A stretch of 64,000 nt of DNA from Nitrospirota bacterium (lineage in GTDB: Bacteria > Nitrospirota > UBA9217). Both the position numbers and the translations under genes were made by a program. This document shows positions 1 to 64,000 of this stretch, piece by piece. Position 1 is the first letter of the stretch. Every line of letters starts with the position of its first letter. Where the stretch lies: contig CAWFSF010000005.1 in NCBI GenBank assembly GCA_963818475.1, positions 192,001 through 256,000 of the forward strand, written 5' to 3'. Below the pieces are notes generated by a model that searched no databases, was not told the origin of the DNA, and saw only the letters and a program-made list of their open reading frames with translations.

Positions 1-625
1 ACTTCCCGACACGCTAACTGATAGACCGTCATCTATTTGGTTAACTGCACCTGACTTATTAAGCTCAACATTTGCAATCCTCTTATTAGAATCTTTAACG
101 TAACTAAAATAGACTCTTTTTGAACCCTTGCTCCAAGTGGGAGAGCTGAAGTGTTTTCCTTTTGCAATGGAGTACACTCTTCCGTCAGTAATTGACAGAT
201 AGCACAACTCACCTGGTTGATCATGATGCATATCATTTGCAGCAAAAGCTATTCTTCCTTCACCGTCAATCGACATCCCGCGAATATAATCTTTACCTGT
301 TGGTATTTCTTTCAAAATTGAAGAGGTTTTTTCATCCAACACTCTTATTGAAGCTGTACCCTTCTGGGGTTCTTTATTTGCGACAGCAACAGCGATAATC
401 TTTCTTCGTGGTTCGTAAGCGACAGACGTTATCATGTAAGCACCTGCTTCATCAAGTTGATAAATTATTTGGCCTTTCGGATGTTCCCTCGAATATTCAG
501 CAACAGCAAAATCTCTCGCGCAGACTATTACATACCGTTTCTGGCATGATTGGATTGCGAGTACATTGGGCAAGCAATGCTAGCAACAGACCGATTAATG
601 TCAATTCAGTTATTTTTCTAACCAT
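1..625 (-). CDS. putative RHS immunity protein, secreted/lipoprotein-like with TolB/PD40-type beta-propeller motif (runs off window start; one frameshift near 515)
   Basis: Not in the ORF track. Manual translation: MVRKITELTLIGLLLALLAQC..., frameshift, then DFAVAEYSREHPKGQ...FSSPTWSKGSKRVYFSY..., open to position 1. GGAG RBS, low GC, directly downstream of the RHS C-terminus. Confidence 0.6.
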
Positions 626-658
626 ACTTTCTCCGTTATTGTGATGACCAGTCAGTTG

Positions 659-1207
659 CTACTTCTTATTTTTGCAACATTCAGGCGAGTTGGCTTTAAA
701 GCATTTACCAGTGACATATCCAGCAAAAGTCGCACAATTGTTCGTTAGGCCCCAGCGGCCGAGAGGCTTACCAAGTATCAACTCATTATTTACGCAAGTT
801 TCATCAACACATTTTAATTCTTGGCAACTGCCTGTTTCGGTACTATGATCACATAGTTTAGTCTGGGCTAAATAAGGAGAACCGACTAAATCACCGCAGT
901 CCATTGTACCCATACCCATAGACTTTGTAGAAGTTCTTACCCACATATGCTGTACCCAGTTCGGAACCCAGGGAACATTAACTGATCTACTGCATATTTC
1001 AACCTTCAGGCCTTTTTCATCAAAATAACTAATGGAATTATTTTTTGCATATAAATACAGATGATTTTGCCCTCGATTGATCCCAATAGGATCAGCTTCC
1101 ACGTATGTTCCGAGTGGTGCATTATAATCACGATTAAGGTTGTAATTCAGGCCCGTCTCAGCATCGAAGTACTGCCCAGGGAATCTGAGGTTGTTCGTGA
1201 TCGTCAT
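659..1207 (-). CDS. RHS-associated core end plus C-terminal toxin domain (3' part of the RHS gene, separated by frameshifts)
   Basis: NLRFPGQYFDAETGLNYN...ADPIG...LYLYAKNNSISYFDEKGL core motif followed by a divergent Cys-rich tip. Confidence 0.85.
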   Translation of the reverse strand: MTITNNLRFPGQYFDAETGLNYNLNRDYNAPLGTYVEADPIGINRGQNHLYLYAKNNSISYFDEKGLKVEICSRSVNVPWVPNWVQHMWVRTSTKSMGMGTMDCGDLVGSPYLAQTKLCDHSTETGSCQELKCVDETCVNNELILGKPLGRWGLTNNCATFAGYVTGKCFKANSPECCKNKK

Positions 1208-1393
1208 GATGGTGATGTTGACTTCGCCAAAGGGTTTGTAGTCAGCGGACCATCAACCATCCCCTGAAGCTGTCCGTCATCTTCTGCGGAGTACCTAAAT
1301 GATCGTTGTGGTAGTAGTACGTATTCGCCCCCTCCATCTTCGCCAACGGCTGTCCATTCAAGTATACATATTCCGCTGCTGATTGTTCCAGCA

Positions 1394-4300
1394 CTATTCG
1401 ACTCCGCGATAATCTGACCACCTCAGGCTGTAATGGAATATCGAGGTTGTTCCATTCACGACCTTCTTCACCCGCTGGCCGTTGCCGTTGTAGGTGTAGT
1501 TTGCCGTCATTGACCCGTCATTCACCTGGATCAATCTCTGGTTCTGGTTGTAGACATACTGGCGAGCAGCTTCTGTTGTCGTATTCCCGTTGTTGTCGTA
1601 TCCAAATGTTATGCCATTGGCAGTGTTCAGCTTGTTAGTATTCTGGTAGTACGTATAGGCATTCGTATTCTCGGTCTGCCTGTTCCCTACCCCGTCGTAA
1701 GTCCAGGCCAAACTGCCCCAGATACCCGTTGATGTGGCTGTCCAAAGCCGGTCAAGATTATCGTAGGTGAAGCTCTTGTTCTTTGAAGCATCGAGGCTGT
1801 CCGTAATGGCTGTTATATTCCCATTGCTGTCATATCCGGTATAGCCGAGGTTCAGGACCGCCCCTGCTGTTATGGAGCTGATCCTGTACTGGTTATCGTA
1901 GCCGATCGTGCCGCTCAGGCCATTGCCATAGGTGATCGCATTCATCCCGCCGAAGGGCTTGTAGGTGATGCTGGATGCGAGGTTGGCGGCACCGTTGAGG
2001 ACACTGACTGCCCTGTCGTTGGTGTAGTTGTACGTGATGACCTTGCCTGACGGGTAGGTCATGGTCTTCAGGTTGCCGTTCTGGTCGTAGGTGTACTGCG
2101 TCACGTACGTCACGGTGTCGATTACCTTGGTCTCTTTTTTGACCTGCCCTTTTGGCGTGTACTCGTAGGTCGTCGTTCCCGATGCATCGGTCATGGAACA
2201 GAGACGGCCTTTGCCGTTTAGGCAGGTGTCGTAGGAATAGACCGTGTCTGTATCAGCCGGATAGTCGATGGTCGTCAACCGGTTCAGCGCGTCGTAGGTA
2301 TAGGAAATCGTGATTCCCTTGGCGTCGGTTTTGGTCATGAGATTCCCGGCAGGGTCGTAGGTATAGGTCGTCGTACCTGTATCCGGAGAGATAACCTGGT
2401 ACACCCGGCCCTTGTCGTCGTAGATGTAGGTGGTGGCGTTGCTATTGGCATCGGTTACCGTGGTCAGGTTGTTATTTGCGTTGTAGCCGTAGCCGGTGGT
2501 GATCGTACCGGGCTGAATGGTTGCTGTCAGCCGGTTCAGCGCATCGTATGAGTAAGTTGTGAGCGTTGAGTTCGGAGTTCGGAGTGAGAGCCTATTTCCT
2601 CTGGAGTCATACGAGTATTCGGTATAGCTGGTATCGGGATTGGTAGTCCTTTTCAGCCTGTTCAAAGCATCATACTGGTAGCTCAGGCTCTTCTGGAGGC
2701 TGTTGCCTGCATCCCTGATCTCTTCGGTGAGCTTATTCCCTTCGGAGTCATAGGTATAGTTGATGCTGTTGCCAAGGCTGTCGCTGATGCTGGCGAGGTT
2801 GCTGTTCGCATCGTATCCGTAGGTTATGGTGTTCCCTTCCGGCAGGGTGATATGATCGATCTTGTTCGCACCTCCGCAGGAGGTGCAGCCTCCCACGACG
2901 TAGGCATATTGCGTAGGGCTGGTGTCGCCTGCTGCCGTGACCGTAAGCACTCGTCCGTTTTCGTCATAGGTATAGGCTGTGCTGTTGCCGTTCGGGTCAA
3001 GGACGTTCCGGGGATTGCCGAGGGCGTCGTGGTTACTGTAGGTCGTTGTGCCGATAATGGGCTGGGTCAATGAGGTCAGGTACCCGGTTGTGGGATCGTA
3101 GGCATAGCTCGTAACGTCGGTCACATCGGTCCTGGGGCCGTCGATGCTCGTGAGCTTGCCGTTGGTATAACCATAGGTCGTGGTATTGGAGTAGGCCGTG
3201 CCACTGCCCAGAAGTCCGGCATCGGTCGTTGTCAGAAGATTGCCGGTCGCGTTGTCATAGGTGTTGGTAACGGTCTTGTTCTGATTCGGGTCTACTACGC
3301 TCTTGACGATCTCCTGGGCCACCTTGTGGAACGTAGCAGTTGTGGCTAACGGATCGATCTCATACTGGTAGATGTACGTCGTGGTCTTCTGAATAGCAGC
3401 CCAATCACTCGGGCTGGGTTTGCTTGCCTCTGTTTTGGTCTTCAGGTTGCCGTAGGTGTCGTAGGTGAAATCGTTAGCTGACCTGAGCACAAGGACCGGC
3501 ACGGGCACCGTTCCCGTGTTTTCCCAGTATTCTTCGCGGGTGATCTTTGTCTGGCTGTTTCTTGCATAGGTCGTGACGTTGCCTACGGTGTCGGTCTCTT
3601 TTACGACCTGTCCGTTCTCGCCGAATTCTACGGTCCGAATGTTCGTGTTCAGGACCGCGCCGGAGCTGTCTTTGATCGTGGTCGTGACCTTTGTCTTTGC
3701 ATAAGCAGCGAGGTACTCGAAATCGATTACGCCTGTTCCGTGGGTCTGCCTGGTCACCCGTCCGTTGGTGTAGGTATTTACATACTCGCCTTTGCCTTCG
3801 TCCACGCTCGTCATGAGATGCATGTTGTTGGGATTGGTATATCCGTAGGTGATGTTTGCCTCGGGGCCGGTGACGGAGGTAAGGTTGCCGATGTTGTCGT
3901 GACCGTAGTTAACCGTCCTTCTGCTGTCGGTGATGCTGCTGAGCCTGCCGTTAAGGTCGTATATGAAGGTTACTTGTGCGCCGGTCAGGTTCCCGGAGGC
4001 GTTTTTTTCCTCTATTTTGTAGATCTTGTAATCGTATGCCACGATAAGCGGGGTCGTCCCGACATTGTAGAGCAGCAGGCCCATGAGACCGTCACGGACC
4101 TGGGCGGTATAGGTGATCGTGATGGAGGCTCCTGTTGCGTCAATGAGCTGAATAAGACGACCCTGGGGATCATAAACGTCCCTGGCCCCGCTTTTGTCGG
4201 TGAAGGTATAGCTGTTGTCAGCGTTCTGGACAAGGGTGCCGCTTTCGCCGAGGGGGGTGATATAGTTAATAGTATAAGGATTATTATCAACATCAACAGG

Positions 4301-4720
4301 GTTCCAGCTGAACCGCCGTTTCCAGCCGCATTCTTTCCTGAGGGTGACGGAGCCGTCGGGGTAGGTATAGAGTCTGCGGTCGTAATTGACGGCCCAGCCG
4401 TAGCCCAGGGGGCTGTCGTAGCCGGAGCGGCTGTTGTAGATCCGCCGTACCGCGATCGGGTAAAGGTTCCCGATGGTAAGATCGGTGCGGGAGGTGGTTT
4501 CAGCGCCGGCCAGCAGGTTGATGGGTTTGCCGGCAAGGCCGGGGATATAGCCGTTCATGCTGGGAGCAGGATCGTCTGCGCAGGCGGCGATGTCGTCGGT
4601 GTCGTTCATGACGGCATCCTGCCTGGTGGCGCTTTCGGAAACCGACAGGGCATGGGCAACATTCGGGACGTATCCCGAAAAGAGAAATGCAATCAGCAAT
4701 AAACCTGTCAACCTACGCAT
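1394..4720 (-). CDS. RHS/YD-repeat protein with N-terminal signal peptide and DUF6531-like domain; continues through frameshifts at 1210-1440 into 659-1207
   Basis: Numerous YD repeats (YTYDALNRL, YTYDPAGNL); R.YNSR...PLGYGW motif; shifted frames at 1260-1410 read EYVYLNGQPLA and YYYHNDHLGTPQKMTD; GGAGG RBS before ATG at 4720. Confidence 0.9.
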   Translation of the reverse strand: MRRLTGLLLIAFLFSGYVPNVAHALSVSESATRQDAVMNDTDDIAACADDPAPSMNGYIPGLAGKPINLLAGAETTSRTDLTIGNLYPIAVRRIYNSRSGYDSPLGYGWAVNYDRRLYTYPDGSVTLRKECGWKRRFSWNPVDVDNNPYTINYITPLGESGTLVQNADNSYTFTDKSGARDVYDPQGRLIQLIDATGASITITYTAQVRDGLMGLLLYNVGTTPLIVAYDYKIYKIEEKNASGNLTGAQVTFIYDLNGRLSSITDSRRTVNYGHDNIGNLTSVTGPEANITYGYTNPNNMHLMTSVDEGKGEYVNTYTNGRVTRQTHGTGVIDFEYLAAYAKTKVTTTIKDSSGAVLNTNIRTVEFGENGQVVKETDTVGNVTTYARNSQTKITREEYWENTGTVPVPVLVLRSANDFTYDTYGNLKTKTEASKPSPSDWAAIQKTTTYIYQYEIDPLATTATFHKVAQEIVKSVVDPNQNKTVTNTYDNATGNLLTTTDAGLLGSGTAYSNTTTYGYTNGKLTSIDGPRTDVTDVTSYAYDPTTGYLTSLTQPIIGTTTYSNHDALGNPRNVLDPNGNSTAYTYDENGRVLTVTAAGDTSPTQYAYVVGGCTSCGGANKIDHITLPEGNTITYGYDANSNLASISDSLGNSINYTYDSEGNKLTEEIRDAGNSLQKSLSYQYDALNRLKRTTNPDTSYTEYSYDSRGNRLSLRTPNSTLTTYSYDALNRLTATIQPGTITTGYGYNANNNLTTVTDANSNATTYIYDDKGRVYQVISPDTGTTTYTYDPAGNLMTKTDAKGITISYTYDALNRLTTIDYPADTDTVYSYDTCLNGKGRLCSMTDASGTTTYEYTPKGQVKKETKVIDTVTYVTQYTYDQNGNLKTMTYPSGKVITYNYTNDRAVSVLNGAANLASSITYKPFGGMNAITYGNGLSGTIGYDNQYRISSITAGAVLNLGYTGYDSNGNITAITDSLDASKNKSFTYDNLDRLWTATSTGIWGSLAWTYDGVGNRQTENTNAYTYYQNTNKLNTANGITFGYDNNGNTTTEAARQYVYNQNQRLIQVNDGSMTANYTYNGNGQRVKKVVNGTTSIFHYSLRWSDYRGVE

Positions 4721-4759
4721 GAAATCCTCCACAAATCTTTGATGGTACGCTATACGTTG

Positions 4760-5575
4760 TCAATTGTTCGGGCAGCAATTAGGATTTCCGCAGCAAGGGT
4801 CGCCACAGCAGGGGTCATTCCCTAAGCCTTCATCGGTCCATCCGTTGCAGTTGTTATCCAAGCCGTCACATATCTCCTGCTGTGGCAACTGCTGATTCTG
4901 ACACGTTCCCCACTGGCCGTTCGAGCATGTCTTGCTCCCCTGCCGACAAATGCCAACGCCGGCCGTACCGACGGGACCTTCATAGCAGGCACTGATCTCG
5001 CCGTTCGAACAATTTCCCCCGGCGCGAAAAGTGAAAATCTGATCCGTTATGTATCCAGGGCTGCGGATAGACATGGAGCCACAATTCGAAGGAAAGTTCG
5101 TTTGGCAACAGCCTGCTCCGTATATGTCCTGCAAATAAAATCTGACGGTGTGCAAACTGCCCGACGTAAACCCGGTTATACCCGTCGTGACAGAAAATCC
5201 CTGCTCAAGTCCCAGTTGGTCCCCATATACTGATATGGATACCTCTGAGAGAAACCCTTTATACACTCCATCAATTTCATAATGAAGCTGAGCCCTCGTC
5301 CCTGCTCCTTGTACCGGATTATAATCCCAGGGCTGTAACCCTTGCAGCGACCAACCCGGATTACAGGGCGCCCCGTTTGGGATCATCGGGTTAAAGGTCT
5401 GCTGTGGGGCGGAGTCCTCGGTCAACGTGTATCTTCCTAAAATAGTAAAAAACGATGTGGCTACGTAGTCGGACGCCGGAGAATTAACAGTAATAATTCC
5501 GTTGGCGCCCCATGAAAACGCGGGGGGGAGGATAGCAACAAAAATCAATAAAAGATTCAGTATTCTATTCAACAT
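4760..5575 (-). CDS. secreted Cys-rich protein with MopE-related/putative metal-binding motif
   Basis: Signal peptide; EICDGLDNNCNG motif; C-terminal DPCCGDPCCGNPNCC. Confidence 0.75.
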   Translation of the reverse strand: MLNRILNLLLIFVAILPPAFSWGANGIITVNSPASDYVATSFFTILGRYTLTEDSAPQQTFNPMIPNGAPCNPGWSLQGLQPWDYNPVQGAGTRAQLHYEIDGVYKGFLSEVSISVYGDQLGLEQGFSVTTGITGFTSGSLHTVRFYLQDIYGAGCCQTNFPSNCGSMSIRSPGYITDQIFTFRAGGNCSNGEISACYEGPVGTAGVGICRQGSKTCSNGQWGTCQNQQLPQQEICDGLDNNCNGWTDEGLGNDPCCGDPCCGNPNCCPNN

Positions 5576-5595
5576 TTTATTATCCTCATCTGCTA

Positions 5596-8500
5596 TTATC
5601 GTCGGATCACTAGGGTTGCATATGCGGTTGAACTCGAACCTGTCACTGTATTGCTGGCCCCTATCATGATCGTATATACGCCCTCCTCGGAGAGGATGAA
5701 CTTCTTCCCAGTCGTATCTTGGGCATCAAGCGCGTTCCAGTCGATGTTGTGGCTACCCGCGGCTTGCATCGCGTTGCTCAGGATTGTGACCGTCCCTGCC
5801 GGAGAAATAACTTTGGCTGTTACATTGGCAACGCGCGAAAGAGAGTACGTGATGCAGGCAAACTGACCATAAGAGAGGACAATCTCATAGGGGTCGCTGT
5901 TTAAACTGAAAATTCTGGGGGTATCTCCGGTCGTGATAATGTGATTTTCCCTTAAAAGGGATGCTATGGTACACGACGCAGTGGCATTAACAGCGCCTGC
6001 GACGAGCACTCCCGCGGAGTTTCTGCCGTCCCAGTCGTACGTATGGCTGCCGGGAACGGTCGCTAAACCATCTGTAATTCTTGCATTGAAGATATCAACG
6101 TTTACCCGCGAGGCCTGCCCGAGAACGTAGGTTATGGTCATGGGATCATTCTTATAGGGATCAAAAGCATCTTGTGAGCAGCTTATGTTCCCGGTTCCAG
6201 TCGGCACAGAAGGACTGTAGACGGTCGAACTGACGCCGTCTGTTGCCTCAAGAATATAAAGATACGCCTCATCCGGCACGGTTTTCCCTGTGCTGTCCTT
6301 CCCATCCCAGGTAAAGAAATATGTCCCCAGAGTTGAACAATTCTGTGAAGTCTGGTAGATCGGCGTTCCCCTCGGACCCTGCTTCTCGGGAATGACCTTG
6401 AGCGTTACCGTTGCCGCTGAACTGACGGTGAAGAAGATCGTGCTGGTCTCGAAAGCATTGGTGTTGATCATATTGCTGCCTGAGACCACATTGGAAATCG
6501 TCAAGCTTTGCAACAGAGTTATGGTCGTCGCAACCATAGCGTTGTTCCCTACCGCATCACTGGCTGTAATAGTGATGACGTTGTCGCCGTCAACTAATCC
6601 CGAGATACTGCAGCTCCAGGTGCTTACGGTGGGATAGGTGACCGGACCCAGCGTAGCAGTTGTATTCACTGACACAGTTACGCTTGCTCCACTCTCCATA
6701 GTCCCGGTAATTGTCTGGCTGTTGGTATAGGTTGGTGAGGTTATCGGATCTATGCTGATCGTCGGTGGGATGGTATCCACCGTAAAGTTCACCTCAGCAA
6801 AGCCCGTATTACGCGCCTCATCCGTCGCTTCTACCCGGACAGTATGAGAATCATCGGACAGCGTATCGAGCGCATTGCTCGAAACTTTAGCAACGATGTT
6901 GCCGTCCACTTTGACGACGACGGTACCGTCGCTCACGGCATATGTCAGCTGAGGTGTTGCCACGTTGGTAAATCCTGCAAGCGGCGATGTAATGGTAACG
7001 ATGGGGGCCGAAGTATCGAGGATGATCGTGTCAGCATAAGGGTCGGACCAGTTTCCCGCTGCATCCTTGAACATCACCGAGACGGTCTTAGTCCCGTCTT
7101 CCGCCGAGAGCGTCCAGGCCTTTGTCGCGGCGTAAGGCTCCGGAACGGACCATGCAGCGTCCTCATTTCTAAACCGCATCTCGGCGATATTGCTCGCATC
7201 CAGAGCTGTCAAACCGAGGGTCACCGTTGCATTGTTTGTGGTAATCGCTCCGTCGTTGATCACAATATTCCCTGATGCGATCTGATACGGCGTCGTTTCC
7301 CTGGAGATTACGCCATTCCCAAGCTGGCCTGACGCGTTATAGCCCCAAGCCCAGAGCGAACCGTTGGATTTTCGCGCTGCGGTGTGATATTGACCGTTCG
7401 CAATAGACACCCACACATTTTCAACTCCAATCCGGGTCGGTACATGCTTGTCTGCGGTGGTGCCGTCTCCCAGTTGACCATAACAATTATTGCCCCAAGC
7501 CCAGAGGGATCCGTCTGATTTGAGTGCGATGGTGTGATACTCGCCCGCGGCAATATGCGTCCACACGGCATCGCTCCCGATTTGCACCGGGGCAAACCTG
7601 GTTGTTGTAGTGCCATCGCCCAATTGACCGTTGGCGTTGAGGCCCCACACCCAGAGCGTGCCATCCGTTTTCAATGCAACAGTATGGGCCGCGCCGGCGG
7701 CGATCACTGACCACGTTGTCTCGCCGCCTATGCGAACAGGGGAAAGTCTCTGAACGCTGGTTCCGTCTCCAAGCCGTCCGTTCCAGTTGATGCCCCACGC
7801 CCAGAGAGACCCGTCTGATTTGAGTGCGATGGTGTGGTAAAGACCTGCTGCAACATGCGTCCATGTTGTATCTGTGCCTATTTGGGCTGGAGTAGCCCTG
7901 TTCGTCGTGGTGCCGTCGCCCAATTGCCCTGCGTTGTTCTGCCCCCAGGTCCAGAGTGTCCCGGACTGCAAGGCTACGGTATATGCCCACCCCGCTGAAA
8001 CAGCCGACCAGTTGTCCGCGATCCCTACTTGCACGGGCGAGGTTTTATTGATAGTCGTTCCGTCACCCAGCTGTCCATTCCCGTTATTTCCCCATGCCCA
8101 CAGCGTCCCGTCCGACTTCAACGCCATTGTGTGTAAGCGCCCTGCCGAGATCGCCTCCCAATTTGCATCGCTCCCGATCTTGACCGGTGTAGTTCGTTGA
8201 GTTGTCGTGCCGTCTCCCAACTGCCCGCTGCCGTTACTTCCCCACGACCATAAGGTTCCATCGTTCTTTAAAGCTGCGGTATGTGAACCCCCTGCCGCGG
8301 CCATGGACCAGGAAGTATCAAATCCTATCTGAACAGGGGTGGCGCTGTTGACGCTGGCGGCGTTGCCTAACTGCCCATAAGAATTATCACCCCAGACGGA
8401 CAGGGTGCCGTCGGTTCTTAGGGCAACGGTATGCCAGTTTCCTCCCGAGACCGCAGTCCACGTCATCCCCGTACCTACCTGTACCGGCGTGCTGCTGTTC

Positions 8501-9741
8501 GTCGTGGTGCCATTGCCCAGCTGCCCCGCATTATTATACCCCCAGGTCCAGAGGGTGTTGTCTGACTTCAAGGCCATGGTGTGACTAGTTCCCGCTTCAA
8601 CGGAGGTCCACGTTGTCCCGCTCCCGATTTGCACTGGGGAATATTTGCTTACGTAGCTGCCGTCGCCCAGCTGCCCCGCATTGTTATACCCCCATGCCCA
8701 GAGGGTGCCGTCTGACTTCAAGGCCACGGTGTGACTATTTCCCGATGCAACGGAGGTCCACGTTGTCCCGCTCCCGATCTGCACTGGGGAATATTTGTTT
8801 ACGGTGCTGCCGTCGCCCAGCTGCCCCGCATTGTTATACCCCCACGCCCAGAGGGTGCCGTCCGATTTGAGGGCCAACGTGTGCTGTGCGCCAGTCGATA
8901 TGACTACCCAATTGCTGTCAGTGCCAATTCTGACAGAGGAATACCGGTCTACAGTCGTACCATCCCCCAGTTGTCCGTTTCCATTATAGCCCCACGCCCA
9001 CAGCGTTCCGTCCGACTTTAACGCTATTGTGTATGTACCTCCTGCCGAGATCGCCGCCCAATTCGAATCGGTCCCAATCTTTACCGGCGCGGTCCTCTCC
9101 GTTGTGGTTCCGTCTCCCAGGCGACCGTTCCCGTTGAATCCCCAAGCCCATAAAGTCCCATCGGATTTCAACGCGATTGTATGTGCGCTCCCTGCCGAGA
9201 TCGCCGCCCAATTCGTATCGGTCCCAACCTGCACAGGGGAATATTTGTTTACTACGCTTCCGTCGCCCAGTTGACCGTTACCGTTATTTCCCCAAGCCCA
9301 CAACGACCCGTCGGATTTTATAGCCACGGTATGATACGTGCCGGCGACTATCTTTATATATACGTTCTCTGTCGGCGGCGTGGCATCAACAGTAAACGCG
9401 ACTTCTGCGAAACCGGTTTCTAAAGATGCATTCGTAGCCTCCACATGGACGGTATGTGGGCCGTCGGGCAGCGCATCAAGATTGTCTCCTGAGACCTTTG
9501 ATACAACGGCGCCATCAACTCTGACAATTGCTGTACCGTCACTGACACTGTAAGAGAGCAACGGAGTATTATTGTTTCCGAGGGTTGCTGTCGGTGAAGT
9601 AATTAAAACAGATGGCGGGCTGGCGAATACGTTTGTGGTAAAAACCGGCAGGAGCATCAGGAGAGTGGTCAATACTACCATCACAATTGACTTCCGCGTG
9701 GGCCGCGTTACAAAGTCATTTCGCATTCTGAGATCCGTCAT
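5596..9741 (-). CDS. large secreted RCC1-repeat (14 blades) protein with Ig-like and FlgD-Ig domains
   Basis: 14 copies of DG(T/S)LW.WG.N..GQLG.G; Ig-like domains flank the repeats; FTWDGKD and DWDGRN FlgD-Ig motifs; GGAGG RBS before ATG 9741. Confidence 0.9.
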   Translation of the reverse strand: MTDLRMRNDFVTRPTRKSIVMVVLTTLLMLLPVFTTNVFASPPSVLITSPTATLGNNNTPLLSYSVSDGTAIVRVDGAVVSKVSGDNLDALPDGPHTVHVEATNASLETGFAEVAFTVDATPPTENVYIKIVAGTYHTVAIKSDGSLWAWGNNGNGQLGDGSVVNKYSPVQVGTDTNWAAISAGSAHTIALKSDGTLWAWGFNGNGRLGDGTTTERTAPVKIGTDSNWAAISAGGTYTIALKSDGTLWAWGYNGNGQLGDGTTVDRYSSVRIGTDSNWVVISTGAQHTLALKSDGTLWAWGYNNAGQLGDGSTVNKYSPVQIGSGTTWTSVASGNSHTVALKSDGTLWAWGYNNAGQLGDGSYVSKYSPVQIGSGTTWTSVEAGTSHTMALKSDNTLWTWGYNNAGQLGNGTTTNSSTPVQVGTGMTWTAVSGGNWHTVALRTDGTLSVWGDNSYGQLGNAASVNSATPVQIGFDTSWSMAAAGGSHTAALKNDGTLWSWGSNGSGQLGDGTTTQRTTPVKIGSDANWEAISAGRLHTMALKSDGTLWAWGNNGNGQLGDGTTINKTSPVQVGIADNWSAVSAGWAYTVALQSGTLWTWGQNNAGQLGDGTTTNRATPAQIGTDTTWTHVAAGLYHTIALKSDGSLWAWGINWNGRLGDGTSVQRLSPVRIGGETTWSVIAAGAAHTVALKTDGTLWVWGLNANGQLGDGTTTTRFAPVQIGSDAVWTHIAAGEYHTIALKSDGSLWAWGNNCYGQLGDGTTADKHVPTRIGVENVWVSIANGQYHTAARKSNGSLWAWGYNASGQLGNGVISRETTPYQIASGNIVINDGAITTNNATVTLGLTALDASNIAEMRFRNEDAAWSVPEPYAATKAWTLSAEDGTKTVSVMFKDAAGNWSDPYADTIILDTSAPIVTITSPLAGFTNVATPQLTYAVSDGTVVVKVDGNIVAKVSSNALDTLSDDSHTVRVEATDEARNTGFAEVNFTVDTIPPTISIDPITSPTYTNSQTITGTMESGASVTVSVNTTATLGPVTYPTVSTWSCSISGLVDGDNVITITASDAVGNNAMVATTITLLQSLTISNVVSGSNMINTNAFETSTIFFTVSSAATVTLKVIPEKQGPRGTPIYQTSQNCSTLGTYFFTWDGKDSTGKTVPDEAYLYILEATDGVSSTVYSPSVPTGTGNISCSQDAFDPYKNDPMTITYVLGQASRVNVDIFNARITDGLATVPGSHTYDWDGRNSAGVLVAGAVNATASCTIASLLRENHIITTGDTPRIFSLNSDPYEIVLSYGQFACITYSLSRVANVTAKVISPAGTVTILSNAMQAAGSHNIDWNALDAQDTTGKKFILSEEGVYTIMIGASNTVTGSSSTAYATLVIRR

Positions 9742-9946
9742 GAAATCCTCCGGGATATAACAACAATTTGAAAAAGTCTTCTGCACGTAATCCTCCTGAG
9801 GTCACGAATCTACCGACCCGGCAATCTGGATCAGAAATAACAAGTGACAATTGTAAAGAGATGGAAGGCCCGTCAGCTGGCAGGAGGAGTTCGTTTAGTC
9901 ATGTACACCGTCCTGCAATGGAAGCATTCGTAATAGAAAGTGCGCA

Positions 9947-9974
9947 AATATAGCATACTTCAGAAGTTTTTCAA
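9947..9974 (-). promoter_or_regulatory. sigma70-like promoter upstream of the RCC1/RHS cluster
   Basis: Minus strand TTGAAA-16nt-TATATT with extended TG. Confidence 0.4.
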
Positions 9975-10398
9975 CCTAAAATTTTAGTTTTAGACATCAG
10001 TAAAACAGAAGTGACGATAAACACCTTGATATGAGCGGCCGGATACAATTCGGGGTATTTTAAGGCTATCGCCAGAATGCTGCAATTAGTTGCAAAATAT
10101 AAGGAGAAAAAAGGATTTGTTTTTTTGCTGCCCTTATCAGCCTTTAATCCGATGTTCCGTGACCTCATGCTTATTTAGTTAGTATGATGGCTCTGATTTG
10201 CAGCAACATGCAAGGCCGGACTTTAGTATGGAACAAGAACCAGATCTGATATGCCCTGCTTGTACCTTGCGCCCTATGCTGGCATCGCTGCCATGCGGAG
10301 ATTATTAGTAATACCTTTATATTATTGACATAACCATAGAGTTGCGCTTTCCTTTAAGTGTGGGGTATTCTTGAAGCACCACTTAAAGGAGAATTACC

Positions 10399-10947
10399 AT
10401 GAAAAAGCAAAAAGAAAAAATAGACATGCAGAAAATGATGGAAATATACAAAAAGCTGGGAACTCCGGGTGAGCCTCATAAGCTGCTGGCGAAACTGGAG
10501 GGAAGCTGGACCACCAAGTCCATTGGTTGGGAGGAAGGCAAGAAGGTCATGGAATCGAGCGGCGCGTGCGAGCAAAAAATGGTCCTTGACGGCCATTACC
10601 TGCGGCAGGAGTATAGAGGAGAAATGATGGGAGCGCCGTTTACCGGATTAAACTTCCTGGGGTACAATAACCATACCAAGAAGTACGAGTCGATCTGGAT
10701 CGACTCAATGAGCACAGCCATCTATTACTTCGTGGGGAAGGGAAGCACGGATGGCAGGACCATTACGCAGGAATGCAGCTACGACGACCCGGTCAAAGGC
10801 CCGGCTGTCTGGCGCAGTGTTACCAGGATCAAGGACGACAATACCCTGGAGTTTGAGATGTTTATCACCCCCGAGGGCGGCAAGAAAGAGAAGATGATGG
10901 AGATGACGGTTGCACGGAAGGAAGCCGTCGCTCGCAAGGCAGCGTAA
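10399..10947 (+). CDS. DUF1579 domain protein
   Basis: GTPGEPHKLLAKLEGSW, GYNNHTKKYESIWIDSMST motifs; AGGAG RBS. Confidence 0.85.
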   Translation: MKKQKEKIDMQKMMEIYKKLGTPGEPHKLLAKLEGSWTTKSIGWEEGKKVMESSGACEQKMVLDGHYLRQEYRGEMMGAPFTGLNFLGYNNHTKKYESIWIDSMSTAIYYFVGKGSTDGRTITQECSYDDPVKGPAVWRSVTRIKDDNTLEFEMFITPEGGKKEKMMEMTVARKEAVARKAA

Positions 10948-11134
10948 AAGGAGTGGCAGGAATTCGAAATACGGAATTCGGAACACGAAATGGTGGGGGC
11001 GGGGTTAAGTCCCATTTGAAAATTTAGGCGTGCTGCCGAATCGGGGGATTAAGATAATCACGTAGGGGCGGTCAAACCCGCCCTTATTCCAAGTTTCCTA
11101 AGTGTCTTTCTGTCGCCTTTTTTGCGAGACGACC

Positions 11135-12496
11135 TTAATTGTCCCTATGTCGGCGCACCAGGTTACAGCGAATGGTGTTTTCAAATTTAAGCCGCTCTGC
11201 CGAACGCCGGTTGATGTCCGGATTGTAGAACTCGAACGTGTTCCCGCCCCGGTTTTTCGCGTGATACAGGGCAATGTCCGCGTACTGGAACAGTGATTCG
11301 ATGCTGTCGCCGTCGTCGGGATAGACGCTGATGCCCATGCTGGTCGTGATGGTGAACTCGTGGCCGGCGGTGATGCATTTATCCCGCATGGCGTCCAGGA
11401 TATTCAGGGCAATTTCCGTCATGTCCTCCGGCCGTGTGATGCCGGCAAGCAGGATGCTGAACTCGTCCCCGCCGATCCTTGCAACGGCGTCCGAATCCCT
11501 GATCGCGGCCCGGAGACGCTCCGCCACCGTCTTGAGGAGCTGATCGCCCGCCTCGTGTCCCAGCGTGTCGTTGACTTCCTTGAAGTGGTCGAGATCGAGG
11601 AAGAGGAGTCCCGTTTTCGTTCGATTGCGGCGGGCTTCAGCGATCTCGAAGCGGATCAGTTCCATAAACAGCCGCCTGTTCGGCAGGCCCGTCAATACAT
11701 CGTGATGGGCCATATGCCTGATCTCCTCTTCGAGTCTTTTGCGATCAGTGATATCCACGATGAAGGCGATTCCGTCCGGCTGCCCGTCGAGCTTCGCCGC
11801 GCCGAAAAGTCCCCAGAATCTCGACCCGTCCCGGCTGAGATATTCCGTTTCGTAGGGCGTGATGCGACCCGTCGCACTGAACTGCTCGGACGCCTCTCTC
11901 ATTCTCGCCTGCCACTCCGGCGGGACCAGACGGCCCCAGCGCCGCACCCGGCCCGCCGAGAGCTCCTCGCGATTGGAGCCGACCATCGCGAGAAATTTGT
12001 CGTTTCCGTCGGTGATCCGCCCATCGGCATCGAAGTACGCTATGCCGATGATGCCGCTCTCGCTCAAGCGGCGGAAGCGTGCCTCGCTATTCTGGAGGGC
12101 TTCGACGGCCCGCTTTCGCTCGATGGCATACCGTATGGAGCGCACCAGGAGATTGCGGTCGACCTTTCCCTTCGTGAGGTAGTCCTGAACGTCCAGGTGC
12201 AGGGCCTTAAGAGCGACCTCGTCGTCGTCAAACCCGGTGAATACGATGATCGGGATAGTGGGGGATTGGCTCCTGATCTTCAGGACCGAGTCCATCCCCT
12301 CGCTGTCGGGAAGCCTCAGGCCCAGGAGCACGATGTCAAATGAGCCCTCGCGCAGGACCTGGAGCCCCTCGGACAGCCGTAGCGCGCGGACGAAGGTAAA
12401 AGAAGGCTCTTGCACCATTGCCAGCATCAGCCGAATCAATTCTGCATCGTCTGGATTATCATCGATCGCGAGCACACTAATATTCACGTTCTTCAT
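11135..12496 (-). CDS. response regulator receiver-PAS-GGDEF diguanylate cyclase
   Basis: REC domain, PAS, HDVLTGLPNR, RDSD I-site and intact GGDEF. Confidence 0.9.
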   Translation of the reverse strand: MKNVNISVLAIDDNPDDAELIRLMLAMVQEPSFTFVRALRLSEGLQVLREGSFDIVLLGLRLPDSEGMDSVLKIRSQSPTIPIIVFTGFDDDEVALKALHLDVQDYLTKGKVDRNLLVRSIRYAIERKRAVEALQNSEARFRRLSESGIIGIAYFDADGRITDGNDKFLAMVGSNREELSAGRVRRWGRLVPPEWQARMREASEQFSATGRITPYETEYLSRDGSRFWGLFGAAKLDGQPDGIAFIVDITDRKRLEEEIRHMAHHDVLTGLPNRRLFMELIRFEIAEARRNRTKTGLLFLDLDHFKEVNDTLGHEAGDQLLKTVAERLRAAIRDSDAVARIGGDEFSILLAGITRPEDMTEIALNILDAMRDKCITAGHEFTITTSMGISVYPDDGDSIESLFQYADIALYHAKNRGGNTFEFYNPDINRRSAERLKFENTIRCNLVRRHRDN

Positions 12497-12863
12497 AGCG
12501 TTCCCTCGGCGGTGCCATTATCTTGCGGGACCGGATAATATTACTTATGAAAGCATTAAAGGCAAGTGCAGACTGTGGTCGACGTAGTAATGGGGGTGCC
12601 TGTGACAAATTATTGTCTACAAGGGAATGCCAATGTAATTAATATATTAAAGACTGCAAGTATTTTCTGTGATTTTAGTCACAGGTGGCCCGATTAAGGA
12701 AAGATCACCATAGGATCGAAAAGTGATCCAGAATTACCCGAATGATAAAAACCCATTTACTCTGTAATCACAATAACATTCCTCTCAATCTCTCATAAAT
12801 GGGAAAAGCAACATGGTATAATGATTACAGACACGATATTCAGGTGCAAAAAGGAGGCGCACA

Positions 12864-12998
12864 ATGGGAGACAAAGGCGGCAAGAAAGGCAAGGAAAAGA
12901 GCCAGAAGCAGAAAACAATGAAACATGTGCATGACGTGCAGCAGCAGAAGGACAAGCAGCAAAAGAGTTCGCTTGAAGGCAAAAACAGAAGCTTATAG
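12864..12998 (+). CDS. small Lys/Gln-rich protein (44 aa, MGDKGGKKGKEKSQKQK...)
   Basis: AGGAGG RBS just upstream of the ATG; below ORF-track cutoff. Confidence 0.6.
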   Translation: MGDKGGKKGKEKSQKQKTMKHVHDVQQQKDKQQKSSLEGKNRSL

Positions 12999-13274
12999 GG
13001 ACGCCGTTGAAAGTAACGTACGTAACAGCTAAGGCATCGTACTGTTCAAAAAAAACATCGAGCCGCAACCCGAATCCGTAGGCAACGCTCGTAAAGACGG
13101 CCCTGTGATGTATCGCGCACTACCCTCCCATCCCGTCCTTTAGCCGCATAGCCCAGACTCTATCTCAGCCAGCCAGATCTTCCAATTGCATGCACGGGGG
13201 CAGTCTCGACCCTCCATGGCCTTCCCCTGCTATACTTATTGATACATACCTTTATCGCAGAAGGAGGAGCCGCC

Positions 13275-14202
13275 ATGGCGAAGAACCGAAAGATCCGGAA
13301 AGTATTCAAAAGCAAGCCCACGATGGAAGGGGCGGGAGTGCATCTGAGGCGGGTTTTCGGGAACAGCGAGGTCCCGCTCTTCGACCCGTTCCTGCTGCTC
13401 GATGATTTTCGCAACACCGATCCCTATCATTACATCAAGGGTTTTCCCTGGCACCCCCATCGCGGCATCGAGACGATCACCTACGTTCTCACAGGCGACG
13501 TGGAGCATGGCGACAGCATGGGAAACAAGGGCGTCATCACCTCGGGCGACATGCAGTGGATGACTGCGGGGAGCGGCATCATCCATCAGGAAATGCCCAA
13601 GGGAGACGACAACGGCGTGATGGAGGGTTTTCAGCTCTGGGCAAACCTGCCGAAGTCGCATAAGATGATGGACCCGCGGTACCGGGACATTAAAAGCGCG
13701 CAGGTGCCGGAGCTCGTGACGAAGAGCGGGGCACGGATCAAGGTCATCTGCGGGACGGTGGACGGAAAGCAGGGCCCGGTCAGGGACATCGTCATCGACC
13801 CGGAATATCTCGACGTCACCGTGCCCGCCCATACGGAGTTCGTGCATACGACCAGGCGCGGCCATACGGTCTTTGCCTACGTGATAGGCGGCAAAGGGCG
13901 TATTCTGCAACGAGAAGAACCCCTTTGCCTATGACGCCGTGGGCGAGAACTATTTCGACATGGAGCGCGATCCCTATCATCCACAACGGGACCGCGGTGC
14001 TCTTCGGCGACGGCGATCAGGTGACGGTCGCGGCACAGGGCGAAGCCGGTCCGCTTCCTGCTGATCTCCGGCAAGCCCATCAGGAGAACCCGTTGCCTGG
14101 TACGGCCCGATCGTGATGAACACGGAAGAGGAGCTTCAGACGGCCTTTGACGAGTACCGGGACGGGACGTTCATCAAGCACCAGAAGCCGCAGCGTTCGT
14201 AG
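13275..14202 (+). CDS. pirin family protein (frameshifts near 13900-14090)
   Basis: DPFLLLD, GFPWHPHRGIETITY, WMTAGSGIIHQEMP; C-terminal YGPIVMNTEEEL in a shifted frame. Confidence 0.9.
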
Positions 14203-14264
14203 TTACAGGCAGTGGTTTCGGCTAATAATGGCATCAAGCGGCAATCAAACAGGGGAAATAATTA

Positions 14265-14293
14265 TTGACGCTGTGGTCGGAATACACTATAGT
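14265..14293 (+). promoter_or_regulatory. sigma70-like promoter
   Basis: TTGACG-17nt-TATAGT. Confidence 0.55.
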
Positions 14294-14341
14294 TAAGCAG
14301 TTTCACAACTCACAGCTATTTAATTTTCACGGAGGTTTCAT

Positions 14342-14638
14342 ATGGAAATACTTTTTCTCCTGCTGAGCGGCACCGCGGTCCTAGTCATGGTCTATGCGCT
14401 CTATAGCGCTCTCTCCCTGAAGAGCAAGATCCCCGGCGGCAAGGTAAAATCAACATGGAATATGCTTACCTCGCTCATCGTCATGTTCACGATCGGCTAT
14501 CTCGCGACCCCCTTCTTTCGCCTGTTGCCCCCGGAGGTCAAGGACCTCCTCGTCGGCGTGATCTTCCTGGCCGGCGCCATCTTCGTAGTGATCGTGATCA
14601 AGCTCTACTTCAAGATCATCGAGGACCTCGGTCTATGA
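14342..14638 (+). CDS. small three-TM membrane protein
   Basis: GGAGG RBS; three hydrophobic segments. Confidence 0.75.
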   Translation: MEILFLLLSGTAVLVMVYALYSALSLKSKIPGGKVKSTWNMLTSLIVMFTIGYLATPFFRLLPPEVKDLLVGVIFLAGAIFVVIVIKLYFKIIEDLGL

Positions 14639-14892
14639 ACCCTGTAACGAAAGAGCATATCGACCAGATGCGTGAGATCATCCATGAGGTTCTGGCCGGA
14701 AAGGCGAGCAAAATCTTCCTTGGCAGGATCGACGGAATCATTGCGGATTGGGGCGAGGATAAGCTCTCCGCTGCACAGGCCTGTGAAAAGGTGCAGAAGA
14801 CCGTCAGCCTGTTCATTGATGAGAACCTGGCCAAGGAGATCGGCAACAGGTGTGCGCCGATCGTCATGCGCGAACCGCCAACGAGGAAATAG
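14635..14892 (+). CDS. hypothetical protein (85 aa)
   Basis: ATGA overlap with the upstream stop; MNPVTKEHIDQMRE... Confidence 0.65.
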   Translation: MNPVTKEHIDQMREIIHEVLAGKASKIFLGRIDGIIADWGEDKLSAAQACEKVQKTVSLFIDENLAKEIGNRCAPIVMREPPTRK

Positions 14893-15024
14893 CTGCCCTG
14901 CCGGATTTGCAGCGCAGCCATATGGTTTTATCTTGCGACCCTTTAGGGGCCGTTTAATGTTTATATATACGGTCTTGAGTCGCGAGTGAAGATTCCTGGT
15001 CCGAATTCACTATTCTGCCCGCTC

Positions 15025-17040
15025 TTATTGCTCAGGCTGCTTTCTCTTTGTCATAATCTTTGAAATCTCGCCGCTGATCTCACCGACGTCATAGGGTTTA
15101 CATACCACTCCGCAGAAACCGTATTTTTCATATTCGGCCATGATGGGGTCCCTTGAATAGCCGCTCGAGACGAGGACCTTTGCATCAGGAGCAAGCGCTT
15201 GAAGGCTCTTGACGGCGTCTTTGCCTCCCATCCCGCCGGGAATGGTCAGATCCATGATCACGACATCGAAAGGGTTCTGTTCACTCTCTGCCTTCAGGTA
15301 TACCGCTATCGCTTCCTTGCCGTCCCTGGCATATTCCACAACATACCCAAGCTCGCTGAGAATATGGCCGGCAACATCTCTTACCAATTCTTCATCATCC
15401 ATGATAAGGATCTTCCCTTGACCTGCCTGAACTGATTTCACTTCCTGGGTCACCGGGGAGAGCGTGTCCCTCAATGCGGGAATATATACGGTGAATGTCG
15501 TGCCGGCCCCTGCTTTTGATTCAACGGAAATTTTCCCGTCGTGCCGGTTGATGATGGATAAAACCGTGGCAAGACCCAACCCGGACCCGTTCGTTTTTGT
15601 CGTGAAATACGGTTCAAATATTTTCGGCAAATGTTCTTCCGGGATGCCTGTTCCCTCGTCGCGGAACGTGATCTTTACATAATCGCCTGCTTTGAGCGAA
15701 GCGGCGTTGTGTTTTTTCACGACTGCGTTTTCAAAAGCCAGATGAACTGCTCCCCCCTTCGGCATGGCATGGACTGCATTAATGATCAAGTTGTTGAACA
15801 CCTGGCTTATCTGGCCCCGGTCAACCTCGGCGCTCCAGAGGGACGCGGGAACGGTATGAAAGCATTTAATATTGGAGCCCGACATCGCAAACGTGCTCGC
15901 CTCCCTGGCAATGTCAAGGAGCGATGCGGGTTTCTTTACCGGGGCGCCGCCCCTGGCAAACGTCAGCAGCTGCTGTGTCAGGTCGGCGGCCATTTTAGCC
16001 GCCTTTTCCGTTTCAATAAGCCTGGCGAATGATCGGTGCTCGGCACCAAGCTGCATCTTCACCAGACTGACGTTTCCCAGGATGGAGGTAAGCAGGTTGT
16101 TAAAATCATGCGCCAGTCCGCCTGCAAGCAAGCCGAGCGATTCTATCTTCTGGATCTTTTGCATCTCCTGTTCCATGCGATATTGCGCCGTGACATCGCG
16201 GAATACGAGAACGATCCCGATGGTCTTGCTGTGCTTGTCCTTGATCGGCGCGGCGCTGTCTGCAATGACTATCTCGGTTCCATTCTTTTTTATGAGCGCA
16301 GTATGATTGGCCAGACCGACGATCATCCCGGATTTGAGGACCTTCTCCACGGGATTTTCGCATTTTTCTCTCGTGTTTTCGTTGATGATGTTGAACACCT
16401 CGGTAAGCGGTTTTCCCAGGGCCTCTTCATTCGTCCAGCCGGTGAGCTCTTCACTTACTTTGTTGAGCAGCGTGACATTGCCGTCGATATCCGTGACGAT
16501 GACCCCGTCGCCAATGCTTCTCAAGGTTACCGCCAGACGCTCCTTTTCAGCAGCTATCGCGTCTTCCGCTTTTTTCTTCTCCGTGATGTCGCGCGTTATC
16601 CCGAGTAAAGCCGTGATCCCATCCTTTTCATTACGGAACGGAACCGCACGGGTTTCAAGCCAAAGGCGCCGTCCTTTCAACCCGACCATCTCGAAGGTGA
16701 ATATTCCTGACCCGCCGTTGCATACGTCCCTGGTCAGCTTCATGAAGTCGTCACGATACGCTGAAGTAACAAGAGGACAGACGCATTTCCCCTTGACCTG
16801 TTCGAGCGATTCAGCCTCGATCATGTTCAAACCCGCTCTATTCATGAAGATCAGGTTTCCCTCGGCATCTATTATCTTTACACATTCCGGCTCTGTTTCG
16901 ATAATGGAGTTCGAAAGATACTCGCTTTGTTTCAGCTGCTCCTTCATCTTCAAAAGATCTTTGTTTATGCGGAGGATGGAATAATGCCTCCACCCGGCCA
17001 TAAGAACAATGAGGATAATTACAAAACTGATATGTTCCAC
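15025..17040 (-). CDS. PAS-PAS hybrid sensor histidine kinase with receiver domain
   Basis: AHDFNNLL H-box, NLIINA, DEGTGI, GSGLGL, C-terminal REC (MDLTIPGGMGG). Confidence 0.93.
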   Translation of the reverse strand: MEHISFVIILIVLMAGWRHYSILRINKDLLKMKEQLKQSEYLSNSIIETEPECVKIIDAEGNLIFMNRAGLNMIEAESLEQVKGKCVCPLVTSAYRDDFMKLTRDVCNGGSGIFTFEMVGLKGRRLWLETRAVPFRNEKDGITALLGITRDITEKKKAEDAIAAEKERLAVTLRSIGDGVIVTDIDGNVTLLNKVSEELTGWTNEEALGKPLTEVFNIINENTREKCENPVEKVLKSGMIVGLANHTALIKKNGTEIVIADSAAPIKDKHSKTIGIVLVFRDVTAQYRMEQEMQKIQKIESLGLLAGGLAHDFNNLLTSILGNVSLVKMQLGAEHRSFARLIETEKAAKMAADLTQQLLTFARGGAPVKKPASLLDIAREASTFAMSGSNIKCFHTVPASLWSAEVDRGQISQVFNNLIINAVHAMPKGGAVHLAFENAVVKKHNAASLKAGDYVKITFRDEGTGIPEEHLPKIFEPYFTTKTNGSGLGLATVLSIINRHDGKISVESKAGAGTTFTVYIPALRDTLSPVTQEVKSVQAGQGKILIMDDEELVRDVAGHILSELGYVVEYARDGKEAIAVYLKAESEQNPFDVVIMDLTIPGGMGGKDAVKSLQALAPDAKVLVSSGYSRDPIMAEYEKYGFCGVVCKPYDVGEISGEISKIMTKRKQPEQ

Positions 17041-17340
17041 GGTAACGGCTCCTTTGGGGAGGGATTTTTGAAAATATACGTTTTGCAGGTTTTTTTGCAG
17101 CTCATAACCGCTGAGCTAGGCTGGCCTGGAACCATTCTTGTTCATCGGAGGATATCACAGAAAATCGCTGAAAGTAAAGGGATTATGTGGAGGTGTGGAG
17201 CGGTCCGGCGCGAACTATGGAGTCAGCGGATTTCCGCGGTTTGCGGGATTGTCGGCTTGTTCGGTTGCCGGCAGCTCACGACGGCCTTCAATGGGAGGCG
17301 GAGTTGGAGGGCTTTCCTGATCACAAAGACGCTTTCATAT

Positions 17341-17460
17341 TCAATCGACCTCGCACCCTTTGTCCCGAAGTGCTTTGAAGACCCCGGCGAGATGTTCCCT
17401 CCCGCGGACTTCGACGGTAATGACTACCTTTGTTCTGCCGATGGGCACGTCGCTGTCCCT
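17341..17460 (-). pseudogene. C-terminal remnant of an ACT-domain threonine dehydratase
   Basis: Reads RDSDVPIGRTKVVITVEVRGREHLAGVFKALRDKGCEVD*, resembling the ACT tail of TdcB/IlvA-type enzymes; no start codon, cut off by the terminator. Confidence 0.55.
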
Positions 17461-17472
17461 GATGAGGGAACG

Positions 17473-17509
17473 AAAAAAGCCGGCAGGGACCTCGACCCCT
17501 GCCGGCTTT
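17473..17509 (-). terminator. intrinsic terminator of the structured RNA
   Basis: GCCGGCAGGG-loop-CCCTGCCGGC followed by TTTTTT on the minus strand. Confidence 0.8.
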
Positions 17510-17529
17510 CGTTATTGACAATAAATTAC

Positions 17530-17823
17530 GGCGTTGCTTTGGACCCGCATCTTAATCATACCGTTGATCCTCGGGATATTCGGTAGGAACGATCACTTCG
17601 AAGATCTGCTCTCGCAAATCCTGAGATGGTTCGTTTCCTTCCGAATTCTCCTTCGGCCTCCGGGGCTTTCCGCTTACCAATCTCTGGTGACCTGCAAACC
17701 GGCAGTGTAACAATCCTCACGGACTGCTGTTTGCCGTTTCCGGATCACGCCTGGTTGGGCTTAAGGCCCTCAACGAAAGTTAAGGATACGTTTAACACTT
17801 CTCAGTGTCGGTCCGGCAACGCC
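17530..17823 (-). ncRNA. unclassified ~294-nt highly structured non-coding RNA
   Basis: Closing helix GGCGUUGC/GCAACGCC plus GGACC/GGUCC; several GNRA-capped hairpins with G-U pairs; -10 box upstream, terminator downstream; no credible ORF. Confidence 0.7.
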
Positions 17824-17831
17824 TTACTGTT

Positions 17832-17861
17832 AGTATACCTCCCTTTGTCAAGCGGTGACAT
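17832..17861 (-). promoter_or_regulatory. promoter-like element for the structured RNA
   Basis: TATACT ending 8 nt before the 5' helix; ATGTCA at 18-nt spacing and a perfect TTGACA at non-canonical 8-nt spacing. Confidence 0.45.
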
Positions 17862-17982
17862 TGAGGATGTGCAAGGGGAAACAAAAAAGCCATCACCTTG
17901 CTGGTACTTTAGTCGAACTTGTTTAAACTCGTTGCCGATCTCCCCTCCGGCAGGTATCGGTGATCGTTGGCGCATGCGTTCT

Positions 17983-18729
17983 CTAACCGGCTTTCCGCAT
18001 CCTTTCCGCCTCGCGCTCGCGTATCTTTGAATCGATAAGCCCCTGAAAGCGCATCGCCAGTTCCGGCCCTTTAGCCCCCTCGCCTTCGTGCTTAAAGAAC
18101 ACGAAGGCACGCTCCCATTTCTGCGCCAAGATCATTTCCACCCATTGCGACAGATCAGCGTCCGTGTAATCGGAGCGGCGCAGACGCAGGTATCCCCAGT
18201 CCGCCGTACTGACGATCTCCGTCGCCGGGTCCTCATCAGCATCGGCGATGCACAGGCTGCATCCCTTTTTCCGCAGGAGGTCCAGGATCGGTCCGTCGAG
18301 CCAGGATGCGTTGCGGAACTCGAATGCGCATGACGCCACCTCGGGGATAAGAGCGAGCATTTTCTCCAGCGCTGCCGCGTTCGCGGGAAAGGTCCTGGGA
18401 AACTGAAACAGGACGGGCCCCAGCTTCTGGTCCAGCGTTGCCAGAGACCTGAAGAGGTATTCAATTTCCGAACCCACGTTCATCAGCCGTTTCCAGTGCG
18501 TTATCACCTGGGGAGCTTTGAGCGCAAACACAAACCCGTCCTTCACCTGTTCCGCCCAGGAACCGAGCACCTTTTCTGTAGGCATGTGATAAAAGGTGTT
18601 ATTGATCTCCACCGTGTTGAGGCGTTCACTGTAAGCGTGAAGCATCTCTTTGGGAGAGATTTTCTCAGGATAGAATGCCCCCTTCCATTCTTTGTACGAG
18701 TATCCGCTGGTGCCGACGTGGACTTTCAT
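17983..18729 (-). CDS. DUF72 domain protein
   Basis: VGTSGYSYKEWKGAFYP, VEINNTFY, GPVLFQFP, YLRLR motifs. Confidence 0.92.
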   Translation of the reverse strand: MKVHVGTSGYSYKEWKGAFYPEKISPKEMLHAYSERLNTVEINNTFYHMPTEKVLGSWAEQVKDGFVFALKAPQVITHWKRLMNVGSEIEYLFRSLATLDQKLGPVLFQFPRTFPANAAALEKMLALIPEVASCAFEFRNASWLDGPILDLLRKKGCSLCIADADEDPATEIVSTADWGYLRLRRSDYTDADLSQWVEMILAQKWERAFVFFKHEGEGAKGPELAMRFQGLIDSKIREREAERMRKAG

Positions 18730-18957
18730 AGGTCATCACCGCCTTTTTTTCTTCATCGCGAGACCCAAGCCGAAGCAAAAGGCATCTCTCGCAAAGGACG
18801 CCAGGAAAATCCTAAGAGCGGCTCGCTTTTGCTTTTACACTAAAAAAGATCTTGATTCAAGCTTCCCTTTGCGCTCTTCGCGAGCTTTGCGAGATATCTT
18901 CTTGCCCTCATGTAGCATTTGAGCTTTTCTCTGCGCCTCTGCGAAAAATTTTCTTTT

Positions 18958-20567
18958 TTAAAATGACTTACCATCTCCCACGGTCTTCTCCCGCATCACA
19001 TCGCGGGCGCTCTTATCATCGCGCATTCGCAGGAAAACGGGCTGTCTCATGACAGCATCCGCAGTCCAACCGGTAAAACCAACCTCGCAGACCAGCTCCG
19101 GCTTTACCCAGGTGACCGGGGCATTGGTCTCCGGCTTGACGCTGAGCGGGCTTTCTTTGCGGATCAGGGGCTCCAGTTGTTCGCGAATGTCCTTTAACAT
19201 TTTCGAGGTGAAGCCCGTTCCCACCGAACCGATCGGGACCAACGCGTCCCCTTCATAGGCGCCCAGGACGAGGCTGCCGAAATATTTTCTGCCGCCCCCC
19301 GCTTCCGTGAAGCCCGCGATCACTCCCTCCTGCGTCAGCCGCGTCTTTATCTTCAACCACTGCCCGCTCCTTCTGCCCGCCTCGTAGGTGCTTTGGCTAT
19401 GCTTCGCAATGATCCCTTCCAGCCCCTTTTCTTTGGCGACCCGGTAGAACAAGCACGCCCTCTTTCGCCACGTGATCGCTGAACCGTATCCGCGGGTCGG
19501 AGGGAAGTATTTTTTTCAGGACCTCTTTTCTCCTGAGAAGAGGCAGGTTCGTCATATCATGTCCCTGAAAGTAGAGGAGGTCGAAAACAGAGTAGAGCAG
19601 GTGGCCCTTTCCGGAATCCTGGTAATTCTGCAGCGCCTGGAAATCAGGCCGTCCCTCGTCATCCACCACGACGACTTCGCCGTCCAGCACAGCGTCAAAT
19701 CCTAATTTCCGCAAAGAGTCCACAACAGGAGAAAACCTTTTGTTAAACGATAGATCCGTTCCGGGAATAGAGCGAAACGTCCTTGCCCCGGATCTCGGCA
19801 ACAGCCCGGTATCCGTCCCATTTCACCTCAAAGATCCAATCCGGATGATCGAACGGTTCCCTGGCCACGGTCGCGAGCATCGGCTGCAGAGCGTGCGGCA
19901 TTGGTTTGGCCGGTGCATCCTTCAGGCCTTCGCTTTCCATGGCTTCGTGAAGACGGATCTGGTTCATTTTTTTTTGCTGGAAGGACCTCTCCGGAACCGC
20001 TTCGAGCATCTCCTCCAGCGTTTTATGGGACACCACGGAGCGGTTTTGCGTGAGGATGTCCCCTTTGGCAGGGTCACGGTCTTTTTTCTTCAGAAGAAGC
20101 CACGACTTCCCGTCCTTTCCGGTTTTCACCAGCGCAAATTCACCGTGCAGCTTTTCCCCTTCGAGCACGAACTTCAAATCCCCTTTTCTGAGGCCCTCCA
20201 GAAGCAGTTTCTCGTTTTCATTCTCATCTCGTGCCAAAGGGTGGTGATAAAAACCCCGGTCCCAGATGATGACGCTTCCTGCGCCGTAATTGCTTTCCGG
20301 AATAACGCCCTCGAAATCCTTGTACTCCAGCGGGTGGTCTTCGACCATGACCGCCAGCCTTTTCAGGGAAGGATCGAGCGAAGGGCCCTTAGGCACGGCC
20401 CAGCTCTTCAGCACCCCCTCGAGCTCAAGCCTGAGATCATAATGAAGCGCCCGGGCCGCATGCTTCTGAACAACGAATATGCGACGGCCCACCTCTGGCC
20501 GAAGGCCTGGCTCCGGTTCGGGTGTTTTCTCGAATTTGCGCTTTCCTGTATATTCAGTCAATTTCAT
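18958..20567 (-). CDS. ligD: NHEJ DNA ligase D: 3'-phosphoesterase plus ATP-dependent ligase plus OB domain (frameshifts near 19745 and 19455)
   Basis: FVVQKHAARALHYDLRLE...SWAVPKGPS; EVKWDGYR; LDGEVV; EGIIAK; WVKPELVCEV...MRQPVF. Confidence 0.9.
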
Positions 20568-20730
20568 GACAACTGCCTCGTTTTATTACCACGGAGTCAC
20601 GGAGAGAGAAAAATCTGAAGTTCCGAAAAGAACGACTGTAACGCCCACTGGCTTCAGATGTGCTATAGTTACCTGATTTCTGCCTTTGTTTCGCGGTTTC
20701 TCCGTGCCTCCGTGGTCATGTTTAATTGCA

Positions 20731-21625
20731 TTACAAATGCGGCAGCTTCTGTTCTTTCACGAGCACCTCATGAAAAAGGTCGCCCATTCTTTCTGCCCTG
20801 CGCACAGCTTCCGAATGCATGATCTGAAGCTTTTCCGGGTCTCCCCTCTCCAGGTCCTCCCATGCAAGCGGGAACGAAACAAATGGTTTTTCCCTGGCAC
20901 GCAGGGAATAAACGCAGATCATGGTCTTCGAAGCGTCGTTCTGAGACCAGTTGATAAAAACCTTAGCTGTCCGGTATTGTTTCGCCATCTTCGCGGTCAC
21001 CAGGTCCGGATAATGTTTTTGCATGATCTCTGCCACGGCCTTTGAAAATATCTTCGTATCATCAAAGGTCGTCTCTTTTCGATTCAACGGAACAAAAGCA
21101 TGGAGCCCTTTCTTGCCCGAGGTCTTTACAACACTGAAAAGTCCCATGCGGAAGAGCAGGTCCCGAAGTATCAGCGCCACTTTGGCGCAATCCAGGATGC
21201 CCGCCCCATCTCCGGGATCCAGGTCGAAGACCATGGAATCGGGCGTCTCCGGCGATCATTGCCCTGGCCAGCGGCACGTGAAGCTCAAGGGCCGCAAGGT
21301 TCTCCGCCCAGATCAGTGTTTCCAGATCATTGACCAGGCACTGCGTCATCGGCTTTGCATCGCCATGCACGACCTCCGCTGTTCTCACCCATTCCGGACG
21401 GTGCGAAGGACAGCGTTTCTCGAAAAAGGAACTTTTTCCCACTCCTTCCGGATAGCGGGTAAACGTCACGGCCCTGTCTTTCAGATGGGGCAGCATGAAC
21501 GGCGCGATCCCGCGATAGTACTCCAGGATCTGAGCCTTCGTGAAGCCATGGGAGGGATAGAGGTCTTTTTCCAGGTTCGATAACGGGAGCCTTCTCCCGG
21601 CCATTTCAACGAATGTCCGGCTCAT
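20731..21625 (-). CDS. stand-alone LigD polymerase (primase-like) domain (frameshift near 21250)
   Basis: LSNLEKDLYP, RYPEG, FFEKR, VFDLDPG, KTSGKKGLH, FINWSQN, YSLRAR. Confidence 0.9.
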
Positions 21626-22407
21626 CGATGCTCCTTCACTTTCTGCATGCTCTCTTCAAGCGCGGCGACCAGATCGGCCGGGCCTTCTCCCTCTTCTTCC
21701 GCCAATACAGGCGCCTCAACGGTCGCCTGCTCTTTTGCCTTCTGCTTCAGGAGGTCCATGATCCTTGTCCTGCGCTCGTTCGCATATTTCCCCGGCTCAA
21801 AGTCATGCATCATGTCCTTTATGCTCTTGACTATCCGCGTTTCTTCTTCAGCCTCGATCGTGCCTTTCTTCGGCGGGATGTCTTCGTGGAGAAGTATTTC
21901 GTCGCTGTAATGAAGGGTGATCAGTTCCAGCGCTCCCTCCCTGCTTATGACCGTCACCAGATATTCACGCTCGGCCAGCACGAATTTTGCCAGCCCGGCC
22001 TTGTTCGTCCGGTTCATCACCTCGACCAGCAGCTGATACGCTTTTTCTCCCCCTTTCGCGGGAACGAGATAATAGGGGTGATCAAAATAGATCGGGTCTA
22101 CTTCCTTCAGATCGATGAATTCAAGGATCTCGATCGTACGGCTCCGCTCCGGGGACAAGGATTCCAGTTCCTCGTCCGTCACCAGGACGTACCGGTCCGG
22201 CGCTGTCTCGTATCCCCTGACGATCTCGTCCGGGGGTACCAGCGTTCCCTCTTCCGGACAGAACATTTTTCGCGAGAGACGGGAGTAGTCCTTGGTGTGG
22301 AGCAGATGAAAGGAGACCCGCCCGGGTTCGAGGGCCGTGACCAACCGGACCGGTATCGCCACGAGGCTGAAACTGATCGTCCCGCTCCATATTCCCTGTA
22401 CGGCCAT
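21622..22407 (-). CDS. ku: Ku protein (NHEJ), paralog 1
   Basis: IWSGTISFSLVAIPV, IDLKEVDPIYFDHPYYL, DLVAALEES. Confidence 0.93.
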   Translation of the reverse strand: MAVQGIWSGTISFSLVAIPVRLVTALEPGRVSFHLLHTKDYSRLSRKMFCPEEGTLVPPDEIVRGYETAPDRYVLVTDEELESLSPERSRTIEILEFIDLKEVDPIYFDHPYYLVPAKGGEKAYQLLVEVMNRTNKAGLAKFVLAEREYLVTVISREGALELITLHYSDEILLHEDIPPKKGTIEAEEETRIVKSIKDMMHDFEPGKYANERRTRIMDLLKQKAKEQATVEAPVLAEEEGEGPADLVAALEESMQKVKEHR

Positions 22408-22613
22408 GGCATGCCTCCTGGTTGACGATATCTAAAGATACAACACCTTTGACACGGATCACGGCGGATAAGAGCCTGATAAGGTCGGATTCTTATCTGT
22501 CTTCGATTTTCATCCCCCTGATCAGACGTCCATCCGACCCTATCCGTGTCCAAAGTTTTTCCTGATCTCTCCTGCGTCCTGTGTGCGAATTATCCTTAAC
22601 TCGGGTCTTCCCC

Positions 22614-23387
22614 TCAGGCAGCTTTCTTCAGGCTCGCTTCAAGAGCCTGAAGCAGCTTGTCTGATTCCGTCGGTCTCAGTTGCCTGGGGGGCAGGACCGC
22701 GATCTTTTCTCCCCGTGCTTTTTTATCGATCATGAACTGCAGCTTCTTCTGATGCTCGTTCTGGAATTTGCGCCGGTTCAAAAGGAACGGTCAACTGGTC
22801 GATCAACTCGCTCCCGATCTTCAGTTCTTTCTCCGACAGGGGAACATGCTCCAGGGCGAGGGATCCCACGGATACCACTTCGTCGGCATAGCGCAGGGTG
22901 TTCAGGCGAAGGATATTCCCGCTCGCTTGCAAGGCCCCGAGGATAGGACCGTTTTCTCATGGTCCAGGTGCAGATGCCTGCCACGTCCATCTCCTGCAAC
23001 GCCTTGACCAGTGCAGTATATCCTTTTGCCCGGACATCCGGCTCCAGGTAGTAAACGCGAGCAAGGAAGAGCGGGGTCGATCTGTTCCACTTTGACGAAT
23101 TCGTGGACCTCGATCATGCGGCTGCTTTCCGATGCGGTCTGTTCGAGCTCCTCCGGATCGACCAGGATATATTTCCCCTCCTCCAATTCAAACCCCTTGG
23201 TTTGTTCTTCCGCCGGCACCGGCCGATTTTCATAGGCACAGATCATCTGCTGGCGAAGTCTCACCCGGTCATGTTTGTGAAGGAGGTGAAACTGGATCCG
23301 CTCCTCCCGTACCGCGGAATGCAGCTTGACGGCCACGTCCGTTTCACCAAAATGGATATTCCCTTTCCAGATCGTTCCCGCAGCCAT
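22614..23387 (-). CDS. ku: Ku protein (NHEJ), paralog 2 (several frameshifts)
   Basis: TIWKGNIHFG..VAVKLHSA, IQFHLLH, KGFE, LNTLRYADEV; ends LKKAA*. Confidence 0.85.
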
Positions 23388-23607
23388 TGAAGTTCCTCCG
23401 TATCCCATCCTTTAATTGGGACTGATACTATCTTCTATGTAAAGGATATCACCGGATAGCGCAGGCGTCAACGGTGCGCCGGTCCGTTCCCTGATAGGAA
23501 AGTTGCAGCGGTGAAAGGCCGGCCTCCCCTCGCCGGTTTGACTCCCTGCGCGGAAGGGGCTACCTTTAACGGTAGGTAGAAAAAATGATCTCGAAAGGAG
23601 GAAGGAT

Positions 23608-24777
23608 ATGCAACAATTAGCATTGTTGTTGGGTATGCTGCTTCTTGCCTGGCCGTCCGCGGCGCCGGCCGAGTACGGCACGATCGATGCCCTCGCGAAG
23701 GCGTACAGCGTCGAGCAGTGCAAGTCCTGCCACGGCAAGGTGCACGGGGAATGGCAAGCATCCTACCATTCCCAGTCGATCGTGCACTCCCTCGGCGGCA
23801 TGAGGAACTTCATCGTCGTGGGACTGGGTCAGGAGTGGAAGAAGCCGGCGACCCGGGAGAACCTGATGCGCTGCATGGAGTGCCATGCCCCGCTGCTCAG
23901 GGACGCCTCGGAACCCCTGATGAAGGAGATCGCGGACCTCATCGTCGCTGCCGTCGATGACAAGGACGACGCCAAAAAGACCGCGGCAAAAAAGGAACTC
24001 GCGAAGCTCAACGTGAACTGCATCGTGTGCCACAATATGAAGATCGGCGCGGAAAAGAGTCTCCGCGGCGCACCGGTCCCCGGCGTTTACTATGGCCCGA
24101 CCGGCAAAGCCTCGCCGGCCCACAAGACGGAGAGATCGACGGAGATCACCTCGGCCATTTTCTGCGGCCAATGCCACGGGATCCTTAACGCGCCCGACGG
24201 CGAGTGGTTGGTCTGCAACACGCTCTACGGCAGCTATCAGGACGGCTACCGGGGCAACGGCGGGACCGAGACCTGCCAGGACTGCCACATGAAGGCACAG
24301 AACCGGGGTCACCGGTTCCCCGGTGCCTATGATGCGGATATCCTGAAGGACGGCATCGGCCTTGATGTGCAGGCTGTGGGCGTGAAGCTGTCGCCTGGCA
24401 AGTGGGTGCCCACCGCCATCGTGAACATCGGGATCACGAACCAGGCGGGCCACCGCATTCCCGATGGCTGACTATGGACAGCCAAAGTGGTCATGGAAGT
24501 GACCGCAAAGACAAATGCAGGAACCGTCGTATTGATAGGAAAAAAGGAATATTGGGAAGTGGGGCTCGACGTGGACGGAGATCATCGCACGGGCGCATGG
24601 CAGATCAGGGAGATTGTGGACCTCTCGCTGCCGCCGCGCAAGACCACGACGGAGCGTTTCATAACGGAGCTGCCCGAGGGAACGAAGAGCGCCGAGATCG
24701 AGGTGAAGATAACGGCCTATCCCTCGCCCAAGGCCGAGGTCCCGGTGTCTAAGGTCGTCAAGACGATCATGTTTTAA
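23608..24777 (+). CDS. extKL: ExtKL/MHSEP-like pentaheme c-type cytochrome selenoprotein (UGA at 24469-24471 read as Sec)
   Basis: Signal peptide; five CxxCH motifs; GHRIPDG-TGA-LWTAKVV continues in frame into 24487-24777; SECIS-like hairpin follows. Confidence 0.85.
24472..24506 (+). promoter_or_regulatory. bacterial SECIS element
   Basis: GUGGUCAU-GGAA-GUGACCGC hairpin; apical loop starts with G, 23 nt after the UGA. Confidence 0.75.
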
Positions 24778-24791
24778 CGAAGCCGGTTATG

Positions 24792-24834
24792 AAAAAAGGC
24801 CGGGTCGCTTATCCGTGATCCGGCCTTTTCTTTT
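24792..24834. terminator. bidirectional intrinsic terminator
   Basis: AAAAAAGGCCGGGTCGC...GTGATCCGGCCTTTT between convergent genes. Confidence 0.7.
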
Positions 24835-25059
24835 GTCAACAGGGTTTTTAAATTACGGCAGGAGTGCGTCTTGTTTTTATCAAGTTCCCCTATATAACGT
24901 TGATGTGTTTAGTGCCTATTGCGAAAGAGAAGAAAACCCTTCCGCCCTCTCACCGTATCGTCGCCTTTTACGAAAGCACCTCTTAGGATCATTGATCAAT
25001 AAATCAGTCGCTGGTCCACCGTGCGTAAAGCTTGCTGTCGAATAGAACACAAGGGGAAA

Positions 25060-26382
25060 CTACGCCGCGCGTTCCGCCTTTTGCGTCACGGGTTTGATAT
25101 TGAAATTGACGCGGAAAAGGTTGGCAGGATCATATAGTGCTTTTACCTGCTGCATTCTCGCATAGTTGGCCCCGAAGCTGGCCTCCAGCATCTTATCCTG
25201 TTCCTCTGCAAGACCCGCAAAATTCAGGTACGTTCTGGACTGGGAAAGGTCTTGCACTTCTTTGAGGGATGTTCTCGTCCACTGGATATTGGATACGTCA
25301 TCTTCCCGGGCATCCCAGTTAGACTCATAGTTGATGGTGAATTTGACATCCCGGCTTCCGAAAGCGGTCTCTGCGGGAGCAACCCGCGCGAACGCGCCCC
25401 CCATGGGCCAGATGTCGATCGACGTGAGCAGGGACGGCCGGGAGGCGCCATGCCGGACCACTGCTTCGATCACCGGTCCGGTCAGCTCCTTGATCAACGT
25501 CGATTTCCAGTAATATCGCCGGCCACTCGGATAATCTTCATCGAAGAATTTTTGGACATTTACCCATTTTTTGCGGCTCGTCAGGTCCGCTACCGCGGGT
25601 TTGCAGGTCCTTAGCGGTTTCAGCATCGCCTCAGCCTTCTCCGGCGGTCCGAGGTAGCAGCCTAACAGAAAAAGAACGGTGCTGCCACGGTATTTTTCAG
25701 GCACATCCGGCAGATCCGGCGCCGTCCAGAGCGCAGCCAGGACCATAAGCTCGTCCGGCGCCTCCGCCATGTATGCACGCAGGAAATGGAGAACGTCCGC
25801 AGCGTGATCCAGGGAAAACAGGGTAACGCCGAACAGCAGTTCGCGCGGGACAGGGTAAAGACGCGAGACAAAAGAGGTTACGATCCCGAAGTTGCCGCCG
25901 CCTCCCCGGAGCGCCCAGAACAGATCGGCGTGCTCTTCGGCATTTGCCCGGCGCAGCGCTCCGTCGGCGGTAACGATCTCGGCCTCGACCAGGTTGTCCG
26001 CTGCGAGTCCGCGTTTCCGCAGCTGCCATCCCATGCCGCCGTGCAGCGTGAGACCTGCGTATCCGGTTTCGGCCACGACACCCGTTGGCGTAGCGAGGCC
26101 ATGGACGGCGGTTTCATGGTCTACATCGCCGAGGACTGCGCCGCCCTCGATATGTACGAGCCTATGCTTCAGGTCGACCCGTACGGACCTCATCTCCGAC
26201 AGATCCACGACCATCCCTGGCTTCTTGTCGATCATCCCGTTCCAGAGCTTTCGCGATTGTCCATAGAGATCGTCATCGGGCAGGACCAGCCTGCCGCGAA
26301 GGCTTGCTTTTAAAGCATCAACTGCCGCTCCTTCAAGGATGGCTTCTCCTTCCCTGAGCGTTCTCACCTTCATATTCGACAT
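25060..26382 (-). CDS. FAD-binding (PCMH-type) oxidoreductase with BBE domain, internal in-frame deletion
   Basis: GLTLHGGMG, LFWALRGGGGNFGIVT, YLNF, YDPANLF; the RGGGH segment is missing. Confidence 0.85.
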   Translation of the reverse strand: MSNMKVRTLREGEAILEGAAVDALKASLRGRLVLPDDDLYGQSRKLWNGMIDKKPGMVVDLSEMRSVRVDLKHRLVHIEGGAVLGDVDHETAVHGLATPTGVVAETGYAGLTLHGGMGWQLRKRGLAADNLVEAEIVTADGALRRANAEEHADLFWALRGGGGNFGIVTSFVSRLYPVPRELLFGVTLFSLDHAADVLHFLRAYMAEAPDELMVLAALWTAPDLPDVPEKYRGSTVLFLLGCYLGPPEKAEAMLKPLRTCKPAVADLTSRKKWVNVQKFFDEDYPSGRRYYWKSTLIKELTGPVIEAVVRHGASRPSLLTSIDIWPMGGAFARVAPAETAFGSRDVKFTINYESNWDAREDDVSNIQWTRTSLKEVQDLSQSRTYLNFAGLAEEQDKMLEASFGANYARMQQVKALYDPANLFRVNFNIKPVTQKAERAA

Positions 26383-26666
26383 GATGGCACCCCCGTTCAC
26401 AGCCTTTTCAAGAACCCCGACTCAAACGCAAGCCCTGCAAGATGCGCTTGGAGTAGCCTTGGAAGAAGGGACAAAAGAACCAAACTATTTCCAATATAGC
26501 ATCTTTTGCGTGGTGGATAACTCTCCTGTGAGTGGCGGCCGCTCTGAAACCTTGGTATCATAATACGCGCGAAAACATGCGCCCGCTTTGACGATAGTGC
26601 GATCCGGTGCTATCCTTAACAATGAGGAGTGTATCTGTCCTGATTATCCTAAGAAGGAGGCATAAC

Positions 26667-27645
26667 ATGGCAACCACGATAAAAAATAAAGATGAGCTGA
26701 CCATCACACGCATTTTTGATGCGCCCCGCGAGTTCGCCTGGAAAGCATGGACAGAGCCCGAGCGGGCTAAGAAGTGGTGGGGGCCGCAATATTTCACCGC
26801 GCCGGTCATCAAGATGGATCTCCGCGTGGGCGGCAAGTATCTCTATTGCATGCGCGGTCCCGACGGCAGGGACTATTGGAGCACGGGAGTATTTCGCGAG
26901 ATAGTTCCAATGGAGCGGCTTGTGATGACCGATAGTTTCGCCGATGAGCAGGGAAAAGTCGTACCGGCTTCTCACTACGGAATGGTCGGAGACTTCCCGC
27001 TTGAACTGCTGGTGACGGTGACGTTCGAAGCATATCGGCAACAAGACAAAAATGATCCTGCGGCATGAAGGTCTCCCGGCTGGCCAGATGAGGGACATGA
27101 CGCTGACCGGATGGAGCGGATCGTTCGATAAACTCGCCGAGAGCATCGTGCCGGTCGATCACACCCGGGTCATTGCAGAACCGGGAAAGCCGGAGGTCGT
27201 CATCACACGGGTGTATGACGCGCCGCGAGTTCAGGTGTTCAGAGCGCACACAGACCCGAACCTGATCCCGCAGTGGTGGGGGCCGGCACGATACACGACG
27301 GTGATCGACAAGATGGACGTGAGGCCGGGCGGCCAGTGGCGATTTGTGCAGCACGATGATGCGGGCAACAAGTTCGCATTCCACGGCGTGTATCATGATG
27401 TCCTTTCTCCCGAGCGCATCGTCGACACCTTTGAATTCGAAGGCACGCCGGGCCATGTATCTCTTGAAACGGCGACGTTCGAGGAGATGGGCGGCAGGAC
27501 AAAGTTCACTGCCCGGTCCGTGTTCCAGACGGTTGAGGACCGCGACGAAATGATCAAGGCAGGGATGGAGGAGGGCGTGTTAGAGACCATGGACCGTCTT
27601 GCAGAGCTTCTGGGGAAGCTTAAAATTGAACGGAAGGCGGCATGA
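26667..27645 (+). CDS. tandem SRPBCC/AHSA1-like domain protein (frameshift near 27035)
   Basis: Two ITR..DAPR...W/HT.P....WWGP...D.R.GG repeats. Confidence 0.85.
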
Positions 27646-27675
27646 GTTTGACTTCATGCAGCAAGGAGGTGTGCG

Positions 27676-28095
27676 ATGAGAACCGTAAAACAATTACTCT
27701 TGGCCGTTCTCACGATGTTTCTCCTGATCTCGACAGCGGCAGCCGATGAGAAAGGCGGGCAGACCGCGGTGCCGGGCCCGGTCGTGATCAGTCTGGCAAA
27801 GTTCCCCATTACCGTGGGAGGCGGCGATTATGACCTGATGACGATAATCCAGGATTTTCCAGCTGGGGCAGGGTTCCCAACGCATAAGCACGGCGGGCAC
27901 GTGCTCGTAACGCTGCTGAGCGGTGAAATGACCCTGCACGAGAAGGGCATCGAGCGGGTGATCAAGTCTGGGGAGACTTGGACCGAACGCCCCGGCGATG
28001 TCCATTCAGTAGTAAATGCAGGGACAGTGACGGCGCGGGTTGTGGTAAGCATTCTGATCCCCAAAGGGGCCGAGGTCACCACGATAGTGAAATAG
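27676..28095 (+). CDS. secreted cupin domain protein
   Basis: Signal peptide; HKHGG...GE..W.E..GDVHSVVN. Confidence 0.85.
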   Translation: MRTVKQLLLAVLTMFLLISTAAADEKGGQTAVPGPVVISLAKFPITVGGGDYDLMTIIQDFPAGAGFPTHKHGGHVLVTLLSGEMTLHEKGIERVIKSGETWTERPGDVHSVVNAGTVTARVVVSILIPKGAEVTTIVK

Positions 28096-28133
28096 CGTAT
28101 ACAAAGGGCGGTTCAAAAAGCTGGGATTAAGGC

Positions 28134-28206
28134 TCTCACGCGGAGGTCACGGAGAACGCGAAGTTTTTAAAGAATTTTTTTCTCCGCGATCTCCGCGTGC
28201 CCTCGC
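28134..28206. repeat. inverted pair of 9-nt-period REP-like repeats
   Basis: CACGCGGAGGTCACGGAGAACGCGAAG ... TTCTCCGCGATCTCCGCGTG; related copies elsewhere in the window. Confidence 0.6.
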
Positions 28207-28255
28207 TGTGCCGGCTTTCAATCCGCGGCTTTTTGTAGTAGTAATGGAAAACCCG

Positions 28256-28600
28256 TTAGTGATATCCCCGCTCTCCGAAGGGTTTGAGTTTGTCCAACCA
28301 CATCGCCTCAAGCGCTTTCAGATCATCCCGGTAGTCGTACGCCGGATCGTCAACGGGTTTGAGCTCGTCGAGGACCTCGACAACGAAGTTCTCTTCTCCC
28401 AGCTCTTTCCAGTCCTTTGCCAGGCCGGCACTGGGGAGGAAGGTCCCCATCTTGAGCTGAAAACGGATGCTGTTGATCGTGCCCGCGGTATTGACGCTTG
28501 CCGTGAGATAGACACGGTTGTTCCTGACGTTTTTAACCTGGACGATCCCCATGGGCCGGATGCTGTTCTTGTATTCCTTGACCCTTTCCCTGCGATTCAT
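28256..28600 (-). CDS. GIY-YIG-like family protein (COG3860-type)
   Basis: MGIVQVKN...NSIRFQL...LAKDW...GEENF..EVLD.L...WLDKL.P...GY. Confidence 0.75.
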   Translation of the reverse strand: MNRRERVKEYKNSIRPMGIVQVKNVRNNRVYLTASVNTAGTINSIRFQLKMGTFLPSAGLAKDWKELGEENFVVEVLDELKPVDDPAYDYRDDLKALEAMWLDKLKPFGERGYH

Positions 28601-28862
28601 GATGCATCTCCTTCTGAACTCCTAGGGGGCCAGTGTCTTATGCCCGTGAGTAAGAACTTAACCACATAAAAGGCATTATGCAGAGCTGACGTTATAGGAA
28701 ATAATAGCAAAAAGCAAGGTTATTGGACGGGGTAATTTCGAGGTAACGATGTGAATCGGTAAGGTATGCGATTGGGGAGGTTCTCGTTCAGCGCTTTGCC
28801 TGCAGGCGCAAAGCCCCTCCCCTTCGAGGCAGAGATCGTTCTCTGTCGCGGCAGCAGGATGA

Positions 28863-29306
28863 TCACGCTGCTTTCTGCTCCGTCTTGAGAATGTAGTTCC
28901 GGAAATCTTTTTCGATATTTCTGATGAAGTTCTCGCGTCGTTCCGAATAATGGACGGTCTTGACCCTCAGGTAGATCTTGTAGTCGAGGTAGAAGTACAA
29001 CTCGAAGCTGCTCGCCCCGAGGCCTGCCAGGATCATGGTGTTCTTGAGCCGCATCAATTCCGGCGTGACCGCAAAATCCACTTTAAAAAGAGCGACGATG
29101 ATGACGACCAGGACAGCAAGGATCACATTAAAGTTCGTAAAGAACCTCCGCTCCAGTTCGGCATACTCGATCGATTCCACGTAATCGAACATTCTGCCGG
29201 CCTTCGCCTTGAACATTTCCCAGTCACAGGTCCGTGCATGGTAAAGAAGTGCTTTCCGATAGTTTTCCACTTCCTGATTGAATTGCTGCTCCATCCCCTT
29301 TCTCAT
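28863..29306 (-). CDS. hypothetical two-TM membrane protein
   Basis: AGGAG RBS; two hydrophobic helices. Confidence 0.75.
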   Translation of the reverse strand: MRKGMEQQFNQEVENYRKALLYHARTCDWEMFKAKAGRMFDYVESIEYAELERRFFTNFNVILAVLVVIIVALFKVDFAVTPELMRLKNTMILAGLGASSFELYFYLDYKIYLRVKTVHYSERRENFIRNIEKDFRNYILKTEQKAA

Positions 29307-29420
29307 GCCATTCTCCTTTCACCTGAAATGGTTCATGCTGCCTCCGTTTTATCGATTGATGCACGCCAATGACAGCGTGAACTTAACAGCCCAATAAACC
29401 ACTTACTTGCATTAATTATA

Positions 29421-29436
29421 GCAACTATCATGCCCT
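29421..29436 (-). promoter_or_regulatory. sigma54-like promoter
   Basis: Minus strand GGCATGATAGTTGC = GG-N10-GC, upstream of 28863-29306. Confidence 0.5.
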
Positions 29437-29849
29437 GTCTCAAAAACAGGGACTGCAAAATAGGCTCGTACCCTGCCGCGTGGAAACAGATTATTTTTCA
29501 AGACGTTATTTTTGGATCAGGTTTATTGCGAGGCAGAACAGCAGGATATTTTGATCAGGTGGGTGTGCAAATGCTACACACTATGGCGACATTGTTACTT
29601 TTTTCCACGCGTTGTCCCTTTTACACGCCTGAAGCGAGAAGCTTGCCGCTGTCGGTTGCACAAAAATCTCTTTTTTTGGATGACCCGTTTATTTCTGGAT
29701 AGCGTAGGTATCCGGTAATCCAGCTCTGGTAACTATGATCGAAACGAGCAGGCAAGATTGAATCATCCAAGAGCGTCCTGCCCTCTCGTGCTGCATTAAT
29801 GCGAGACACACGAATTCAAGCCAATTTGGGGGAAAGGAGGTGAAAGGAA

Positions 29850-30191
29850 ATGAACAGGTATAAGATTAAGTTGGTTATTGTTTCGGCGATCGCGGTATTT
29901 GCGCTGATGCAGACGGCCGGCGCCAATGCGGCCAACCCGGCGCAGCCGAAGTCGAAGCAAAAGCAGGTTACCGGCCAGGTGGTGTCGGTAAGCGATACCT
30001 CCATCGTGGTCAAGGGGAAGACCAGGGGCGCCGTGACACTGGCAGTGAACGAGAAGACCGTGTTCGTGGGCAACAAGGCTGCCAAAGCCGGAGAGCGGGC
30101 TGCGGTGAAATATCGCGCCGACAAGACCGGAAACACGGCAACTAAGATCAAAGTGATTGCCGAAGCACCCAGAACAAAAGCTCCTCAGTAA
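29850..30191 (+). CDS. small secreted OB-fold-like protein
   Basis: Signal peptide; VTGQVVSV...GERAAVKY...ATKI pattern. Confidence 0.75.
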   Translation: MNRYKIKLVIVSAIAVFALMQTAGANAANPAQPKSKQKQVTGQVVSVSDTSIVVKGKTRGAVTLAVNEKTVFVGNKAAKAGERAAVKYRADKTGNTATKIKVIAEAPRTKAPQ

Positions 30192-30216
30192 GCTGCTGCC
30201 CGGTCTTGCACACTTT

Positions 30217-30247
30217 AAGGCAGGCGCATTATGCGCCTGCCTTTTTT
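30217..30247 (+). terminator. intrinsic terminator
   Basis: AAGGCAGGCGCA-tta-TGCGCCTGCCTTTTTT. Confidence 0.75.
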
Positions 30248-30264
30248 ATGCGGACAGGAGCGGC

Positions 30265-30489
30265 CTATTTGCAGCCTGCACAGGATGACGATGAGCAGCC
30301 GCCGCAGCCGGCACTGCCCGGGGAACCTGAGGACGCGCTGCTGGACGACCTGCCCGTACCGAAGCGCGACATGAGCTTCTCCGTGTTGGCGGAGCCGCAC
30401 TTTTCGCACGCCACGGCCGGATTCGATCCGAAGACCAGCTTCTCGAACTCGGCATTGCAGTCATTACAGTGATATTCGTAGATAGGCAT
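30265..30489 (-). CDS. FmdB family zinc ribbon protein
   Basis: MPIYEYHCNDC...FE...CEKCGS..KLMS. Confidence 0.88.
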   Translation of the reverse strand: MPIYEYHCNDCNAEFEKLVFGSNPAVACEKCGSANTEKLMSRFGTGRSSSSASSGSPGSAGCGGCSSSSCAGCK

Positions 30490-30678
30490 CAAGATCACCA
30501 ATGTCCAAATCCGAAGCTCAAAATCCTACAGATAAGTTCGAATTCTCAAAATTGCAGATTTAAAGACAGCTCGGGCCTGATCAACCGCGAATGAACGCGA
30601 ATAGTTACGCTACTGTTTTTTCATGAATTACGCCGTTCATTCGTGTCTTCGTGTCTCCGTGGTTAAATCCGCCTTGTC

Positions 30679-31326
30679 TTACTTCTTCTCCAGCTTCTTC
30701 CAGTCCGCCAGGAACTTCTCGATCCCGATGTCCGTGAGCGGATGCTTGACCAGCTGGTCGATCACGCTGAACGGTATCGTTGCGATGTGCGCGCCCACCA
30801 TGGCAGCGTCCACCACATGGAGCGGGTTCCGGACGCTGGCCACGATCACCTCGGTGGGATAGCCGTAGTTGTCGAATATCGTGACCATCTGCTCCACCAG
30901 GTCCATGCCGTAGTGGCTGATGTCGTCGAGCCTGCCCACGAAGGGACTGACGTATGCCGCGCCGACCTTGGCCGCAAGCAGCGCCTGGGAAGCGGAGAAC
31001 ACCAGGGTCATGTTCACCCTGATGCCTTTGTCAGCCAGCACCTTCGTCGCCTTGAGCCCGTCCTTGGTCATGGGGAGCTTCACCACGATGTTCTTGTGGA
31101 TCTTCGCCAGCTCCAGGCCCTCGACCACCATCTTGTCCGCTTCAAGGCTTACGGCCTCGGCGCTGATCGGGCCGTCGACGATCTCGCAGATCTCGGCGAT
31201 GACCTGCTTGAAATCCCTGCCCTCTTTGGCGATGAGCGAGGGATTGGTGGTGACCCCGTCAACCACGCCGAAGCTCGCCGCCTCGCGGATCTCTTTTACA
31301 TTCGCAGTATCGATAAAAAATTTCAT
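30679..31326 (-). CDS. tal: transaldolase (TalC/FSA family)
   Basis: [29 protein letters not shown]; Glu in ISAE and Phe in SPFVGR favour transaldolase over FSA. Confidence 0.92.
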
Positions 31327-31398
31327 GCTCGTTCCTTTCCAGTTCCTGTTAGTTTTTTCCTGAACCCTGGCCCCTGAACCCCGGACCCTGGACCCTAT

Positions 31399-32649
31399 TC
31401 ACTTCCGCATTGCCGCTGCAATCACCTGCACCGTATGCAGAACCACGGCGTCCGACCCGGCCCGCTTGAGCGATTCCGCCAGCTGCATGCGGCAGCCGGG
31501 ACAGCCCGTGACCACGACCGGCGCTGCCGTACCCATGAGGTCCTTTGCCCGGGCGTCGCCGATGGCATTGGAGAGACGGTGGTGGTTGATGCGCATGACG
31601 CCGCCGAACCCGCAGCACTTGCCGGGATGCGCTGCTTCGACAAGTTCGATCCCGGGAATGGACCGCAGCACGGACCGCGCCGTCTTCGCCAACCCCTGTC
31701 CCCTGCCAAGATGACAGGGCTCGTGCCAGGTCACGCGCTGCGTCAGCGTCCCCAGCGGAAGTGCGGGCATGACCTCTGCCAGCACTTCATGGATGTCCAG
31801 CACCGGCACCGGAGGCGCTCCCGAAAGCGCGAGCAGTGCAGGATATTCACTTTTGAAAGTCAAGCCGCAGGAGGCGCAGGCGGTCACCACCCGGTCTACC
31901 GAAAGCGACGCAAAGAGCCGCTGGTTCTGCTCCGCCACTGCCCGCGCCGCTTCACGGTCGCCGAGCGACAGGAGCGGCCTGCCGCAGCATGCGGCATCGT
32001 CAAGCACGACCACCTCGTACCCTGCCCGTTCAAGCACGGCAACGGCTGCAGTGCCGATGTCCGGCTGGAAGTGTTTGATGGCGCACCCCGGATAAAAAGC
32101 GATCCTGCCTTTTGCCCCAGTACTCTTCTTGTTCTCTCTTCCCGCCCCTCGCTCCTCAATCCGCAATCCAAAATCCGCAATCCGAAATCGTTTTCCTCCC
32201 TCCATACCCGCGTACCGCAGCACCACGGGCGCCAGCCAGGCCAGAGAGCGCATGATACGGTCATTCGTGAGCGCCGCTTCCACGAAGCGGCTGATGAGGC
32301 CGCGGCCGGAAGCGCGCACGGCGTCCTCTTTCGCAGCCTGAATGATGGCGGTCACGGGCACGTTGCTGGGGCAGGCGGTTTCGCAGGCAAGACAGGACGT
32401 GCAGGTCGCGAGGCGGTCCGTAAAGATCGCGGACAGGGGAAGCCGCTTGTCCAGCACGGCATGAATAAGCGCGATCCGACCCCGCGGTGAGAGCGACTCT
32501 TCGCGGTCAGGCTGAAAGGAAGGACAGACCGCCCGGCAGACGCCGCAGCGCACGCAGCGGTTGATGTCGGCGCGATGACCCTCCAGAGATGATTTGTCGT
32601 TTTTTCTCCGCCGCACTCTGAACTCCGCACTCCGAACCGCTGTGATCAC
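31399..32649 (-). CDS. (Fe-S)-binding CCG-domain protein, GlcF-like
   Basis: CVRCGVCRAVCP, CTSCLACETACP, two CCG domains. Confidence 0.88.
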   Translation of the reverse strand: MITAVRSAEFRVRRRKNDKSSLEGHRADINRCVRCGVCRAVCPSFQPDREESLSPRGRIALIHAVLDKRLPLSAIFTDRLATCTSCLACETACPSNVPVTAIIQAAKEDAVRASGRGLISRFVEAALTNDRIMRSLAWLAPVVLRYAGMEGGKRFRIADFGLRIEERGAGRENKKSTGAKGRIAFYPGCAIKHFQPDIGTAAVAVLERAGYEVVVLDDAACCGRPLLSLGDREAARAVAEQNQRLFASLSVDRVVTACASCGLTFKSEYPALLALSGAPPVPVLDIHEVLAEVMPALPLGTLTQRVTWHEPCHLGRGQGLAKTARSVLRSIPGIELVEAAHPGKCCGFGGVMRINHHRLSNAIGDARAKDLMGTAAPVVVTGCPGCRMQLAESLKRAGSDAVVLHTVQVIAAAMRK

Positions 32650-33275
32650 GGCAGCACCGTCACAGCCGTGCCGAGCGCCACGACGCTGAAGATCTCGTCC
32701 ACGTCGGCGTTTGCCAGCGCAATGCAGCCTTCGGTCCAGTTCATGACCTCGGGCGGGCCGGATGGAACGGGCACTGCGGTCCTCCCGTGGATGCCGATGG
32801 CGCCGCCAAGCCGGGTGCTCCAGGTCGGCGGCTGCCGCTCGTCAATGGCCTTTTTGATCTGGTCGTATTCCGCCCGGGTGATAAGGCGCTCCTGAAGCCC
32901 ATACCCGGCATGCTTGAGCCCGGGATAGCTGAGCCCCATGAACTTGTAGAAGCGTTTGCTGGAATTCATGGTGCAGATGTAAAAATCCCCTTCCGGCGTG
33001 CGCAGGTCCCCGGTCATCCGCTTATCGCCGTCGCCGTAGCCCCTGCCGAACACGGCCGGGTAGGTCTTCACCGGGGTCATGCCCTTGTACAGCGTCAGCG
33101 TGTACTGGGACTTCCAGATGACGAGCCGGGGCTCGCCGGGGAGCGCCGCGATCAGGGTGGCGAACGTCTCGGCCTTGCGGGCTGGCGTCCCGGGCAAAGG
33201 GGAGAGGCAGCTGAACAGCAGGAGCAGGACAACGAACCTGAGGAAAAAGAGGCTATGATCGATCAACCCTGCCAT
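32646..33275 (-). CDS. L,D-transpeptidase (YkuD) family protein
   Basis: GDLRTPEG, LSYP, IGIHG...WTEGCIAL. Confidence 0.85.
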   Translation of the reverse strand: MAGLIDHSLFFLRFVVLLLLFSCLSPLPGTPARKAETFATLIAALPGEPRLVIWKSQYTLTLYKGMTPVKTYPAVFGRGYGDGDKRMTGDLRTPEGDFYICTMNSSKRFYKFMGLSYPGLKHAGYGLQERLITRAEYDQIKKAIDERQPPTWSTRLGGAIGIHGRTAVPVPSGPPEVMNWTEGCIALANADVDEIFSVVALGTAVTVLP

Positions 33276-33289
33276 TGGTCGTTCCGGAG

Positions 33290-33547
33290 TCAGGTGCCGG
33301 ACTGCGCTTCGTGCTTGTTCGCGCAGTCTTCGCTGCAGAAGTAGATCAGGTTGCCCTTGATACGGCGCGCTATGGCGCGGTCCTTGATCACGTAGGTGCG
33401 GCATTGCGGATCGAGCACCATCTCTGCGCCACGGACCTGCGCCTTGCGCTCCCCGTCATGGTACGCCCGGCCGGCCGCGCGGAGCACCGTTTTAATGGCG
33501 GAGTAGACCAGCATGGCCAGAAAAAAAATAAACAGGGCGCGTATCAT
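33290..33547 (-). CDS. YHS-domain membrane-anchored protein
   Basis: EMVLDPQCRTYV...YFCSEDC. Confidence 0.8.
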   Translation of the reverse strand: MIRALFIFFLAMLVYSAIKTVLRAAGRAYHDGERKAQVRGAEMVLDPQCRTYVIKDRAIARRIKGNLIYFCSEDCANKHEAQSGT

Positions 33548-34135
33548 CGGGCATCCTTCCGTGCAATCTCGCCGAACTTCACGATGCAGTGTTTCATGTA
33601 TTCGGCCTCGACATGGTGGGGTGATATATGGAGCAGTTCCTGCCAGACGCGGATGGCGGCAGGGTAGTCCTTTTTGTCGTAGGCATACACGATCCCCATG
33701 TGGAACCGTCGCGTTCTGGTGCAAGGGATCATCGTCCACTGCCTTGCGGAACTCGCCAAGCGCCCGGTCAATCTGCCCGGCGCTCCGGAAGGCAATGCCC
33801 AGGTCCGCATGGAGATCTGCGTTGTGCGGATCGATCCGGAGCGCATGCTCATACAGCGTGATCGCTTTATTCCACTCGTTGCCGCCGGCGTAGGCATGGG
33901 CAAGCGCGATGAGACTGGCAAGATTGTTCGGATCTTCGGCAAGAATGGTTTTGTATTCTTCGATAAGTCCGTAATAGTACGGGAGTTGCTGCTCTGTCGT
34001 TGCCTCGTGCGCAGGGACGACAGCCGGCCGCACCTGCTCCCGGGGCCGGTCGCATCCCATGCCGAGGGCGATCACGAGGAGGAAAATGATTGTACTGTTC
34101 GTTGCCTGCATGGACCGCCTGTCTGCTCTGTTCAT
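33544..34135 (-). CDS. TPR-repeat lipoprotein (frameshift near 33710)
   Basis: LGMGC lipobox-like motif; TPR repeats. Confidence 0.75.
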
Positions 34136-34185
34136 GAGCGTGCCGTCAAAGGGGCCGGCGCTCTGCTCCGGGAAAACCGGGGAGA

Positions 34186-35747
34186 TCAATGCCGGAAGTG
34201 CCGCATCCCCGTCATGACCATGGCGAGGCCATGCTCGTTCGCGGCCTTGATCACCTCTTCATCCTTGAGCGACCCGCCGGGCTGGATCACCGCGGTGATG
34301 CCGGCCTTGGCCGCCTCGTCCAGTCCGTCGCGGAACGGGAAGAACGCATCCGACGCGAGCACGCTCCCCTTGAGCGGGGACTGGGCCTTCATCACGGCGA
34401 TGCGCACGGAATCAAGACGGCTCATCTGGCCCGCGCCGATGCCGAGGGTGCGGTCGCGCGTGGCAAAGATGATGGCGTTCGACTTGACGTGCTTGCATAC
34501 CTTCCAGGCGAAGGCCAGCGCCTCGTATTCTGTCGTCGGTGGGCTTGCGCTTCGTCGCCACCGTGAGCGTCCTGATGTCCGCGATCTTCCCGAGGTCGCG
34601 GTCCTGATAGATGAGGCCGCCCGTGATCTTCTTGAGGTCCATGCCCTCGGGCGTCCCGGTGATCATCGGGCCGATATCAAGAAGCCGCAGGTCCTTCTTC
34701 CGCTTGAGCTCATCGAGCGCATCAGGCGCGAACTCCGGCGCCACGACCACCTCGACGAAGGTCGCGGTGATCTCCTTTGCCGTTTCGAGGTCCACCAGGT
34801 GGTTGAAGGCGATGACGCCGCCGAATGCCGAGACCGGATCGCAGTCGCGCGCTTTGCGGTAGGCATCGGCCAGGGACGTCCCGGTTGCCGCGCCGCAGGG
34901 ATTGTTATGCTTTACGATCACCGCCGCGACCTGGCCATACTCTTTCACGAGCTCGAGCGCGCTGTTGGCGTCAAGAAAGTTGTTAAAGGACATCTCCTTG
35001 CCCTGGAGCTGCCGTGCGTTCGCCACGGAGGGTTCTTTGCGCCCGAATTCCCTGTAGAAGGCGCCCTGCTGGTGCGGGTTCTCGCCGTAGCGCAGGTTCT
35101 GCACCTTTTCGAACTGGAGCGTCAGGATGTTGGGGAAGCGCGTCTTTTCGTCGGCCGGCACCTGGTTGTCGAGCCAGGCCGAGATGGCGCTGTCATAGCG
35201 CGCCGTGTGCAGGAAAACGGTGCGGCAGAGCTCGAAACGGGTCTTTAAGGACACCTCGCCGGTCCGCTGCAGCTCGTCGAGCACCCGGCCGTAGTCGCGG
35301 GGCGAGACCACCACGGCCACGTCGGTATAGTTCTTGGCAGCCGAGCGCAGCATGGTCGGGCCGCCGATGTCGATGTTCTCGATGGCGTCCTCGAGGGTGC
35401 AGCCGGGCTTTGCCACGGTCTGCTCGAAGGGATAGAGGTTCACGACCACGAGGTCGATGGGCTCGATGCCATGCTCTTTCCACTGCTTCATGTGCTCGGG
35501 ATTGTTCCGCCGCCCCAGCAGCCCTCCATGCACCTTCGGATGCAGGGTCTTGACCCTGCCGTCCAGCATTTCGGGAAATCCCGTGAACTCCGACACGTCC
35601 TTGACCTTCACGCCGCCGTCCCGGAGCAGCTTGGCCGTTCCTCCGGTCGACAGGATCTCGATCCCGAGCTTTTCGATCCCTTTGGCAAAATCAAGGACAC
35701 CTTCTTTGTGAGAAACACTGATGAGCGCGCGCGTCGACTTTGCCCAC
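34186..35747 (-). CDS. purH: bifunctional AICAR formyltransferase/IMP cyclohydrolase (frameshifts)
   Basis: [52 protein letters not shown]. Confidence 0.95.
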
Positions 35748-36027
35748 GGGAACCCTCCTGTTAACCGGTTAAGATGGATGAAAGCAGGGGAATAGTAACC
35801 GAAAATGCTCATGAAGTCAATGAACACCTGCAGCATTGATCATCATGCAGCCCGGCCCTTGATCAGGGCAAGCACCGGCTTCGCCGGACAGCCATGAATT
35901 TCGTTGTTGAATCCGGTTTTTTGTTATGGTATATTGAACAACACTTTTTTCCTTATTTTCCCGCAGGAAGGCGCATACCAACACACCAGGATGTACGCCG
36001 ACTGCCATCTCCGAGCAGTGCTTGAGA

Positions 36028-37145
36028 ATGTACAGGGGGCAACTTGATATCAGGATCAAAACTGAAACCACTCATTATTAAAGGTAAAAAAATACCCATT
36101 CCGAGTCATACAGGGAGGAATGGGCGTTGGCGTCTCGCTGTTCCCGCTGGCCAGTGCAGTTGCCCGGGAAGGCGGCGCCGGCCTTGTTTCGAGCGCCTGC
36201 CTGGACCGGCTGGTTTCAAAACGGACCGGCAAAAAGTTCAATGCCTACGAAGCCGCATACGAAGAAGTATCCCGCGCCAAGGAAGGCGGTTATGCCGGCA
36301 TCAACATCATGTGGGCACTGTTCCGGGATTACAACGACTCGGTAAAGGGCGCCCTCGATGCAGGGGCTGATGCGATCATCTCCGGAGCTGGCCTGCCGCT
36401 GAACCTCCCGGCGATCCAGCCGCCCAAGGACACCGCGCTCATTCCGATCGTATCCTCGGCCCGTGCGCTCGAGATCATCTGCAAAAAATGGGAAAAGCTG
36501 GGCTACCGGCCTGATGCCGTGGTGCTCGAAGGCCCCCTTGCCGGCGGACACCTCGGGTTCCGCATCGACGACGTGGAACTCGAAAGCAACAAGCTCGAGA
36601 ATTTGTTTCCGTCGGTCAAGGACATGGCGCTGAAATACGGCGACATTCCCGTCATCGTTGCCGGCGGCATCTATACCCACGAGGACATCGTCCGCTACCA
36701 GGCCATGGGAGCCGCAGGCGTCCAGATGGGAACGCGGTTCCTGGCCACCGAGGAAAGCAGCGCATCCGCAGCCTTCAAGCAGGCCGTGGTCGCTGCCAAA
36801 GACGAGGACATTGTCGTGGCGCACCGTCCCGGATCTCCCTGCGGCCTTCCCTTCCGCGTCATCAAACAGTCCCCCATGTATGTATCGGCGCTCAAGCGGC
36901 TCAGGAAACCAAAATGCGACAAGGGGTACGTGCTCCAACGGGACGCTGAAGGCAAATACACGGTCTGCGGCGCCAAGGAAAGCAATGAGAACTTTTTCTG
37001 CATCTGCAACGGACTTCTGAGCTCCGGAGGATATAATACGGACCAGGAAGAGGCGCTGTACACCGTAGGAACGAATGCGTCGCACGTTGACCGCATCCTT
37101 TCGGTCAAAGAGCTGATGCGGGAGCTTTCGGGCAAGGCTGAATAA
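36028..37145 (+). CDS. nitronate monooxygenase/FabK-like flavin oxidoreductase (5' frameshifts)
   Basis: IQGGMGVGVS, SGAGLP, EGPLAGGHLG, VQMGTRF. Confidence 0.88.
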
Positions 37146-37408
37146 CCTGATCTGAACGATAAGCTTTGGTCCCCGGAATATCTCCTGGATATCATCGATG
37201 TTATTTGCCGTCTGTTTGAACAAGGACGTTCCTGCAGGCGGGGTTGAGATGGGGCGCTATTCCTGAGCACCTCCCGTCGCTTTCTCGGTATCAGGATAAA
37301 TTCCCTGTTGTATAATGATTTATTTCCTCCTGCTGGCCATAGCCGCCATCCACACTGAGTGAACCCGACGCCACCCTGAGAATGAGATAAAAACGAGGAA
37401 ACGCCCGC

Positions 37409-38944
37409 ATGAGCCAGCTCGACAAACTGATCGAACGACTGCAGCCCCAGCAAGAGATCCTTCTCGAAACAGGGAAAGAACCGATGATGCGCACGCGGCT
37501 CGGCACCAAAGCGATGCTCAACCAGGTGCTTTCTACGCCCCAGATCATTGCGCTCCTGACCGAGATCGCGCCTGCTGACCAAAAGCAGAACCTTACTCAA
37601 AAAAAAGCAACGAACTTCGCGTACCAGTATAACGCCAAGGCTCACACCATCATGTTCATGGCCCAGGGAGAACAGGTCCGGGCGGTGATCTCGCAGGCGG
37701 ACGGCGCCAAACCGGTTGTCGAGCCGGAGATCGAGCCCGAAAGCGATTCCGGGATCGAACCTGACTTTGAACCCGAGGTCATTACGGAGGAGCCTGAATT
37801 TCCTGCGTCCCCGGCCCCTGCGCCTAGAGCCAAACCAGCGGCCGGAGGTCCCGAACCGGAGATCAACGTCCTGCTCCGGAAGATGTTCGGCATGAACGCG
37901 TCGGACCTCCACATCACCTCGAACCACAAGCCCATGATCCGGTTGCACGGCGACATGATGGAGCTTGCCGACCAGCCGGCCATCAGCCCGGAGCGGATGA
38001 AGAAGCTGATCTACCCCATCATGCCGCCCCACAACGCGACCCAGTATGAGGACACCAACGATACGGACTTCGCTCACGAGATCCCGGGCCTGGCGCGCTT
38101 CCGCGTCAATGTGTTCAGGGACCGTTTCGGGCTCGGCGGCGTGTTCCGGCAGATCCCCATGGAGATCGTGACCGCCGAGAAGCTCGGCCTCTCCAAGGAA
38201 ATCCTCGACCTCTGCTTCCTGAGCAAAGGCCTCGTCCTGGTTACGGGCCCCACGGGATCGGGCAAATCGACGACGCTCTGCGCACTCGTGGACTTCATCA
38301 ACCGCAACCGCAAGGACCACATCATCACTATCGAGGACCCCATCGAGTTCGTGCATCCGAAGAAGAACTGCCTCATCAACCAGCGCGAGGTGCACGTCCA
38401 CACCAAGTCATTCAGCAACGCACTCCGGGCCGCGCTCCGCGAGGACCCCGACATCGTGCTCGTAGGAGAGATGCGCGACCTCGAGACCATCGGCATCGCC
38501 ATCGAGACGGCGGAAACGGGCCATCTGGTGTTCGGCACGCTCCATACCACCACCGCGGCGTCCACCGTGGACCGCATCATCGACCAGTTCCCTGCGGACC
38601 GGCAGTCTCAGATCAGGACCATGCTGGCCAGCTCGCTCAAGGGGGTCATCTCCCAGACGCTCTGCAAAACGGGCAAGGGCCGCATCGCGGCAATGGAAGT
38701 CCTGCTCGTGAACAGCGCCGTGTCAAACCTCATCCGCGAAGGCAAGATTTACCAGATCCCCTCGATCATGCAGACCGCTAAGGGGCAGGGCATGGTCATG
38801 CTGAACGATGCACTGTTCAAGCTCGTGGTCGACAAGCAGGTCGCCCCTGAGGAGGCCTATGTCAAAGCCATCGACAAGCAGGGCCTTCTGACCATGTTCA
38901 AGAGCAAGGCCATTTCAGTCAAGCTTTCGGGCATGGCGGAATAG
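37409..38944 (+). CDS. pilT: type IV pilus retraction ATPase PilT with N-terminal extension
   Basis: ASDLHI, GPTGSGKSTT, TIEDPIE, ALREDPD, GEMRD, GTLHT. Confidence 0.92.
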   Translation: MSQLDKLIERLQPQQEILLETGKEPMMRTRLGTKAMLNQVLSTPQIIALLTEIAPADQKQNLTQKKATNFAYQYNAKAHTIMFMAQGEQVRAVISQADGAKPVVEPEIEPESDSGIEPDFEPEVITEEPEFPASPAPAPRAKPAAGGPEPEINVLLRKMFGMNASDLHITSNHKPMIRLHGDMMELADQPAISPERMKKLIYPIMPPHNATQYEDTNDTDFAHEIPGLARFRVNVFRDRFGLGGVFRQIPMEIVTAEKLGLSKEILDLCFLSKGLVLVTGPTGSGKSTTLCALVDFINRNRKDHIITIEDPIEFVHPKKNCLINQREVHVHTKSFSNALRAALREDPDIVLVGEMRDLETIGIAIETAETGHLVFGTLHTTTAASTVDRIIDQFPADRQSQIRTMLASSLKGVISQTLCKTGKGRIAAMEVLLVNSAVSNLIREGKIYQIPSIMQTAKGQGMVMLNDALFKLVVDKQVAPEEAYVKAIDKQGLLTMFKSKAISVKLSGMAE

Positions 38945-38962
38945 CGGGCGGAGGATGCACTG

Positions 38963-39430
38963 ATGACGATGAAGCATGAGTTCGCGGTACCCAAGGACAA
39001 ACAGCCGGTGACGGTCCACCTCGTCGGCGGCGAGGCCAGGACCGGGAACATCTTTCTCGAATACTTTCCCGAGGCATTGACCCTGCACCAGAAGGTCAAG
39101 ATGTTCCTGGAGGACGCCAACCGGTTCTTTCCACTCACTGCCGAGGGCATGCCCCCCACGTTCATCAACAAGGAACGTGTCAGCATCCTGGAAGTGGCGA
39201 TCTCAGACGAGGAGCCGGCCTACCATCTCATGCATATCGAGGACATCACCACGCAGTTCACCGACGGCTCCGCACTGAGCGGCGAGCTCCTGGCGGAAGT
39301 GCCGAAGGAAAAAGCGCGGCTGTCTGACTGCCTCAACCTGCCAGAAGCATTCCTGAGCGTAAAAAGAGGAAAGACCATTTGCTACCTTAATAAAACCACC
39401 ATTCAGACGGTCGTCTACTCGAGGGGGTAA
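38963..39430 (+). CDS. hypothetical protein with internal duplication
   Basis: GGAGG RBS; two similar halves ending FINKERV and YLNKTTI. Confidence 0.75.
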   Translation: MTMKHEFAVPKDKQPVTVHLVGGEARTGNIFLEYFPEALTLHQKVKMFLEDANRFFPLTAEGMPPTFINKERVSILEVAISDEEPAYHLMHIEDITTQFTDGSALSGELLAEVPKEKARLSDCLNLPEAFLSVKRGKTICYLNKTTIQTVVYSRG

Positions 39431-39647
39431 TGCCCCGGTGATCCGGTTATCCGACGAACTGCCCTGCCCCCCGCCTCCCTCGTTTGATCCTGACCTGAAC
39501 AAGCCAGAACTAAACCTTGGAACCGCGAAGGCGCAAGGGTCGCGAAAGAAATCTTGGAGCTCCTGTATTAAAGCCAATACTTTTGTTCTTGACGTCCTCG
39601 CGTCCCTCGCGCCTCCGTGGTAATTTTTTTTCCATTCTTGCAAAATT

Positions 39648-40796
39648 CTATTCACCGAATGCAGCAGTTCCTTGATCAGTCTTTCCGGAACCGCCGCGCC
39701 GCATGATCACGCGGGTCCCCTTCTCCACCTTGAACCGTTTGCCCTCGTCCCGCAGGTCGTCAAAAACAGCGATATCACCGCGCCGTAGTCCGGAATAGGC
39801 CTGATTCTGCGGGCTCGCGTCCTTATCAAGCCGGGTGATCAGCTTTCGTCCCGCGGCGCCGCAGACATAGTACTCGGCCTTTCCTTTTGAGACGAGCGGT
39901 TCGCTCACCACGCGAAAGGCTTCCACGCCATACACCTCGGAAAGCGAGATCCCGTCCAGCCGCAGCACCAGATAGGAGAATTTGAGCGCGTCTTTGCGCA
40001 AGCCGGTCAGTCTGTCGAGCGCGCGGACCAGGGGAGGCGCTTCCCAGGGGATATCTTCATGGCACCAGTCCTTCGGATTAAGGAGCGCGGGACAGGCTTC
40101 CGGTCTGAGGCAGGGAGCATAGACCGTGAACCCCTGTTCGTGGAGCGCGTCCCGGACCAGCAGCAGGTCGCGCGATGTCCCCTGCAGCGCAGGCTCGATA
40201 ATGATACAGCTGCCGTCCGATTTCAGGAAGGTTCTCAGCAGATGCGCCAGGAGTTCCGTGCGCCGGGAAAGTTTCGCTGCATCCTGTGAGTAAAGCTCAT
40301 TGAGGAGGTTTGACAGCATGATGATATCGTAACGGCCGTCCAGTCCGGCTCCGACCCTGTCGATCGTGGAATGAACTGTGGTGAACGTGGAGACGGCAGC
40401 ATATCCCTGCTGCAGGTTCGAAAAAAGCCGGGCCGCTTCCTTGAGGTTCTCGGCCACCTGGTCCTGGGCAAAGAACTCCAGGATGGGCCGATGGTCCTGC
40501 TGCGAGAAAAAATCGAGTGCGCCGAGCACAGCTGTTCCCGGCCCGGACCCCAGGTCGAGGATCCTGAGCCGCTCCTTCCGGAGCACCTCCCGGGGATGGA
40601 GCGAAAGCTCGGTCAGGGCAAGCCGGATTTTAGCGCGATTCGGCGGAAGAAAATACGTCTGGTAGGCCTTGCGCAGGGCGGCGTCGTTCAGATAGGCCGC
40701 CGGGAGCTCGCTGCGGTCTTTGGTGAGCAGCTTCGAGAGGCGCAGGATGTCAGTCGCAAGCGTCTGGAGGGCAGCCGGCGACATCTGCTCAGGCAT
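39648..40796 (-). CDS. Rsm22-family SAM-dependent methyltransferase
   Basis: ILDLGSGPGT, IIEPA, APC...CP...DWCH, FSYLVL. Confidence 0.85.
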   Translation of the reverse strand: MPEQMSPAALQTLATDILRLSKLLTKDRSELPAAYLNDAALRKAYQTYFLPPNRAKIRLALTELSLHPREVLRKERLRILDLGSGPGTAVLGALDFFSQQDHRPILEFFAQDQVAENLKEAARLFSNLQQGYAAVSTFTTVHSTIDRVGAGLDGRYDIIMLSNLLNELYSQDAAKLSRRTELLAHLLRTFLKSDGSCIIIEPALQGTSRDLLLVRDALHEQGFTVYAPCLRPEACPALLNPKDWCHEDIPWEAPPLVRALDRLTGLRKDALKFSYLVLRLDGISLSEVYGVEAFRVVSEPLVSKGKAEYYVCGAAGRKLITRLDKDASPQNQAYSGLRRGDIAVFDDLRDEGKRFKVEKGTRVIMRRGGSGKTDQGTAAFGE

Positions 40797-41049
40797 GACG
40801 CCTGGACCCCGCGTTGGTTTGTGTGGATCCTTCACTCTGCACCCCCTCCCCGGCCTTATACCATGTTCCGGACACCATTGTAAACGCGAAACTCCCGTAT
40901 AGTCGGCATTGTTAAGCCCGGGTGCGCAAGATAAAAAATTTGACAATAACGATTTTTCACGTAGAATTACGGCAGCATTTCGTTGCAACTCTCATTTCAC
41001 GGCGTTTCGTTCAATCCCGCCGGAGCCAACACCTTTTCAGGGTAGTCTT

Positions 41050-43725
41050 ATGAAACTGAGCATTGCCAAGAAACTGGTCCTTGTTTTTGCTCTGGGGCTG
41101 CTCTGCCTTGCCGGCATCGGATACCGCCTGTACCGCAACAATCACACCACGTCCGCAAAGCCCCTCCCCGCCGCGATCGATCAGGCGCTTCCGAAGTCGC
41201 TGGCCGGCCTGCGCGCTATCCTCAAGGACCTTGAGACAGCGGAACTGGGCTATGCCCTTTCGGGGGAAGAACAGTATAAAACAGCCATCCGCACTGCCGC
41301 AGTTGACGTGCACCGGCTCATGGGCGACATGAAGTCTCTGTCCGATGCCGCGCCGGCGCGGCATCAGAACATCATGCAGATCGATCCCCTGATTACCCAG
41401 CGGATCCTGTTCTCGGAACAGGTGGTCGAGGCCAGGGACAGGCAAGGGCGAAAAAAGGCCTACGCACAGATACAGACAGGCTTAGGCAGGGAGATCGCCG
41501 CACAGATCGAGACCGGCCTGGCCGGCCTGGAGCAGGACAAGGCGCCCCCGCCTCCGGATCCGAATGCTGCGCAGGAACGGATCGGGTACTCCAGTTCGCT
41601 TCTGGTCGCAGCGGCCTACGGCATCGTGATCGTCATGGTCATCGTTGCGATCGTGCTCATCGGCAGGGCCATGCCGCGACGCGAGACCAGGACCTTCAGG
41701 AGCCTGCAGGAGCAGCTCACTATCTATAGCGACGGTTTGAAGGACCATGCCTCGATCATGCTCGATCCTGACGGCAGGATCACGGACTGGAACTCCGCTG
41801 CGCAGCGCTTGACCGGGTTCGGGCCCACAGACGTCGATGGCAGACATCTGGCGGCATTGTTCCCCGATGAAGATGTGCGGCTCGGCAAGCCCGATGGCTG
41901 CCTGAAGACCGCCCAGGCCGAGGGCCGGTGCGAGATCGCCGGCGCCTGCCTCCGCAAGGACGGCCCAACCTTCCCGGCGCGCTGGACCGTCTCTGCGATC
42001 AAGGATGAAGAAGACGGGCTCGAAGGATTCTCTGTGCTGGCCCGCGACGTGACCGAACTGAAGCGCGCCGAGGAACTGCTCGCGAAGCTCTCCCTTTCCG
42101 TGGAGCAGGCCGCCGACCTCGTGGTGATCACCAACCGGGAAGGCAAGGTCGAATTTGCAAACAAAGCGGTCGAGGAGGTCACCGGATATACCCGCGACGA
42201 ATTCCTTGCCGGCGGTATGGACCTGCTCCAGGCCGAGAAAAGTGACCGTCGCGATTACGCGGCGATGTGGGAGACTCTGCTCGCCGGTCAGCCGATCCAG
42301 GCGGAAGTGATATATACCCGCAAGAACGGCGAGTTCATCTACCTCGACGAGATCGCGACCCCGATCAAGGACAGCGAGGGTTCCGTGACCCACGTGGTCT
42401 TTACCGGCAGGGACCTGACGCCGGTCAAGCTCATGCGGGACAAGGTCGATTTCCTCTCTTCCTACGACGCGCTGACAGGCCTGCCGAACCGCAACCACTT
42501 CGACAGCCGCCTGACCCGCGATATCGCCCGGGAAGGGGCGGCCGCCATGGCGGTCCTGGCCATCGACATCGACCGGTTCAAGTACCTTAACGAGATCTAC
42601 GGCCTCGAAGCGGGCAACAAGGTCCTGCAGCAGGTGGCGGAAAGCCTGTCCGTTTCGGTCAGCAAGGGGGACATGGTCTGCCGCCTCGGCAGCGACGAGT
42701 TCGGCATGATGCTCCATGATATCGGCCGCCCTGCCGACGTGCTGCTCTTCGTCAAAATGATCATGAAGAACGTGCCGCAGATCATCATGTCGGGCGGCGA
42801 AGAGATCGCGGTCACCCTCGCCATCGGCATCGCCATGTTTCCCGCCGACGGGCAGGACGCCCGCACGCTCATGAAGAATGCGGACACTGCCCTGTCCAAG
42901 GCAAAGGACCTGGGCAGGAACCATTACCAGTTTTACACGGCGGACATGAACCTCGGCGTTTCGGAGCTGGTGTTCATGGAGCGCCGCCTCTCCGAAGCCC
43001 TCAGGAACCGCGAGTACGTCCTCACCTTCCAACCCTACTACCATCTTGCGACGCGGAAAGTCGCCGGCGCCGAGGCATTGCTCAAGTGGAACAATAACGA
43101 GTTCGGCATGGTCTCGCCCGCTAAGTTCATCCCCATGCTCGAAGAGACCGGCATGATCATCGATGTCGGCACCTGGGCGCTCAAGACCGCCTGCCAGCAG
43201 ATCAAGCACTGGAATGGCAACAACGGCCCCCGCGTCCCGATCGCGGTGAATCTCTCTCCCTCGCAGTTCCTGCATGAATACCTGGTCGAGACCGTGGAAA
43301 GCTCCATCCGGGAAGCAGGCATCGACCCGCGCCACCTCACGCTCGAGGTCACCGAAAGCACCTTCATGAAGAACCAGGAGTATGCCATCAGCATCCTCCG
43401 CCGCCTCAAGGAGCTGGGCGTATCGATCTCGATCGACGACTTCGGCACCGGATATTCTTCGCTCAGCTACCTCAAGAAGTTCCCCGTGGACTACGTCAAG
43501 ATCGACCAGTCCTTTATCAAGGACGTGGCCCTGGATCCCGACGCCACCTCGCTGGTCTCCGCCATCATTCAGATGACGCACAGCCTGAACCTGAAAACCA
43601 TCGCAGAAGGCATTGAGACCGAGGAGCAGTGGAAACTGCTGCGGCTGCTGAAGTGCGACATGGCGCAGGGTTTCTACTTCAGCAAGGCAGTTTCGCCGCA
43701 GGAGCTTGAGCAGTTACTGGGGTAG
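41050..43725 (+). CDS. CHASE3-PAS-PAS-GGDEF(GSDEF)-EAL protein, probable c-di-GMP phosphodiesterase
   Basis: EALLKW, EVTES, DDFGTGYSS, KIDQSF, AEGIE, QGF; degenerate GSDEF. Confidence 0.9.
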   Translation: MKLSIAKKLVLVFALGLLCLAGIGYRLYRNNHTTSAKPLPAAIDQALPKSLAGLRAILKDLETAELGYALSGEEQYKTAIRTAAVDVHRLMGDMKSLSDAAPARHQNIMQIDPLITQRILFSEQVVEARDRQGRKKAYAQIQTGLGREIAAQIETGLAGLEQDKAPPPPDPNAAQERIGYSSSLLVAAAYGIVIVMVIVAIVLIGRAMPRRETRTFRSLQEQLTIYSDGLKDHASIMLDPDGRITDWNSAAQRLTGFGPTDVDGRHLAALFPDEDVRLGKPDGCLKTAQAEGRCEIAGACLRKDGPTFPARWTVSAIKDEEDGLEGFSVLARDVTELKRAEELLAKLSLSVEQAADLVVITNREGKVEFANKAVEEVTGYTRDEFLAGGMDLLQAEKSDRRDYAAMWETLLAGQPIQAEVIYTRKNGEFIYLDEIATPIKDSEGSVTHVVFTGRDLTPVKLMRDKVDFLSSYDALTGLPNRNHFDSRLTRDIAREGAAAMAVLAIDIDRFKYLNEIYGLEAGNKVLQQVAESLSVSVSKGDMVCRLGSDEFGMMLHDIGRPADVLLFVKMIMKNVPQIIMSGGEEIAVTLAIGIAMFPADGQDARTLMKNADTALSKAKDLGRNHYQFYTADMNLGVSELVFMERRLSEALRNREYVLTFQPYYHLATRKVAGAEALLKWNNNEFGMVSPAKFIPMLEETGMIIDVGTWALKTACQQIKHWNGNNGPRVPIAVNLSPSQFLHEYLVETVESSIREAGIDPRHLTLEVTESTFMKNQEYAISILRRLKELGVSISIDDFGTGYSSLSYLKKFPVDYVKIDQSFIKDVALDPDATSLVSAIIQMTHSLNLKTIAEGIETEEQWKLLRLLKCDMAQGFYFSKAVSPQELEQLLG

Positions 43726-44036
43726 GCCGGGCAACGTGGTGCGTTTCGTTTCACCAGAAGAAGTGCGAAGATGCAGGATTGGCCTGTTCAGTTACCTCGA
43801 ACGTGTTCTTTTGAGGAAGTTCCACCATCGGGCAGTCACGATAGATGGTGATGGTTTTGAGCACCTTCATTTTTTAGCACCTGATGCTTCATTTCCCTGA
43901 GAGGTTTGGCAGCAACAGGCTCGAATCTGCTCCACACATCCAACCACTCTTCCTTCAGTCGCAAGGCTTTTCCTATCGTAGGAGAACTTCATTCAGGCAA
44001 GCTCCGCCAGAGAATAACGATACCCGGCGGAGGCTG

Positions 44037-45944
44037 TCAGTTCGTCCGGTTCAATCCGTGTTTATAGAGGTAGCTCTCCCCCTGGTAGTAGCTCACCATG
44101 TCCGTGACGTCGGCATCTCGCGGTGCTGTCGCGATCACGTTTCCGCTGTTCCGATCGAAGGCATAACCGGCAAGGTATTTTTGCGGACCCATGATGTACA
44201 GCCTGTCGCCCTTGATGAAGCCGAGCTTCTGATAGGTGGAGATGAAGGCGCGCGCCTGGGAAGGGTCCATCTTCAGGATGTCCTTGCCGAAGAACTTCGT
44301 CCGGTAGCTGAAGTTCAGCAGGCCCAGGACGGTGGGGGCGATGTCGATCTGGCTGGCAAGGGTGTCGATCCTTCCGGGTTTCACCTGCGACGGCGCGTAA
44401 ATGAGAAGTGGTATCTCGTACCGTTTCACCGGCAGTTCCGTTTTCCCTGCGCTTCCCGCGCAGTGGTCGGCGACGATGACGATGATGGTGTCCCGGAACC
44501 AGAGCCTGTCCTTTGCCTCTTTGATGAATCTTCCGATGGCGTAGTCAGCGTACTTCACCCCGCCGTCGCGCCCTGCCGCTGAGGGGATATCGATCTTTCC
44601 GGCGGGATAGGTGAAGGGACGGTGGTTCGAGGTGGTCATGACCAGGTTGAAGAAGGGCTTTCCGGCGGCATGGGACCGGTCCGCTTCCGTGATGACCTTT
44701 CTGAACAGATCTTCGTCGCAGACGCCCCAGGCGTTGTCGAACGTCACTTCTTTTCCGGAAAAATCACCCCGGTCCACGATGTCGAAACCATTGTGGCTGA
44801 AAAAGTAATTCATATTGTCGAAGTACCCGTGGCCCGCGTAGATGAACTTCGTGTCGTAGCCCCTGCCACGCATGAGCGATCCCCAGGAGAAGAAACCTTC
44901 ATTCTTCGTGCGCTTAATCATGGAACTACCGGGGAGCGGCGGCAGGGAAAGGGTGATCGCTTCGAGTCCGCGCACGGTCCTCGTGCCCGTGGCGTAGAGG
45001 TGCGTGAAGAGTAGCGACTGTTTCGCGAGCCGATCGAGGTTCGGCGTCAGGCCGCCGGCGTTGCCGAACACGCCCAGGTACTCGGCGCTCAGGCTCTCTT
45101 CAACGATGACGATGACGTTGAGCTTCTGCTCCCTGCCGGAGTTCGTTATCTCCCGTGTAATATCGCGGACATCGCCGCTCACGAGGTGATTGTTCTTCTC
45201 TTTCACCAGGTCTCTGAGCCGCGCGAGCACCATGTCCTCGTCTTTCGTAGGATAGAATTTTTCAAAATCGATCTCGTTGTTCCGGAACGCAGCAAAGAGG
45301 TCGTAGATCCCGTTGCCGGCCACTTCGTTGGCGTAACTGTTGTTCGAGACGGATGTCCAGGACTGGTCCACCAGGACAAAGGCCAGCACCGGCAGAAGAA
45401 ACAGGACAGCGCCATACTTGATCCTTCGTGCGAAGCTGTCCGTAGCGAAGAAGGAACGATCGATGTACTTTCTGACGAGCAGGAACACCGCGGCAGCCGC
45501 CAGAAAGACGCCGGCCAGCAGCCAATTCAGATGATAGGATTCCCTGATATTGCCGATCACTTCACGGGTATAGACAAGGTAATCGATGGCGATAAAGTTG
45601 AACCGTGTCCCGAATTCGTCAAAAAACAGGTACTCTGCGACGGCATCAAAGAGAAGCGCCGCGAGGACGACAAAGAAGGCCAGCCGGACGAACGAACGAT
45701 GACCGGCGGTCCTGAATATCCTGTCGGGCACGGCAAGAAGGTAGAGCGCTGCAAGGGCGGCGAAGTATGAAAAGGCTGTGCTATCATAGAACAGACCCGC
45801 GGCGTACACCTTCATAATGAGCAACGGGGTCACCTCAACGTACGGAAGCGACTTGAGGAACAATACCATCCGGATAAGAAAGGAAAGGACCAGAAAGATA
45901 AAAAAGAGAAGGGAGAGAATCCCGAATCGGCTTTTTGAGAACAT
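44037..45944 (-). CDS. LTA synthase family / sulfatase-fold membrane phosphotransferase
   Basis: Multi-TM N-terminus; IVEESLS, TGTRTVRGLEA, TTSNHRP, VADH. Confidence 0.9.
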   Translation of the reverse strand: MFSKSRFGILSLLFFIFLVLSFLIRMVLFLKSLPYVEVTPLLIMKVYAAGLFYDSTAFSYFAALAALYLLAVPDRIFRTAGHRSFVRLAFFVVLAALLFDAVAEYLFFDEFGTRFNFIAIDYLVYTREVIGNIRESYHLNWLLAGVFLAAAAVFLLVRKYIDRSFFATDSFARRIKYGAVLFLLPVLAFVLVDQSWTSVSNNSYANEVAGNGIYDLFAAFRNNEIDFEKFYPTKDEDMVLARLRDLVKEKNNHLVSGDVRDITREITNSGREQKLNVIVIVEESLSAEYLGVFGNAGGLTPNLDRLAKQSLLFTHLYATGTRTVRGLEAITLSLPPLPGSSMIKRTKNEGFFSWGSLMRGRGYDTKFIYAGHGYFDNMNYFFSHNGFDIVDRGDFSGKEVTFDNAWGVCDEDLFRKVITEADRSHAAGKPFFNLVMTTSNHRPFTYPAGKIDIPSAAGRDGGVKYADYAIGRFIKEAKDRLWFRDTIIVIVADHCAGSAGKTELPVKRYEIPLLIYAPSQVKPGRIDTLASQIDIAPTVLGLLNFSYRTKFFGKDILKMDPSQARAFISTYQKLGFIKGDRLYIMGPQKYLAGYAFDRNSGNVIATAPRDADVTDMVSYYQGESYLYKHGLNRTN

Positions 45945-46032
45945 GGGGGCTCCTGCCGGAGGTCGGCGGACGCGGCGAGCGCCTTTTACGCCAGGGGTAG
46001 AAATCCGAGCAGGTAGATAATACCGGGATATG

Positions 46033-46070
46033 ATGACGGGAAGATTGCCGGAAGATTACCGTTTGGCAAT
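46033..46070. promoter_or_regulatory. putative OmpR/CusR-type binding array upstream of the LTA-synthase-family gene
   Basis: ATGAC/ATTGC/ATTAC at 11-bp spacing, ending in the quasi-palindrome ATTAC-N6-GCAAT. Confidence 0.45.
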
Positions 46071-47507
46071 GTTTAGGGAAGTCTGAGTCGGGTCAGCGGA
46101 GGCGGACCGCCGGGGAAGAGACACGGTGAAGGTGCTGCCTTTGCCTGGCGAACTCGCAACCACCAGGGAGCCGCCGTGCCGCACGGCCACTGCCTGGGCC
46201 AGGCTGAGCCCCAGCCCGGTGCCGGCCTGGGACCTGCTGCTGTCACCGCGGTAGAACCGTGTGAAGATATGGGGCAGGTCCTTCCCGGGGATACCGATGC
46301 CAGTGTCGCTCACTGAGATCGTCACCAGTTCGCCGCGGTCGCGCACGGAAACCGTCACCTGTCCGTGGGACGGCGTGTACTTCAGCGCGTTGTCGATGAG
46401 GTTGGCCACCATCCTCTGGAGACGCTGGAGATTTCCGCGGACAACAGAACGCTCTGCCGCGTCCGTCACGAGCGCGATGGACTTATCCTCTGCCAGGGGC
46501 AGGAAGAGCTCGCAGGCGTCCCTCGCCAGTGCGGCGATATCGACGTCCTCCATCGTGAGCGGGCTTGCGCCTGCCTCGGTCTCGGTGATATCGAGCATGG
46601 TATTGATCATCTCCAGGAGGCGGTCGCACTCCTCGATGGTGGTTGCCGCCAACGCCTCGCGCTCGCCCGCTTCTCCGCCTGTTGTCAGGGCCATTTCGGC
46701 AATGCCCCGCATCCTGGCAATGGGACTGCGGAGATCATGGGCAATATTGTCCGTCATCTCCCGCATTCCCGTGATCAGGGCGTGGATGCGGTCAAGCATG
46801 ATGTTGAACGCCGTTGCCAGCCTGTCTATTTCTTCGCTCCGGGCCTTCACGGAAACGCGCAATTCCAACGCCCCCCCTGCTATCTTCGTCGCCGTCCGGG
46901 TGACTTCCTCCAGGCCCTGGAGTGCGCGCCTGGCCATGAACCATCCGATCAACACAGCGGTGCCCATGAGGGCAGCCAGGGTGATCCCGAATATCTGCTT
47001 GAGCATCTCCATGAACGCTTCATCGTCATCCAGGGACTCGCCTACCTGCATGATCGCACCCGGGCCGATGCTCCCGTACACCACCCGGACGCCGTGGTGT
47101 TGTCCCGGGATCGTGAGCGTCGTAAAAACCCGCCCGCTGCCCCCGGCTATCCTCCTCAATGCCGTCGCGTCGACGGGCAGGCTCTTCCACGGCGACAGGT
47201 TCGAAGAGGCGAGCTCCTTCCCGTCCGGTGTCACCACGCGGAAGAACACGTCCTTCACGCCCTGCGACTCGGCCTCCAGTGCAATATTCGCCTTGACCGC
47301 CCCCATGCCCTGAGCGGTGAAGAGAAAAGAGAACTCGGTTATTTCATTCGACAGCTCCTGGTCGGTCCGCCGCTGCGTGATGGAAGAGACGGAAACATAG
47401 AACAGGAGAAAGGCCGTCAGCGAGGATAGGACAAATATGCCCGCGTACCAGAGGGTCAGGCGGAAAGCCAGTGTGCGCCACAGTTTCCTAAATTTTTCGA
47501 AGAACAT
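46056..47507 (-). CDS. HAMP sensor histidine kinase (CusS-like)
   Basis: IAHDLRSP, NLIDNA, DTGIGI, GTGLGL. Confidence 0.92.
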   Translation of the reverse strand: MFFEKFRKLWRTLAFRLTLWYAGIFVLSSLTAFLLFYVSVSSITQRRTDQELSNEITEFSFLFTAQGMGAVKANIALEAESQGVKDVFFRVVTPDGKELASSNLSPWKSLPVDATALRRIAGGSGRVFTTLTIPGQHHGVRVVYGSIGPGAIMQVGESLDDDEAFMEMLKQIFGITLAALMGTAVLIGWFMARRALQGLEEVTRTATKIAGGALELRVSVKARSEEIDRLATAFNIMLDRIHALITGMREMTDNIAHDLRSPIARMRGIAEMALTTGGEAGEREALAATTIEECDRLLEMINTMLDITETEAGASPLTMEDVDIAALARDACELFLPLAEDKSIALVTDAAERSVVRGNLQRLQRMVANLIDNALKYTPSHGQVTVSVRDRGELVTISVSDTGIGIPGKDLPHIFTRFYRGDSSRSQAGTGLGLSLAQAVAVRHGGSLVVASSPGKGSTFTVSLPRRSASADPTQTSLNIAKR

Positions 47508-48162
47508 ATCCGGCCCCTCGGATGGTATGAATCAGCTTGATCTCAAAATCCTTGTCAATCTTCTCCCGCAGCCGGCATATCCGGGCTTCCACGATGTTCG
47601 TCTGAGGATCGAAGTTGTATTCCCAGACATGCTCCATGATCATGGTCTTGGAGACCACCTTGCCGGCGTTCCGCATCAGATACTCGAGAAGAGCGAATTC
47701 GCGCGGTTGCAGGTCGATGGTGCTGCCTTCCCGCGTTACTTCGCGCGTGAGCAGTTTCAGGGAAAGGCCTTCGTATTGGAGTGCGACGGGTTCGGGGGTC
47801 CCGCTCGCCCTTCTGATGAGCGCCTGCAGGCGCGCCAGAAGCTCGGAGAAGGAAAAGGGCTTGGTCAGGTAGTCGTCGCTTCCGGTCTGGAGCCCTCTGA
47901 TGCGGTCGTCGATGGAGCGCTTGGCGCTCAGGATAATGACGGGGAGGTTTCGCTTCTGTCGCCGGAGTTCCTCGATCACGGAGAGGCCGTCCCGCCCGGG
48001 CAGCATGATGTCGATGATGGCGGCGTCGAAGGATTCCGTCAGTGCCCTGTGCAGACCGGCCTCACCGTCCGCCGCATGCTCTGCAGTATAACCCGCCTCT
48101 TTCAGTCCCTTGAGTACAAAGGAGGCGATTTTCCGGTCATCTTCGATCAGCAATATCAACAT
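47488..48162 (-). CDS. OmpR-family response regulator (CusR-like)
   Basis: DIMLPG, DDYLTKPF, HTIRGAGY. Confidence 0.92.
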   Translation of the reverse strand: MLILLIEDDRKIASFVLKGLKEAGYTAEHAADGEAGLHRALTESFDAAIIDIMLPGRDGLSVIEELRRQKRNLPVIILSAKRSIDDRIRGLQTGSDDYLTKPFSFSELLARLQALIRRASGTPEPVALQYEGLSLKLLTREVTREGSTIDLQPREFALLEYLMRNAGKVVSKTMIMEHVWEYNFDPQTNIVEARICRLREKIDKDFEIKLIHTIRGAGYVLRKI

Positions 48163-48232
48163 ATTTTTTACTATGCATTTCTCCGCGTCTCAGCGCCTCT
48201 GCCGCTTATCTCTTTTTACGAATGGATCGATG

Positions 48233-48388
48233 TTATCGCACGAGCAAATAATACAGCACATAAAACCACGAGAAGAGCCCGTGTACGATAGCCCAGAGAA
48301 CCGACTTGTTAAGGCTCCAGGAGATCGTTATTGCCAGCGCTGATCCGAAGCTGATGCCTGACGACACGACAGTATTTCTATTCATCAT
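48233..48388 (-). CDS. small membrane protein (51 aa)
   Basis: MMNRNTVVSSGISFGSALAITISWSLNKSVLWAIVHGLFSWFYVLYYLLVR; AGGAG RBS; below ORF-track cutoff. Confidence 0.75.
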   Translation of the reverse strand: MMNRNTVVSSGISFGSALAITISWSLNKSVLWAIVHGLFSWFYVLYYLLVR

Positions 48389-48403
48389 TTTCTCCTATTC
48401 CCG

Positions 48404-50395
48404 TCACAGCGCTTCCGCCTTTGCCGTACTATGTACGGCTGAAATATGCGCCTTCGCAAGCTCTTCTTCAGAGATGGTAAACTTCTGCCCCGTCATCGCC
48501 TCCACCGCACTGACCAATGAAAGAGCGTCCATGCCGTGCTCCTTCAAGAGATACTGTTTGCTCGCCCCATGGCTGAAGGTATCTTTGAGCCCGATGCGCA
48601 CGAGCTTCTTTGCCAAGCCGGCCTCCGCCATTTGCTCGGCAATGATCGTGCCCAAGCCGCCGATGATGGTGTGGTTCTCCATAGTGACCACGCCGAACCG
48701 CGATCCGGCGATGGCATCAAGAACGGTCCTGTCGTTGAACGGCTTTAACGTGGAGATATGCATGTGCTGGATTGACAGCCCGCGTTTCTGAAGCACCTGT
48801 ATGGCACGCATCGCCTCCTCGGTCATAATGCCGCTGGTCAGGATCGTCAGGTCGCTGCCTTGGGACAGCACCCGGGCTGTGCCGAGCTGCATGGGCTCGG
48901 AACGGTCAAAGAGACGCGGCATTTCTCCCCGCAGCATCCTGACATAAACCGGGCCGTCGATCTTCTCGATGACCTCCAAAATGGTCTCCACCTCGGTCGC
49001 GTCCCCGCACTCCAGCACGGTCATGTTCGGAAGGGAGCGCATGATCGCGATGTCTTCGATGGCCTGATGGGTCGCACCGCCCGGCGTGGTGATGCCCGGA
49101 AGAAAACCGATCATCCTGACCGGCAGGTTGGGATAGGCCACGGACATGGCGATCTGATCGTAGGCGCGGCGGTAGATGAAGACCGCAAAGGTATGCACAA
49201 AGGGGATGAAGCCTTCCCGCGCAAGACCGCCGGCAAAGCTCAGCATGTTCTGTTCGGCGATGCCCATGGACAGGAAGCGGTCGGGATAGGTGTCCCGGAA
49301 CAGATCTATCTCTGTGGAGCTCGTGAGGTCGGCCGAGAGCACCAGCACCTTCGGCTTGTCCGCCGCCCATCGGACAAGGTTCTTCGCATGCACGCGGGTC
49401 ACGATCTCGGGGCCGGCTTGGGGTGCCTTTGCATCAGGCTTCACGGCCTGCGGAGAGGGTGCCTTTTCTCCGGACAGTTCCTCATAGGCCGAGATGTAGC
49501 GTTTTTTTTCCTCTTCGCTCGTGAACCGGACATAATGCATCTTCGGCACCCGGGACTTCAACACCTCAAGCCCCCGCGCCGCATCAGTGTCGCACAGCAC
49601 GACTACGGGCCGTCCGTCCGGCGTCAGCTCGCCGACCTCTGCCAGGCGCTTGATGTCATGGCCGTTCACGCGGAACACGCGGGCGCCGAACGCCTCGAGC
49701 CGTTTGTCCAGCGGTTCGATGTCCATGACATTGCACATCTTGCCGTCGCACTGGAACCCGTTCACGTCGACATAGATGATCACGTTGTCGAGCATGTGAT
49801 GGGACATGGCCTGAAGCGCTTCCCAGGTCTGGCCGATCTGGAACTCGCCGTCGGACATGAATAGGACGACCCTGCCCTTTTCCCCGTTTCGTTTGCGCGC
49901 CAGGGCCGTGCCTGCCGCCTGGCTGATGCCCTGGCCGAGCGAGCCGGTCATGGACTCCATGCCCGGCGAGTGCTCGGCTCCGATCATCTCGACCGAGCTT
50001 CCGTCCTTGTTGAACTGGAGCAGGCCTTCTTCCGCCATGCGGCCCGTCTCGATCAGCGTTGCATACAGGACCAGGGCGTACTGGGCCGGGGAAAGAAAGA
50101 ACCGGTCGCGGTCCTTGCCCGGGCCGTTAAAGGATGCACCGGTAAAGTAATGCGGATTACCGGGGCCGGGCACGCCGGGGAAGGGCTTGGGCACGAGCGG
50201 CGCATCGATAGCGCCGAGGTCCATCACTTTGACGTAAAGCGTTGCAAGCATCTCCGCCGAAGAACAGGCCTGCGAGAGATACCCGCCGTTGTTCCTGATC
50301 GTGTGGTCGAGCACGCGCTTCCGGATGCCGGCTGCCACGCGCTTCACCTCGTTCTGCCACTGAGTTGAATCTTTTTTCTGGTCACTTGTCTTCAT
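48404..50395 (-). CDS. transketolase-like enzyme, fused N- and C-terminal subunits
   Basis: TGSLGQG, SDGE...W, GIAEQNM, GGATHQAIED, ENH...GGLG. Confidence 0.88.
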   Translation of the reverse strand: MKTSDQKKDSTQWQNEVKRVAAGIRKRVLDHTIRNNGGYLSQACSSAEMLATLYVKVMDLGAIDAPLVPKPFPGVPGPGNPHYFTGASFNGPGKDRDRFFLSPAQYALVLYATLIETGRMAEEGLLQFNKDGSSVEMIGAEHSPGMESMTGSLGQGISQAAGTALARKRNGEKGRVVLFMSDGEFQIGQTWEALQAMSHHMLDNVIIYVDVNGFQCDGKMCNVMDIEPLDKRLEAFGARVFRVNGHDIKRLAEVGELTPDGRPVVVLCDTDAARGLEVLKSRVPKMHYVRFTSEEEKKRYISAYEELSGEKAPSPQAVKPDAKAPQAGPEIVTRVHAKNLVRWAADKPKVLVLSADLTSSTEIDLFRDTYPDRFLSMGIAEQNMLSFAGGLAREGFIPFVHTFAVFIYRRAYDQIAMSVAYPNLPVRMIGFLPGITTPGGATHQAIEDIAIMRSLPNMTVLECGDATEVETILEVIEKIDGPVYVRMLRGEMPRLFDRSEPMQLGTARVLSQGSDLTILTSGIMTEEAMRAIQVLQKRGLSIQHMHISTLKPFNDRTVLDAIAGSRFGVVTMENHTIIGGLGTIIAEQMAEAGLAKKLVRIGLKDTFSHGASKQYLLKEHGMDALSLVSAVEAMTGQKFTISEEELAKAHISAVHSTAKAEAL

Positions 50396-50436
50396 AGCTT
50401 CTATACATGCTCCTACAGGACCAAAATAAAAACCGT

Positions 50437-50550
50437 CTCACGCGGAGACGCGGAGTACGCGGAGAAAAGCGGTATCGTTTGTTATTCTAAACCCTTACTC
50501 TTGGTACATTGTCTTTGCTATTCTCCGCGATCTCCGTGCCTCCGCGAGAA
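50437..50550. repeat. inverted pair of 9-nt-period REP-like repeats
   Basis: CTCACGCGGAGACGCGGAGTACGCGGAGAA ... TTCTCCGCGATCTCCGTGCCTCCGCGAGA. Confidence 0.65.
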
Positions 50551-50801
50551 AATTCTTTCCGGTTCAAAAGCTCGCTCTTCGGGTGTTGATTATTGCGCAT
50601 GCCTGAATGTTAGTCAAGGCGAAATTTTTCGAAACCGCGCGCCACCATTTATATTGACCGGCATGGCTGGATTTGTTATATTTGGCGCACTTTTTATGAA
50701 TTCGGACTAAATACGCTCGGAGTACATACTCAAGCTTTTTTTGGGAAACGATGCTGCCCTGCATTCCAGGATCAACGCCTGGTGAAAGCAAAGACGGTTC
50801 T

Positions 50802-51344
50802 ATGGCACTGAAAGCAACTGTTTATAAAGCCGAACTGCAGGTCTCCGACATGGGCCGCAGCTACTACCAGGACCACTCGCTCACCATCGCCCGCCAGCCA
50901 TCGGAAACCGACGAGCGGATGATGATGCGGCTGCTTGCCTTTGCCCTCCACGCCAGCGACTCGCTCGCCTTTGCCAACCGGCTGACCACCGACGACGAAC
51001 CCGACCTCTGGCAGAACGACCTGACCGGCAACATCGAGCTTTGGATCGACATCGGCCAGCCCGACGAGAAACGCATGTTCAAGGCCTGCGGCCGGGCCCG
51101 GCAGGTGTTCGTGTATACCTACAGCGGACACAGCGCCAAGGTCTGGTGGGACCAGGTCAGTCCCAAACTCGAACGGGTCAAAAACCTGACCGTGGTCAAC
51201 CTGCCTGCAGCTGCAGCCCAGGCCATGGAAAAAATGGCACAGCGCTCGATGCAGCTCCAGTTCACGATCCAGGAAGGACAGGTCTGGATGGCGGACCAGA
51301 ACACGACGGTGCACATAGAGTTGACCGTGCTGAAAAGCCCGTAA
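50802..51344 (+). CDS. yaeQ: YaeQ family protein
   Basis: MALKATVYKA, PSETDERMMMRLLA, DEPDLW, WIDIGQPDE. Confidence 0.92.
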   Translation: MALKATVYKAELQVSDMGRSYYQDHSLTIARQPSETDERMMMRLLAFALHASDSLAFANRLTTDDEPDLWQNDLTGNIELWIDIGQPDEKRMFKACGRARQVFVYTYSGHSAKVWWDQVSPKLERVKNLTVVNLPAAAAQAMEKMAQRSMQLQFTIQEGQVWMADQNTTVHIELTVLKSP

Positions 51345-51563
51345 CAAGAGGCAAAACTGGAAAAGACGGTTGGCCGCAGATGAACGCAGATTTCGCAGAT
51401 AAAACGAGGCATTCATGGGGATAGAGCCAGTAACTCAGAGATGCGTTTTTAGATTTAAAAAAAGTTTTTAGTCTTATCCGCGTTTAATCAGATTTTATCT
51501 GCGTCCAATAGAAGAGAATATTAAGAAGAGATTGTTCCGGCCTGCGCAACCACAATCAGGCTC

Positions 51564-51923
51564 TTACCCGCCGATCGTTTTCACTTTGTAGCCCTGCTTG
51601 GTCAGCACATCGACCAGCTGCTCCCGCTGGTCTCCCTGGATCTCGATAACACCGTCCTTGACCGTCCCGCCGGTGCCGCATTTCTGCTTGAGCTGTCGGG
51701 CCAGTTCCAGGAGGCCGTCGCTGTCGAGCGGAACGCCGGTGATCACGGTCACGCCCTTGCCCTTGCGCCCCTTTGTTTCCCTGCTGACCCGCACGATCCC
51801 GTCGCCGCGGGGAACCTTGTTCTTTTTGCTGCAGGAACAGCCGGAGGCCGGCTTACCGCAGCCGGGGCACATCCTGCCGTGTTCGGTTGAGTAGACTGTG
51901 GCGGAGTTCTTCTGAATGCTCAT
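51564..51923 (-). CDS. yciH: translation initiation factor SUI1 (YciH)
   Basis: ETKGRKGKGVT, LKQKCGTGG, IEIQGD. Confidence 0.92.
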   Translation of the reverse strand: MSIQKNSATVYSTEHGRMCPGCGKPASGCSCSKKNKVPRGDGIVRVSRETKGRKGKGVTVITGVPLDSDGLLELARQLKQKCGTGGTVKDGVIEIQGDQREQLVDVLTKQGYKVKTIGG

Positions 51924-51954
51924 GGCCAACAACCTCTTAAACCTGATCGATAGC

Positions 51955-52248
51955 TCAGCGCAGCCGGGTCCTGCACTTTTTGCATCCGCGCTTATGGATG
52001 TCGGCGCCCAGGAATTTCCCGCAAGCGGGGCATCTCCAGTTGTAGGAAGTAAACACGATGAACGAAGCGATGCTCACGATCTGCACGGCGGCGAGCGAGG
52101 ACGTTGAATATTCTCCCAGCACCCCGGGGCGTTTGTACAGAACAGCACAGAGCATCACAGCGAACATGGTGATGGCAATGCCGATTATCTGACGGGTCTG
52201 GAGCTGATGGAACTCCTGCTTGATCTGCTCATGGTCTTTTTTCTGCAT
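51955..52248 (-). CDS. two-TM protein with C-terminal zinc ribbon
   Basis: WRCPACGK...CKKC after two hydrophobic helices. Confidence 0.75.
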   Translation of the reverse strand: MQKKDHEQIKQEFHQLQTRQIIGIAITMFAVMLCAVLYKRPGVLGEYSTSSLAAVQIVSIASFIVFTSYNWRCPACGKFLGADIHKRGCKKCRTRLR

Positions 52249-52327
52249 CTTCACTCTTTCCTTCTCCCTGCATGACTTATTGATATCCGATGTTAATTCT
52301 GCCAAAATCCGAAATCCGCAATTTGTT

Positions 52328-52816
52328 TCACTTCCCGCAGCACTTCTTGAACTTCTTGCCGCTGCCGCATGTGCAGAGGTCATTCCGGCCGACCTTGGGA
52401 GCGGTGTTCACGACCTGCTTCGGCGGCAGGTTCTTGCCAACCGTAAAGTACCACCGGTCGCCCTCTTTCTTGAACGACGACAGTTCATGGTGGTCCGTTC
52501 TGACGCCGCTTTCCGTATAGGATGCGATGAACTCCACCTGGCCTTCGCGGTCATCAGGACCGCCCTGGGACGTTTTGACGATCTCGAACCCGTGCCACTG
52601 GGCCCGCTCCGCCCACTCGCGGCTGCTCTTTTCATCATAATCGGCGCGGTGGTCCGGATGGAGCGACGTAGCGAGATAGTCCATCTCCTTCTTCACATAG
52701 GCGCTGTACCGGGAGCGCATGAGCTGCTCCGCAGTCTTCGCTGGCTGTTCACCCTTGATCAACGGGCGGCAGCAGGTATCGTAGATAATGTTTGAACCGC
52801 AGGGACAAAGATCCAT
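52328..52816 (-). CDS. ychJ: YchJ family protein with SEC-C motifs
   Basis: [40 protein letters not shown]. Confidence 0.92.
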
Positions 52817-53113
52817 GTATGACTCCTTTTCAGTTATAGAGCGTGCTATTGTATAACATGCACCATGTTGCCTGTCAAATGATTTTGCCTATGACCGCCC
52901 TGTCCGCGCCTGATGCCATGCCCCCCCTGCCTCTTCTCCCTGCCCTCTGAGCCCCGGACCAGGACTCTGCTCTTCGCCCCTGTTTCACCGCCTTTTTTGC
53001 ATTGATTATTGGCTGGCCAGTGTGCTATATTTCACGCTGCTTATGATACTTCTTCACCTGTTTCCCCCTGCGCTGCCGGCCGCATCAGCCCTGCCGGCGA
53101 ATATGAACAATAG

Positions 53114-54465
<1,352 letters not shown>

Positions 54466-54473
<8 letters not shown>

Positions 54474-55675
54474 CAAGAACTCGAACGCAAAGAACTGGAA
54501 GCCCTCCACGCTCGCGATCCACGGCAACGGCCGCCTCCCCAAGGCGCATCACGCGGTCTCGACGCCGATCATGCACACGTCCAACTACTACTTCGACACT
54601 GCTGACGAGGTCGAGGATTTCATGCGCGCCAAGGGCCAGGGCAAGGTGATCCGCGAGCATGAATACGCCCGCTACGGCAACCCCACCCAGATCGAGACGG
54701 AGCGCAAGCTCGCCGCCATCGAAGGGGCCGAGCGCGCCGTGCTCTACTCCTCGGGCATGGCAGCGGTGCTGCTCGCGATCATGACCTTCATGAAGCCCAA
54801 GGGCCACATCATCTTCACCGGCGACTGCTACCGCCAGACGCGCGACTTTGCCATCAACTTCCTCGGCAAGTTCGGCATCGAATATTCCATCGTGGACCCC
54901 ACGGCCGAGGCCATTGAGAAGGCCATCAAGCCCGAAGACCAACATCATCTTCACCGAGTCGCCGACCAACCCCTATCTGCGCGTGCTCGACATCCCGGCC
55001 ATCGTGAAGGTCGCCAAAGCGAAGAAGATCCTGACCATCATCGACGCCACGCTGGCAACACCCTACAACATCAAGCCCATCGAGATGGGCGTGGACGTGG
55101 TACTCCACTCCGCCACCAAGTACATGGGCGGCCACAACGACCTCATGGCAGGCGTGGCGCTCGGCTCCAATGCCCTCATGACCGATCTGTACAAGATGCA
55201 GCGCATGATGGGCGCGACCCCGGGTCCGCTCACCTGCTTCCTGCTGGAGCGGGGCTTAAAGACCTTCGGCATGCGCATGGAGCACCACAACAAGGCGGGC
55301 CTTGCCATCGCCCAGATGCTCGAAGCGCACCCCAAGATCGAGAAGGTCTGGTACCCGGCGCTCAAGTCGCACCCGGACCACAAGATCGGCATGGAGCAGA
55401 TGAAAGGCTTCGGCAGCGTCATCAGTTTCCTGGTGAAGGGCGGCAACAAGGAGACGCGGCAGTTCATCGACGCGCTCGAGCTCTTCCTGATCACGCCGAG
55501 CCTCGGCGGCAGCGAAAGCCTGGTCACGCAGATGTGGGCCATGTCGTTCTTTGATTATTCCGAGGAGTATCGCAAGAACATCGGCATGGTGGACAACCTG
55601 GTGCGGCTCGCGCTGGGCCTGGAGGATGTGGACGATCTGATCTTTGATCTGAAGCAGGCGCTGGATAAGATATAA
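54466..55675 (+). CDS. metB: cystathionine gamma-synthase / trans-sulfuration PLP enzyme (frameshift near 54935)
   Basis: YARYGNPT, SSGMAA, ESPTNP, HSATKYMGGHND, SLGGSESL. Confidence 0.85.
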
Positions 55676-55712
55676 GCCTATCGTAAGGCAGTTGCAGCAT
55701 CAATGATGAGTA

Positions 55713-55742
55713 AAAAAGCCCCCTCCTTAGGGGGCTTTTCTA
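55713..55742. terminator. intrinsic terminator
   Basis: AAAAGCCCCCT-cctt-AGGGGGCTTTT. Confidence 0.75.
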
Positions 55743-56064
55743 TTTCCATGATACTGTGGTTCTCTTATTCTGAACGTACCGTCACGCGTTGCCCTTTTGC
55801 GCGTCGCTGTGGGAAGTTCATCGAGCATCGAATCCAGCATCTCATTGACTTGTCGGCGGGTCTCCGAAAACGCCAGGCAGACACGGTCAAACTGCCTCGG
55901 TAGCCGCTTGTGCCGATGCCGAAAAACGGAGGAAATGCCGCGGGAACCATCATCCTTGCGTAAAAAGGTATCGTGCGGGTGCATTGATTGGGGCCTGATG
56001 TGGGTTTTACTGGCATGGCAGTGGTAAAGCGGAGCCGGTGAAGCGAAACCGGCTCCTGAGTTGA

Positions 56065-57504
56065 TCAAGCAGATCTTCGCAGGCTCTTCGCATCCGACTG
56101 CAGCCCGGGCTCTCCGCTCTCGACGCGCATGCCCCCGGTCTGCGCAGTGTTGACCTTCGACAAAAGCGCTTCCAACATGGGGAGCATGGTATCCAGGTTC
56201 CTGGTCTTGATGATGAAGTTCCAGAGCGGTTCGAACTTCTTCCAGCCTCCGGAATAGAAAAGGTGCTTAAGCTTATGCTTGTGAGATTCATGCAGGAAGC
56301 TCGCCTTGAAGATATTCGTCCAGCGGTAAAATTCTTTGTATGCCCAGTTGTACCCGTGCTGGAGCTCTTCATCCGACAGCCCGGCCGTGCGGTACACGAC
56401 ATGTCTCGTATCGTAGAGGTCCCAGTTCCGCGTCAGGATGCGATGATCATCCTCCATTCGCTGGTACAGCCGCGTCCCGGGATAGGGCGTCAGGATGTGA
56501 TAGGTCGCGGTGGTAATGGCGTTCTTCACTCCCCAATCAACGGTCCTATGGAACACATCCCGGTCGTCATCATCAAGGCCGAAAACGAAACTGCCGTTGA
56601 TCATGATCCCGAGTGCATGCAGCCTGTTCACTGCCCTAGTGTAGTCCTTCTCGAGATTCTGCTTTTTATTGCTTTGCCTGAGGTTCGAGGGTGAAAAGGT
56701 CTCGAAACCGACGAAGAGACTCCTTAATCCTGCTTCTGCGGCCTTTTCGATCAGATCGCGTTTCAGGATGGAGTCCACCGTGGCTGCTCCCTGGAAAACG
56801 CGGCCCATACCCCGCATTCCCTCGAACAGGGTGGCGGCAAACGCCGGGTCCCCCAGCAGGTGATCGTCGAGGAAGTACAAGTGCCGCCCCGGGAGCCTGT
56901 CGATCTCCGCCAGTGCGGCATCCACCCTCTGCGTGTAAAAGGACTTTCCACCAGCGAAGAACGCGTCCTTGTAGCAGAAATCGCAATGATACGGGCACCC
57001 TCTTGTTACGACGATCGAGTTGGGGACCAGATACCGTTCCCGCTTGATCAGGTCCCTCCTGACCGGCGGGATCGCGAGCAAGTTCCTGACTGCGGACCGG
57101 TAGACCTGCTTCGGCGCGCCTTTCCTGAAGTCACTCAGGAATCGGGGGAAGGTGTCTTCGCCCGGTCCCAGGAAGATCGTATCCGCGTGGCAGGCTGCTT
57201 CCTCCGGCAACGACGTCACATGCAGACCACCCAGGAGAACGTATGAGCCGCGCCTCCGGTAATGATCCGCGATCGCGTATGCCCGGCGGGCGTTCGTGAT
57301 GTAGACCTGGATGATCACGAGGTCCGGGCTGTCGTCAAGATGCAGCTCCTCCACGTGCTGGTCCTGGAGATCGATCTCGTCCTTGGGAGAAAGATAGGCG
57401 GCAAGGGTCGCCAGGCCCAGAGGAGGGAACAGGGAATACTTTATCGGCCTCCAAAAGGGGCTTTCTGCTTCTGCAAGAGCTGGTAGTATCATCTTTATCT
57501 TCAT
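56065..57504 (-). CDS. B12-binding-domain radical SAM protein
   Basis: PPLGL, GGLHVT, TRGCPYHCDFC, GFET, TPYPGT. Confidence 0.92.
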   Translation of the reverse strand: MKIKMILPALAEAESPFWRPIKYSLFPPLGLATLAAYLSPKDEIDLQDQHVEELHLDDSPDLVIIQVYITNARRAYAIADHYRRRGSYVLLGGLHVTSLPEEAACHADTIFLGPGEDTFPRFLSDFRKGAPKQVYRSAVRNLLAIPPVRRDLIKRERYLVPNSIVVTRGCPYHCDFCYKDAFFAGGKSFYTQRVDAALAEIDRLPGRHLYFLDDHLLGDPAFAATLFEGMRGMGRVFQGAATVDSILKRDLIEKAAEAGLRSLFVGFETFSPSNLRQSNKKQNLEKDYTRAVNRLHALGIMINGSFVFGLDDDDRDVFHRTVDWGVKNAITTATYHILTPYPGTRLYQRMEDDHRILTRNWDLYDTRHVVYRTAGLSDEELQHGYNWAYKEFYRWTNIFKASFLHESHKHKLKHLFYSGGWKKFEPLWNFIIKTRNLDTMLPMLEALLSKVNTAQTGGMRVESGEPGLQSDAKSLRRSA

Positions 57505-57508
57505 GGCT

Positions 57509-58240
57509 TTATTCTAGGCTCCTTTCGGGCCAGATGATCTGACGCACACGCTTTTTCCCTAAAATGTTCATGAAGGCAGAAGCGATAATTACACCGATAT
57601 CGGTGAAGAAGCTGTTCGTCTCGATATATTTGCGGTCCCAGAACCAGGACGTCCTCCTGTGCTGTCCGCCGTAAAGCTGTGCATATCCGGTTATGCCCGG
57701 CATTATCATCCACCGGCGGGCATGATGAGCGTCGCCCCATCCGAGCCTCTCGATATCGAACTGCGTCAGTGCCCGCGGCCCCACGATGCTCATGTCCCCT
57801 TTCAGCACATTGACGAACTGCGGCAGTTCGTCAAGACCGGTCCTTCGCAGGACCCGGCCGATCCGAGTCGGCACGCCATCGACCATGGTCTGGAACTTCA
57901 GGAGCTGAAAGGGCTCTTTGTTCAGCCCTGCCCGTTTCTGCCGGAAGATGACGGCATGCCGTTCTTTGAATTTCAAGAGAACGGCGATTACTGCCGAAGG
58001 CAGGGCAAAGACAACAAGCGCCGCGGTTGCAAAGAATATATCGAAACCTCTTTTGGCAATGAACCGGCGAGTGGACCGGCTTCCCTCAAGTGCAGAAGAT
58101 TCATCCCGGGCACCCCTGACTCCCTGTACGAGACCGCCTGATCGCGATTTCCTTATTCGAATGTCCCTCTCGGTCAGGAAAAAGGACCGGCTGGACGGCG
58201 CAGGCTGCGAGGCTTCTCTCATTGGTTTTTCCGATCTCAT
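57509..58240 (-). CDS. monotopic phosphoglycosyl transferase (bacterial sugar transferase)
   Basis: KRGFDI, FRQKRAG, KFQTM, LDELPQFVNVLKGDMSIVGPR, PGITGYAQ. Confidence 0.9.
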   Translation of the reverse strand: MRSEKPMREASQPAPSSRSFFLTERDIRIRKSRSGGLVQGVRGARDESSALEGSRSTRRFIAKRGFDIFFATAALVVFALPSAVIAVLLKFKERHAVIFRQKRAGLNKEPFQLLKFQTMVDGVPTRIGRVLRRTGLDELPQFVNVLKGDMSIVGPRALTQFDIERLGWGDAHHARRWMIMPGITGYAQLYGGQHRRTSWFWDRKYIETNSFFTDIGVIIASAFMNILGKKRVRQIIWPERSLE

Positions 58241-59508
58241 AGGGTTCGCTCCCCCTGAGACGCGCTTGACGCAGGTCTGAACTTCTCCTCCCAGTCGATC
58301 TTCGCAGTCAGCTGCATCATCACCCCCAGGGTAAGGATCGCGCCGATCGTCACCGTCAAACCCGTGTAGCCCTCAAAGAAGTGCGCCAGGGAGAAGAGCA
58401 CGAGGAATATGAACTGAGAAAGGCCGACCTCCACCGCGGCGAACCTGGCGCCGACAACGATCCTCATATACGAAATGACCAGGAACATGGAGACCACCGA
58501 CGAGATCAGGAAGGCCGGAACGATGTCGATGTGGTCGACGCTGTATGAAAAGAGCAGGTGGAAGGCAAAAAAGGCCGCGGCCAGGAACACGTAGTTCATG
58601 GGATGGACCTTAATATTCTTGATCGTGGAGATCATGAACACCACAAAGAAGAAGAACAGGAGCGAGACGGGAGCGAAGTAGCTAATCTGGCTTGCCAGTG
58701 GCCCAGGGTTCAGCTTGTTCGGCATATCCATGCCGATCGCAAATCCCGAAAGCAGGTCGCTGTATTTCCATTCGAGGTTCCACCCGTTTCCGGCCGGCGT
58801 CTTTGTTGTCGGGGATATGGTCTTCTGCGGGAAATCGATCTCGCTGAAGTTCGTTTTCATGGCGAGCGTGAAGTCCTTGGCGCGGTTCACTCCCTCGCCG
58901 AACCGGTAGAACCATTTATCCAGTCCCTGGGATGCATACCTGATCTCGACCCGCGCCGTCTGGTACGGACCAAGCCTGAAGGGCACTTCTATCTCCCCCT
59001 TCGACAGATCGTTTATCTCGATGACCCTTCCGTTGATGGCCATGCGGATGTTGTCATAGGTCGCCTCTTTTGCGGGGAAGACGAACTGCATCCGGAAATT
59101 CTCTTCCCGGGACAGCGGGTTCTTGACGGTATAGACGGCCTGGAAATCGACGAGGTAGGTATCGTACCACATCAGCCCTTTTTGCCGCTGAGTGAGATCG
59201 AAGCCCACCTTGATATCGCTGGAGTCGATATTGACCCTGGTCGTGACAGTTCTGGTCTGACGCTCGGTTTTCTTCAACTTTTTCCCTGCTTCGTCCTCCA
59301 CCTCTTTTTGCACTTCCTTCTGGACCTGCGTGATATACCAGAACGCCGGCGCCGTCTGCGTATGCAACGACCCCCAGAGCCCTTCCACCTGTTCGAACAG
59401 TTTGTTCTGCTGCAAGTAGGTCCTGCCCTGCATAATATTTCCCAGGATGATCCAGGCAATGCTGGTTGCTGCAAAGATCAACATGATTGAAACGATTCTT
59501 TTGACCAT
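58237..59508 (-). CDS. creD: CreD-family inner membrane protein
   Basis: N-terminal TM, periplasmic domain, C-terminal TM bundle with VHPMNY; downstream of creBC. Confidence 0.8.
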   Translation of the reverse strand: MVKRIVSIMLIFAATSIAWIILGNIMQGRTYLQQNKLFEQVEGLWGSLHTQTAPAFWYITQVQKEVQKEVEDEAGKKLKKTERQTRTVTTRVNIDSSDIKVGFDLTQRQKGLMWYDTYLVDFQAVYTVKNPLSREENFRMQFVFPAKEATYDNIRMAINGRVIEINDLSKGEIEVPFRLGPYQTARVEIRYASQGLDKWFYRFGEGVNRAKDFTLAMKTNFSEIDFPQKTISPTTKTPAGNGWNLEWKYSDLLSGFAIGMDMPNKLNPGPLASQISYFAPVSLLFFFFVVFMISTIKNIKVHPMNYVFLAAAFFAFHLLFSYSVDHIDIVPAFLISSVVSMFLVISYMRIVVGARFAAVEVGLSQFIFLVLFSLAHFFEGYTGLTVTIGAILTLGVMMQLTAKIDWEEKFRPASSASQGERTL

Positions 59509-59575
59509 CTCAATGCCCTCCTCGTTATAGTCCGGGTCTGCTCCGGACTTGCTGATACCAATGTATCAGGCCAAC

Positions 59576-59624
59576 GTGAAAGGATTATGAGGTGTCGGTG
59601 AATTGCTGAAGAAAAATCGGTGAA
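59576..59624 (-). promoter_or_regulatory. cre-tag (CreB-binding) array
   Basis: TTCAC-N6-TTCTT-N6-TTCAC-N6-CTCAT-N6-TTCAC, then tgaTACATT -10-like box at 59560-59565. Confidence 0.65.
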
Positions 59625-59635
59625 GGGAATTAAGG

Positions 59636-61075
59636 CTAAAGAACGGGCGATTTTGTGAAGAACAGTACGGCTGCTGCGCCTCTTGTTGGCCGATTCTCGA
59701 TACGGACAGAGCCGTTATGCAGGTTCATGACCTGGAGCACGAGGCTGAGGCCCAGACCGGAGCTTTTCCTGCCCGTATCGGGACGCTTCAGGGAATAGAA
59801 ACGCTCAAAAACCTTGTCCAGCGCATAATCCGGGATGCCCGGGCCGGTATCCTCGACAGTGACCACAAGCCCGCTGTCGCTTGCTTCGGACCGTATCGTG
59901 ATCGTGCCGCCCGCAGGCGTAAATTCAACGGCGTTCTGGATTACGTTCTGAACAGCGTGCCGCACCAGGAATTCCTCTCCCCGAAACGCGCAATCCCCGG
60001 CGCAAAGTCGATCAACGCGGATCTTCTTTTTCTCGAGCTGGGGGTTCATCCCCAGAAGGACATCGTCAATGATCCGGTTCATGTCGAGCGGTTCCGCGTC
60101 GGCACTGTTCTTTCTGCTCTCCAGAGACGAAAGGAGCAGGAGCTTGTCCACGAGCATACGGATGCGTTGTGCTTCCGTTCTAATGTTATCGAGGAACCGG
60201 GTCCTTTCCCGGGGTTCCATGCCCTCCTCTTCCATAAGTTCGGCTGCGCCCTGTATGGCCGAGAGGGGGCTTTTGATCTCGTGCGTGAGCGTTTGGACAT
60301 AGTGTTCCACGTACTGTTTTCCTTCGAGGGCGTCGCGCATCACATCGAACGCAACGCCAAGCTGCCGGATCTCGCTCGTGCCGAGATCGGGCAATTGTGA
60401 TCTCTTGCCTTCTTTTACGGAAAGGGCATGTTCCGTCAAGCGCTTGATGGGCCGGGTCACCATCCCGGAGACCACGGCCGTGGTTATAAGGACCGCCAGA
60501 AAGACGACTGACCCGCCGATCAGGATCCGCTGTTTCGACGCGAAAACAAAACGGTCGGACTGCCGGGTGGGCTTTCCCACGGAAAGAATGCCGATGGTCC
60601 TGCCTGCTGATACCACCGGAGCGGCAACGTACATGACCGAAGATGAGGGGTCCTCAGCTACCATTCGGGTGGTCCGGCTTCCGTACTTGCCGCGAAGGGC
60701 GCCATAGACATCGTTCCAGCGTGAGTAATCGCTGCCAACGGCTTTCCCATCCCGGGAATCGAAAATAACAACGCCTTGGTAGTCCGTGATGTAAACATGC
60801 AAGTCGACGTCGCGTTTGACGAAGTCATAGATCCGTGCGGAAAAAGGGCGACGAGTTTCTCGGAAGATCCTCTCGAACAGGCCGGTATCGATCGTTCCGT
60901 CCTTTGCAGTAGCAGAGGCAAGCGCGGCAAGGGTGTACGCCGCATCGGCGAGCGGCTCTTCCGTCACCTTCCGATACTGCGGTTCAAGGTCGCGCACGAC
61001 CCAGAGCAGCAGGAACGAGAAGCCCACGGCAATGGCCAGAAAGATGCCGAGCAGTATACGCGCGAAGATCTTCAT
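59636..61075 (-). CDS. creC: sensor histidine kinase CreC
   Basis: DYSRWNDVY.ALRGKYGSRTTR, MYVAAP, YVQTLTHEIKSPL, FYSL.RP..GRKSSGLGL. Confidence 0.92.
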   Translation of the reverse strand: MKIFARILLGIFLAIAVGFSFLLLWVVRDLEPQYRKVTEEPLADAAYTLAALASATAKDGTIDTGLFERIFRETRRPFSARIYDFVKRDVDLHVYITDYQGVVIFDSRDGKAVGSDYSRWNDVYGALRGKYGSRTTRMVAEDPSSSVMYVAAPVVSAGRTIGILSVGKPTRQSDRFVFASKQRILIGGSVVFLAVLITTAVVSGMVTRPIKRLTEHALSVKEGKRSQLPDLGTSEIRQLGVAFDVMRDALEGKQYVEHYVQTLTHEIKSPLSAIQGAAELMEEEGMEPRERTRFLDNIRTEAQRIRMLVDKLLLLSSLESRKNSADAEPLDMNRIIDDVLLGMNPQLEKKKIRVDRLCAGDCAFRGEEFLVRHAVQNVIQNAVEFTPAGGTITIRSEASDSGLVVTVEDTGPGIPDYALDKVFERFYSLKRPDTGRKSSGLGLSLVLQVMNLHNGSVRIENRPTRGAAAVLFFTKSPVL

Positions 61076-61764
61076 GCCTCTGACAGCTCCAGGGAATAAC
61101 CGAAGCCGCGGTGCGTGGCGATGGGGTCCTCGTGAGGTCGTATCTGTTTGAGTTTGCGGCGGATGGTCTTGATATGGGTGTCTATGGTCCGTTCCAGGCT
61201 CATGTCCGGATCTTCCCAAGCCTGCTCCATCAACTGTTGCCGCGAGAACACCCTATGAGGATGCTCCACGAGCACCTTCATGACGCGGTACTCATACCGG
61301 GAAAGATCGAGTTCCTGGCCATGGTAGAGGACGGCACAACGCTTTTCATCGATCCGGAACGGTCCCGCTGAGCCCGCGGATTGCACCGGTTCCCGGCTGG
61401 GCGAAGAAGTGCGCCGGAGGATAGCGCGCACGCGGGCGACGAGCTCCCGGGGGCTGAAAGGCTTCACCATGTAATCGTCAGCGCCGAGTTCGAGACCCAC
61501 AACGCGGTCGATCTCCGAAGCGCGCGCGGTCAGGAACAGGACTGGGACGGAACTTATTCTGCGAATCTCTCGCATGAGGTCAAAGCCGTTGACGTCGGGC
61601 AGCCCCACGTCCAGGATGATGAACCCGATGTCGCCGCCGGCGGCGAGTCTTTTGAGCCCCTCCCTGCCCGTTTCGCACCATATGGGCTCATGGCCTTCGG
61701 TGGACAAGGCATAGGTGATATTGTCCGCTATGGACGATTCATCTTCTATGATCAGAGTTTTCAT
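61072..61764 (-). CDS. creB: response regulator CreB
   Basis: LDVGLPD.NGF, LSRYEY, RTIDTHIKTIR.KL, THRGFGY. Confidence 0.92.
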   Translation of the reverse strand: MKTLIIEDESSIADNITYALSTEGHEPIWCETGREGLKRLAAGGDIGFIILDVGLPDVNGFDLMREIRRISSVPVLFLTARASEIDRVVGLELGADDYMVKPFSPRELVARVRAILRRTSSPSREPVQSAGSAGPFRIDEKRCAVLYHGQELDLSRYEYRVMKVLVEHPHRVFSRQQLMEQAWEDPDMSLERTIDTHIKTIRRKLKQIRPHEDPIATHRGFGYSLELSEA

Positions 61765-61834
61765 GCGTTCGATGGAGTGGCGTAAAGATCGTTTCCTCTG
61801 TTATTCACAAACAAATCCAGATTACTTTTCCCGC

Positions 61835-61882
61835 TGCAAACGATGAGTTGAGCCGATTTATCGGCACGAACGTTTGTTATTC
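61835..61882 (-). mobile_element. degenerate integron attC site
   Basis: GAATAAC AAAC GTTCGTGC CGATAAATCG GCTCAAC TCATC GTTTGCA follows the R''-L''-L'-R' layout, 5 nt after the cassette stop codon. Confidence 0.55.
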
Positions 61883-61887
61883 TCGTA

Positions 61888-62269
61888 CTATTGCGAGTAT
61901 GTTACGACTTTAATGTTTTCTATTTTATTGCCAATTCTACTCCAAAGAAAGTCAACTACAAGCACTCGCCTCTCGCCAACCTTGTGACGATTCACACCTT
62001 TGTCTTGCTCCATTACTATCTGAACTTGCCCATAAAAACTTTCACGCTTTTCATCGACCATTGAACCAAAATTACTATATTCATCACGCCACGAATACCC
62101 TTCTGCAATGAATTTATTGTACGTTTCCATCACTTTTTTATTCGAGAACAATACTCTTATATAATTTAGCAGCTCTTCCTTTGTCTCTACCTCAGTGGTC
62201 GCGATAGAAATATTCGCGTTGCCAATAAAGAGCAACGAAGCGATTACCAGAACTTTGATTTTTTTTCAT
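61888..62269 (-). CDS. low-GC secreted hypothetical protein (gene-cassette ORF; A8 homopolymer frameshift near the start)
   Basis: Removing one A gives the signal peptide MKKIKVLVIASLLFIGNANISIA; GAGGTG RBS. Confidence 0.7.
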
Positions 62270-62334
62270 GAACACCTCGTACCGGTTGATCTAAGGAGCA
62301 AGTAGTCCTAATCCCTCTTGTCTTGGGAAGGATA

Positions 62335-62410
62335 ATCGGGAAAGGGGGGAGTCTTACGGCTCCTTCCACTCCCACACCACCGTACATACGAATCACGTAT
62401 ACGGCGGTTC
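62335..62410 (-). mobile_element. group IIC intron 3' remnant (domains V-VI)
   Basis: GAACCGCCGTATACG...CGTATGTACGGTGGTGTGGGAG (CGC triad) ending ...TTTCCCGAT; no RT ORF nearby. Confidence 0.8.
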
Positions 62411-62544
62411 GGCAGATTTGGTCACGGTCTCGTCTCATGCGTAATTGTTTATCCGTCACAACAGTAAAAAGAACGTCGCCCCTTTCGCTGTCGATCTTCT
62501 GTATTGCATGATACCCCGGTGCTTGGTCAGTAGATTACAATTGT

Positions 62545-62571
62545 GTCGGGTTTCGCTACGCTCTACCCGAC
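62545..62571. repeat. REP-like palindrome
   Basis: GTCGGGTTTCGCTACGCTCTACCCGAC. Confidence 0.5.
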
Positions 62572-62869
62572 CAAGTTTAACCTTTGTCCTTCTGGAAGCT
62601 AATGTTGGTCCCTGATTTCTTTGGTGCCGAGTTCTTCCGCTATCGGCACGATTCCCCTGGCAATGGAATCAAGATAAGCTTTTCTCCTCAGCAGTTCCTT
62701 ATTCATAGCATCGCCTCTTTTTGGCCATTGTAGCTACATCGTTTCAGTGTGTCTATAAGTTTTTTGATTATCGCGCCAGGCTTACTATTTATACTATTTA
62801 TACTATTTATAGTCTCTTGATTAAATTCCCCTGACAGGGTATATTTACAAGCGCAAAACAGTCCTTACC

Positions 62870-64000
62870 ATGCCTATCAACCTCAAGCATAAACCCCTCG
62901 ACATCAAACCTGTAAAACCGGGCGTTATCCCCCCATGCCCAGTGGCAACCGAAGCGCTCAAGGGCATCCCGCGCCAGCAGACCAATCCCTCCCCGTGGGA
63001 AGGCGACGGCTGGCATGCCTTTGTGGACGACCTTGCTGCCAAAGGAATAAACATTGACGAATTGAAGTCCGCGCGCACGCTCTACGTTACGGACGCAGGC
63101 GGCATGGCGTACGGACTTCCCCGCGGCGTGCTGATCGCGCGCACGACCGAGATGGTTTCTGAGGTCATGAAAGCGGCGCAGAAGCATTGCGTGCCGGTCA
63201 CGGTGCGCGGCGGCGGGCTCACGACCGAGGGCGAGACGGTTTCATTCGGCGGGCTGCAGCTGGACATGCGCGGCATGAGCCGCGTGCTTGCCATCGACAA
63301 GGATAACCTGACCGTGCGATGCGAGGCCGGCATCTACTGGCACTCCCTGGCGGAATCGCTCCGCAGGCATAAGCTCGACTACCTCTCGGCTCCACTGAAC
63401 ATGACCGCTTCTGTCGGCGGCACACTCGGCGTCGGCGGCATTGACATCAACTCCCCTCGCCTGGGCTGCAGCGCTGACCAGGCACTGTCGATAAGGATCG
63501 TGACGCCGAGCGGCGAGATACTGGAATGCTCAGAAATCGAGAACACCTGGTGGTTCAACCGCGTGCTGCTCGGATACGGCCAGTTCGGCATCATCACCGA
63601 AGCAACACTCCGCATCAGGCCTTTTACACCGCTCACCATGCATTACTTTTATTATGGCGATCTGCGCACGGCCATGGAAGACCTGGTCATGCTCTGCGAC
63701 GAGGACGCTGCGGACTATACCGGCATCCTGACCATGCTCGACCGGGCGGTGAACCTGCTCGTGGCATTCGATTCGGATGAGCGCGAGAAGGCGTTCTTTG
63801 CAAAATGGCGTTCGCGCCTCAGGGGCTTCGGCGAACTGGGCTTTGCGCTCCGCACAGGCGCGTACTATGCGCTTCGGCCCTGGAAATATAAGGAAGCGCT
63901 CTATCTGCTGGACCGGAAACGCACCCTGTTGCCCGAGCTCCAGCCGTCCCATCATATGCAAAGCGGCAAGATCGTGGACCGCACGGTCGTGTTCTCGCAG
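62870..64000 (+). CDS. FAD-binding (PCMH-type) oxidoreductase, partial (runs off window end)
   Basis: VTVRGGG, LDMRGM, CEAGIYW, SVGGTLGVGG, IVTPSGE, LGYGQFGIITEATL. Confidence 0.85.
   Translation, partial: MPINLKHKPLDIKPVKPGVIPPCPVATEALKGIPRQQTNPSPWEGDGWHAFVDDLAAKGINIDELKSARTLYVTDAGGMAYGLPRGVLIARTTEMVSEVMKAAQKHCVPVTVRGGGLTTEGETVSFGGLQLDMRGMSRVLAIDKDNLTVRCEAGIYWHSLAESLRRHKLDYLSAPLNMTASVGGTLGVGGIDINSPRLGCSADQALSIRIVTPSGEILECSEIENTWWFNRVLLGYGQFGIITEATLRIRPFTPLTMHYFYYGDLRTAMEDLVMLCDEDAADYTGILTMLDRAVNLLVAFDSDEREKAFFAKWRSRLRGFGELGFALRTGAYYALRPWKYKEALYLLDRKRTLLPELQPSHHMQSGKIVDRTVVFSQ

What the first reader, a model, noticed from the sequence alone, without database searches (positions are those of the whole stretch)
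17530..17823. Orphan ~294-nt ornate structured RNA with its own transcription signals
Seen on the minus strand: the ends pair (GGCGUUGC with GCAACGCC, GGACC with GGUCC) and CGUAUC pairs with GAUGCG. Inside are GACACU-GAGA-AGUGUU, CUUAAC-UUUC-GUUGAG, CCG-GAAA-CGG, AGCAGUCC-GUGA-GGAUUGUU, AGGAUUUGC-GAGA-GCAGAUCUU and UACCG...CGGUA. Four exact GNRA loops with G-U pairs occur on this strand, which is the signature of a folded RNA. The loop CUUAA could form a pseudoknot with a 3' UUAAG. A TATACT box lies 8 nt upstream and a strong U-tailed terminator about 20 nt downstream. It lacks the signatures I know for RNase P (GAGGAAAGUCC), tmRNA, SRP, 6S, group I/II introns, HEARO, raiA and OLE. Inference: a stand-alone large ncRNA, possibly an undescribed class (ribozyme or RNP scaffold).
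Basis: partly seen in the sequence, partly recalled or inferred. Interest (0 to 1): 0.9.

Follow-up and report, generated by a model that had tools for sequence, protein, structure and literature searches.

The report
New structured RNA family in Nitrospirota
This is a real gene for a folded, non-coding RNA of about 295 bases that matches no described RNA family, is found in essentially every genome of one uncultured Nitrospirota family and nowhere else searched, and has an unknown job.

Summary
The feature is real. Window 17530-17823 (minus strand) folds far better than shuffles (z -7.3). It has a -10 box 8 nt upstream and a strong terminator 20 nt downstream. It hits none of 4227 Rfam families. 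It is not an orphan: the same genome holds four paralogues. A covariance model finds the RNA in 63 of 64 genomes of one Nitrospirota family (32 of 32 high-quality, 19 of 19 genera) and in 0 of 123 genomes of 21 other families of the phylum. Copy number is 1 in 40 genomes and up to 5, sometimes in tandem. Covariation is strong: 67 of 80 pairs show double changes, with 382 compensatory cells against 126±10 in shuffles. The fold is a Y: a long stalk (P1-P4) with sequence-invariant P1 and near-invariant P4, a side hairpin, and two long arms. RNase P, 6S, tmRNA and SRP RNAs lie elsewhere in the genome. Contigs from four metatranscriptome libraries cover only the RNA body. Function is unknown. My best guess (about 40%) is a stable trans-acting protein-binding scaffold. 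A CsrA sponge, Y RNA, riboswitch, MITE and coding gene are rejected.

The parts
17846..17851 (-). TTGACA box, 8 nt upstream of the -10 box. The spacing is not that of a canonical -35.
   Evidence: Read. Conserved in the close copies and in several core-type copies. Its role was not tested.
17832..17837 (-). -10-like box TATACT, ending 8 nt before the RNA 5' end. Homologues have TGTGGTATAnT here, an extended -10 type.
   Evidence: In one search, 29 of 55 copies have TAnnnT starting 9-20 nt upstream of GGCG.
17530..17823 (-). Body of the structured RNA, 294 nt, from GGCGUUGC to GCAACGCC.
   Evidence: Fold z -7.31. Model matches span the full length. Family boundaries coincide with these ends. 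RNA-library contigs lie within 17526-17814.
17816..17823 (-). P1, 5' strand GGCGUUGC. It pairs with 17530-17537.
   Evidence: 98.2% paired, no compensatory change, sequence essentially invariant in 57 sequences. Helix coordinates.
17530..17537 (-). P1, 3' strand GCAACGCC, the 3' end of the conserved body.
   Evidence: In 44 of 55 copies a U-rich run follows directly. The window copy has GUAAUUUAUU here instead.
17794..17809 (-). P2 side hairpin GACACU-GAGA-AGUGUU.
   Evidence: 79% paired, 25 compensatory cells. The loop is GNRA in 15 of 57 sequences.
17779..17790 (-). P3 and P3b, 5' strands (CGUAU, UUAA). They pair with 17546-17558.
Evidence: P3 is 91% paired with 33 compensatory cells.
17770..17776 (-). 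P4, 5' strand UCGUUGA. It pairs with 17561-17567 (UCAACGG). It shares the core CGUUG/CAACG with P1.
   Evidence: (90% paired, 18 compensatory cells).
17663..17769 (-). 5' arm: P5 (GGGC/GCCC), P6, P7 (GUGAUC/GGUCAC), P8 (AAACGG/CCGGUU), and the P9 hairpin with GUGA loop.
   Evidence: P7 has 53 and P9 has 48 compensatory cells. The distal part is missing in short paralogues of 229-249 nt.
17569..17656 (-). 3' arm: a long irregular hairpin tipped by GCGAGAGC.
   Evidence: The tip loop is GNRA in 24 of 57 sequences.
17473..17509 (-). Intrinsic terminator: GCCGGCAGGGG-loop-CCCUGCCGGC followed by U6.
   Evidence: -28.2 kcal/mol, z -4.96. A homologous GCCGGCAG hairpin follows many other copies.

Best explanation
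Shown. Window 17530-17823 (minus strand) is an independently transcribed gene for a ~295-nt structured non-coding RNA. It is a paralogue within a previously undescribed RNA family. That family is a near-universal gene, mostly single-copy, in one family (which is also the whole order) of uncultured Nitrospirota. The fold is Y-shaped. A long closing stalk (P1, P1a, P3, P3b, P4) carries a small side hairpin (P2) and splits into a 5' arm (P5-P9) and a 3' arm. Arm helices covary freely, whereas P1 and P4 are nearly invariant in sequence and share the core CGUUG/CAACG.

Shown. The ancestral ('core') copy sits divergently next to a TrpE/PabB-like gene. It has a -10 box 55-70 nt upstream, which implies a 5' leader of roughly 50-60 nt.

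Inferred. The window copy is a leaderless duplicate at another locus.

Inferred, about 40% likely. The RNA is a stable, abundant, trans-acting scaffold. Its invariant stalk helices would be sequence-specific docking sites for a protein partner, giving an RNP in the way of 6S, SRP or OLE RNAs. The arms would give shape, and extra paralogues would tune dosage or specificity.
For: Real and structured.
- Fold z -7.31.
- On 57 distinct sequences, 88.3% of cells are paired and 67 of 80 pairs carry double changes. There are 382 compensatory cells against 125.9±10.2 in shuffles (0 of 500 reach the observed value) and 65-98 when partners are slid.
- On a sequence-only MAFFT alignment of 45 distinct sequences, 83.5% are paired and 54 of 71 pairs carry double changes. 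There are 236 compensatory cells against 95.7±9.7, and 90-105 when slid.

New family.
- 0 Rfam matches at gathering threshold. At E<=10 the only hits lie outside the RNA body, most of them on the terminator region. Nothing fell on the RNA in seven related loci.
- Canonical RNase P (278 bits), 6S (87.6), tmRNA (189.6) and SRP (72.9) RNAs lie elsewhere in the genome.

Distribution.
- Model R2 finds it in 63 of 64 genomes of the family, 32 of 32 high-quality genomes and 19 of 19 genera. The single miss is 68% complete.
- It finds 0 of 123 genomes in 21 other families of the phylum.
- Copy number is 1 in 40 genomes, 2 in 12, 3 in 8, 4 in 1 (this genome) and 5 in 2.

Own gene.
- A -10 box and a terminator flank it. 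The promoter motif is conserved across copies.
- Flanking genes differ among close copies.
- The window's small ORFs stay open in only 1 of 20 close homologues.

Expression hint. Contigs of four metatranscriptome libraries from four studies, 80-95% alike, lie only within 17526-17814, with none in the flanks. One run has 38 contigs with summed word depth up to about 2600.

RNP inference. P1 is invariant with no compensatory change, and P4 is nearly so, while neighbouring helices covary. Both carry CGUUG/CAACG.
Against: - No partner protein is identified. No protein gene is consistently adjacent. The TrpE/PabB-like neighbour is seen at 22 of 33 loci examined, but this may be plain inherited synteny within one family.
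- Invariant helices could equally serve RNA-RNA tertiary contacts, oligomerisation, catalysis or processing.
- The expression evidence comes from assembled contigs of relatives. These cannot show transcript ends or level, would not match the unconserved flanks in any case, and RNA libraries can hold DNA.
- The structure tested was derived from the same alignments. Alignment A6 was fitted to a model, which inflates the paired percentage.
- Sequences are related, so exceeding the shuffles is not a probability.
Confidence: 0.6

Rival explanations
1. An RNA-only machine. The RNA would act without a dedicated protein, either as a ribozyme or as a self-assembling homo-oligomer, as cryo-EM showed for ROOL, GOLLD and OLE RNAs.
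For: - Its size, branched fold, and conserved junction and stalk nucleotides are typical of such RNAs.
- P1 and P4 share CGUUG/CAACG, so strand-swapped or intermolecular pairing is possible on paper.
- No partner gene was found.
- The abstract of PMC12286853, seen in the listings, reports homo-oligomers for the three ornate RNAs.
Against: - No conserved palindromic loop was found. The CUUAAG in the window copy is not kept in the family.
- GNRA loops are poorly conserved: 15, 11 and 24 of 57.
- At about 300 nt it is much smaller than ROOL, GOLLD or OLE (sizes recalled).
- Nothing here tests catalysis.
Confidence: 0.2
2. A regulator tied to the divergently transcribed TrpE/PabB-like gene. The RNA would control chorismate-derived biosynthesis, the way regulators are often encoded divergently from their targets.
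For: - At 22 of 33 loci with non-window-type copies, a Chorismate_bind plus Anth_synt_I_N gene lies on the opposite strand. Its stop-to-stop frame reaches to within 55-137 nt of the RNA 5' end, typically about 100 nt, at 20 of the 22.
- The arrangement spans many genera and also holds for this genome's core copy.
Against: - The window copy and many other paralogues lie elsewhere.
- All carriers belong to one family, so synteny may be inherited rather than selected.
- I did not look for complementarity or a ligand pocket.
- An ornate 300-nt fold is more than such a role usually needs.
Confidence: 0.1
3. A selfish or mobile repeat. This could be a MITE-like element with 8-9 bp terminal inverted repeats (GGCGTTGCC...GGCAACGCC), or an orphaned guide RNA of a transposon nuclease.
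For: - It has terminal inverted repeats and a length of about 300 bp.
- There are up to 5 copies per genome, and tandem arrays occur.
- Flanks vary among close copies.
Against: - 40 of 64 genomes have a single copy.
- The core copy is syntenic at 22 of 33 loci.
- Paralogues within this genome are only 86% identical or less.
- Multi-branch helices are kept by compensatory changes.
- The promoter and terminator are conserved outside the repeat.
- No transposase, IscB or TnpB-like gene turned up among the flanking ORFs scanned.
- 0 of 20 viral pattern matches are real.
- There is no HEARO match.
Confidence: 0.04
4. A very divergent member of a described family (RNase P, 6S, SRP, tmRNA, raiA, HEARO and so on) that Rfam models fail to recognise.
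For: Lineage-specific divergence can defeat covariance models. The RNA is universal in its lineage, as housekeeping RNAs are.
Against: - The four housekeeping RNAs are all found elsewhere in this genome above their cut-offs.
- No family reached E<=10 on the RNA with permissive filters.
- No family reached E<=0.1 on the RNA in seven divergent copies.
Confidence: 0.04
5. A cis-acting leader or riboswitch for the downstream gene.
For: The size and conserved junctions resemble large riboswitch aptamers.
Against: - A -28 kcal/mol terminator follows the RNA, and about 430 nt then separate that terminator from the histidine-kinase gene.
- Downstream genes differ from copy to copy.
- Tandem arrays of the RNA exist.
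Confidence: 0.02

Closest known systems
raiA motif RNA (Rfam family; Bacillota and Actinomycetota)
   Same: A stand-alone gene for a structured RNA of a few hundred nucleotides, conserved across a lineage, reported as very abundant, with function still unknown. I saw the abstracts of PMC10861870, PMC11706538 and PMC12968392 in the listings.
   Different: - No sequence or structure match: there is no raiA hit at E<=10.
- It occurs in a different phylum, and in a single family rather than thousands of species.
- Its Y-shaped fold has an invariant terminal stem.
- It has paralogue expansions and tandem arrays.
OLE, ROOL and GOLLD ornate large RNAs
   Same: Ornate, multi-helix bacterial RNAs with covariation, no coding role and unknown biochemistry. 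OLE works in an RNP. All three form homo-oligomers (abstracts in the listings).
   Different: - It is about half the size or less (sizes recalled).
- No Rfam match.
- It is not phage- or plasmid-linked: 0 of 20 viral pattern matches are real.
- No oap-like partner genes are adjacent.
6S RNA
   Same: An abundant, stable, trans-acting RNA with paired 5' and 3' ends, sometimes present as paralogues, that works by binding a protein.
   Different: A canonical 6S RNA is present elsewhere in the genome (87.6 bits). The fold here is branched, not a rod with a central bubble.
CsrB/RsmY-type protein sponges
   Same: Copy number varies, tandem paralogues occur, and GGA triplets are frequent in a purine-rich RNA.
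   Different: The partner is missing. CsrA was found in 0 of 28 genomes of this family but in 85 of 123 other genomes of the phylum. Sponges are strings of simple hairpins, not a covarying multi-junction fold.

Membership tests
Any Rfam 15 family (4227 models, including RNase P, 6S, tmRNA, SRP, raiA, OLE, ROOL, GOLLD, HEARO, CsrB, Y RNA) | A covariance-model score at or above the family's gathering threshold. | tested here: not met
   One search gave 0 matches in the whole window. One search (E<=10, 17300-18100) gave 8 weak hits, all outside the RNA body: seven on or around the terminator hairpin and one upstream at 17824-17897. One search gave nothing on the RNA in seven related loci.
Bacterial RNase P RNA | It is the genome's RNase P RNA, that is, it matches the class A or B model. 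| tested here: not met
   A canonical class A RNA scoring 278.3 bits lies at another contig position. The window RNA has no RNase P hit.
6S RNA | A model match, and a rod-like fold with a central bubble. | tested here: not met
   6S RNA is found elsewhere at 87.6 bits. The consensus fold here is a three-way branched Y.
CsrB-type sponge | A CsrA partner encoded in the same genomes. | tested here: not met
   PF02599 was found in 0 of 28 genomes of the carrier family (27 plus this genome), against 85 of 123 in other families.
Bacterial Y RNA (YrlA-like) | A Ro/Rsr (TROVE) protein in the genome, usually adjacent. | tested here: not met
   PF05731 gave no match in this genome, which is 91% complete. 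There is no Y RNA hit.
Riboswitch or cis leader | A conserved position upstream of a conserved gene class, with an expression platform. | tested here: not met
   The RNA has its own terminator. Downstream genes vary: a PAS histidine kinase, a GGDEF-EAL protein, a phosphoribosyltransferase-domain protein and others. No shared flanks appear among close copies.
MITE or other mobile repeat | Many near-identical copies at unrelated sites. | tested here: not met
   Copy number is 1 in 40 of 64 genomes. The core copy is syntenic at 22 of 33 loci. Paralogues in this genome are 86% identical or less. Target-site duplications were not looked for.
Independently transcribed bacterial small or structured RNA gene (generic kind) | Its own promoter and terminator, no conserved ORF, and structure kept by compensatory change. 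| tested here: met
   Promoter and terminator. ORFs are kept in 1 of 20 homologues. Covariation. Transcript ends were not measured.

The most novel reading that the evidence does not exclude
This is the founding member of a new class of large structured RNA that is a lineage-wide, effectively essential stable RNA. It would be a fifth 'housekeeping' RNA beside RNase P, 6S, tmRNA and SRP in an uncultured Nitrospirota order. It would carry out a biochemical function (catalysis, or the core of a new RNP machine) that other bacteria perform differently or not at all.
Probability: 0.3. Interest if true: 0.85.

Novelty: categorically new. Interest (0 to 1): 0.62.

Why it matters
Large bacterial RNAs that are conserved by structure and have no known function are rare. 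Each one studied so far (RNase P, OLE, raiA, ROOL, GOLLD) has exposed unexpected biochemistry.

This one has several properties that usually mark an important cellular role rather than a passenger:
- It is universal in its lineage (63 of 64 genomes).
- It appears to be expressed in sediment and ice metatranscriptomes.
- It has a sequence-invariant stalk alongside freely covarying arms.
- It has expanded into paralogues and tandem arrays.

At about 300 nt with a well-supported secondary structure, it is tractable for in vitro transcription, probing, cryo-EM and pull-downs, even though its hosts are uncultured. Its narrow range, one family of one phylum, limits its general reach.

Tried and rejected
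Readings rejected.
- CsrA sponge: the carrier family lacks CsrA (0 of 28 genomes).
- Y RNA: there is no TROVE protein in this genome.
- Coding gene: the two ORFs inside the RNA (53 and 54 aa) stay open and in frame in 1 of 20 close homologues.
- Phage or plasmid origin: two viral-contig scans gave 15 and 5 pattern matches. None matched the family profile at E<=1e-3. The 15 read by eye are GC-rich, apparently coding DNA, several of them identical copies.
- General promoter motif: TTGACA-N4-KTGNTATANT occurs once in the genome, at the core copy only. It is therefore not a common stable-RNA promoter there.

Searches that mostly returned chance matches.
- In the genome contigs pattern scan (114 stretches), nhmmer confirmed 20 hits in 17 loci. 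The rest are chance matches.
16 loci were real.
- An upstream-ORF cluster shared by L009, L017, L020 and L026 on both strands is not a repeat. I did not pursue it.

Literature.
- Five full-text searches found no description of such an RNA in Nitrospirota.
- 'find' in PMC11109978 and PMC8632094 gave 0 occurrences of Nitrospir*, Thermodesulfovibrio or Leptospirillum in the main text.
- Their supplementary motif lists could not be seen and might bear on the novelty claim.

Sequencing runs.
- The DNA and RNA runs held only small shares of the words (0.26 or less).
- I draw no habitat conclusion beyond the four runs laid.
- Uncovered flanks in that laying are no evidence of absence.

No complex prediction, protein homology search or structure prediction was run, because no partner protein candidate emerged.

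Full report
WHAT IS THERE

The minus strand of window 17530-17823 reads GGCGUUGCC...GGUCCAAAGCAACGCC.
- It folds to -122.9 kcal/mol. Dinucleotide shuffles give -85.4±5.1, so z is -7.31 and 0 of 200 shuffles fold as well.
- The plus strand is weaker, at z -4.40.
- TATACT (17832-17837) ends 8 nt before the first G.
- Twenty nucleotides past the last C lies a 12-bp GC-rich hairpin with U6 (17473-17509; -28.2 kcal/mol, z -4.96).
- The neighbours on the same strand are a DUF72 gene upstream (17983-18729) and a PAS/HisKA/receiver hybrid kinase downstream (15025-17040). The kinase starts about 490 nt after the RNA.

NOT A KNOWN FAMILY

- Rfam 15 gives no match in the whole window at gathering thresholds.
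- At E<=10 on 17300-18100 it gives 8 weak hits, all outside the RNA body. Seven fall on or around the terminator hairpin and one lies upstream at 17824-17897.
- Seven loci with divergent copies also gave nothing on the RNA at E<=0.1.
- The genome has its own RNase P RNA (278.3 bits), 6S RNA (87.6), tmRNA (189.6) and SRP RNA (72.9) at other places.
- Five literature searches and two in-paper searches found no description. Supplements were closed.

A FAMILY, NOT AN ORPHAN

BLAST found a second copy in the same genome at 86% identity, and copies in 15 of 64 genomes of the taxonomic family.

Model R1 was built from 20 close copies. It raised this to 56 of 64 genomes.

Model R2 was built from 46 mostly divergent copies, including 12 from metagenomes. 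Its results:
- It finds the RNA in 63 of 64 genomes, 32 of 32 high-quality genomes and 19 of 19 genera.
- The one miss is a 68%-complete genome.
- 40 genomes have one copy, 12 have two, 8 have three, this genome has four, and 2 have five.

Outside the family, both models found nothing in 123 genomes of 21 other families of the phylum.

Pattern scans of public collections:
- The scan of 185,579 species' genomes gave 114 matches. nhmmer confirmed 20 hits in 17 loci. All are records titled Nitrospirota or Nitrospirae, except one titled Betaproteobacteria.
- Two viral scans gave 0 real among 20.

STRUCTURE

RNAalifold on the model-aligned set gives 80 pairs. In numbering of the window RNA they are:
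- P1 1-8/287-294
- P1a 12-14/279-281
- P2 16-20/25-29
- P3 34-38/274-278, with a nested extension UUAA/UUAA (P3b)
- P4 48-54/257-263
- P5 55-58/158-161
- P6 64-71/142-152
- P7 76-81/132-137
- P8 85-90/122-127
- P9 96-101/110-115
- a long irregular 3' arm, 168-255, tipped by GCGAGAGC

Covariation counts:
- On 57 distinct sequences, 88.3% of cells pair and 67 of 80 pairs carry double changes. There are 382 compensatory cells against 125.9±10.2 in shuffles (0 of 500 reach the observed value) and 65-98 with slid partners.
- On a MAFFT-only alignment of 45 distinct sequences with its own 71-pair consensus, 83.5% pair and 54 of 71 pairs carry double changes. There are 236 compensatory cells against 95.7±9.7, and 90-105 when slid.

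Caveats on these counts:
- The structures were derived from the alignments on which they were tested.
- Alignment A6 was fitted to R1.
- The sequences are related.

P1 never covaries: it is invariant in sequence. P4 is nearly so. Both contain CGUUG/CAACG.

GNRA loops are kept in only 15, 11 and 24 of 57 sequences.

Short paralogues of 229-249 nt lack the distal 5' arm.

TWO GENE LAYOUTS

Window-type copies:
- They carry TTGACA-N4-GTGGTATAnT, with the -10 box ending 7-8 nt before GGCG.
- They have a separate GCCGGCAG-type terminator hairpin.

Core-type copies:
- They have the same kind of -10 box (TGTGCTATACT or TGTGGTATAAT) 55-70 nt upstream. This implies a leader of about 50-60 nt.
- The leader contains a conserved GAUCUUUGAAA or GAUCUUUCUAAA, the 3' strand of a small hairpin.
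- A U-run follows directly after P1. Over all layouts, 44 of 55 copies have such a run.
- At 22 of 33 loci examined (one pair may be the same genome), a Chorismate_bind plus Anth_synt_I_N gene (TrpE/PabB-like) lies divergently. Its stop-to-stop frame reaches to within 55-137 nt of the RNA 5' end, typically about 100 nt, at 20 of the 22.
- This genome's fourth copy lies outside the window on the same contig and has this layout.

In one relative, three copies stand in tandem beside that gene, and the copy farthest from it is of the window type. This suggests that the window type arose by duplication of the core gene. Neighbours of the dispersed copies are unrelated.

EXPRESSION

Contigs from four metatranscriptome libraries of four studies (sediment, ice, freshwater sediment) were laid at 80% likeness or more.
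- They cover only 17526-17814. None fall in 17400-17518 or 17825-17900.
- One run has 38 contigs with summed word depth up to about 2600.
- These are relatives' sequences, so they would not match the unconserved flanks. Contigs cannot show transcript ends. RNA libraries can contain DNA. I take this as a hint only.

FUNCTION

Nothing computed here reveals it. The following readings are rejected:
- a coding gene;
- a cis leader (own terminator, varying downstream genes);
- a mobile repeat (single copy in most genomes, synteny, compensatory evolution);
- a CsrA sponge (CsrA in 0 of 28 carrier-family genomes against 85 of 123 others);
- a Y RNA (no TROVE protein).

Hfq is present and could bind the U-tail, but that is generic.

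My preferred reading, at about 40%, is a stable trans-acting RNP scaffold whose invariant P1 and P4 helices are protein docking sites. The alternatives are:
- an RNA-only ribozyme or oligomer (about 20%);
- a regulator linked to the TrpE/PabB-like neighbour (about 10%);
- the minor rivals listed in the rival explanations.

VERDICT

This is a real, apparently expressed, structurally conserved RNA gene family that matches no described family. It is universal in one uncultured Nitrospirota family and not found elsewhere in what was searched.

Noticed in passing
window 18958-23408, minus strand: By eye from the translations, a Ku-like ORF (21622-22407) and a second, shorter Ku-like ORF (22902-23408) lie beside what look like pieces of an ATP-dependent DNA ligase D. 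The pieces are split over five overlapping ORFs (18958-19452, 19397-19801, 19743-20567, 20731-21234, 21062-21625). The gene may be frameshifted or the assembly may carry errors. These names are recalled from sequence appearance and were not tested with Pfam.
   Followed up: no
L012 1501-1592 (a same-genus genome): A truncated copy. Only the last 93 nt of the RNA remain, at 90% identity. They join directly to the 3' end of the DUF72 gene at the locus syntenic with the window, so the 5' 200 nt were deleted there.
   Followed up: partly
L340 1959-3483 (own genome, contig C5, outside the window): The TrpE/PabB-like gene next to this genome's core copy appears as two overlapping ORFs of 236 and 325 aa instead of one of about 520 aa. 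This may be a frameshift or an assembly error. It was not checked with Pfam.
   Followed up: no
own genome, contig C6, 1477240-1477997: Three Hfq-domain matches stand in tandem, one of them with an in-frame TGA, in addition to a canonical Hfq at C6:811252.
   Followed up: no
phylum-wide: The carrier family has no CsrA in any of 28 genomes searched, while 85 of 123 genomes of other Nitrospirota families have it. This is an exact anti-correlation with the RNA in this sample. All carriers are kin, so it counts as one event.
   Followed up: partly
L029 11695-12883; L290 1592-2315; L300 4353-5028; L169 3633-5241: There are tandem or near-tandem arrays of two or three diverged copies of the RNA, spaced about 80-100 nt (or 1.3 kb in L169). 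They occur in several genomes and metagenome contigs.
   Followed up: partly
L061 (a record titled Betaproteobacteria), 2110-2411 and 5214-5502: This is the only carrier record not labelled Nitrospirota or Nitrospirae, and it holds two copies. The label is at odds with all the other carriers, so the contig may be mis-binned.
   Followed up: no
about 115 nt upstream of core-type copies, e.g. L171, L158, L340 3520-3540: A conserved GGTCAAGACAATTCT motif lies between the RNA promoter and the divergent TrpE/PabB-like gene. It may be that gene's promoter or an operator.
   Followed up: no
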